Shown piece after piece: positions 1 to 24,000 of a stretch of 24,000 bases of DNA. The stretch is taken from contig QMZC01000008.1 of the NCBI GenBank assembly GCA_003662995.1, positions 16,197-40,196 of the forward strand. Reading direction: 5' to 3'. The notes beneath the pieces were generated by a model. That model was not told the DNA's origin. It searched no databases and saw nothing but the letters and a program-made list of their open reading frames with translations. Every line of letters starts with the position of its first letter. Position 1 is the stretch's first letter. The translations under genes were made by a program, and so were the position numbers. The DNA comes from Archaeoglobales archaeon. GTDB lineage: Archaea; Halobacteriota; Archaeoglobi; Archaeoglobales; Archaeoglobaceae.

Positions 1-41
1 ACCACTCCACTCTCCCCTTCTCTAAGCTCACTCAACTTCAT
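1..41 (-). CDS. 5' end of a gene running off the left edge; visible N-terminus MKLSELREGESGVV is FeoA-like (small SH3-like iron-transport / DtxR C-terminal domain family)
   Basis: Reverse complement of 1-41 reads ATG AAG TTG AGT GAG CTT AGA GAA GGG GAG AGT GGA GTG GT. Only 13 codons are visible, so the family call rests on the recalled FeoA N-terminal pattern M-x-L-S-E-L-x-x-G-E-x-G-x-V. Confidence 0.3.
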   Translation of the reverse strand, partial: MKLSELREGESGV

Positions 42-88
42 TATGTATACATTTTAATTTCGGGTATGATATATTTAACCCTAATACA

Positions 89-123
89 ATTAGGTTTCTA
101 GGTTTATCACCTAAGAACCTAAT
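89..123. promoter_or_regulatory. 35-bp imperfect palindrome ATTAGGTTTCTAGGTTT-A-TCACCTAAGAACCTAAT built from TTAGGTT / AACCTAA half-sites (DtxR/IdeR iron-box-like). Candidate operator for the leftward FeoA-like gene.
   Basis: Arms 89-105 and 107-123 pair at 13 of 17 positions, centred on A106. The outer 8 nt ATTAGGTT/AACCTAAT pair perfectly. The inner TAGGT-N5-ACCTA shares the same centre. A further AACCCTAAT sits at 77-85. The region lies between the lonB stop (183) and the leftward ATG (41). Confidence 0.35.
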
Positions 124-149
124 AAGTATAGAATTGCAAATTTTTATAA

Positions 150-182
150 AACTTAAAAATAAACAAAATCAAGAATAGAAAA
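150..182 (-). terminator. Oligo-T tracts (minus strand) directly after the lonB stop codon
   Basis: On the minus strand the stop TAA (185-183) is followed by TTTT (182-179), TTTT (168-165) and TTTTT (159-155). Oligo-T runs are the usual archaeal termination signal. Confidence 0.4.
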
Positions 183-2048
183 TTATGCCTCTAAGGCAGT
201 TATCTCCCTCAACTTGCCTAATAATCTGTTTTTTCCGTCTCCTCCAACCAAAGCGTGCTCTAAAACCTCATTAATTTTTGAAACGGGTATTATTTCAATC
301 TTACCTTCATGTTCTGCATCTAGCAACACGTCATCTATGTTATCCTTTGGAACTATGACCTTCTTTATCCCAGCTTGGATTGCTGCTTCTATCTTCTGCG
401 TAACACCGCCAACTGGCAACACCTCACCCTTAACTGACAAACTTCCAGTCATTGCAACAGATTGATCAACTGGTATGTTCTCCATTGCTGAAATCACGGC
501 AGTTGCTATACTTATGCTTGCAGAATCCCCTTCAACACCCTCGTAAGTTCCAACAAATTGGATGTGTACGTCTTTATTCGATATGTCCTTTCCTGTAAAC
601 TTCTTGATTATTGCAGATACGTTCATAACAGCTTCCCTAGCAATTTCCTGCAGTCTACCAGTTGCTATAACCCTCCCCTCCTCCTTACTCAACGCTGGTG
701 TTATCTCAGCTATAATCGGCAATACCACTCCCGCAGACTCGCCAATGACAGCCAGTCCATTGACTCTACCAACCTCCTCACCCTCATTGACAAACAGCCT
801 GTAGTCTTTTCTCCTCTCAATGTACTTGTCAGCCAATTGCTCTTCAATCGTTTTCGCAATCTTTTTAGCCTTGAGTATGTGTTCAACCCTAACCACATCT
901 GCCCCCTCAGCCCTTGCAATGTCTCCAGCGGTTCTTATCAATCCACCAAGCTCTCTTAATCTTAAAGTTAGATGATTTCTCCTTCCAGCTCTTCTTTTAG
1001 CCTCTTTAATTATCTCAGCAACCGCATACTTATCTAGATGTGGTATCTTGCCATCCCTAACGACTTCCTGCGCAACAAATCTAACAAATTTCCTCCTGTT
1101 CTCAAGTGTATCTTCAATTGTGTCATTCATGTAAACTTCATAGCCGTAACCTTCAATTCTGCTTCGTAATGCAGGATGCATGCCCATCAACGCATCCAAA
1201 TTCCCTGCAGCAACCAAAATGAAATCGCATGGGACAGGATCAGTCCTAACCATCGCTCCACTACTCCTTTCAGATTGCCCAGTAATTGGAAACTTCTTTT
1301 CTTGGAGGGCTGTCAAAATCTTTTGTTGCGATTCTATTGTTAGCGTATTAATTTCATCAATGTACAAAACACCCCTGTGCGCTCTATGAATCGCTCCAGC
1401 CTCAACTCTCTCATGCGCTGGCGTCTCTAAACCACCAGACTGAAACGGGTCATGCCTAACATCACCAAACAGAGCTCCTGCGTGAGCGCCGGTAGCATCT
1501 TCAAACGGGGCTGTCTCTTTATTTTCATTGCTAACCAACAATTTTGGAATATTTCTTTCCTCTTTTGGCAGCATGTATCTGGCAACTAAAAACAGCAAAG
1601 CTCCAGCAATTATTCCCCACAAAAGTTGTCTTTCAATCAGTATAGCATAACCAACAATGAGGAAGATTAACATAAATAAAAAGAAGTTCCTTGCCTGCGT
1701 TTTCTTCATCGCCTCCTGCTTGTAAGCCTCAACTATTTCCTTACCTTTACCGGCAGGAACCGTCCTAATTTTTGGATGGTTCGGGTCTTCATGATTTGGA
1801 TAAACCAAGATGTCTTCTAGCTCCTCTTTTGGCAATAGCTCAGCCATCGCCTTGGCAAGCATGGATTTGCCTGTACCAGGAGAGCCGATTAACATGACGT
1901 GTCTTTTTTGTACGGCAGCCTTTTTTATAGCTTCAACAGCATGATCCTGTCCAATAACCTGATCAATTAATCTTTTCGGGACTTCTATTTCTTGAGTTGT
2001 CTCAAATTCCAAACCTCCAAGCAGATCATTAATTTTTTCTGAGTCCAT
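183..2048 (-). CDS. lonB: Archaeal membrane-bound ATP-dependent Lon protease (LonB type)
   Basis: 621-aa ORF. Walker A is GSPGTGKS and Walker B-like is VLYIDEI. Two hydrophobic helices (FFLFMLIFLIVGYAILI, LLWGIIAGALLFLVARYML) are inserted inside the AAA+ module. The C-terminal Lon proteolytic domain has the Ser motif GDSASIS and the Lys in GVTQKIEAA. Confidence 0.95.
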   Translation of the reverse strand: MDSEKINDLLGGLEFETTQEIEVPKRLIDQVIGQDHAVEAIKKAAVQKRHVMLIGSPGTGKSMLAKAMAELLPKEELEDILVYPNHEDPNHPKIRTVPAGKGKEIVEAYKQEAMKKTQARNFFLFMLIFLIVGYAILIERQLLWGIIAGALLFLVARYMLPKEERNIPKLLVSNENKETAPFEDATGAHAGALFGDVRHDPFQSGGLETPAHERVEAGAIHRAHRGVLYIDEINTLTIESQQKILTALQEKKFPITGQSERSSGAMVRTDPVPCDFILVAAGNLDALMGMHPALRSRIEGYGYEVYMNDTIEDTLENRRKFVRFVAQEVVRDGKIPHLDKYAVAEIIKEAKRRAGRRNHLTLRLRELGGLIRTAGDIARAEGADVVRVEHILKAKKIAKTIEEQLADKYIERRKDYRLFVNEGEEVGRVNGLAVIGESAGVVLPIIAEITPALSKEEGRVIATGRLQEIAREAVMNVSAIIKKFTGKDISNKDVHIQFVGTYEGVEGDSASISIATAVISAMENIPVDQSVAMTGSLSVKGEVLPVGGVTQKIEAAIQAGIKKVIVPKDNIDDVLLDAEHEGKIEIIPVSKINEVLEHALVGGDGKNRLLGKLREITALEA

Positions 2049-2138
2049 TGGTGAAATTATTAGCTTAAAATTTAAATAAATTATGCAGGTACTTTAAATT
2101 CAAAATTTTAATTAAAAATAGGCATTAATCTGTACCAA

Positions 2139-2504
2139 TCAATCCACTGTTGCTCTCCTTAAAAACCACACCTCCATTTTTATGCACCTGTTGGTCTCGC
2201 AGTCCACCTCTAGACAGCCAAAGCATGGTGGTAATCCAGCTAAGTCCTCCATTTTCTCCATTATCGCCATCAGGTTGAGCTCTTCCTCTTCCTCCTCTTC
2301 CTCCTCTGCTCCTGCTGGAACTATCTTAAAAGTTTTTACACCATCGACAACAACCTCTACTCTCCTAATCAAACCTTCTTTCTCCAGCTTTCTGAGAATT
2401 CTTGAGCATTTACTGCTATCTATCTTCAACTCCTTCCATAAATCCTTTTGTAAAACAGATCCCTTTTGCTCTAGTATTTGCAGAATCTCCTCTCTCGTAT
2501 CCAT
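2139..2504 (-). CDS. Winged-helix DNA-binding protein with a poly-Glu linker and a C-terminal CX2CX4CX4C motif
   Basis: 121-aa ORF. The N-terminal wHTH-like block is EEILQILEQKGSVLQKDLWKELKIDSSKCSRILRKLEKEGLIRRVEVVVDGVKTFKIV. It is followed by a run of nine Glu and then PPCFGCLEVDCETNRC. The gene starts 6 nt after the Sm gene stop, so co-transcription is likely. Confidence 0.7.
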   Translation of the reverse strand: MDTREEILQILEQKGSVLQKDLWKELKIDSSKCSRILRKLEKEGLIRRVEVVVDGVKTFKIVPAGAEEEEEEEEELNLMAIMEKMEDLAGLPPCFGCLEVDCETNRCIKMEVWFLRRATVD

Positions 2505-2510
2505 CTGAGA

Positions 2511-2735
2511 TTAGACCTCGTAAGGTTGAATCAGAATGACATTGTTACCTCTCAGTACTATATTGCCCAAGTTCCTAAGCTTCTCCCCGTTTTTGTATTC
2601 CATTGCATTGCTCAAAAACAGGTTCATGTAGTCGTCTACTCCCTCCAGTTTACCAACTAAGTCGCTTTCTTCTCCCTTCATCTCAACCCTGATCGTCTTG
2701 CCGATTAACGACTTCACCATCTGATTCGGAAGCAT
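2511..2735 (-). CDS. Archaeal Sm-like (LSm/SmAP) RNA-binding protein
   Basis: Sm1/Sm2 motifs are present: IGKTIRVEMKGEESDLVGKLEGVDDYMNLFLSNA ... IVLRGNNVILIQP. The ORF track starts at GTG 2762. An ATG at 2735 is preceded by AGGTGAT with a 4-nt spacer and gives a ~74-aa protein starting MLPNQMVKS, a typical size for archaeal Sm proteins. Confidence 0.9.
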   Translation of the reverse strand: MLPNQMVKSLIGKTIRVEMKGEESDLVGKLEGVDDYMNLFLSNAMEYKNGEKLRNLGNIVLRGNNVILIQPYEV

Positions 2736-2880
2736 CTCTATCACCTTTTTCTTTTCTACCACTTTACTATATTTTCAAAATATTTTAGGGTTATGGTGTT
2801 TTGATTGCTGTTTTACACCACACAAGATGGGTAGAGAATTAGCAAAAACCGTATATATATCTTTCCTCTTTGCTTTCCTA

Positions 2881-3786
2881 ATGATCGTCGTAACTGGAGG
2901 GGCAGGTTTTATTGGTAGTTATGTAGTTGATGAATTAATTTCGAAAGGTTTTGAAGTCGTTGTGTTTGACAATCTGTCTTCAGGAAATCCCGATTATGTC
3001 AACGCTAAGGCTAAGCTTTACAAGATTGATTTGGTAAAGGATGAGCTTAAGCTTAAAGATGTTGAGGAAGTCTGGCACATAGCTGCAAATCCAGATGTAA
3101 GAGTTGGTTTGGAAAACCCAGATGAAATATATAATAACAACATACTTGCAACTTATAGAGTTTTGGAGGCGATGAGGAAGTACGATGTGGATAGGATAGT
3201 TTTTACATCTACATCAACCGTTTATGGAGAGGCTGAGCAAATTCCTACACCTGAAGAGAACCCAATGCATCCCATATCTCTGTATGGGGCTTCAAAGCTT
3301 GCATGTGAAGCTTTGATTGAATCGTACTGTCACACCTTTGACATAAAAAGCTGGATATACAGATTCGCAAACGTAATTGGTAAGCGGAGCAACCATGGTG
3401 TAATCTACGATTTTATAATGAAGTTAAAGAAAAATCCTAATGAGCTGGAGATTTTGGGAGATGGAGAGCAAAACAAGTCCTATATTTACATCTCAGATTG
3501 CATTGATGCGATGTTTTGTGGATTAAAAACAAAAGACAAGGTTAACGTCTTCAATATAGGTAGCGAAGATCAGGTTAAAGTAAAGAGGATAGCAGAAATT
3601 GTTAGCGAAGAGATGGGCTTAAAACCAAAATTTAAGTTTACCGGTGGGAAGAGAGGTTGGAAAGGGGATGTACCTTTAATGCTTTTATCAATTGAAAAGC
3701 TGAAATCAATTGGCTGGAAACCAAAGTACAATTCGGAGGAGGCTGTTAGATTAGCTGTTAGGGATTTGTTAGAGGATTTAAATTAA
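2881..3786 (+). CDS. NAD-dependent nucleoside-diphosphate-sugar epimerase/dehydratase (UDP-glucose 4-epimerase-like, SDR family)
   Basis: Rossmann motif VTGGAGFIGS at the N-terminus and catalytic YGASK (YxxxK). The ORF track starts at 2827, but the 18 extra residues are hydrophobic and atypical. A TATATATA box at 2853-2860 sits about 25 nt before ATG 2881 (MIVVTGGAGFIGS), which fits a leaderless start. Confidence 0.85.
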   Translation: MIVVTGGAGFIGSYVVDELISKGFEVVVFDNLSSGNPDYVNAKAKLYKIDLVKDELKLKDVEEVWHIAANPDVRVGLENPDEIYNNNILATYRVLEAMRKYDVDRIVFTSTSTVYGEAEQIPTPEENPMHPISLYGASKLACEALIESYCHTFDIKSWIYRFANVIGKRSNHGVIYDFIMKLKKNPNELEILGDGEQNKSYIYISDCIDAMFCGLKTKDKVNVFNIGSEDQVKVKRIAEIVSEEMGLKPKFKFTGGKRGWKGDVPLMLLSIEKLKSIGWKPKYNSEEAVRLAVRDLLEDLN

Positions 3787-3791
3787 ATACA

Positions 3792-4766
3792 ATGATTCAC
3801 ATAATACTCCATCTTTCAAAGAAGCTTGTTTCACTGATCAAGGAAAAGAAGGTGTTGCTCTATGCAGGTATATACATCCTTTGCTTGTGGACAGTCGCGA
3901 CAATTGTCTTCCACTACATTGAGAAAATCTCCATCTTCGACTCTCTTTACTGGGCTGTTACAACAACCACAACCGTCGGTTATGGAGACATCACACCACA
4001 AACTCCCATTGGCAAGGTTTTTTCGATGATAGTCATGGTAAGCGGGATTGGTGTTTTGGGTTTGTTTTTGGCATCAATTGCAGACATTTTAATAGAGCAA
4101 AGCTTAAGAAGAAGGCGTGTAAGGGCGATTATGGAAAACCACGTCGTGGTGCTGGGTTGGGATAAAAAGGTTGAGACTGCTGTTAAAGAGCTACTTTCTG
4201 AAGGTAAAGAAGTTGTTGTAATCGCTGAAGTTGATGACATTCCTTTGGAACGTTCAAACCTCGTTTTTATTAAAGGTGATCCCACAGATGAGGAGAATTT
4301 AAAGAGAGCTAATGCTGATAAGGCTACTTTTTCTTTAATTTCAGGAAAGAACGATACTGAAACTCTGTTGGCGGCGATAGCGATTAAAAAGATGAATAAA
4401 AAAATTCAGATCACGTGTGTTGTTTCCGATCCGAAGGTGACGAAGGCGTTGGAAAGCGTAGGTGTTGATCAGGTTTTGTCGGTCGATGAATTCTTTGGAT
4501 TGGCTTTATCAAGATCAATATTCGTTCCCAAGATTTCTGTTTTCTTGAATGAGATTATGGCAACCAAGGGCATGGACGTGTATCAACAAAAAGTTCCTGA
4601 GTTTGAAGGCTTGTATTTCTTTGATTTGATGAAGGAGTTGAAGGAGAGGAACAATGCTATATTGCTGGGAATTGTTAGAGATGGACACGTGATTTTAAAT
4701 CCTAAAAAAGATGAGAAAATTGGCAGGGATGATGAAATACTCTACATTGCGGAGAGTCAGATTTGA
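3792..4766 (+). CDS. Two-TM K+ channel with C-terminal RCK/TrkA-N gating domain (MthK-like)
   Basis: Selectivity filter TTVGYGD lies between two hydrophobic helices. The C-terminal RCK domain starts at HVVVLGWDKKVETAVKELLSEGKEVVVIAE and includes KGDPTDEENLKRANADKA. Confidence 0.9.
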   Translation: MIHIILHLSKKLVSLIKEKKVLLYAGIYILCLWTVATIVFHYIEKISIFDSLYWAVTTTTTVGYGDITPQTPIGKVFSMIVMVSGIGVLGLFLASIADILIEQSLRRRRVRAIMENHVVVLGWDKKVETAVKELLSEGKEVVVIAEVDDIPLERSNLVFIKGDPTDEENLKRANADKATFSLISGKNDTETLLAAIAIKKMNKKIQITCVVSDPKVTKALESVGVDQVLSVDEFFGLALSRSIFVPKISVFLNEIMATKGMDVYQQKVPEFEGLYFFDLMKELKERNNAILLGIVRDGHVILNPKKDEKIGRDDEILYIAESQI

Positions 4767-4844
4767 ATATTCAAAAACAGTTAGTCAAAAGATTTAAATA
4801 ATATCCTACCAAAAATTATGAAATCAAATTTGGAGGTGTGAGAT

Positions 4845-5048
4845 TTGGAAAGTTTCGTTAGAGAACCCCCAGTAAGTGTGGGGGACATTAGAACCGTGAA
4901 AATAGAGGCTATAGGTAGTGGGGGAGACGGAATTGCTAAGATAAGTGGTTTTGTAATCTTCGTACCCAACGCAAAGTTGAATGATGAGGTTACGATTAGG
5001 GTTACTAAAGTCTTGAGAAAGTACGCTTTTGCCGAGTTGGTAGAATAA
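4845..5048 (+). CDS. Stand-alone TRAM-domain RNA-binding protein
   Basis: 67-aa ORF with a TTG start 6 nt after GGAGGTG (4832-4838). TATA TTTAAATA lies at 4793-4800. The sequence VGDIRTVKIEAIGSGGDGIAKISGFVIFVPNAKLNDEVTIRVTKV matches the TRAM beta-barrel pattern. Confidence 0.8.
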   Translation: MESFVREPPVSVGDIRTVKIEAIGSGGDGIAKISGFVIFVPNAKLNDEVTIRVTKVLRKYAFAELVE

Positions 5049-5144
5049 TTGGAATTTAGAAGTTTAATTGGATTTTTCATTTTTAATTTTTATTAGTTAG
5101 CCTAAGATTTTTTAATTGAGCTGAGAATGTGTGGATGTGATTAC

Positions 5145-5966
5145 ATGGACTTGAATTCAAAGCTTGAAAAACTGTTGAATTTCATAAGGAGTTTCAAAAG
5201 TGTTGTTATCGCTTTTAGCGGAGGAGTTGATAGCTCCACTTTAGCAGCTTTGTGTGCTAAGGAGTTGAGTAAAGTTGTTGCTGTAACCGTAGTCTCACCA
5301 ATCACACCCTCAAGGGAAATAGAGAATGCTAAGAAAGCTGCAAAGGAGATTGGAATCAAACATGAATTTATTGAGGTAAATCCGCTTGAAGATCCAAATT
5401 TTGTAAGAAATACGCTGGATAGATGTTATTATTGTAAAAGAAACCTGATAAAGTCACTGATAGATTTTGGAGAGAGAAGAGGTTATTCGGTAATTTTCGA
5501 AGGGACAAATGTGGATGAATTGAAAGAACATAGACCCGGTTACAAAGCTGTTAAAAGCTTTGAAAACGTTTATAGCCCTTGGGCTAAATTTGGATTTAGA
5601 AAGGATGAAATAAGGGCAATAGCCAAAGAAATGGGGTTCTCATTTTACAATAAACAACCTTTGGCATGCCTTGCCACCCGCATTCCTTACGGTGTGGAAA
5701 TAGATGGAAAGAAGTTGAAGATGGTTGATGAGGCTGAAAATGCAATTCTGGATGTTGTTGAATTGAGTCAGATTAGGGTGAGAAACCTCAACAACGTTGC
5801 TGTAATAGAGGTTGAGAGAGACGAAATAGAGAAATTTTTTGATGTAAACGTTATTAGTAAGATTGTGGAGGAGCTGAAAAAAGTGGGTTTCAAGCAGGTT
5901 TTGATAGATTTGGAAGGATATAAGAGTGGGAAGTTGAGTTATCATTCGGATAATGTTAAACCTTAA
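5145..5966 (+). CDS. PP-loop ATP pyrophosphatase of the LarE-like family (COG1606/TIGR00268-type ATP-utilising enzyme)
   Basis: PP-loop AFSGGVDSS, plus conserved RCYYCK and PLACLATRIPYG motifs. The ORF track starts at 5127 (MCGCDY-). The ATG at 5145 (MDLNSKLEKLL) gives the usual spacing to the PP-loop. Confidence 0.75.
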   Translation: MDLNSKLEKLLNFIRSFKSVVIAFSGGVDSSTLAALCAKELSKVVAVTVVSPITPSREIENAKKAAKEIGIKHEFIEVNPLEDPNFVRNTLDRCYYCKRNLIKSLIDFGERRGYSVIFEGTNVDELKEHRPGYKAVKSFENVYSPWAKFGFRKDEIRAIAKEMGFSFYNKQPLACLATRIPYGVEIDGKKLKMVDEAENAILDVVELSQIRVRNLNNVAVIEVERDEIEKFFDVNVISKIVEELKKVGFKQVLIDLEGYKSGKLSYHSDNVKP

Positions 5967-6130
5967 GTGTCATCAAGTGGGAAATCTTAGCCAAGATCCA
6001 GAGGCTATGAGTTTGGACAAAATTCTAAATCAACAACTTCCGAAACGCTGAGGAGGGGAATAAAGAAAGTTGTAACAATGTACTTTGAACTATGACAACG
6101 ATTTTATTACCTTTCATACTTTCATAGCCA

Positions 6131-7573
6131 ATGTCAGAAAATTTCGAAATAGTTGGCAAAGATGTTATGGGTAGAATTGCAAAATTAAAAACACAACATG
6201 GAACTGTCGAAACTCCGACTTTGATGCCGGTAATAAACCCAAATATAGAGTTTATCCCAGCAATAGAAATGAAGAAGTTTGGTGCTGAAATTCTAATCAC
6301 CAATTCATACATAATTCACAGAACAATTGGGGAAGAAGCGTTGGATAAGGGTGTGCACAAAATTTTAGGCGTTGACTTACCAGTAATGACCGACAGTGGA
6401 AGTTATCAGCTTATGGTGTATGGTGATGTGGAAATTGATAACCGAACAATCGTTGATTTCCAGCAAAAAATTGGTTCAGACATAATCGTCCCCCTCGACA
6501 TACCAACACCACCAGATGCTGATTATGATACGGCGTTAAACGACTTGGAAATGACGATTAAAAGGGAGAGGGAGGCTGTTGAGATTGTTAAAGACTCTTT
6601 AATTGCATTGCCAATTCAAGGATCAACACACCTAGATTTGAGAAAAAAATCGGCAGAGGAGGCGATTAAGCTGAATGGAGATGTTTATCCAATTGGTGCA
6701 GTCGTTCCGCTGATGGATGCATACCGATTTACCGATTTGGTGAGAATAATATTAGAAGTCAAGGGAGTTATAAAGACAAAACCCATCCATTTGTTTGGCT
6801 GTGGACATCCGATGATATTTGCCATTGCCGTTGCTTTAGGATGTGATTTGTTTGATTCTGCTGCTTACGCCCTGTATGCTAAGGATGGCAGGTATCTCAC
6901 ACCGTATGGAACAAAGAAGCTTGAGGAACTGCATTACTTTCCATGTTCATGTCCTGTTTGCTTAACCCACACGCCAGAAGAGTTGAGGAGAATGGACAAA
7001 AAAGACAGAGAATTGTTGATTGCTGAACACAATTTGTGGGTCAGTTTTGAGGAATTGAGATTGATAAAACAGGCTATAAAGGAAAATACGTTGTTTGAGT
7101 TGGTTGAGAAGAGAATCAGAAGCCATCCATACTTGGTTGCCGCTTGGAGGAAAATAAAGGAGTATCGGGATTTGATTGAGAAGTTTGACCCAGTCGTAAA
7201 AAAAGCCTTCTTCTATTTAGGCATTGAAAGCATTTACAGACCTGCCGTAAGCAGACATCATAGAAGGGTGTTGGAGTTAATTGAGGATAAACCCGAATTC
7301 AAAATCTCCACGAGTGAATTAATACTTGCTGATTTTTACCTAAAACCCGTATTTGGTGTAATCCCATCTGAATTGATTGAAATTTACCCATGTAGAGCTG
7401 AGATGCCTGAAGTTGAGGTTATTGAAGAAGAGGCTATTATCATTGCTGTTGAAAAATTAAAAGAATTCCTCAACACCCACAGTAATAGGAGATTTCAAAT
7501 ATTTGTTAATGAAGGGTGGTTAAAGTATTTGAAGGACATTCCAGAGAATGGTGTTATCAATGTTATTGATTGA
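6131..7573 (+). CDS. tgtA: Archaeosine tRNA-guanine(15) transglycosylase (arcTGT), short form without C-terminal PUA domain
   Basis: N-terminus FEIVGKDVMGRIAKLKTQHGTVETPTLMPVINPN. Also TDSGSYQLM, PLDIPTPP, LFGCGHP, DSAAYALYAKDGRY, and the Zn site FPCSCPVC...HN. The protein ends at 480 aa with no PUA-like sequence. Confidence 0.9.
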   Translation: MSENFEIVGKDVMGRIAKLKTQHGTVETPTLMPVINPNIEFIPAIEMKKFGAEILITNSYIIHRTIGEEALDKGVHKILGVDLPVMTDSGSYQLMVYGDVEIDNRTIVDFQQKIGSDIIVPLDIPTPPDADYDTALNDLEMTIKREREAVEIVKDSLIALPIQGSTHLDLRKKSAEEAIKLNGDVYPIGAVVPLMDAYRFTDLVRIILEVKGVIKTKPIHLFGCGHPMIFAIAVALGCDLFDSAAYALYAKDGRYLTPYGTKKLEELHYFPCSCPVCLTHTPEELRRMDKKDRELLIAEHNLWVSFEELRLIKQAIKENTLFELVEKRIRSHPYLVAAWRKIKEYRDLIEKFDPVVKKAFFYLGIESIYRPAVSRHHRRVLELIEDKPEFKISTSELILADFYLKPVFGVIPSELIEIYPCRAEMPEVEVIEEEAIIIAVEKLKEFLNTHSNRRFQIFVNEGWLKYLKDIPENGVINVID

Positions 7574-9194
7574 GAAGAGAGATGGACTGGCTAGGATTGC
7601 GAGATTGAAGGTCAATGATGAATTTGATGGTGAATTTGAGACTCCACTACTCATTGATTTTTTGAGGGATGAGTTTGTTAAGATTGTCAACTCTATGGAC
7701 TTTGGTTTAGCCCCTTATCCGATTAAAGAATTGGATTTTGGTAGGTATAAAATTCTTGGTAGCAAGGATAAGAATTTTGTAATCTTAACCGGTTTAAAAG
7801 CCTTGCAATCAAAAAAACTCGTTGAGGTGTTTTGCAATCTAAGCAATCAAGACTCGCCAAAGCCAATTTATACACCGGCATTTGCTGATCCAATCAATCT
7901 TCCTTTGTTGATATACCTTGGGGTGGACATCGTTGATAACATCATACCAATAATCGAGGCGTACAAGGGAAGCTATTACACAAATGAGGCAAAATTGGAT
8001 GTTAAAACTTTAAAGGAACTGCCATGCAACTGTCCTTTCTGTAGAGAGGGAATAGAAAAGTTAAAGGAAGTTGAGTATGCTGAGAGAAGTCGCTTAATTG
8101 CTCTTCACAACACAGAGGTTATGCGTTCCCAGATGAAATTGATCAAAGAAATGATATGGGGTGAAAATTTTAGAAACTTCGTTGAAGCGAGGATAAAACT
8201 TATCCCCGATCTAACTGTAATTTTGAGATTGGCAGATGAGAAAAACTGTGGTTACAAATTTCATTCAGCTTTTAAAAAGTCGAGAGTATATTTTAACACC
8301 ATAGAATCCTTCAATCGCCCGGAGTTAAAACTCTTTTTTGAAAGGGCATTCAAGGTTTACAAACCTCAAACAAAAACCCTACTAATTTTACCGTGCACAG
8401 CCAAGAAACCGTATTTACTCTCAAAAACACACTCCATTATAAGGGCAAAGTGCAAAATTAGGGTCAATGAGATAATTGTCTCATCCCCTTTGGTCGTTCC
8501 GAGAGAGTTCGAGCTTGTGTATCCTGCAATAAACTATGACACACCAGTCACTGGACACTGGAGTGGTGAGGAGATTGCTTTTGTTGCGGAAAAACTTAGA
8601 AGGTTTGTTGAAAAAGGGAATTTTGAGAAGGTCGTTGCTCACGTTGATGGTGGTTATAAGAGGGTTGTTGAGAGGGCTTTGAAGGATTACGATGTCGAAT
8701 TCACATCTGATGGCAACGTACTGTCAAACACATCCCTATCAAATCTAAGAAGGGCTTTGGAGGATAGAAATGAGAAGTTTGACCTTTACAATGCAATGTT
8801 TGAGCACATGGTTGAATATCAGTTTGGAATTGAGTTGACGTTGGAGAGTAGAAGTAAACGAATTAAGGGCAAATATCCAAATCTGGAATTGCTCTCAGAT
8901 GAAAGGGTTGCGAGGGTTGATACAATCTACGGAATACTTGACATCTATTATCCACTTGCAAGATTTTTAGTTGAGAGTAATGTTTATTCAGTCAAAATTG
9001 CAGAGTTTGAACCAAAAGGAACGATATTTGCTGTTGGTGTTGAAGAAGCTGATAGCAACATAAGACCGAACGACGTTGTTGCATTTTACAATGACAGAAT
9101 CTTGGGTGTTGGAAGGGCATACATGAGCGGTGAGGAAATGGTTAAGGCTAAGGGTGGTGTGGCAATAGTTGTTAAGAGGAAATGGGCAGAATAA
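7548..9194 (+). CDS. arcS: Archaeosine synthase ArcS (TgtA2): degenerate TGT-like N-domain, central domain and C-terminal PUA domain
   Basis: RDGLARIARLKV N-terminus and Zn-like LPCNCPFC...LHN. The central block is LILPCTAKKPY...SSPLVVPREFE. C-terminal EYQFG plus a PUA-like IFAVGVEEADSNIRPNDVVAFYNDRILGVGRAYMSGEEMVKAKGGVAIVVKR. It overlaps the tgtA 3' end by 26 nt, or by 14 nt if ATG 7560 is the start. Confidence 0.85.
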   Translation: MVLSMLLIEKRDGLARIARLKVNDEFDGEFETPLLIDFLRDEFVKIVNSMDFGLAPYPIKELDFGRYKILGSKDKNFVILTGLKALQSKKLVEVFCNLSNQDSPKPIYTPAFADPINLPLLIYLGVDIVDNIIPIIEAYKGSYYTNEAKLDVKTLKELPCNCPFCREGIEKLKEVEYAERSRLIALHNTEVMRSQMKLIKEMIWGENFRNFVEARIKLIPDLTVILRLADEKNCGYKFHSAFKKSRVYFNTIESFNRPELKLFFERAFKVYKPQTKTLLILPCTAKKPYLLSKTHSIIRAKCKIRVNEIIVSSPLVVPREFELVYPAINYDTPVTGHWSGEEIAFVAEKLRRFVEKGNFEKVVAHVDGGYKRVVERALKDYDVEFTSDGNVLSNTSLSNLRRALEDRNEKFDLYNAMFEHMVEYQFGIELTLESRSKRIKGKYPNLELLSDERVARVDTIYGILDIYYPLARFLVESNVYSVKIAEFEPKGTIFAVGVEEADSNIRPNDVVAFYNDRILGVGRAYMSGEEMVKAKGGVAIVVKRKWAE

Positions 9195-9221
9195 ACTGAA
9201 AAACAAATATAATAAAAAAAT

Positions 9222-10955
9222 TCAACCAGTTATTTCATTCACGAGTTTAGCATAGTAATCTAAAGCCTCATCTATAAACCTTTTATCAAGCTTTCCATGT
9301 AACGTTTCTGTTTCGAGTATTCTTTTCGGTATTCTCAAAGATTTAACGTCAAATCCCATTTTCCTCTTCAATTTCAACTTCTCTGCGTAAATCTTGCTGC
9401 CTAACTCCAGAAGCCCATTCTCATCGATTTCAACACCCAGCGGTTTGAAAGCCTCAACGATAATTTCAGGCGTATATACTTTCCTTGCAAAGAAGCAGAC
9501 AACCAAACTCGATAAAACCTGTCTCCACTTCTCCTCCTCAATCAACTTATCCACGATGTCTTTTGGCTTCACTTCTTTAACCTTTTGGTCGATTGAGTAG
9601 CCTGCTGAGTCCAAATGACTATGCCTCAAACCGATTAAATAGCCAATGTGTGCCGCATAACCAGTGTGATATCCAGGCATCTCATTGCCACCAAATGCCA
9701 GTGCAAAATCCTTTCCACCATAAACTTCCGAGGCTTTTTCAACGCCTTGAGCAAGTATTTTGTAGAATTCAGTTGGTTGCTTAACAAGATAATCAACAGC
9801 CTTCAGATATGCTTCATAATCACCAAACAACAGCCTGACGACAGTATCCTCTTCAGAAATTAGTCCCTTCTCCAAAGCCTCAGTAGCCCAAGCCAAACAA
9901 ACGCCAGTGCTCATAGCATCCAAACCGTAAACCTCAACCCTGTGTATGAGCTTCAACAACCCCTCCCTCGAATGTATGCCGAGCATCGAACCTAATGCGT
10001 AAATCAACTCGTAATCGTAGGAGATCATTATCGTCTTGTAGAAGTATTTCTCCTGCTCGTAAGGCACTCTTAAGGCAGCTATGTGGATGCAAGCTATTGG
10101 GCAGTGATTGCAGGCAATACGCCTCCCCAAATTGTAGATTGCAAAGCTCTCACCACTAATTTCCTCAGCACCCTCAAACCTCGTTGATTTGAGATTCTTC
10201 GTTGGTAAACTTCTAAGCTCGTTGAGGGGCAAGATGTTTACAGCAGTCCCAATCAGATGGTACTTTTGCATCGCATCTGATTCAAGGGTAATCTTGTAGA
10301 TTTTGTCGTAGATTTCCCTGTAACCCTTCTTGTCTTTTGGCAAAACACTGCTCCTTCCAACCACAACCAACGCTTTCAGGTTTTTGCTTCCAAAAACAGC
10401 CCCCAAGCCTAACCTTCCAAAGTGTCTGTAGGTTTCAGTTGTAACGCAAGCATACCTTACAAGCTTTTCTCCTCCCCCACCGATTCTCATTACCGTCCTT
10501 ATACCCCTCCCTTCCTCCTTCTCCGCTATGATTCTTCCAACGATTAGTGAATCTTCTATGCCCCACAGAACCCTTGAATCCCTGAAGTGCACTTTGTCAT
10601 TTTCAATTACAATGTAGATGGGTTTTTTGCTCTTGCCTTTAATTACAACAGCTCCGTATCCTGCATTGGCTATGGCGGTAGCAGTTCTTCCACCAGCGTG
10701 GGATTCACCAAGGTTCTTTGTCAATGGGCTTTTGAACAAAGCTACGGTTTTAGATGCTAAAGGATATGCGGGTGTGAAAGGACCAACAGCAAAAACGATC
10801 ACGTTCTCTTCGCTTAGCGGATCAGATTTGGGATTCAATTCCTCTTTTAAAAGCTGTATTCCAACACCAACTCCGCCAATCCACTCCTCAAACAGATCTT
10901 TGCGATTTACGATTTCATACTTGTATTTCGACAAATCGATGTAAAGAACATTCAT
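9222..10955 (-). CDS. aor: Tungsten/molybdopterin aldehyde:ferredoxin oxidoreductase family enzyme (AOR/WOR-type)
   Basis: 577-aa ORF. AOR N-domain pattern: GGVGVGIQLL, DPLSEENVIVFAVGPFT, FKSPLTKNLGESHAGG, AGYGAVVIKGKS. Fe-S Cys motif: CNHCPIAC. GGAGG lies 8 nt upstream of the ATG. Confidence 0.9.
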   Translation of the reverse strand: MNVLYIDLSKYKYEIVNRKDLFEEWIGGVGVGIQLLKEELNPKSDPLSEENVIVFAVGPFTPAYPLASKTVALFKSPLTKNLGESHAGGRTATAIANAGYGAVVIKGKSKKPIYIVIENDKVHFRDSRVLWGIEDSLIVGRIIAEKEEGRGIRTVMRIGGGGEKLVRYACVTTETYRHFGRLGLGAVFGSKNLKALVVVGRSSVLPKDKKGYREIYDKIYKITLESDAMQKYHLIGTAVNILPLNELRSLPTKNLKSTRFEGAEEISGESFAIYNLGRRIACNHCPIACIHIAALRVPYEQEKYFYKTIMISYDYELIYALGSMLGIHSREGLLKLIHRVEVYGLDAMSTGVCLAWATEALEKGLISEEDTVVRLLFGDYEAYLKAVDYLVKQPTEFYKILAQGVEKASEVYGGKDFALAFGGNEMPGYHTGYAAHIGYLIGLRHSHLDSAGYSIDQKVKEVKPKDIVDKLIEEEKWRQVLSSLVVCFFARKVYTPEIIVEAFKPLGVEIDENGLLELGSKIYAEKLKLKRKMGFDVKSLRIPKRILETETLHGKLDKRFIDEALDYYAKLVNEITG

Positions 10956-11365
10956 GCTTCAACCTCCTGAAAAGCCAAAACATCGTGTGGGCAGTAATTT
11001 GCACAATAACCGCAATGAATGCAGACCGCTGGCTTTCCGTCTTGCCTCCTAAAAATTGCCCCGATTGTGCAAGCCTCCATGCAATTTCCACACGCTATAC
11101 ACAAATTCTCCACAAAAACAACTCCACCACCTTTCTTAGGCTTTAATGCATTCGTTGGGCAAACTTGAATGCATGGAGGGTCGATGCAAGCTCTGCAAAA
11201 GATCACTGTTGCACCTCTCTCAAATCCACTAAGGCTTATAGCAAGTATCCCTGATGAGTCGATGCCTATCTCAGGCTTTTTTGCAAACTTTCTTGCACAT
11301 GCGTACATGCAAAGGCTACAACCAACACACTTTTCAATATCCTTAATGACGAGGCGTTTTGTCAT
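10952..11365 (-). CDS. Four-motif 4Fe-4S ferredoxin-domain protein, partner of the AOR
   Basis: Four Cys motifs: CVGCSLCMYAC, CRACIDPPCIQVCP, CIACGNCMEAC, CIHCGYCANYCP. The stop overlaps the aor start (ATGA at 10955-10952 on the minus strand). The track start is TTG 11386. ATG 11365 (MTKRLVIKD) is favoured, with an A/T-rich TATA-like element about 28 nt upstream. Confidence 0.85.
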   Translation of the reverse strand: MTKRLVIKDIEKCVGCSLCMYACARKFAKKPEIGIDSSGILAISLSGFERGATVIFCRACIDPPCIQVCPTNALKPKKGGGVVFVENLCIACGNCMEACTIGAIFRRQDGKPAVCIHCGYCANYCPHDVLAFQEVEA

Positions 11366-11551
11366 TATAGAAAAATGGTTTGACAAAATTTAATTTTTTT
11401 GTTAAAATTTTCTAGACTTGGATTTGAAGTCCTCTCAAATTGGCTTAGGATGCAAGGAATTGTAGTGTTTAGACAATTTATAGATGAGTCTTTCAAATTT
11501 CATCGAGTATTTCAACGTATTTTAGAACTCTCATTTTTGCAATTACACTTT

Positions 11552-11576
11552 TCCAATTTCAAATAAATAATTTCAA
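11552..11576 (+). promoter_or_regulatory. Direct repeat TCCAATTTCA-N7-AATTTCAA upstream of the flaB1 promoter (candidate activator site)
   Basis: AATTTCA occurs at 11555-11561 and 11569-11575, a 14-bp period. The same pair with the same 14-bp period occurs upstream of the third archaellin gene (20403-20409, 20417-20423). Looser copies lie at 11496-11502 and 11508-11514. Confidence 0.45.
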
Positions 11577-11604
11577 CTTAGAAAAAAGTAATTACTGAAT
11601 ATGT

Positions 11605-11620
11605 AAAAAATTTTATATAT
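11605..11620 (+). promoter_or_regulatory. BRE/TATA box of the archaellum operon promoter
   Basis: AAAAAATTTTATATAT lies 56 nt upstream of the flaB1 ATG. The predicted 5' UTR of about 30 nt contains the GGAGAGGTGGTGG Shine-Dalgarno region. Confidence 0.6.
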
Positions 11621-11675
11621 CACTGATTGTAATGATAAGGTTGATGAGGAGTAGGAAATTAGGAGAGGTGGTGGA

Positions 11676-12314
11676 ATGAAGTGGAAAATAAGAAAAGATG
11701 AAAAAGGTTTTACTGGCTTGGAAGCAGCAATCGTACTAATAGCTTTTGTAGTGGTGGCAGCGGTCTTCAGCTATGTCATGCTGGGAGCAGGTTTCTTCAC
11801 AACGCAGAAGAGCAAGAAAGTTGTGGACACTGGTGTCAAACAAGCTAGCAGCTCATTAACGCTGGATGGGCAGTATATCTATCTGAACTGCAGTAGCGAT
11901 GCCAATGGCGAAACGGGTTCAAATGGTAAAGTTGGAAAAATTTACTTCTATGTCACACAAACTGCTGGTGGAACACCAGTAGATCTGAATAAAACATCCA
12001 TATCAATAACTACCGAGAACGGATACAAACAGCTGTTCTATAATGAGAGTGCCTGTACAGTTGGTAGTGGTGGCGATAATTGTCCATGGTGGTATGACGA
12101 CACAGTTGGTGATGGCGACAACGTTGTTGAACCAAATGAGAAATACAAGATCATAATCAATGTTAGCAATACAGATTATGACTGGACTTGGAGTGGGATA
12201 GGAGATTTGAATCCTAACGACGAAATCACAATTGAAGTACGCCCACCAATTGGTGCACCACTGACGATAACAAAAACGCTACCACCGAGCTTCACGAATT
12301 TAACGTATATCTGA
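11676..12314 (+). CDS. flaB1: Archaellin (archaeal flagellin) 1, class III signal peptide
   Basis: Leader MKWKIRKDEKG followed by FTGLEAAIVLIAFVVVAAVFSYVMLGAGFFTTQKSK. Five N-x-S/T sequons. First gene of the fla operon. Confidence 0.9.
   Translation: MKWKIRKDEKGFTGLEAAIVLIAFVVVAAVFSYVMLGAGFFTTQKSKKVVDTGVKQASSSLTLDGQYIYLNCSSDANGETGSNGKVGKIYFYVTQTAGGTPVDLNKTSISITTENGYKQLFYNESACTVGSGGDNCPWWYDDTVGDGDNVVEPNEKYKIIINVSNTDYDWTWSGIGDLNPNDEITIEVRPPIGAPLTITKTLPPSFTNLTYI
11693..11743 (+). repeat. 51-nt tract identical to 12342-12392 (5' ends of flaB1 and flaB2)
   Basis: AAAAGATGAAAAAGGTTTTACTGGCTTGGAAGCAGCAATCGTACTAATAGC is present in both genes, including all synonymous positions. Confidence 0.9.
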
Positions 12315-12324
12315 GGTGATGCCC

Positions 12325-12936
12325 ATGGTGTGGAAAATAGTAAAAGATGAAAAAGGTTTTACTGGCTTGGAAGCAGCAATCGTACTAATAGCGTTCGTCA
12401 CAGTTGCAGCAGTCTTCAGCTACGTATTGCTAGGAGCAGGTTTCTTTGCAACTCAGAAGGGTCAGGAAACTGTACATACTGGTGTCAAACAGGCTACTAG
12501 CAGCATGGAGCTTGTTGGATCAATAGTTGCTACAGGAAATATTTCTGCAAACAAAATTGAGAATGTTACGTTCACAATTCAGCTTGCAGCGGGTGGACAG
12601 TCGATTGACCTGAACAAGACAGTCATAACAGTTCTTGTTCCTTCAGACGGTGATTTCGTAGAGTTGACGTACAACAACAGCACGGATCTAGATAAGAGCT
12701 CAGACTATTATGTCAACTGGGTTTACAGTTTGCAGGGTGATAATCCTGACGACTACCTTGAAGAGTTTGAGAAGGCCGAAATTACCGTATATTTGGGGTG
12801 CACTGATGGTGCAGGCTTAAATATCGGCCCGAATGATGACTTCATAATTGAAGTTAAACCTCCAATCGGTGCAACGTATCCAATTGAGCTCAAGGCTCCA
12901 CCGGCCATCGACGATATAATGGTGCTGCTGAAGTAA
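12325..12936 (+). CDS. flaB2: Archaellin 2, class III signal peptide
   Basis: MVWKIVKDEKG followed by FTGLEAAIVLIAFVTVAAVFSYVLLGAGFFATQKGQ. The track start is GTG 12316. ATG 12325 is preferred by homology with the flaB1 leader and by GAGGTGAT (12313-12320) 4 nt upstream. Confidence 0.9.
   Translation: MVWKIVKDEKGFTGLEAAIVLIAFVTVAAVFSYVLLGAGFFATQKGQETVHTGVKQATSSMELVGSIVATGNISANKIENVTFTIQLAAGGQSIDLNKTVITVLVPSDGDFVELTYNNSTDLDKSSDYYVNWVYSLQGDNPDDYLEEFEKAEITVYLGCTDGAGLNIGPNDDFIIEVKPPIGATYPIELKAPPAIDDIMVLLK
12342..12392 (+). repeat. Second copy of the 51-nt identical tract (see 11693-11743)
   Basis: Exact identity read directly from the sequence. Confidence 0.9.
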
Positions 12937-12940
12937 AAAC

Positions 12941-12972
12941 TTTTCAAATTTTTTAATATTTTTTAATTTTTT
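12941..12972 (+). terminator. Cluster of oligo-T tracts between flaB2 and flaD/E (probable partial terminator)
   Basis: T4 (12941-12944), T6 (12949-12954), T6 (12959-12964) and T6 (12967-12972) fall within 32 nt. AAGGAGGTGA and the flaD/E ATG follow. Confidence 0.5.
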
Positions 12973-12986
12973 AAGGAGGTGAATAG

Positions 12987-13760
12987 ATGGAAAATCTCGA
13001 CCAATCAATGATAGACGACATAATCGCAAGTGCAGAATCAGATACTCCCGAATCCAAATTAGCTCAGCTTGAGGAGGAGATAACTGAGATAAAGGGTTCG
13101 ATAAAAAAGTTGCTGTTAGACATAAGGGAGACGATGAACCAACTGGAAAACCCGTTTCAAAGCCTATCCAGTTTGGCTGAAGGTGCATTAGGTGGAGCTC
13201 AAAAGGTTCAGGCTGTTCAGGTAATTCCACCTTACGTGGAGGAAGAGGAAGATAAAGACAAAGAAGTAAGAAAAGAGGAAAAAGATGAAAAGAAGGAAAA
13301 GGAGGAGGTGAGAGAAGAAAAGAAAGAGGAAAAGAGAGAAAAAATTGAAGAAACTGGAAGAACAAAAGGTGATACAAGATTTGAGCCTAGGTTTGAACCT
13401 AAGATTGACTACCATGCAGAAATAATCGAAAAACCAAAGTTGGAAGATTTGAAGAAATTCGATAAGATCAAACAGATCGATCCCCTTGCATTGTACAGCA
13501 TTATGGAATGGAGTAAAGAAATGTTAAGCAAATACAACAAAGAAACGATTAAAGAGTTGGTTGAAGTTTTTGAGATGGTTGGTTACATCACGCAGGAAGT
13601 TAGAGATATAGTGTTGAAGATAATTGAACTCATAAGTAGGAACGGCGATCTTGATAGGGCCGTTATTGATCTGTATAAATTGTACAACATCCTGAATCCT
13701 GAGGATATTAGTTTAGACTCCAAAGTTTTGAAGTTGCTTTTGAGTAATGAGAGATCTTAG
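12987..13760 (+). CDS. flaD/E: Archaellum accessory protein FlaD/E-like (ArlD/E)
   Basis: The C-terminal block DPLALYSIMEWSKEMLSKYNKETIKELVEVFEMVGYITQEVRDIVLKIIELI matches my recollection of the conserved FlaD/E domain. There is an N-terminal coiled coil and a central K/E-rich low-complexity stretch. The gene sits between the archaellins and flaG. Confidence 0.7.
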   Translation: MENLDQSMIDDIIASAESDTPESKLAQLEEEITEIKGSIKKLLLDIRETMNQLENPFQSLSSLAEGALGGAQKVQAVQVIPPYVEEEEDKDKEVRKEEKDEKKEKEEVREEKKEEKREKIEETGRTKGDTRFEPRFEPKIDYHAEIIEKPKLEDLKKFDKIKQIDPLALYSIMEWSKEMLSKYNKETIKELVEVFEMVGYITQEVRDIVLKIIELISRNGDLDRAVIDLYKLYNILNPEDISLDSKVLKLLLSNERS

Positions 13761-13768
13761 GTGTCAAT

Positions 13769-14257
13769 ATGGCGAGGGAGGTTATTACAACAGCTTTGCT
13801 GGCGATAGCAAGCATTATAGCTGTTGCAGCTTTAATCAAAGCTGCAATTCCATCGATTCATAGCATGGCTGGTACGTTTAACTCCCTCGCCGAAAATATG
13901 GAAGAGAGAATTGAGACGAATGTAGATATAATTTTTATTAGCGTTAATAGTGGTAAGGATACTGTCTATATCTGGGTTAAAAATATTGGTAATAATAAAA
14001 TTCCTGTTGGTTATGTAAATAAGAGTGATTTGTTCATCTATTCGTCATCAAATTATTGGCACGTCTTGTTTAATTCCGCATCGCATCCCACTTGGGATTA
14101 TGAGTTCGAGAACGGAGATGGAGATAATTACTGGGAAACTGGCGAAACAATAAAAATCACTGTCCAATTCGGAAGTGCATTGAGCAGTGATGAATATACA
14201 GCAGATTTTATTCTCTACAATGGAATCTCGACGTCTGATATTTTCTCAGTGGGGTGA
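13769..14257 (+). CDS. flaG: Archaellum protein FlaG-like (ArlG)
   Basis: 162 aa. N-terminal hydrophobic helix EVITTALLAIASIIAVAALIKAAIP followed by a beta-rich domain. Operon position is before flaF. The G versus F assignment rests on the N-terminal pattern and gene order. Confidence 0.65.
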   Translation: MAREVITTALLAIASIIAVAALIKAAIPSIHSMAGTFNSLAENMEERIETNVDIIFISVNSGKDTVYIWVKNIGNNKIPVGYVNKSDLFIYSSSNYWHVLFNSASHPTWDYEFENGDGDNYWETGETIKITVQFGSALSSDEYTADFILYNGISTSDIFSVG

Positions 14258-14261
14258 TTCT

Positions 14262-14741
14262 ATGGGATTCGATACGATTATCGTATCGATAATATCAATT
14301 GCGATGATTCTTGTAATCGCTTATTCCTTCGTTATGGAAACGGACAATATTGTAGATAGCGTACATACAGGTTTTAATTCTCTACATAAAACTACAATAA
14401 AGAGAATTCACACCGACATAAGCATCGAAAACATCCGTTGGAATCTTACTGGAAACAAGCACTTGTACATCAATGTGACAAACACCGGAGATACAAAAAT
14501 CAGCGATTACAGTTTGTGGGATGTAGTTTTGATTAAAAATGGTGTGGTTGAATATCTCGATTACGATACAGATTGGGATGTGTATGCATTCTACAACGAC
14601 ACAATTAACCCGAACATTCTCGATCCATCTGAAACGCTTGAAATTAGGATTTTGAGAACATTCAATTCGGGTGATGTTGTTTGGATTGAAGTTTCAACGC
14701 CGAATGGCGTTGTTGCTGCAAAAAGGTATGTGGTGGGGTGA
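14262..14741 (+). CDS. flaF: Archaellum protein FlaF-like (ArlF)
   Basis: Starts MGFDTIIVSIISIAMILVIAYSF, the MGF- start typical of FlaF as I recall, followed by a beta-rich domain. The track start 14187 would overlap flaG by 71 nt. ATG 14262 lies 4 nt after the flaG stop. Confidence 0.65.
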   Translation: MGFDTIIVSIISIAMILVIAYSFVMETDNIVDSVHTGFNSLHKTTIKRIHTDISIENIRWNLTGNKHLYINVTNTGDTKISDYSLWDVVLIKNGVVEYLDYDTDWDVYAFYNDTINPNILDPSETLEIRILRTFNSGDVVWIEVSTPNGVVAAKRYVVG

Positions 14742-14746
14742 TAACC

Positions 14747-15472
14747 ATGTTGGAGGATATAGAGGAGGAATTAAAAAAGAACATACTTTCAAGCGGAAAT
14801 ACTGAAATAGACAAGAGGCTGGGTGAAGGAATTCCATTGGGCTCATTGACGCTCATAGAAGGTGAAAACGATACTGGAAAGAGTGTGATGTGTCAGCAGT
14901 TCATGTATGGTGGTTTAAGGCAGGGACATTGTATCGCTTATTACACCACAGAAAACACAATAAAAAGTTTACTGGCTCAGATGGAGAGTCTGAGCTTAGA
15001 CGTCTCTGATTTTTATGCTTGGGGATACTTGAGGATATTCCCAATGCATCTGGAAGGAATGGACTGGACGCACGAGCAGATGAGGAGTATTTTAACCTTA
15101 ATAGCAGATCACATAAAGAGCGTTAGAGAAAACGTGGCAATTATAGACTCATTGACGATGTTCACGACTTATTCTGAGGAGGATGACATTCTTGAATTTT
15201 TAACAAAACTAAAGAACTTTTGCGATAGAGGGAAGACGATACTTATCACCTTACACCAACACGCATTCAAGGAGGATACGTTGGTTAGAATAAGATCAGC
15301 CTGTGATTGCCACCTTTTCTTGAGAAAGGAGCAGGTTGGTGATAGGTATGTCAGTGTCTTAGAAGTTGCAAAGATAAGAGGAGCTAAAAAGACAACGGGA
15401 AACATCGTCAGTTTTGAAGTTCAGCCAGGATTTGGTCTTAAGATCATACCGATTTCGCAAGCTCAAACCTAA
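14747..15472 (+). CDS. flaH: Archaellum RecA/KaiC-like ATP-binding protein FlaH (ArlH)
   Basis: Walker A GENDTGKS and Walker B-like VAIIDSL. Size is about 240 aa. An alternative GTG start at 14738 overlaps the flaF stop (GTGA). Confidence 0.85.
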   Translation: MLEDIEEELKKNILSSGNTEIDKRLGEGIPLGSLTLIEGENDTGKSVMCQQFMYGGLRQGHCIAYYTTENTIKSLLAQMESLSLDVSDFYAWGYLRIFPMHLEGMDWTHEQMRSILTLIADHIKSVRENVAIIDSLTMFTTYSEEDDILEFLTKLKNFCDRGKTILITLHQHAFKEDTLVRIRSACDCHLFLRKEQVGDRYVSVLEVAKIRGAKKTTGNIVSFEVQPGFGLKIIPISQAQT

Positions 15473-15473
15473 C

Positions 15474-15489
15474 CTAAAAATTTATAAAG
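15474..15489 (+). promoter_or_regulatory. Candidate internal BRE/TATA promoter in the flaH-flaI spacer
   Basis: CTAAAAATTTATAAAG, with the TATA core TTTATAAA at 15481-15488, lies about 47 nt upstream of the flaI ATG. The predicted ~20-nt leader contains GAGGAGGTGGAGGG. Confidence 0.4.
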
Positions 15490-15531
15490 TAGTAATCATT
15501 ATAGTAATAACAAGAATGAGGAGGTGGAGGG

Positions 15532-17385
15532 ATGGCAACTGCTGCTGCCGAGAAGATCGACTTCAGTATGAAGCCCAAGGGGCTTAAGGCAGGAGTAGTT
15601 GCCAATTTCCCCTTCACACCGAAAAGGTATGATGATCACGATCACACAAATCTGAAAACATGTGGAATTTACAAACTACTTCCAAAACCGATGAAAAAGG
15701 AAGTGGAGAAGAATTTACATTTGTTAGAATACCTGCACATTCTACCTTTGGATAAAATTGGAATTCCGAAGTACTTTCCCAAATTAGAGAAAAAGCATGG
15801 AGAAATGGAGAATCCGAACCTGATATATCCTGCGAGTGAACAAATTTACATTCATATCTACCCCGACAAAAACGATGTCAGAAATTTCTACATCCCCATA
15901 GAGCCGACGCTGCTCACAGGTGTGGAGGAATTGGTTAAAGAGGTTGAGATCAGACTGGTTGATTATCTCACAGACATAGACTTTGACCCTTCAGATTCAG
16001 AGGAGAAGGAGAAAATCTTGAAAAAGGCGTTGAGGGAGATATGCGTAATTACAAATGGCAGGAAAGTTGATGAATTCATCAACGACAATGGTGGGTTTTT
16101 AAAGCTGTTTGTTAAAAGCAAGGACAATGGAAATGGCATGAATGACAAAATATACGTTACAAGGGAGCAGTTTAAAGCTTTAGAGTACGCGATAATAAGG
16201 GATAAGGTTGGTTTAGGGGTTCTTGAGCCTTATATTAGGGATAAGTACATTGAAGATATTACTTGCAATGGGCTCGGTCCAATATTCATTGAACACAAGG
16301 TTTTCAAGGGATTGAAGAGTGTAATTGAGTTTAGAGAAGAAGAGACGCTTAACAAATTCATAATAAGGCTTGCAGAGAGGATAGGAAAGCCCATAACGTA
16401 TAAAGACCCCATTGTCGATGCAACGTTGCCTGATGGGTCGAGAATTAACATAGTTTATGGAACGGACATAAGCAGAAATGGCAGTAATTTCACCATAAGA
16501 AAGTTCAATGAGACGCCATTCAGTGTTTTGCAGATTATTGAGAGTGGAACGATGGACTACATGATTGCTGGCTACTTGTGGCTTTTAATTTCTGAGGGTA
16601 TGAGTGGATTTATATGCGGTGAAACGGCAAGCGGTAAAACAACCACACTCAACGCCATTACCGCATTCATCTCTCCTGATGCAAAGGTTGTTTCAATTGA
16701 AGATACTCCCGAATTGCAAGTTCCACACAAAAACTGGACGAGAGAGGTTACAAGAGGTAGCACTAGGGGTGGCGCAATCGGAGAGGGGAGCGGTTCAGAC
16801 GTTACAATGTTTGATCTGCTGAAAGCGGCTTTGAGGCAGAGACCGAACTATATACTGGTTGGTGAGATCAGAGGTGTTGAGGGCAACATAGCATTTCAGG
16901 CTATGCAAACTGGACACCCTGTCATGTCCACATTCCATGCAGCCACTGTTGAGAAGCTTATACAGAGACTTACCGCTGAACCGATAAATGTTCCAAAGAC
17001 GTACATTGACAACTTAAACTTCGTTTTAATCCAAAGTGCGGTTAGGAGACCCGATGGAAAGCTTGTAAGGAGGGTCTTGAGTGTTAATGAGATCGTTGGC
17101 TACAATCCGCAAAAAGGTGGTGTATCGTTCATTGAAGCGTTCTCGTGGGATCCTGTTACGGACACGCATGTTTTCAATGGTTATGGTACCTCTTACTTGT
17201 TGGAACAAAAAATTGCGACGAGGCTTGGCATTCCAGCAAGTAAGAAGAGAGTGATTTACGAAGAGGTTGAAAAAAGGGCAAAGATCCTGCAAAAATTACA
17301 TGAAGAAGGGGTCACGAATTTCTACGATTTATTCCACACTTTGGCGAAGATTAGAAAGAGTGGATTGCTCAAAATACAGTTTTAG
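15532..17385 (+). CDS. flaI: Archaellum motor ATPase FlaI (ArlI), type II/IV secretion ATPase superfamily
   Basis: Walker A GETASGKTTTLNA, Walker B region NYILVGEIRG, His box TGHPVMSTFHA, and N-terminal IYPxxxxxxYxIxEP-type motifs. Confidence 0.95.
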   Translation: MATAAAEKIDFSMKPKGLKAGVVANFPFTPKRYDDHDHTNLKTCGIYKLLPKPMKKEVEKNLHLLEYLHILPLDKIGIPKYFPKLEKKHGEMENPNLIYPASEQIYIHIYPDKNDVRNFYIPIEPTLLTGVEELVKEVEIRLVDYLTDIDFDPSDSEEKEKILKKALREICVITNGRKVDEFINDNGGFLKLFVKSKDNGNGMNDKIYVTREQFKALEYAIIRDKVGLGVLEPYIRDKYIEDITCNGLGPIFIEHKVFKGLKSVIEFREEETLNKFIIRLAERIGKPITYKDPIVDATLPDGSRINIVYGTDISRNGSNFTIRKFNETPFSVLQIIESGTMDYMIAGYLWLLISEGMSGFICGETASGKTTTLNAITAFISPDAKVVSIEDTPELQVPHKNWTREVTRGSTRGGAIGEGSGSDVTMFDLLKAALRQRPNYILVGEIRGVEGNIAFQAMQTGHPVMSTFHAATVEKLIQRLTAEPINVPKTYIDNLNFVLIQSAVRRPDGKLVRRVLSVNEIVGYNPQKGGVSFIEAFSWDPVTDTHVFNGYGTSYLLEQKIATRLGIPASKKRVIYEEVEKRAKILQKLHEEGVTNFYDLFHTLAKIRKSGLLKIQF

Positions 17386-17393
17386 GTGATTTC

Positions 17394-19025
17394 ATGGAAG
17401 TAGCAACGATAAAAAAGTTTAGATTCGGAAGGAAAAAAGAAGAAAGCAAGGGCCTATTCCAAGGTATCCTTGAGAGAATAAAGACTCTAAAAGAAGAACT
17501 CTACATGGATAATGATTTACTTTTTATACTTACTTACATGGCTTCCATTTCTACAGCTCAAATAAGCAGAGACAAAATCTTTGAAAAAACTTCTGAAAAA
17601 AGAGAGTATGCGCCAAGCAAGTACTTCAGTAAAATTAAAGACTTGGCGCAGAAATGGCACTATGATTATGCTACAGCCTGTGAATTGATAGCAAGGAAGG
17701 TCAAGCATGAAAGGGTGAAAAATTTGCTAAATCGATTTTCGAATGCGATTTCAGCAGGAGAACCAGATAGGGAGTTTCTAGAAAAGGAATGGAAAGTATT
17801 CAAGACTGTAAGAAAGGATGAATTCGAGAGGTGTTTGGAATCTTTAAGAAAGTGGACTGATGCCTATACGGCGTTAACGGTTTCAACATCCTTGGTTTCA
17901 ATAGTAATTCTGTTATCGGTAATAATATACAAAGTTGGCGATCCTGCCCAGACTTTGTACACAACTGCGTTTTTCATACTTTTAATATCGTTTATGGGTG
18001 TGGCGTTGCTTTACAAATCTGTTCCAAAGGATGTAAAAACCCATAATTTGAGAATAAAGTCAAGAGAACAGAGAATTGTTGCAAAATGGATGCCAGTCTC
18101 ACTCATAATTTCATTACTGCTTATTTTTTTGATGAGTGTAATCCCGACGTTTTTCAATCCGGAAATGTTTGTTTTCAACGGCATAGATTTAAAAGGGTTT
18201 GGGTTAATCTCGGCAGGTTTGGTAATGCTTCCGGTTGGATTTGTTGGGAGAAACGATGATATAAAGATAAGTAAACGTGATGAAAGTTTTACCGTATTTA
18301 TACGAAACTTAGGGGCGATAGTGAGTGGTGCAGGTTTGTCAATTGCTGAAGCTCTGACAAAGATAGATCAGAAGAACTTGGGAGAGCTTAAAGATTTGGC
18401 GTATCAACTTTATAAGCGATTGGCTATGGGATTAGATCCAAAGCTCTGCTGGGAGAAGTTTATCGGTGAGAGCGGCAGTTATTTGATACACAAGTTAACG
18501 AGCATATTTGTTGATGCTGTTGATTTGGGTGGAGATGCGGACGTTATAGGCGACTTGGTCAGTTCTTCAAATTTAGAGATGGTCTTGCTAAGAATGAAAA
18601 GGGATTTGATTTCTTCGGGTTTCATAAGTTTAGTAATACCACTGCACTTAGCTATGGTATCTCTGTTGCTGTTCATATCCCAAATATTGACAATTTTTAC
18701 CAAGCTGATTACAACTCTGTTCTCGCAATACAGTATATCGGGTGAGAAATTGAAAAACGTTCCGGGTATCGTTGGTGGCATGAACATAGGCATCTTCAGT
18801 GGCATCCCATTGGACTTGCTGTACCAATACACTCTCGTTGTTGTGTTGATCATAACTACGGCAAACATTTTTGCAGCAAAGATAGTAAAGGGAGGGGCAA
18901 CCTATATGATATTCTACTATGGTGCAATACTCTGCATCCTATCTGGAATTGCGATGATCGTTATTCCGCCAGCAGTGAGCATGGCTTTCACGTTTCCATC
19001 GTTTGTGGAAGGAGGAGGTGGTTAA
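17394..19025 (+). CDS. flaJ: Archaellum polytopic membrane platform protein FlaJ (ArlJ), GspF/TadC-like
   Basis: 543 aa. The two cytoplasmic domains (e.g. LNRFSNAISAGEPDREFLEKEWKVF) alternate with multiple TM helices. AGGTGA lies upstream of the ATG. The gene follows flaI directly. Confidence 0.85.
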   Translation: MEVATIKKFRFGRKKEESKGLFQGILERIKTLKEELYMDNDLLFILTYMASISTAQISRDKIFEKTSEKREYAPSKYFSKIKDLAQKWHYDYATACELIARKVKHERVKNLLNRFSNAISAGEPDREFLEKEWKVFKTVRKDEFERCLESLRKWTDAYTALTVSTSLVSIVILLSVIIYKVGDPAQTLYTTAFFILLISFMGVALLYKSVPKDVKTHNLRIKSREQRIVAKWMPVSLIISLLLIFLMSVIPTFFNPEMFVFNGIDLKGFGLISAGLVMLPVGFVGRNDDIKISKRDESFTVFIRNLGAIVSGAGLSIAEALTKIDQKNLGELKDLAYQLYKRLAMGLDPKLCWEKFIGESGSYLIHKLTSIFVDAVDLGGDADVIGDLVSSSNLEMVLLRMKRDLISSGFISLVIPLHLAMVSLLLFISQILTIFTKLITTLFSQYSISGEKLKNVPGIVGGMNIGIFSGIPLDLLYQYTLVVVLIITTANIFAAKIVKGGATYMIFYYGAILCILSGIAMIVIPPAVSMAFTFPSFVEGGGG

Positions 19026-19027
19026 AT

Positions 19028-19879
19028 TTGGATGTTAGTATAATTGTGGGATTGATAATGGCTGGAGGAGCAATTGGTGGTGCAACCTTGTATGACAAAC
19101 TGAAGAATGAGGGCAAAATAAAGGTCGATTTCAGCAGTAAACTTGAAAAGATAAACAAAAAATTTGAAAGAATAAATAAGTTGGATAAATTAAAGATAAA
19201 GAAAGGCGAAAGTTCTGAGGACAAATTTGGTAAGAGTATAAGCATAGAGAAACTCAAAAATAAAATGGGGTTGTTCAGTAAAATTTCTGATAAGCTCAGC
19301 AACATCTCTTTAAAAAAACCAACTTTCAATCTGAGTAAAGCCGCTAGGGAAGATAAACTAAAAGAGATCGACGAGAAACTGAAAGAAGTTGTGGAAGAAA
19401 CTCCAAAACCGGTGGAGAAAGTTGTAGAACTTGATTCGCAAGAAGTTGATAAAGTTCTTGAAGAAAAGAAAGAGGAATTTGCAATTGAAGATAATCTGAT
19501 CGACGAGATGGAGACCGCTACGTCATTGGAGCAAGATTCGATTTCTGAAATGGACATAAAAGAGGAGGATTTGGAGGGATTAAACGCAGACATAACAATA
19601 GACACCGATGAGCTGGAAGCTGAATTCGGATTTGATGTGGATGAACGACAGGAGGCCGAGATGATTGCAGAAACGGATACTGCTGAAGAGATCGAGTTCG
19701 ATGAAAAAGACGCTTTATTAGCTTCTTTAGAAAAAGAAATAACTGTTAAGAAAGAAGAGAAATTGGATTTACTAAGAGATTTGAGAAATGAGAACTTAGA
19801 CGTTAAGGAGATTGAAAGAGAGCTTAAAGAAGTGTTGGAGATACTCAATCAATTTAAGGGAAAGGTTGCAAAAGCTTGA
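19028..19879 (+). CDS. Uncharacterised N-terminally membrane-anchored protein with a basic then a strongly acidic coiled-coil region, translationally coupled to flaJ
   Basis: TTG start 7 nt after GGAGGAGGTG (19011-19020), which lies inside the last flaJ codons, and 2 nt after the flaJ stop. TM/glycine-zipper VSIIVGLIMAGGAIGGATLY. A K-rich segment spans about residues 23-110, then an E/D-rich segment runs to the end. I recognise no family. Confidence 0.7.
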   Translation: MDVSIIVGLIMAGGAIGGATLYDKLKNEGKIKVDFSSKLEKINKKFERINKLDKLKIKKGESSEDKFGKSISIEKLKNKMGLFSKISDKLSNISLKKPTFNLSKAAREDKLKEIDEKLKEVVEETPKPVEKVVELDSQEVDKVLEEKKEEFAIEDNLIDEMETATSLEQDSISEMDIKEEDLEGLNADITIDTDELEAEFGFDVDERQEAEMIAETDTAEEIEFDEKDALLASLEKEITVKKEEKLDLLRDLRNENLDVKEIERELKEVLEILNQFKGKVAKA

Positions 19880-19944
19880 AATTGCAAAATTGAAATTTCA
19901 TTTTTAAAGGAAATTTATTTATATTTGGATTAATAATTTAAAAT

Positions 19945-20009
19945 GGGGGTGATAGCAAGGGCTCACGAAGTGGGAGCTGGAAATTGCTGCTAACTTTTAA
20001 CAGCTTTTT
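19945..20009 (+). ncRNA. Candidate small transcription unit: TATA-like box, GC-rich ~40-nt core, hairpin plus T5 (or a 16-codon micro-ORF)
   Basis: TTTATATT at 19918-19925. A GC-rich island GGGGGTGATAGCAAGGGCTCACGAAGTGGGAGCTGG (about 66% GC) sits in a spacer that looks very AT-rich by eye. A hairpin GCTGCTAA-CTT-TTAACAGC (19985-20003, one C-A mismatch) is followed by TTTTT at 20004-20008. ATG 19943 opens MGVIARAHEVGAGNCC-stop. No known RNA family recognised. Confidence 0.2.
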
Positions 20010-20015
20010 ACAATT

Positions 20016-20306
20016 TTATTTAAATCTTAAAGCAAGAAGTTCGTCAAGTTCGTCCAGCAAGTTTTTACCCTTCGATGTAATATAAAAATACTCGTTATTC
20101 TTGCCGATTAATTCTAATTTTTTTAAGTTTTCTATCTGCCTATGAATTATCAATGGCTTTAATCTCGTTTTGATATACAATTGGGAAAATCTCAATTCCT
20201 CCTCTTTTAGGCTCATTAAAATTTTTATTGCACTTTCACTCCTTATAGCCCTATCTGTTTGTGCAGTTTGTGCCCTTTCCGATTCAGAAGGGCTTTGAAC
20301 GGGCAT
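20016..20306 (-). CDS. Small winged-helix DNA-binding protein, divergent from the third archaellin gene
   Basis: 96 aa. A Ser/Gln/Ala/Arg-rich N-terminal tail is followed by AIKILMSLKEEELRFSQLYIKTRLKPLIIHRQIENLKKLELIGKNNEYFYITSKGKNLL (helix-turn-helix plus beta wing pattern). Confidence 0.65.
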   Translation of the reverse strand: MPVQSPSESERAQTAQTDRAIRSESAIKILMSLKEEELRFSQLYIKTRLKPLIIHRQIENLKKLELIGKNNEYFYITSKGKNLLDELDELLALRFK

Positions 20307-20399
20307 GGATAATTATTTGGTGTTGTCATTTATTAATTTTTTTATTCGTTTTTGAGTTTGTTGATATTTGGGACATTTAGGGAAAAATAGATAGGTTAA

Positions 20400-20424
20400 T
20401 CCAATTTCAGTTTAGAAATTTCAA
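20400..20424 (+). promoter_or_regulatory. Direct repeat TCCAATTTCA-N7-AATTTCAA upstream of the third archaellin promoter
   Basis: It has the same 10-mer, the same 8-mer and the same 14-bp period as at 11552-11576. GTAATTA (20429-20435) lies exactly 25 nt before TTATATAT, as it does in the flaB1 promoter (11588 versus 11613). Confidence 0.45.
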
Positions 20425-20446
20425 TACTGTAATTAAATACTCATAA

Positions 20447-20462
20447 GTAAAAATTATATATA
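20447..20462 (+). promoter_or_regulatory. BRE/TATA box of the third archaellin gene (probably leaderless mRNA)
   Basis: GTAAAAATTATATATA. The core TTATATAT at 20454-20461 ends 22 nt before ATG 20484. There is no Shine-Dalgarno sequence in between. Confidence 0.55.
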
Positions 20463-20483
20463 GCTTTATTTTAAGTATATGAC

Positions 20484-21431
20484 ATGCCAAATTCTGATGG
20501 TGCTTTCACAGGACTCGAAGCATCCATAGTTTTAATAGCGTTTGTTGTAGTTGGAGCAGTTTTTGGATACACCATACTTGGCTCGGGATTCTTTACCGCA
20601 CAAAAATCAAAGAGTATTGTAGTCAATGGCGTCAAACAAGCATCAGCTTCACTTGTTTTAGATGGGCAGTATATATACCTCGCATGTGACCCAACAGGTT
20701 CCAGTGGTTGTGTCAATACCATATATTTTTATGTGACACAATCAGCAGGCGGAGCAAGTGTGGATTTAGAAAAGGCATCAATTGCTGTTATAACCAAAGA
20801 TGGCTATGAACAGAAACCCTACACAAGTGGTGTAACTCCCATTATTGCAGGCAATGTTACTAACAACATCACACTAAACACACAGGGGCTATACTTAATT
20901 GGCAGTACAGCATATCCTCCGTCGGGCTGTGAACCTCTTGTAGTGTACATTACAGCATTCTTGAGAAATACCAAAAACACATCGCTTACTGGCGATATAG
21001 CCTTGTACATTAACAGTAGTAAAAAGACCGTTTCAAGCATAGAAGGTACAAGCTCAAATGTTACCGCAACGATTGTTGATGGAAAAGTTAGAGTTGCAGT
21101 AGAAGCTGAGAAGGATGGGTGGGTTACATTCAGTTACATACTTACAGTCCCTGGATGTTATGCTGTGAGTGCTGGGAATTCCACACATCGATACATAGAT
21201 GACCAAGTATGCGTTGGTAATTGGTGGTGGTATCAGCCAATCATTGGGGACAGTGATGGAATTGTAGAGGCGAATGAAAAATACAAAATAGAGATCAACG
21301 TGCAGTGCTGGGACGTAGGGACTATTACACCAGACGAAGTTTTAACAATTGAATTGAGACCTGCAGTCGGTGCACCACTCGTAATAACTAAGCAATTACC
21401 GCCAAGCTTTTTAAAGTTGACCTACGTGTAA
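20484..21431 (+). CDS. flaB3: Archaellin paralogue with a ~120-residue internal insertion and an atypical short leader
   Basis: MPNSDGA followed by FTGLEASIVLIAFVVVGAVFGYTILGSGFFTAQKSK. The core blocks are shared with FlaB1: LDGQYIYL, IYFYVTQSAGG, WWY, VEANEKYKIEINV, TIELRPAVGAPLVITKQLPPSFLKLTYV. The extra block spans about residues 113-240. Confidence 0.85.
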   Translation: MPNSDGAFTGLEASIVLIAFVVVGAVFGYTILGSGFFTAQKSKSIVVNGVKQASASLVLDGQYIYLACDPTGSSGCVNTIYFYVTQSAGGASVDLEKASIAVITKDGYEQKPYTSGVTPIIAGNVTNNITLNTQGLYLIGSTAYPPSGCEPLVVYITAFLRNTKNTSLTGDIALYINSSKKTVSSIEGTSSNVTATIVDGKVRVAVEAEKDGWVTFSYILTVPGCYAVSAGNSTHRYIDDQVCVGNWWWYQPIIGDSDGIVEANEKYKIEINVQCWDVGTITPDEVLTIELRPAVGAPLVITKQLPPSFLKLTYV

Positions 21432-21618
21432 GATTTGTTATATACGAAGCTTTGGCACATACAGAGAATATTTTTAAATCTATTCTAGGTCTTGAACGCT
21501 CAAACAAATCTGTATACGACTTTATAGCACATCTCTATAATTACAATTCTGAAATTTCTATTTTACAAGAAATTCTTATATACTTAAAATTAAAATAAAT
21601 ATTTGCGGAGGTGGGTAA

Positions 21619-24000
21619 ATGATAAATGCAGAGAAAATGGAAGTAAAGGGTAAGAAGGCAAGAAACTCAAAGAGCAAAGATAAACGGATATCCGAATTGG
21701 AAGACGAGGTCAATAGATTAAACGCTCTTCTGAATGAAAAAGAAAAGGAGATTCAAAGGGAGAAGGAGGTTGTTGAGCAGGCATACAAGTTTATGGAGTT
21801 GCTTGCAAGAAACATGCCCCCACCGGTGTACTTCTTGTACACTGACAAAGACGGAAAAATCAGGTATGCAAATGATGAGCTGGCAAAACTTGCCGGCTAT
21901 AATGATGCGAACGACATAATTGGTAAAAGTCCATCCGAAATCTTTTACGTCAAAGAAGGAAAACTTACTGTAGCAGAGAAGGTCATAAAGACAGGAAAAC
22001 CCGTTTTAAACAGAGAAGTACCAACCAAACTCGTAAATGGTGCGGAAATAGTAGCGTTGGTTTCTTGCGTTCCAATTACAGTCAATGGTGAGGTAATTGG
22101 TTCTCTCGGAGTTTTTACTGATATAACTGAATTAAAGGAGAAAGAGAAAGAGATACGCGAGACCAGCGCAAAAAATGAAGCTATACTCAAAGCTCTACCA
22201 GATGCGGTGTTTGCGGTAGACTCAGACAGGAATGTGATCTACTGGACAGAACAGGCTGAGAAATTGACGGGATATGGTGAAAACGAAGCTTTGAAAATGA
22301 AGGGTTACGAAATATTTGGAACCAATGGAAAATGCAAGGTTTGTGAGGCGGCAATTAGAGCTATGGAAAACAACATAACAGTTGAGAATGTAGAGACGGT
22401 TTTCACAACAAAAAATGGGATTGAAACACCCATATTGGTAAATGCCTCACCTTTGACAGATGCTGATGGAAACATAACCGGAGCTTTAGTCGTTGTCAAG
22501 GATATCACAACTTTGAAGGAGAAGGAGAAGGAAATTGAAGAGGTAATTAATAAGATACCCGTCTCTCTGATTGTTCTCGACAAAGAGCACAAGATTGCAT
22601 ACTGGAACAAAGCGATGGAAGACATGTCAGGATACAAGGCTGAGGAAATGATCGGAACAAAGAGACAGTGGGAGCCGTTTTACGACAACGAAAGACCTAT
22701 TCTGGCTGATATTGTAATGGAAAATCCAGAAGATGCACACAAATACTATACAAATATCAAGAAATCGCACCTCGTTGATGGAGCATTCTTTGCTGAAGGC
22801 TCATTCACATTTAACGGAAAATTGAGGCATCTCAGATTTACAGCAGCTCCGATTTATGGAGCTAAAGGGGAAATCATAGGGGCTGTGGAGACTTTGGAAG
22901 ATGTTACTGATTTGAAAAAGAGAGAAAAAGAGATGCAGAGGATTTTAGATTTTGTTGAAAGATTATTCAAAGAAATGCCATACCCTGCATACGTACTGTT
23001 TGTTGACAAAGATCACAAGATAAGGTACGCAAACAATGAATTGGCAAAACTTGCCGGCTATAATGATGCGAACGACATAATTGGTAAAAGTCCATCTGAA
23101 ATATTCCAAACAGAAGGGACCAGAACGATAGCAGACAAAGTAATAGAATCAGGAGAAGCTGTTTACAACCTGCAAGCTGTAACAAAAACCAAGCACGGGA
23201 AAGAAATCCCTATTTTGGTATCTTGTGTGCCTATACACGATAAAGAAGGGAATCTACTTGGAGTACTTGATTTGTTTACAGACATCTCTGAAATAAAAGA
23301 GAAAGAAAAGGAAATTCAAGAAATGCTTGATTATACTAATCGCTGTCTCGAAAAGATTGGAAAAGCTTTGAAGGAATTGGAAGCTGGGAATCTGGATGTT
23401 AGATTGGAAAAAGAGAAAGATGATGAATTTGGCAAAACGTTCGACACGTTTAACGAATTTTCTGAAAGGCTCAAGGAAATCATAAAAGATGTGACTGAAG
23501 GGATGAAAACTACTGCTGAGGAAGTAAAAGAGGCTAATGAGGCTGTAAATCAAATGAATGCTGGAATGCAGCAGATCTCATCAGCAGCCCAGCAAATTGC
23601 TACTGGATCAGAGAACTTATCGAAGCTCGCTAATGCATCGGCTGCTGATTTAAAATCAGCTGAGGAAATATTTAAAGACTTAAGCGATGCTTCATCAAGG
23701 TCGGCAGATTACGCCTCTCAGGCAGTACATAATTCAGAGGAGGTCAAAGAGAAAGGTGGCGAAGCTCTTAGAAAACTTGAAGTAATTATAAAAGAGGTTG
23801 AAAAAACAGCGGAAATAGTAGATTCATTGAACAATGCAGTAAGAAACATAGGAAAGGTAACGGAGAAAATCAAATCAATAGCAGACCAAACAAACTTACT
23901 AGCATTGAATGCTGCAATAGAAGCTGCCAGAGCAGGAGAACATGGAAGAGGGTTTGCTGTTGTTGCTGATGAGGTTAGGAAGTTGGCTGAGGAGAGCAGA
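21619..24000 (+). CDS. Soluble methyl-accepting chemotaxis protein with four tandem PAS domains, a HAMP-like linker and an MCP signalling domain (3' end beyond the window)
   Basis: ATG 21619 lies 5 nt after GGAGGTG. The frame is open for 794 codons to the window edge. The supplied track lists no ORF in this frame. No TM segment. There are four PAS-like modules. The canonical hairpin-tip sequence [41 protein letters not shown] lies at 23881-24000. Confidence 0.9.
21881..21935 (+). repeat. 55-nt tract identical to 23042-23096 (PAS1 versus PAS4 of the MCP gene)
   Basis: TGGCAAAACTTGCCGGCTATAATGATGCGAACGACATAATTGGTAAAAGTCCATC occurs in both places. The flanks are clearly diverged. Confidence 0.9.
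23042..23096 (+). repeat. Second copy of the 55-nt identical tract (see 21881-21935)
   Basis: Exact identity read directly. Identity extends to 61 nt with one mismatch. Confidence 0.9.

Follow-up and report, generated by a model that had tools for sequence, protein, structure and literature searches.

A conserved gene directly after arlJ very likely encodes an overlooked accessory component of the archaellum motor

What does the uncharacterised ORF directly after flaJ (arlJ) contribute, if anything, to the archaellum of an archaeon of the Archaeoglobales? The ORF, here called gene X, lies in a window of 24,000 nucleotides, the whole stretch of DNA that was analysed, and an earlier note made from the letters of the window had described it as a protein of FlaX-like architecture in the archaellum operon. 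The operon genes that precede X are as follows.

12987–13760, + strand: FlaC-D/E-like soluble protein of 257 aa in the ArlX/ArlCDE slot (Pfam Arch_fla_DE, E 5e-4)
13769–14741, + strand: arlG (13769–14257), then arlF (NCBIfam best matches ArlG 8e-10 and ArlF 8e-10, both under the curated cut-offs; Pfam Arch_flagellin)
14738–17385, + strand: arlH (14738–15472, KaiC-like) and arlI (15532–17385, T2SSE ATPase), assigned by Pfam
17394–19025, + strand: flaJ/arlJ, platform protein of 543 aa (NCBIfam ArlJ/FlaJ NF004703, E 1.8e-230; Pfam T2SSF)

Both the arlG-before-arlF order and the single FlaD/E-like gene that had been described are seen; the listed arlF ORF starts at 14187, and its likely start is ATG 14262. 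The description of the operon as having no flaC holds in part: the FlaD/E-like gene is there, with Arch_fla_DE matched in 7/8 of its orthologues (best 1.2e-6), but a weak FlaC-like N-terminus (FlaC_arch) is found in 3/8. No TM is present in the sequence of this protein, and one orthologue of its gene gives the only weak ArlX match seen. The X-type operon, with the order arlG-arlF, is common to Archaeoglobi and several methanogen lineages. Gene X and the signals around it are positioned as follows.

19011–19022, + strand: Shine-Dalgarno-like GGAGGAGGTGGT inside the flaJ 3' end, read from the sequence
19028–19879, + strand: gene X (post-arlJ), 283 codons, TTG start, TGA stop at 19877–19879
19901–19905, + strand: T5 run, 22 nt past the X stop and within an A/T-rich spacer; candidate archaeal oligo-T terminator, proposed from the letters alone

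The 283-codon ORF stands at 19028–19879 (+) as first read, its TTG at 19028 falling 2 nt past the flaJ stop codon (19023–19025). The proposal that its Shine-Dalgarno sequence is formed by the flaJ C-terminal EGGGG codons is likewise supported: GGAGGAGGTGGT is built from the E-G-G-G-G codons and stops 5 nt short of the TTG, and its GGAGGTG core lies at 19014–19020 with a spacer of 7 nt to the TTG. An SD-like GGAGGTG, GGGGTG, GAGGTG or GAGGGG is found shortly upstream of the X start in 8/8 loci inspected, with a spacing between the preceding gene and X of −8 to +11 nt. The TTG start is supported because the homologues P0038 and P0040 have an ATG start at the matching ‘MDV...’ position; P0002, a public version of 273 aa, begins at ATG 19058 and thereby truncates the TM helix. 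An antisense shadow ORF of 286 aa overlaps X. Archaeal transcription termination uses oligo-T, and the T5 run, as a putative terminator, would make X the end of the operon in the window. A scan for bacterial-type terminators downstream of X found none on the + strand, and Rfam and tRNA scans of the window gave no matches.

The position of X is constant. X lies downstream of flaJ in 37/37 look-up and genome loci (L001–L037) and also behind flaJ in all metagenome loci whose FlaJ is at least ~55% identical and whose downstream DNA is long enough (about 41 loci), and three further, distant members directly follow flaJ in a Methanoregulaceae MAG and two unplaced lineages. It abuts or overlaps flaJ except at loci with an intervening DUF4352 gene, is the last gene of the core archaellum operon in every locus, and has arlJ as its only invariant neighbour. 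The earlier note had asked whether a similar ORF follows flaJ in relatives, and it does so in every locus with enough DNA. This constant adjacency in the examined Archaeoglobi and methanogen loci makes X very likely an accessory motor part. The FlaJ closest to that of the window (75% identity) comes from a marine-sediment metagenome.

X homologues were recovered by phmmer at E 1e-10 to 1e-15, and a profile search found 44 representative clusters among 1.84 billion, marking the family as rare; profile scores reach 1e-85, with 2.7e-59 for the window protein. Members are similar over their full length, including a EEKLKEIDKKLEEV helix and a C-terminal FDExDxLL...DLLRDLKG...EELExEL hairpin, and include Geoglobus acetivorans GACE_0661, Archaeoglobus sulfaticallidus Asulf_00849 and Methermicoccus shengliensis WP_042686989.1. 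The taxa named by the sources are Archaeoglobi, Methanosarcinales and one Methanoregulaceae MAG, and no others; a further homologue search with a broad alignment added P0061 alone. The median dN/dS is 0.20 (NG86, 32 pairs), and X is a real gene under purifying selection. Together with its place in the 37/37 loci, the metagenome loci and the distant members, this bears out the claim that X is a genuine, conserved and uncharacterised member of the operon.

Public databases annotate the family as ‘hypothetical protein’ or, spuriously, ‘chromosome segregation ATPase’, sometimes with a truncated TM helix, and we found no papers mentioning the locus tags or accessions of the named members. Pfam and NCBIfam gave no family match above threshold for the window protein or, among the best 25 of 42 families, for 30 members. 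A Pfam hmmscan of the window protein at E<=1 returned three weak, unrelated matches only, and sub-threshold matches to Ribonuc_2-5A, NirdL-like_HTH, SDE2 and others (window protein and 30 members) were rejected as low-complexity noise. The best match in a PDB profile search (E 0.13, a Babesia surface antigen) was not accepted, and Foldseek of two AF2 models (X and the homologue P0011) against the PDB gave 0 matches, a search made uninformative by their pTM of 0.18–0.19. X could not be assigned to any family when first read, and the searches here against Pfam, NCBIfam and the PDB gave no match; it forms a small, unnamed family of its own, new as a protein family, in a machine already known.

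The protein is built from six regions, all encoded on the + strand.

19034–19093, + strand: N-terminal TM helix, residues 3–22 (Kyte-Doolittle peak; AF2 helix 3–27)
19094–19333, + strand: Lys-rich juxtamembrane region, residues 23–102 (charge profile, recurring [DENS]KL)
19334–19399, + strand: conserved helix 1, residues 103–124, SKAAREDKLKEIDEKLKEVVEE (family motif EEKLKEIDKKLEEV)
19415–19516, + strand: second conserved helical region, residues 130–163 (EK.V.L ... F.v..dLl.EM.T.)
19517–19687, + strand: acidic linker, residues 164–220, poorly conserved and probably disordered
19688–19876, + strand: C-terminal helix-turn-helix hairpin, residues 221–283, EIEFDEKDALLASLEKEITVKKEEKLDLLRDLRNENLDVKEIERELKEVLEILNQFKGKVAKA, the best-conserved part of the family

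The Kyte-Doolittle maximum (19-residue window) is 1.99 at residue 3, leaving an extracellular stub of only 2 residues in a predicted N-out/C-in topology. The TM helix has an acidic or neutral N-flank and a basic C-flank in 56/57 unique homologues; across these 57 the net charge goes from −0.75 ahead of the TM to +3.9 over the 30 residues that follow it and −22 over the remainder, and no second TM was found in any of them. The positive-inside argument for a mostly cytoplasmic protein is thus upheld in the 57 homologues, and the charge profile agrees with a strongly acidic remainder. A glycine-zipper TM helix had been described, and the single N-terminal TM stands, but the zipper is lineage-specific and G8 is its sole nearly invariant glycine. 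The Lys-rich segment of ~90 residues with xKLxK motifs also survives in part: [DENS]KL occurs 9 times against 1.7 expected (matched in 0/5000 shuffles), but ~65 residues of the block are an insertion confined to a subfamily (the window protein, P0038, P0040 and longer methanogen forms) and missing from the 200-aa canonical members. P0038 and P0040 carry similar long basic linkers. An origin of the insertion as a duplicate of the conserved EKLKEIDKKL helix was ruled out, with no significant internal match.

Conservation and predicted structure concentrate in the helical modules. Helix 1 has invariant columns at E108, E113, D115 and L118 in the family alignment and is modelled by AF2 as a helix at 104–124 (pLDDT 68–81). 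In the second region E130 and L157 are invariant and K131, L135, E160 and M161 nearly so, with AF2 helices at 137–150 and 155–174 (pLDDT about 50–60). The acidic linker, with a net charge of −6 to −8 per 20 residues, varies in length and sequence across the family, and pLDDT is <50 for residues 172–223 of X and for the equivalent 100–150 of P0011. The hairpin carries the invariant residues D228, E244, D247, L248, L249, R250, L252 and E261, and its helices at 225–254 and 259–282 reach pLDDT 73–82 in X and 75–88 in P0011. Both monomer models thus have a confident TM helix and C-terminal hairpin around a disordered acidic middle, and their pTM of 0.18–0.19 argues against a globular fold. The ~170 acidic residues had been called heptad-like, a reading that does not hold: the maximum heptad score (0.725) is no higher than the 95th percentile of shuffles and comes solely from the last ~28 residues, with high scores confined to residues ~249–283. 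A long coiled coil was rejected on that score and on the interrupted AF2 helices and disordered middle.

The C-terminal module also extends beyond membrane-anchored proteins. It was detected in TM-less small acidic post-flaJ proteins of another clade (E 1e-3 and 6e-3, against a background of 6344 ORFs in which the next match has E 0.63). These relatives argue against the membrane anchor as the defining feature and show that some lineages can do without a TM anchor. In a further flaJ clade (~40% identity) the charged ORF after flaJ is of a different kind, termed ‘type B’ and exemplified by the TM-less 274-aa protein of locus L089. Kinship between X and the type B proteins was not accepted (hhalign places the C-termini in register, at E 0.33).

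Very probably X belongs to the archaeal swimming motor as an accessory component overlooked so far, with a job that we can only infer. [quoted passage not shown] X would be made in step with ArlJ from one mRNA via translational coupling and would insert with 2–7 N-terminal residues outside and a single TM helix, placing its basic juxtamembrane segment at the inner membrane face beside the ArlJ platform. The flexible acidic linker (about 50–100 residues) would then hold out the conserved two-helix hairpin, which may dock on the ArlJ cytoplasmic domains, on ArlH/ArlI or on the soluble FlaC-D/E-like protein, and cytoplasmic motor parts would thereby be tethered or organised at the membrane. Physical association of X with ArlJ, docking by the hairpin and any scaffold function are presumed here. 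The FlaC-D/E-like protein has no TM, and none of the archaellum reviews consulted gives ArlCDE a membrane anchor, a gap that a membrane tether would close. X is present beside the FlaC-D/E-like protein in the same operon and is therefore no substitute for it.

Several points count against the accessory-subunit reading. Sequence comparison gives X no apparent homology to ArlX, FlaC/D/E or a solved structure; the TM-less relatives show that some lineages dispense with the TM anchor; the ~40%-identity flaJ clade carries the type B ORF, whose similarity to X is not significant; the variable regulatory genes downstream fit a signalling role equally well; and the family is absent from the well-studied motile models. 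A stronger version, which we regard as unlikely, is that X, or more generally the C-terminal hairpin module encoded after arlJ, would be the link by which the ArlJ platform holds a soluble ArlCDE-type ring, and possibly the polar cap as well. X would then be an independently evolved analogue of ArlX, hence a core motor or stator-anchoring element and not a dispensable accessory, in archaella of the Archaeoglobi and methanogen type.

The downstream genes bear on a different, unlikely explanation, in which X is a regulatory or signalling adaptor beside ArlJ whose hairpin recruits or responds to CheF/CheY, a DHp-like protein (g2) or an HK and RR, modulating archaellum assembly or rotation. X stands where motor genes give way to regulatory ones: most Archaeoglobaceae loci have it overlapping g2 (202–215 aa, with a degenerate HisKA-like H-box); an HK follows X in L037–L039, accompanied in L037 by RR, wHTH, PAS and cheW-cheF-cheY-cheB-cheA; cheF-cheY-cheB-cheA-cheC-cheD follow in L118; and the window has a wHTH gene, an extra archaellin and a PAS-MCP behind X. 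Adaptors typically pair a long, disordered acidic linker with a docking helix at its end, a layout that X may share. These partners, however, change between lineages, and neither g2 nor the HK is found in the window, whereas arlJ is the sole invariant neighbour and is translationally coupled to X. Nor does X have a recognisable signalling domain (none in Pfam or NCBIfam, nor among the best 25 of 42 families for 30 members). The idea that g2 might be the L037 histidine kinase in truncated form was ruled out, with no BLAST similarity between them.

The linker also invites a reading of X as a tether or positioning factor between the archaellum motor and membrane and the euryarchaeal polar cap or a polar landmark, with the acidic segment spanning ~35–45 nm. 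The polar cap lies 35–44 nm below the motors and its composition is not established (PMC10117864), A. fulgidus is monopolar polytrichous (archaellum review literature), and X combines a membrane anchor with an extended, disordered linker whose length varies and a putative distal docking module that is conserved. This reasoning is purely architectural, the about 60–100 disordered residues would reach across only if fully extended, and the family, with 44 clusters only, does not extend to Thermococcales and haloarchaea, the groups in which polar caps have been described; we consider a polar tether very unlikely. Similarly doubtful is a role in biogenesis alone, with X a chaperone or insertion helper for ArlJ or pre-archaellins that is absent from the finished motor: tight translational coupling to arlJ, small size, the lack of a globular fold and the closing position in the core operon of every locus are what such a helper might show, but conservation is highest in the distal cytoplasmic hairpin and not in the TM helix that would touch ArlJ in the membrane, and TM-less relatives exist. 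An ORF that arose by chance or has no function (read-through of low complexity, or a passenger gene with no part in motility), to which the Lys/Glu-rich low-complexity composition, the overlapping 286-aa antisense ORF and the missing family annotation might point, is effectively refuted by homologues with invariant motifs kept across archaeal classes, dN/dS of about 0.2, a post-flaJ position constant in about 100 loci and the conserved SD-like motif before the start.

Current archaellum models assign ArlX to Crenarchaeota and ArlCDE to Euryarchaeota and account for neither the attachment of the soluble euryarchaeal ring to the membrane nor the make-up of the polar cap (PMC10117864), and the archaellum section of a 2026 census of archaeal type IV filament systems, as far as its accessible text goes, does not mention the X gene (10.64898/2026.04.22.720090). 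X adds a candidate archaellum component that is strictly arlJ-linked, conserved and membrane-tethered, in Archaeoglobi, Methanosarcinales and a Methanoregulaceae MAG, and yields testable interaction hypotheses. The family is taxonomically narrow and falls outside the organisms in which motility genetics is mainly done, and the function proposed for it is a deduction.

Among known systems, archaellins and type IV pilins (class III signal peptide) are unlike X, which has no Arch_flagellin or Pilin_N match and whose N-flank, unlike the positively charged pilin N-region, is without K or R in most members (net −0.75). One distant member has a sub-threshold Pilin_N match (E 0.01). GspL/GspM and PilN/PilO are small single-pass membrane proteins with periplasmic ferredoxin-like domains, encoded beside platform and ATPase genes and thought to link platform, ATPase and outer parts. 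These bitopic partners of type IV filament systems resemble X in being small, single-pass and adjacent to the platform gene; the emphasis is opposite, X being almost wholly cytoplasmic, and no similarity of sequence or fold was found. The entry for arCOG04976 in a published table (archaellin-neighbourhood associated, 1 TM, 10 organisms, 13 proteins) counts a hypothetical protein of 274 aa from Methanosarcina barkeri among its members. Going by that entry, X or its methanogen relatives would match in size, number of TMs and range of taxa, and the 274-aa length equally fits the TM-less type B protein of L089; the table proposes no function.

Closest in setting are the archaellum-specific accessories. 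ArlC/D/E, like X, are charged, helical, Euryarchaeota-restricted accessories of archaellum operons with cheF/che genes nearby; unlike these soluble proteins, X is membrane-anchored. FlaX has been described as remotely homologous to the FlaD/E family (Makarova et al. 2016), and profile checks for such kinship, suggested in the earlier note, found none for X: neither ArlX/FlaX (PF24151; arCOG07206) nor FlaC_arch (PF05377) and Arch_fla_DE (PF04659) matched at Pfam E<=1 or among the best 25 of 42 families for 30 members. X as a paralogue or homologue of the operon's own FlaC-D/E-like family was rejected (hhalign probability 0.1%, E 0.55). By these comparisons X is neither an ArlX nor a FlaC/D/E homologue. 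Of the FlaX-like architecture first proposed, the N-terminal TM and cytoplasmic body remain, and the long coiled coil falls away. The motor scaffold or stator-like role suggested in the earlier note would be one that X may have. X has a long, probably disordered acidic linker in place of the extended coiled coil of ArlX, and follows arlJ, unlike arlX, which lies between the archaellin gene(s) and arlG, a slot held here by the FlaC-D/E-like gene. Like X, ArlX is the product of a gene in an archaellum operon in which arlG precedes arlF, about 250 aa long, helical and charged, with a single N-terminal TM anchor and its bulk in the cytoplasm, a topology predicted for X from hydropathy and charge in the window protein and 57 homologues. 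By analogy, X would hold motor parts at the membrane much as ArlX does in Crenarchaeota, from outside the ArlX family.

A complete archaellum operon lies on the + strand of the window, and we rate the ORF that follows its flaJ (arlJ) gene, here called X, as a new, uncharacterized protein family within a known machine.

Archaellum operon and X in the window
11676-12314, +, archaellin
12316-12936, +, archaellin
12987-13760, +, FlaC-D/E-like gene, no TM segment in the sequence
13769-14257, +, arlG
~14262-14741, +, arlF
14738-15472, +, arlH
15532-17385, +, arlI
17394-19025, +, arlJ/flaJ, TAA stop at 19023-19025
19028-19879, +, X

X is coupled to arlJ, its 283 codons beginning at a TTG 2 nt past the flaJ stop, and GGAGGAGGTGGT (19011-19022), proposed earlier as its Shine-Dalgarno (SD) sequence, is formed by the E-G-G-G-G codons closing flaJ. 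An SD-like purine motif precedes X in 8/8 loci inspected. The TTG start is supported because homologues begin 'MDV...' at the matching position; the public 273-aa call of X (P0002, 19058-19879) starts at an internal ATG (19058), which costs it the first 10 residues and with them half of the TM helix, and this call is probably wrong. We note that an antisense ORF (18988-19848, -; 286 aa, Ser/Leu/Phe-rich) mirrors the Glu/Lys-rich X and is a shadow ORF rather than a gene in its own right. Within the operon, the best NCBIfam hits agree with the arlG-before-arlF order reported previously, although these hits fall below curated cut-offs. The mechanical arlF ORF (14187-14741) opens with a GTG, giving a 71-nt overlap with arlG; its start is more likely the ATG at 14262, 4 nt past the arlG stop and directly before a hydrophobic N-terminus (MGFDTIIVSII). 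Upstream on the opposite strand, judged from sequence alone, are a 577-aa aldehyde:ferredoxin oxidoreductase-like ORF (9222-10955, -) and a 144-aa Cys-rich ORF with a ferredoxin-like look (10952-11386, -).

The earlier note described X as one N-terminal helix, a Lys-rich segment and an acidic remainder, and this layout was recovered, with a single hydrophobic helix at residues 3-22, Lys-rich sequence to ~residue 105 and, between residues ~111 and 240, a net charge that varies from -3 to -8 per 20 residues. The Lys-rich motif [DENS]KL occurs 9 times versus 1.7 expected, a count matched by 0/5000 shuffles. The coiled-coil label did not hold for any long stretch: the highest heptad score was at or below the 95th percentile of shuffles and came from the last ~28 residues only. 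Two AF2 models have interrupted helices and a disordered acidic middle (pLDDT <50; pTM 0.18-0.19). Nor is the glycine zipper a family feature, as only G8 is nearly invariant. The Lys-rich block is present in X, but ~65 of its residues are an insertion specific to one subfamily, common to X, the homologous proteins P0038 and P0040 and longer methanogen forms, and absent from the ~200-aa canonical members.

Searching with the X sequence alone returned 14 homologues, 200-244 aa long (E 1e-10 to 1e-15); where a source is named, it is an Archaeoglobaceae or Archaeoglobales MAG. The family is rare: a profile run over the full set of 1.84 billion cluster representatives matched only 44 clusters at E<=1e-3. 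Its named members are Geoglobus acetivorans GACE_0661, Archaeoglobus sulfaticallidus Asulf_00849, Methermicoccus shengliensis WP_042686989.1, and proteins of a Methanosarcinaceae MAG and a Methanoregulaceae MAG. All are annotated as 'hypothetical protein', and we regard the JGI label 'chromosome segregation ATPase' carried by some members as a charged-repeat artefact. The window protein matched no family in Pfam, NCBIfam or the PDB, nor, among the matches listed, did 30 diverse members, and Foldseek with the AF2 models found nothing. X is membrane-anchored with a cytoplasmic topology. Among 57 unique proteins from 78 loci, 56 have an N-terminal TM helix and none has a second hydrophobic segment; the segment ahead of the TM is not positively charged overall (mean -0.75), the 30 residues past the TM are basic (+3.9) and the remaining chain is acidic (-22). 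Applying the positive-inside rule gives an N-out/C-in family whose chain is almost entirely cytoplasmic, as proposed for X. The protein is under purifying selection (Nei-Gojobori dN/dS median 0.20, range 0.05-0.41, 32 pairs), and the conservation and dN/dS evidence concerns the + strand frame. X combines a flexible acidic linker with a conserved terminal hairpin, a helix-turn-helix that is the strongest conserved element of the family.

Conserved elements (window residues)
103-124, helix 1, EEKLKEIDKKLEEV
130-163, second helical region, EK.V.L...F....LL.EM.T
221-283, C-terminal helix-turn-helix, FDE.D.LL..L.KE....EEE.DLLRDLKG.KF..EELE.EL, pLDDT 73-88

Linkage to flaJ extends well beyond the window. 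Exact-protein look-up of three homologues placed X directly after flaJ in nine loci, with an 8-nt overlap or an 11-nt gap and the order flaB, flaC-D/E-like, G, F, H, I, J, X. When each GTDB species was represented by a single genome, the scan yielded 20 loci, every one from a MAG and labelled Archaeoglobi where a taxon was named; in 20/20, X belongs to the flaJ operon and lies downstream of flaJ. Checked singly, distant members from Methanosarcinaceae (P0074), unplaced methanogen-like lineages (P0061, P0062), the window-like subfamily (P0038) and Methanoregulaceae (P0055), together with P0059, each sit right after flaJ. In the reverse direction, 80 metagenome loci were fetched by a FlaJ profile. 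Every locus with enough downstream DNA and a flaJ at least ~55% identical to that of the window has X (about 41 loci), the exceptions being truncated contigs; flaJ genes at 42-45% identity are accompanied by weaker X hits and those at 34-41% by none. The ORF is conserved downstream of flaJ in relatives, and the finding therefore stands.

In the flaJ clade without X (~34-41% identity), the next gene again encodes a charged, non-globular protein, of which there are two kinds.

Post-flaJ proteins in loci without X
L088-L102, L113, L116 (for example L089:5652-6476), type B, 274-347 aa, no TM, alignment A6, pattern MGGNRMNALKDLRINGLKNL...EEISEFPWREEIFPP...DLIEELL.SDDL.PEEEQ.FMKYL
L090:5489-5908, L104:5467-5868, L108:2703-3164, L111:4396-4821, small acidic protein, 133-153 aa

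A profile built from the C-terminal 75 residues of X-family proteins was searched against all 6344 six-frame ORFs of the fetched loci. Outside the family it matched only the small acidic proteins from L090 (E 0.0011) and L104 (E 0.0063), with noise from E 0.63; those of L108 and L109 joined in a second round (E 0.006). The C-terminal module of X thus occurs in three distinct small acidic proteins (L090, L104 and L108/L109; E 1e-3 to 6e-3). Type B aligned in register with X by hhalign, without significance (E 0.33). Because TM-less post-flaJ proteins share this module, the conserved unit appears to be the C-terminal hairpin encoded beside arlJ, TM-anchored in the X family and un-anchored in some lineages. 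Both locus types, L067 and L089, occur on one contig, consistent with the two archaellum loci described in Methanosarcina (PMC4858521).

The FlaX-like architecture noted earlier does not reflect family membership. X is not a member of ArlX/FlaX or FlaC/D/E because the Pfam ArlX model, PF24151, gave no match to the window protein at E<=1 and the profile-profile probability of kinship with the FlaC-D/E-like family was 0.1%; PF24151 was also absent among the matches listed for 30 family members. Orthologues of the FlaC-D/E-like protein match Arch_fla_DE (7/8) and FlaC_arch (3/8), and one weakly matches PF24151 (E 0.21), so the ArlX/ArlCDE role and slot belong to 12987-13760. With a conserved N-terminal helix (weak FlaC_arch), a Glu/Lys low-complexity linker and an Arch_fla_DE domain, this protein looks like a compact FlaC-D/E fusion.

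We tentatively favour a scheme in which X would be made together with ArlJ and sit beside it in the membrane, where its hairpin would hold a cytoplasmic motor part: the ArlJ domains, ArlH/I or the FlaC-D/E-like protein. Regulatory genes neighbour X, which would suit a signalling adaptor, but these neighbours vary and we consider that role unlikely. A histidine kinase follows X in L037-L039, with a response regulator, wHTH, PAS and che operon beyond it in L037, and cheF-cheY-cheB-cheA-cheC-cheD follows X in L118. In most Archaeoglobaceae loci, g2 (202-215 aa; L001:10618-11226, L004:10719-11366, L007:7256-7864) overlaps the X stop by 4-17 nt. Beyond a faint HisKA hit, g2 matches nothing in Pfam or NCBIfam; its H-box-like motif (SDKLRNPL/ADKLRNPL) has Asp in place of the phospho-accepting His, and BLAST shows no relation to the L037-L039 kinase. 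It could be a degenerate DHp-domain partner of X. One Archaeoglobi subgroup has a 213-aa DUF4352 (PF11611) gene between flaJ and X (L010:7186-7827; equivalent ~650-bp gaps in L013, L015, L023, L026 and L028), mostly in loci without g2. The window has neither gene; there X is followed by a short, A/T-rich spacer that contains a T5 run.

Genes downstream of X in the window
20016-20306, -, divergent winged-helix regulator, HTH_45/ArsR-like
20484-21431, +, third archaellin, 315 aa, with a ~100-aa insertion relative to the two operon archaellins
21619 to beyond 24000, +, multi-PAS chemoreceptor (MCP), running off the window end and matching nothing shorter than a multi-PAS MCP

In L004 the operon is likewise followed by a similar wHTH gene, and in L037 by a wHTH gene and then a PAS protein. 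Loci from both Archaeoglobaceae and Methanosarcinaceae encode a small ~52-aa AF_1457-family (PF27291) protein just past X (L001:11216-11374, -, after g2; L035:8341-8502, +); arCOG04995 (example gi 11499052) is a small membrane protein family 'likely associated with archaellum' (Makarova et al. 2016). A polar-cap tether and an assembly helper are each improbable roles for X, and an artefact is barely credible.

The literature search returned no paper with the locus tags or accessions of the named members, and the portions consulted of a 2021 review and a 2026 census (10.64898/2026.04.22.720090) do not mention the gene. The archaellin-neighbourhood family arCOG04976 (1 TM, 10 organisms, a 274-aa M. 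barkeri member) may be the X family or its type-B neighbour. X is useful and testable for archaellum specialists, if taxonomically narrow and with a function that is only inferred. In those same portions, ArlX is described for Crenarchaeota/Thermoproteota and ArlCDE for Euryarchaeota. X resembles ArlX only as an N-terminally anchored, cytoplasmic, charged operon product, functionally reminiscent of it but unrelated.

Follow-up and report, generated by a model that had tools for sequence, protein, structure and literature searches.

The window analysed here, a 24,000-nucleotide stretch of a contig from an Archaeoglobales archaeon, contains an archaellum (arl) operon whose genes extend to position 19025, the end of arlJ. 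About 1.46 kb downstream of this end, and separated from it by two genes (19028-19879 on the forward strand and the divergent regulator gene given in Table 1), begins an intact open reading frame of 948 nt, the stand-alone archaellin gene that is the subject of this analysis. The gene order from arlJ to this gene is identical in an independent JGI contig, and its product is identical (100%) to RLI79928.1, entered as 'hypothetical protein DRP05_02435' of Archaeoglobales archaeon. No Rfam family matched the window or, in a separate search, the region 19800-20500.

Table 1. Features of the stand-alone archaellin gene and of its surroundings in the window.
Feature	Positions	Strand	Remarks
flaB1	11676-12314	+	212 aa; canonical archaellin, head of arl operon
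flaB2	12316-12936	+	206 aa; canonical archaellin, head of arl operon
Winged-helix regulator gene, divergent	20016-20306	-	HTH_45, ArsR-like; adjoins arl clusters also in L001 and L012
Promoter element AATTTCA-N7-AATTTCA	20403-20423	+	common to the flaB1 promoter (11555-11575)
A-rich BRE plus TATA box, GTAAAAATTATATATAG	20447-20463	+	centre ~26 nt 5' of the ATG
In-frame TAA stop	20472-20474	+	longer leader ruled out
Stand-alone large archaellin CDS, complete	20484-21431	+	315 aa plus stop
Atypical class III leader, MPNSDGA	20484-20504	+	-1 Ala, -2 Gly, -3 Asp; no Lys/Arg
D0, hydrophobic N-terminal helix of the mature protein (FTGLEASIVLIAFVVVGAVFGYTILGSGFF...)	20505-20639	+	+3 Gly and +5 Glu kept
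D1 beta-sandwich core, first half	20640-20813	+	residues 53-110, ends GYEQ; pLDDT 60-86
Inserted putative outer domain, D2-like	20814-21224	+	residues 111-247; predicted all-beta; six N-x-S/T sequons; C149/C225; low-confidence linkers at both ends
Part of insert homologous, by sequence, to first domain of large secreted Archaeoglobaceae proteins	20835-21215	+	residues 118-244; P0089, L010 ORF 203-3727
D1 core, second half	21225-21428	+	WWY ... NEKYKIEINV ... TIELRPAVGAPLVITKQLPPSFLKLTYV; pLDDT 68-87

The original prediction that this gene encodes an archaellin was based on its N-terminus and on both flanks of the FlaB1 globular part, and it is borne out by independent searches. The Pfam family Arch_flagellin (PF01917) matches residues 7-302 with 99.2 bits (cut-off 29.5) in one stretch that covers positions 1-161 of the 162 in the model, and NCBIfam gives a flagellin match below threshold only. 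In a Foldseek comparison with the PDB, the best 17 matches are all solved archaellins (E 9.5e-11 to 6.6e-5). The full-length AlphaFold2 model has an N-terminal helix at residues 10-36 followed by beta-sandwich core strands at pLDDT 60-87, and the core motifs are kept in blocks shared with 88 relatives. The protein is an archaellin. A recount also agrees with the six cysteines reported earlier (C68, C76, C149, C225, C243, and C275), as against three in FlaB1 and one in FlaB2.

What sets this archaellin apart from its neighbours is the interval between Q110 and W248, which holds 137 residues, compared to 18 in FlaB1 and 14 in the A. fulgidus-type FlaB1. In a MAFFT alignment, the 18 residues of FlaB1 are scattered over the gap, and the extra residues of the stand-alone protein form one contiguous block between conserved anchors; moreover, residues ~118-244 match a foreign protein as one domain. 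The claim of a single block, rather than of dispersed expansions, is thus upheld by both the alignment anchors and the foreign match. All six sequons (N124, N128, N165, N177, N192, and N232) lie within this block and none in the core, as a recheck of their positions confirms; such a distribution would arise by chance with a probability of 0.007 for the whole protein or 0.02 if the N-terminal helix is left out. The accompanying loss of the FlaB1 sequons can likewise be seen in the alignment, where NCS is replaced by ACD, NKT by EKA, NVS by NVQ, and NLT by KLT.

The structure prediction that had been proposed for the insert alone, made with AlphaFold2, yielded a single all-beta domain (pTM 0.62, pLDDT 70-85 over block residues 30-120), and on this model the block is a single autonomous all-beta domain. 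In the full-length model, however, the insert reaches a pLDDT of only 33-50, and this model was consequently set aside for judging the orientation of the domain. A Foldseek search of the PDB with the insert gave nothing significant, the best E value being 0.075 among generic beta-sandwich matches; matches to Pfam were sub-threshold (aBig_2 with 14.4 bits and Filamin with 14.8 bits), and a profile search of PDB sequences gave only a spurious E of 0.29.

A search of 1.84 billion proteins with the insert found a secreted-protein relative at E 1.3e-4, with 36% identity over 143 aa. Two such relatives exist (36-39% identity across both), and both are sequon-rich secreted Archaeoglobaceae proteins of ~1150 aa, in which the matching domain comes first after the signal peptide. 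The N232 sequon is at the same position in the insert and in both relatives (3/3). By these sequence matches, the insert is a homologue of the domain that stands first in the extracellular part of the sequon-rich secreted proteins. No relatives beyond these two were found in the 1.84 billion proteins, in the GTDB species-representative genomes, or in a JGI metagenome scan. With this archaellin, the donor family of an outer domain can be named in a concrete case: it is the domain found at the N-terminus of large, sequon-rich proteins that members of this archaeal family secrete. Although the insert shares only 36-39% identity with its relatives, it still reads as a whole domain, which makes the fusion an old one that has been preserved.

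The core of the protein has diverged in its own right. It is 62-65% identical to all FlaB1-type proteins, whereas the neighbouring FlaB1 shares 85-89% with its orthologues, and the stand-alone protein occupies a long separate branch; a recent copying of the adjacent flaB1 is rejected on both counts. At columns conserved to at least 95%, it carries 12 changes, for which the control has a median of 0 and a maximum of 8. In D0, the seven changes are all conservative small-residue swaps at nearly invariant positions (A14S, A24G, S28G, V30T, M31I, A34S, and T48N). No orthologue in other species was found in the search for relatives, which included the 1.84 billion proteins. A horizontal transfer of the whole gene is not supported, its GC content (41.7%) being close to that of flaB1 (42.3%) in a window of 39.3%.

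The long branch, the changes at highly conserved columns, the failure to find orthologues in other species, and the atypical leader discussed below could be taken to mean that the gene is a decaying or functionless paralogue, drifting after a lineage-specific duplication and a domain insertion, and the divergence of the core could equally reflect relaxed constraint. However, the protein itself, or a variant with a single substitution (I238T) and the same leader, recurs in independent assemblies from four samples, and in every one of these the ORF is undamaged by frameshift or stop. The DNA 5' of the gene is identical wherever it is genuine across these assemblies, and since the leader and the upstream DNA are the same in L005, L006, and L007, and the leader also in L008, an assembly or frameshift artefact behind the odd leader is rejected. 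The four variant sites in the population comprise three synonymous changes and one non-synonymous, which leans against drift but represents too few sites for a dN/dS test. The conservative nature of the D0 changes, the retention of the core motifs, of +3 Gly and +5 Glu, and of a promoter that still has the upstream element of the arl genes, and the completeness of an insert that has diverged so far from its relatives all speak against decay as well, and it is the alternative to which we would give the least credence.

Inserts in this part of the archaellin are not peculiar to the stand-alone gene. Other long archaellins of the Archaeoglobaceae (P0035/37/40/41/42/44/45/48/60/61; P0063/79/84; P0082/83) contain inserts of 78-193 aa in the same loop, behind GY.Q and ahead of WWY, and these inserts belong to at least three further classes. 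No homology between them and the insert studied here, or between the classes, was detected by all-against-all BLASTP (E >0.01) or by hhalign (probability 0.8%); the idea of a shared insert is rejected at the available sensitivity, the best BLASTP E value being 0.01 in a tiny database. In all the long archaellins, the insert has 0.02-0.07 sequons per residue and the core 0-0.022, compared to 0.028 in the short FlaB1. Like the stand-alone protein, they belong to the FlaB1-type family and combine a sequon-rich insert in the same loop with a sequon-poor core, which suggests that one loop has been used repeatedly by the Archaeoglobaceae for unrelated domains and that each time the sequons were moved from the core to an outer layer. 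The original proposal that the insert may be a glycosylated domain on the outer surface, comparable to the outer domains of flagellins, is supported indirectly, by the predicted beta domain, the homology to secreted proteins, the shift of the sequons, and the sheath of Haloarcula (see below); what did not stand is that such a domain would be special to this gene.

The long archaellins differ from the stand-alone protein in having basic leaders that end in KG or RG and in having less divergent cores. They differ, too, in that they are found inside arl operons at all three loci examined, whereas the present gene stands alone outside: P0037 (316 aa, class A) and P0063 (367 aa, class B) are each the first archaellin gene of their own arl operon, and P0044 (307 aa) comes third in a set of four. 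Large inserts in this loop are thus tolerated by archaellins that arl operons encode, which lends indirect support to a position of the outer domain on the filament surface. The first position of long-insert archaellins fits with bulk subunits. A bolder reading would make the loop between GYEQ and WWY a hot spot for domain capture in Archaeoglobaceae archaellins, with at least four separate installations of unrelated outer domains. The stand-alone archaellin would have taken up the first domain of a large cell-surface glycoprotein, possibly together with the end of its signal peptide (TPVMA resembling TPIIA). Under particular conditions, it would use the same motor for a filament of its own, thicker and sheathed in glycans, its leader imposing a non-canonical, regulated processing; taken as a whole, this reading seems unlikely.

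The leader had been described as atypical, and a recheck confirms both the absence of Lys/Arg from MPNSDGA and the in-frame TAA upstream, which rules out a longer leader; no ATG, GTG, or TTG is present between this stop and the start codon. Among 89 family members, this leader is the shortest and the only one to be free of Lys/Arg (1/89), and in this respect the description stands. It does not stand with regard to the residues at the cut, since the combination of Ala at -1 and Gly at -2 recurs: GA/FTGLE is also found in P0085, with a leader in KDGA, and in P0088, with EGA and a net-negative leader, and P0055 has ERA/FTGLE. The sequence MPNSDGA/FTGLEASIVLIAFVVV has the class III features of a short leader, Ala at -1, a hydrophobic domain directly after the cut, Gly at +3, and Glu at +5. 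As for the peptidase, ArlK takes leaders as short as 5 aa (PMC10117864), and G, A, or S is accepted at -1 (PMC4371748); in M. voltae, changing the Gly at -1 impaired cleavage (PMC10117864). A charged residue at -2 has been described as critical for archaeal prepilin peptidases (PMC4371748), and it is the charge typical of archaellin leaders that is missing here, with Gly at -2, an acidic Asp at -3, and no positive charge. Because its leader unites Gly at -2 and Ala at -1 with a lack of Lys/Arg, the protein is a natural substrate on which the sequence requirements of the archaeal class III signal peptidase can be probed.

An uncharged -2 position in a leader without Lys/Arg raises the question of whether the protein belongs to the archaellum at all. 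It might instead be an uncleaved, membrane-anchored surface protein that displays the beta domain, or the substrate of another type IV filament system with genes elsewhere in the genome; the derivation of the insert from a family of secreted proteins would suit such a role, and Archaeoglobus has more type IV filament loci that are uncharacterised (bioRxiv 10.64898/2026.04.22.720090). Yet D0 and D1 are clearly of the FlaB1 type, and the gene lies 1.4 kb from arlJ with a promoter element of the arl type. Moreover, P0088, in which a similar GA site is combined with a net-negative leader, heads a pair of tandem archaellin genes. A role outside the archaellum is quite unlikely.

The promoter of the gene resembles that of the operon. 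The AATTTCA element is found in the same register to BRE and TATA in the stand-alone and flaB1 promoters, the latter having a third copy with one mismatch at 11541, and it has six matches with at most one mismatch in the 24 kb compared to 0.03 expected; a further such site lies at 19877-19900, and both L001 and L002 have similar repeats in their arl promoters. The flaB1 counterpart of the BRE/TATA region, GTAAAAAATTTTATATATC, is followed by a 5'UTR of ~55 nt with GGAGAGGTGGTGG. The TATA box ascribed to the gene was found, as was its separation from the operon by two genes. The gene lacks the Shine-Dalgarno sequence that is present at flaB1, and this, together with a TATA centre ~26 nt from the ATG, makes a leaderless mRNA probable, in line with the original prediction. 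Since the stand-alone gene and flaB1 have the same AATTTCA repeats and an A-rich BRE/TATA, the same activator would be expected to act on both. In the arl promoters activated by EarA-type regulators, short activator repeats lie just 5' of an A-rich, weak BRE, and the two promoters here have an arrangement of this kind. For archaellum genes in the Archaeoglobi, the AATTTCA repeat is a candidate site of action of an activator.

A promoter of its own, apart from flaB1/flaB2, might serve a positional subunit, that is, a hook-like cell-proximal protein, a tip or cap, or an initiator or terminator of the filament, in which the leader and the altered D0 would set the rate of processing or the order of assembly. 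A precedent exists in the Methanococcus ArlB3, which forms the hook region (PMC10117864), and a leader unique among 89 and seven conservative changes in an otherwise nearly invariant D0 helix would be in keeping with such a role. However, hooks are rare outside the Methanococcales (PMC10117864), long-insert archaellins come first in the operon in relatives, and the sequence contains no sign of a terminal position. A positional role is unlikely, although of the alternatives it is the one to which we would give most weight.

The explanation that we favour, and that is probably correct, takes the product of the gene to be a 'large archaellin' that is functional, plays an accessory part, and is organized as D0-D1-D2: an old and fast-evolving FlaB1-type paralogue with an outer domain that decorates the filament. 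Such a protein would have arisen when one all-beta domain of ~125 residues was inserted in frame into the hypervariable loop that lies between ...GYEQ and WWY... and is exposed at the surface. Most likely, this domain would have come from the 5' end of a gene that encodes, in the same archaeal family, a large secreted protein with N-glycosylation. To judge from the sequence, the gene would be transcribed alone, probably as a leaderless mRNA, and the activator of the archaellum genes would switch it on too via the shared upstream repeats and the BRE/TATA. By analogy with known archaellins, the class III signal peptidase would cut the pre-protein at Ala7/Phe8, and the ArlH/I/J machinery encoded just upstream would build the product into an archaellum filament, either mixed with FlaB1/FlaB2 or of an alternative type. 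The D0 helix and the D1 core would make the filament contacts, and the inserted domain would point outward on two flexible linkers and bear all the N-glycans, so that the filament surface might be altered in thickness, stiffness, adhesion, or antigenicity.

An experimental structure for large archaellins with an outer domain became available only in 2026, when Meshcheryakov et al. (Nat Commun 2026, PMC13357602) showed, in a cryo-EM study of ArlA2/ArlB from Haloarcula marismortui, that a domain inserted in an archaellin makes up an outer sheath. According to these authors, many archaea have, beside archaellins of ~200 aa, large ones whose outer domains are diverse, and the authors propose that expression is conditional and that proteins other than archaellins were the source (PMC13357602). 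The stand-alone archaellin fits this architecture, its extra domain interrupting D1 as one block; it adds a case to these recently described proteins rather than representing a new system, and it leaves the known picture of archaellum assembly unchanged. Both it and Haloarcula ArlA2/ArlB combine the D0 helix and the D1 core with an additional beta-rich domain (predicted in our case) inserted inside D1, and both occur beside other archaellins or in place of them. The two antiparallel linkers that join the Haloarcula outer domain to D1 may have their counterpart in the low-confidence segments at both ends of the block, and arlA2 is on a plasmid away from the arl cluster, just as the present gene is apart from its operon. 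There are also differences: the Haloarcula D2 is a bi-lobed double beta-sandwich and the outer domain here a single one of ~125-137 aa; the Haloarcula proteins have no canonical sequons, whereas this outer domain holds all six; and, unlike the Haloarcula D2, the insert has a donor family that can be named. The leader without any Lys/Arg is another departure from ArlA2/ArlB. A tblastn search of a plasmid collection, aimed at arlA2 with a view to comparing the insertion sites, gave no match.

A foreign origin was proposed earlier for the large central insertion of the Natrialba magadii ArlB3, according to the summary of Serganova et al. (2002) given in PMC10117864. That case resembles the present one in the large insert with a proposed foreign origin but concerns another lineage, a bacterial flagellin as the proposed donor, and a gene co-transcribed in an archaellin operon. 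The outer domains of flagellins are modular and of diverse origin (PMC11532411). Bacterial flagellins (D2/D3 and beyond) are unrelated to archaellins in family, fold, and assembly, which involves type III secretion rather than assembly at the membrane in the manner of type IV pili; they nevertheless resemble the stand-alone archaellin in combining a conserved filament core with variable, often glycosylated surface domains in the middle of the protein.

The target, a 315-residue archaellin, lies in a metagenome-assembled genome of the Archaeoglobales with a complete archaellum (arl/fla) cluster in the window (see the table), and it matches RLI79928.1, annotated as "hypothetical protein DRP05_02435 [Archaeoglobales archaeon]", at 100% identity. 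It matches PF01917 at 99 bits in one stretch spanning the whole model, and a Foldseek search of the PDB puts solved archaellins in all of the first 17 places (best E 9.5e-11). On checking, all the sequence statements of the original prediction hold: 137 residues separate Q110 from W248, against 18 in the canonical FlaB1 of the operon; this block contains all six sequons of the target as well as two of its six Cys; every FlaB1 sequon is lost; and the leader is MPNSDGA, with an in-frame TAA four codons 5' of the ATG. The gene order is identical on an independent JGI contig. In a related genome (locus L001), the same winged-helix gene and a PAS-domain gene adjoin with no archaellin in between, which makes the target gene a lineage-specific addition at this spot.

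Features of the archaellum region and of related loci (positions in the window unless a relative's locus is named)
Feature	Position	Strand	Remark
AATTTCA pair, 1 mismatch	2052-2072	-	just upstream of Lon gene
AATTTCA, 14-nt period	11541-11575	+	three copies, upstream of flaB1 promoter
flaB1	11676-12314	+	arl cluster
flaB2	12316-12936	+	arl cluster
arlC/D/E-like gene, then arlF, arlG, arlH	between flaB2 and arlI		
arlI	15532-17385		arl cluster
arlJ	17394-19025		arl cluster
Acidic 283-aa gene	19028-19879	+	no Pfam or NCBIfam match
AATTTCA pair, partly palindromic	19877-19900	both	gap after gene 19028-19879
Winged-helix gene	20016-20306	-	
AATTTCA pair	20403-20423	+	two copies, upstream of target promoter
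Target ORF	20484-21431	+	
PAS-rich methyl-accepting chemotaxis gene	from ~21619		extends past window end
In-operon archaellins, 307-367 aa, same-loop inserts	L001 10001-10924; L002 10001-10951; L012 7953-9056		

Directly downstream of arlJ, the gene for the acidic protein encodes a transmembrane segment at the N-terminus and then a long stretch, rich in Lys/Glu, that resembles a coiled coil; the relatives' loci L001, L002, and L012 have one or two unannotated genes at this place. The protein may serve the archaellum as an accessory component that is as yet uncharacterised.

An assembly error as the source of the unusual leader is ruled out by its recurrence in independent assemblies from four samples, in which the protein is either identical or an I238T variant. 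(In one contig carrying the gene, ENA ERZ650341 NODE_80538, positions 1-75 and 1130-1201 are Illumina Nextera adapter, …AGATGTGTATAAGAGACAG / CTGTCTCTTATACACATCTCCGAGCC…ATCTCGTATGCCGTCTTCTGCTTG, not genomic DNA.) This seven-residue leader is the shortest among 89 family members and the only one without Lys/Arg. According to reviews, cleavage by archaeal prepilin peptidases requires G/A/S at -1 together with charge at -2 (PMC4371748); in M. voltae ArlB2, changes of the -1 Gly impair cleavage, and ArlK accepts leaders down to five residues (PMC10117864). The target conforms in its -1 residue, in leader length, and in its +3 Gly and +5 Glu, but its -2 residue is Gly; on balance, cleavage at A7|F8 is likely. 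The GA|FTGLE junction, originally singled out as atypical, is not unique: it recurs in the archaellins P0085 (MKRLQKDGA) and P0088 (MPVREWEGA). The latter, whose leader is net-negative like that of the target, is the first product of a tandem archaellin pair (L011 8001-9159, a Logan assembly) and, with its -1 Ala and -2 Gly, offers by its sequence a second natural example of an archaellin leader that is not canonical. The target leader is a natural test case for signal-peptidase specificity.

Where did the block come from? Folded alone, it gives a predicted all-beta structure of about 10 strands (pTM 0.62), with pLDDT of 70-85 over block residues 30-120 and both ends at low confidence. When 1.84 billion representative proteins were searched exhaustively by HMMER with the block alone, the sole match besides the target itself was P0089 (E 1.3e-4, referred to the whole library). 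This 1148-residue protein carries a Sec signal peptide and dozens of sequons; its C-terminal part has a CARDB domain and a tail with a sub-threshold EF-hand-like match. Its gene lies in an Archaeoglobaceae genome, in the company of further large genes with NosD/beta-helix and peptidase C25 domains. Pairwise alignment gave 36% identity over 143 residues, and a metagenome scan revealed a second secreted protein of this kind (1174 residues, 39% identical to the block). When all three are aligned, they are homologous from the signal-peptide end (TPVMA ~ TPIIA) up to the TVTV/VCV strand; past this point the archaellin returns to its WWY core and the secreted proteins run on. The block is therefore exactly one domain. 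The N232 sequon position is common to all three proteins. Family-profile, PDB-sequence, and PDB-fold searches assigned no named beta-sandwich family to the block. Since just one archaellin lineage has the domain, capture by the archaellin from a secreted protein is the more economical reading.

The large secreted proteins encoded at L003 8001-11447 (P0089) and L010 203-3727, of about 1150 residues, are extremely sequon-rich, with internal repeats of about 110 residues and a CARDB domain, and both genes adjoin others of the NosD/beta-helix and peptidase C25 kind. At L010, the final ~70 residues (…DNVPD.LEQIV.KYYP.FDWRKETPTK…) also occur in a neighbouring 342-residue secreted protein (3822-4850), which suggests that the two have a C-terminal anchoring or docking module in common; P0089 has its EF-hand/dockerin-like tail in that place.

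The loop has been used repeatedly. Fifteen other Archaeoglobaceae archaellins (289-371 residues) carry inserts of 78-193 residues in it, and these inserts form three classes that can be aligned neither with one another nor with the target block. Because the classes fall into three separate clades when a neighbour-joining tree is built from the cores alone, at least four independent insertions or replacements are implied. Among these long archaellins, P0037 and P0063 are encoded by the first archaellin gene of their arl operons, and P0044 by the third of four, so the loop tolerates large domains in archaellins placed as filament subunits. The literature searched yielded no description of such long in-operon archaellins in Archaeoglobaceae. 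In every long archaellin, sequons cluster in the insert, and the core is poorer in them than the short FlaB1, as expected if the insert becomes a new solvent-exposed layer. This matches Methanococcus archaellins, whose N-glycans are carried by the "hypervariable middle region" (PMC4336324).

The short version of this loop in FlaB1 (residues 123-138, 12040-12090; NESACTVGSGGDNCPWWY) has one sequon and a Cys pair, and an A. fulgidus-type orthologue also keeps the pair (DSCTPGTDCP); the short loop is probably disulphide-stapled and surface-exposed.

Upstream of the target, GTAAAAATTATATATAG is centred ~26 nt 5' of the ATG and there is no Shine-Dalgarno sequence, an arrangement that fits a leaderless mRNA; flaB1 has GTAAAAAATTTTATATATC, a ~55-nt 5'UTR, and a strong Shine-Dalgarno. 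In both promoters, AATTTCA-N7-AATTTCA lies ~30-34 nt 5' of the TATA box. This motif has six matches in the window at one mismatch or fewer, where 0.03 would be expected. Comparable repeats stand in front of the L001 and L002 arl operons, and all four promoters can be aligned in register; an exact copy (L002 18918-18938, minus strand) lies upstream of a 52-aa AF_1457-like gene. The repeats and A-rich BRE resemble the arrangement of Methanococcus EarA, with its short activator sites just upstream of an A-rich, weak BRE. The repeat is a candidate activator site of an archaellum regulon, and its sharing provides the best evidence in this analysis for the target's putative membership.

The 136-nt gap between convergent genes at 19880-20015 contains, besides its AATTTCA pair, a TATA-like TTTATTTATATTT (19916-19928) followed ~20 nt later by a GC-rich stretch (GGGGGTGATAGCAAGGGCTCACGAAGTGGGAGCTGG) with T-runs at its end. 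What lies here may be a small RNA, or else a leaderless ORF of 16 codons (MGVIARAHEVGAGNCC, from 19944); an Rfam search of the gap gave no match.

The D0-D1 core of the target (N-terminal helix and beta-sandwich) is 62-65% identical to all FlaB1-type proteins, whereas identity between the neighbouring FlaB1 and its orthologues is 85-89%. The target has 12 substitutions at columns at least 95% conserved in the family (leave-one-out controls: median 0, maximum 8); seven are in the D0 helix, all conservative (A/S/G, V/T, M/I). Such divergence fits either adaptation or relaxed constraint. Weak arguments against decay are that the ORF is intact, that the fusion is old (36-39% identity to its relatives), and that synonymous and non-synonymous population variants stand at 3:1. 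The most likely reading, which we favour with some reserve, is that of a functional accessory large archaellin, co-regulated with the archaellum genes via its arl-type promoter, whose captured, glycosylated outer domain would decorate the filament. Less likely readings are a positional subunit, a surface protein foreign to the archaellum, and a drifting paralogue. The main value of the case lies in a traceable domain capture, a repeatedly used insertion loop, and the signal-peptidase test.

The original interpretation, an analogy with the outer domains of bacterial flagellins, is partly supported. Archaea themselves now provide a direct precedent for it: in Haloarcula marismortui ArlA2/ArlB, cryo-EM revealed an outer domain, D2, inserted in D1 via two antiparallel linkers and forming an outer sheath that doubles the filament diameter (PMC13357602). 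The same authors found large archaellins with diverse outer domains across archaea, usually beside ~200-aa archaellins, and suggested conditional expression and a non-archaellin origin for them; a large central insertion was already known from Natrialba magadii ArlB3. The target falls into this kind but differs in that its insert is a different, single domain with an identifiable donor family, all its own sequons are on the outer domain, its gene stands apart with an arl-type promoter in front, and its leader is free of Lys/Arg.
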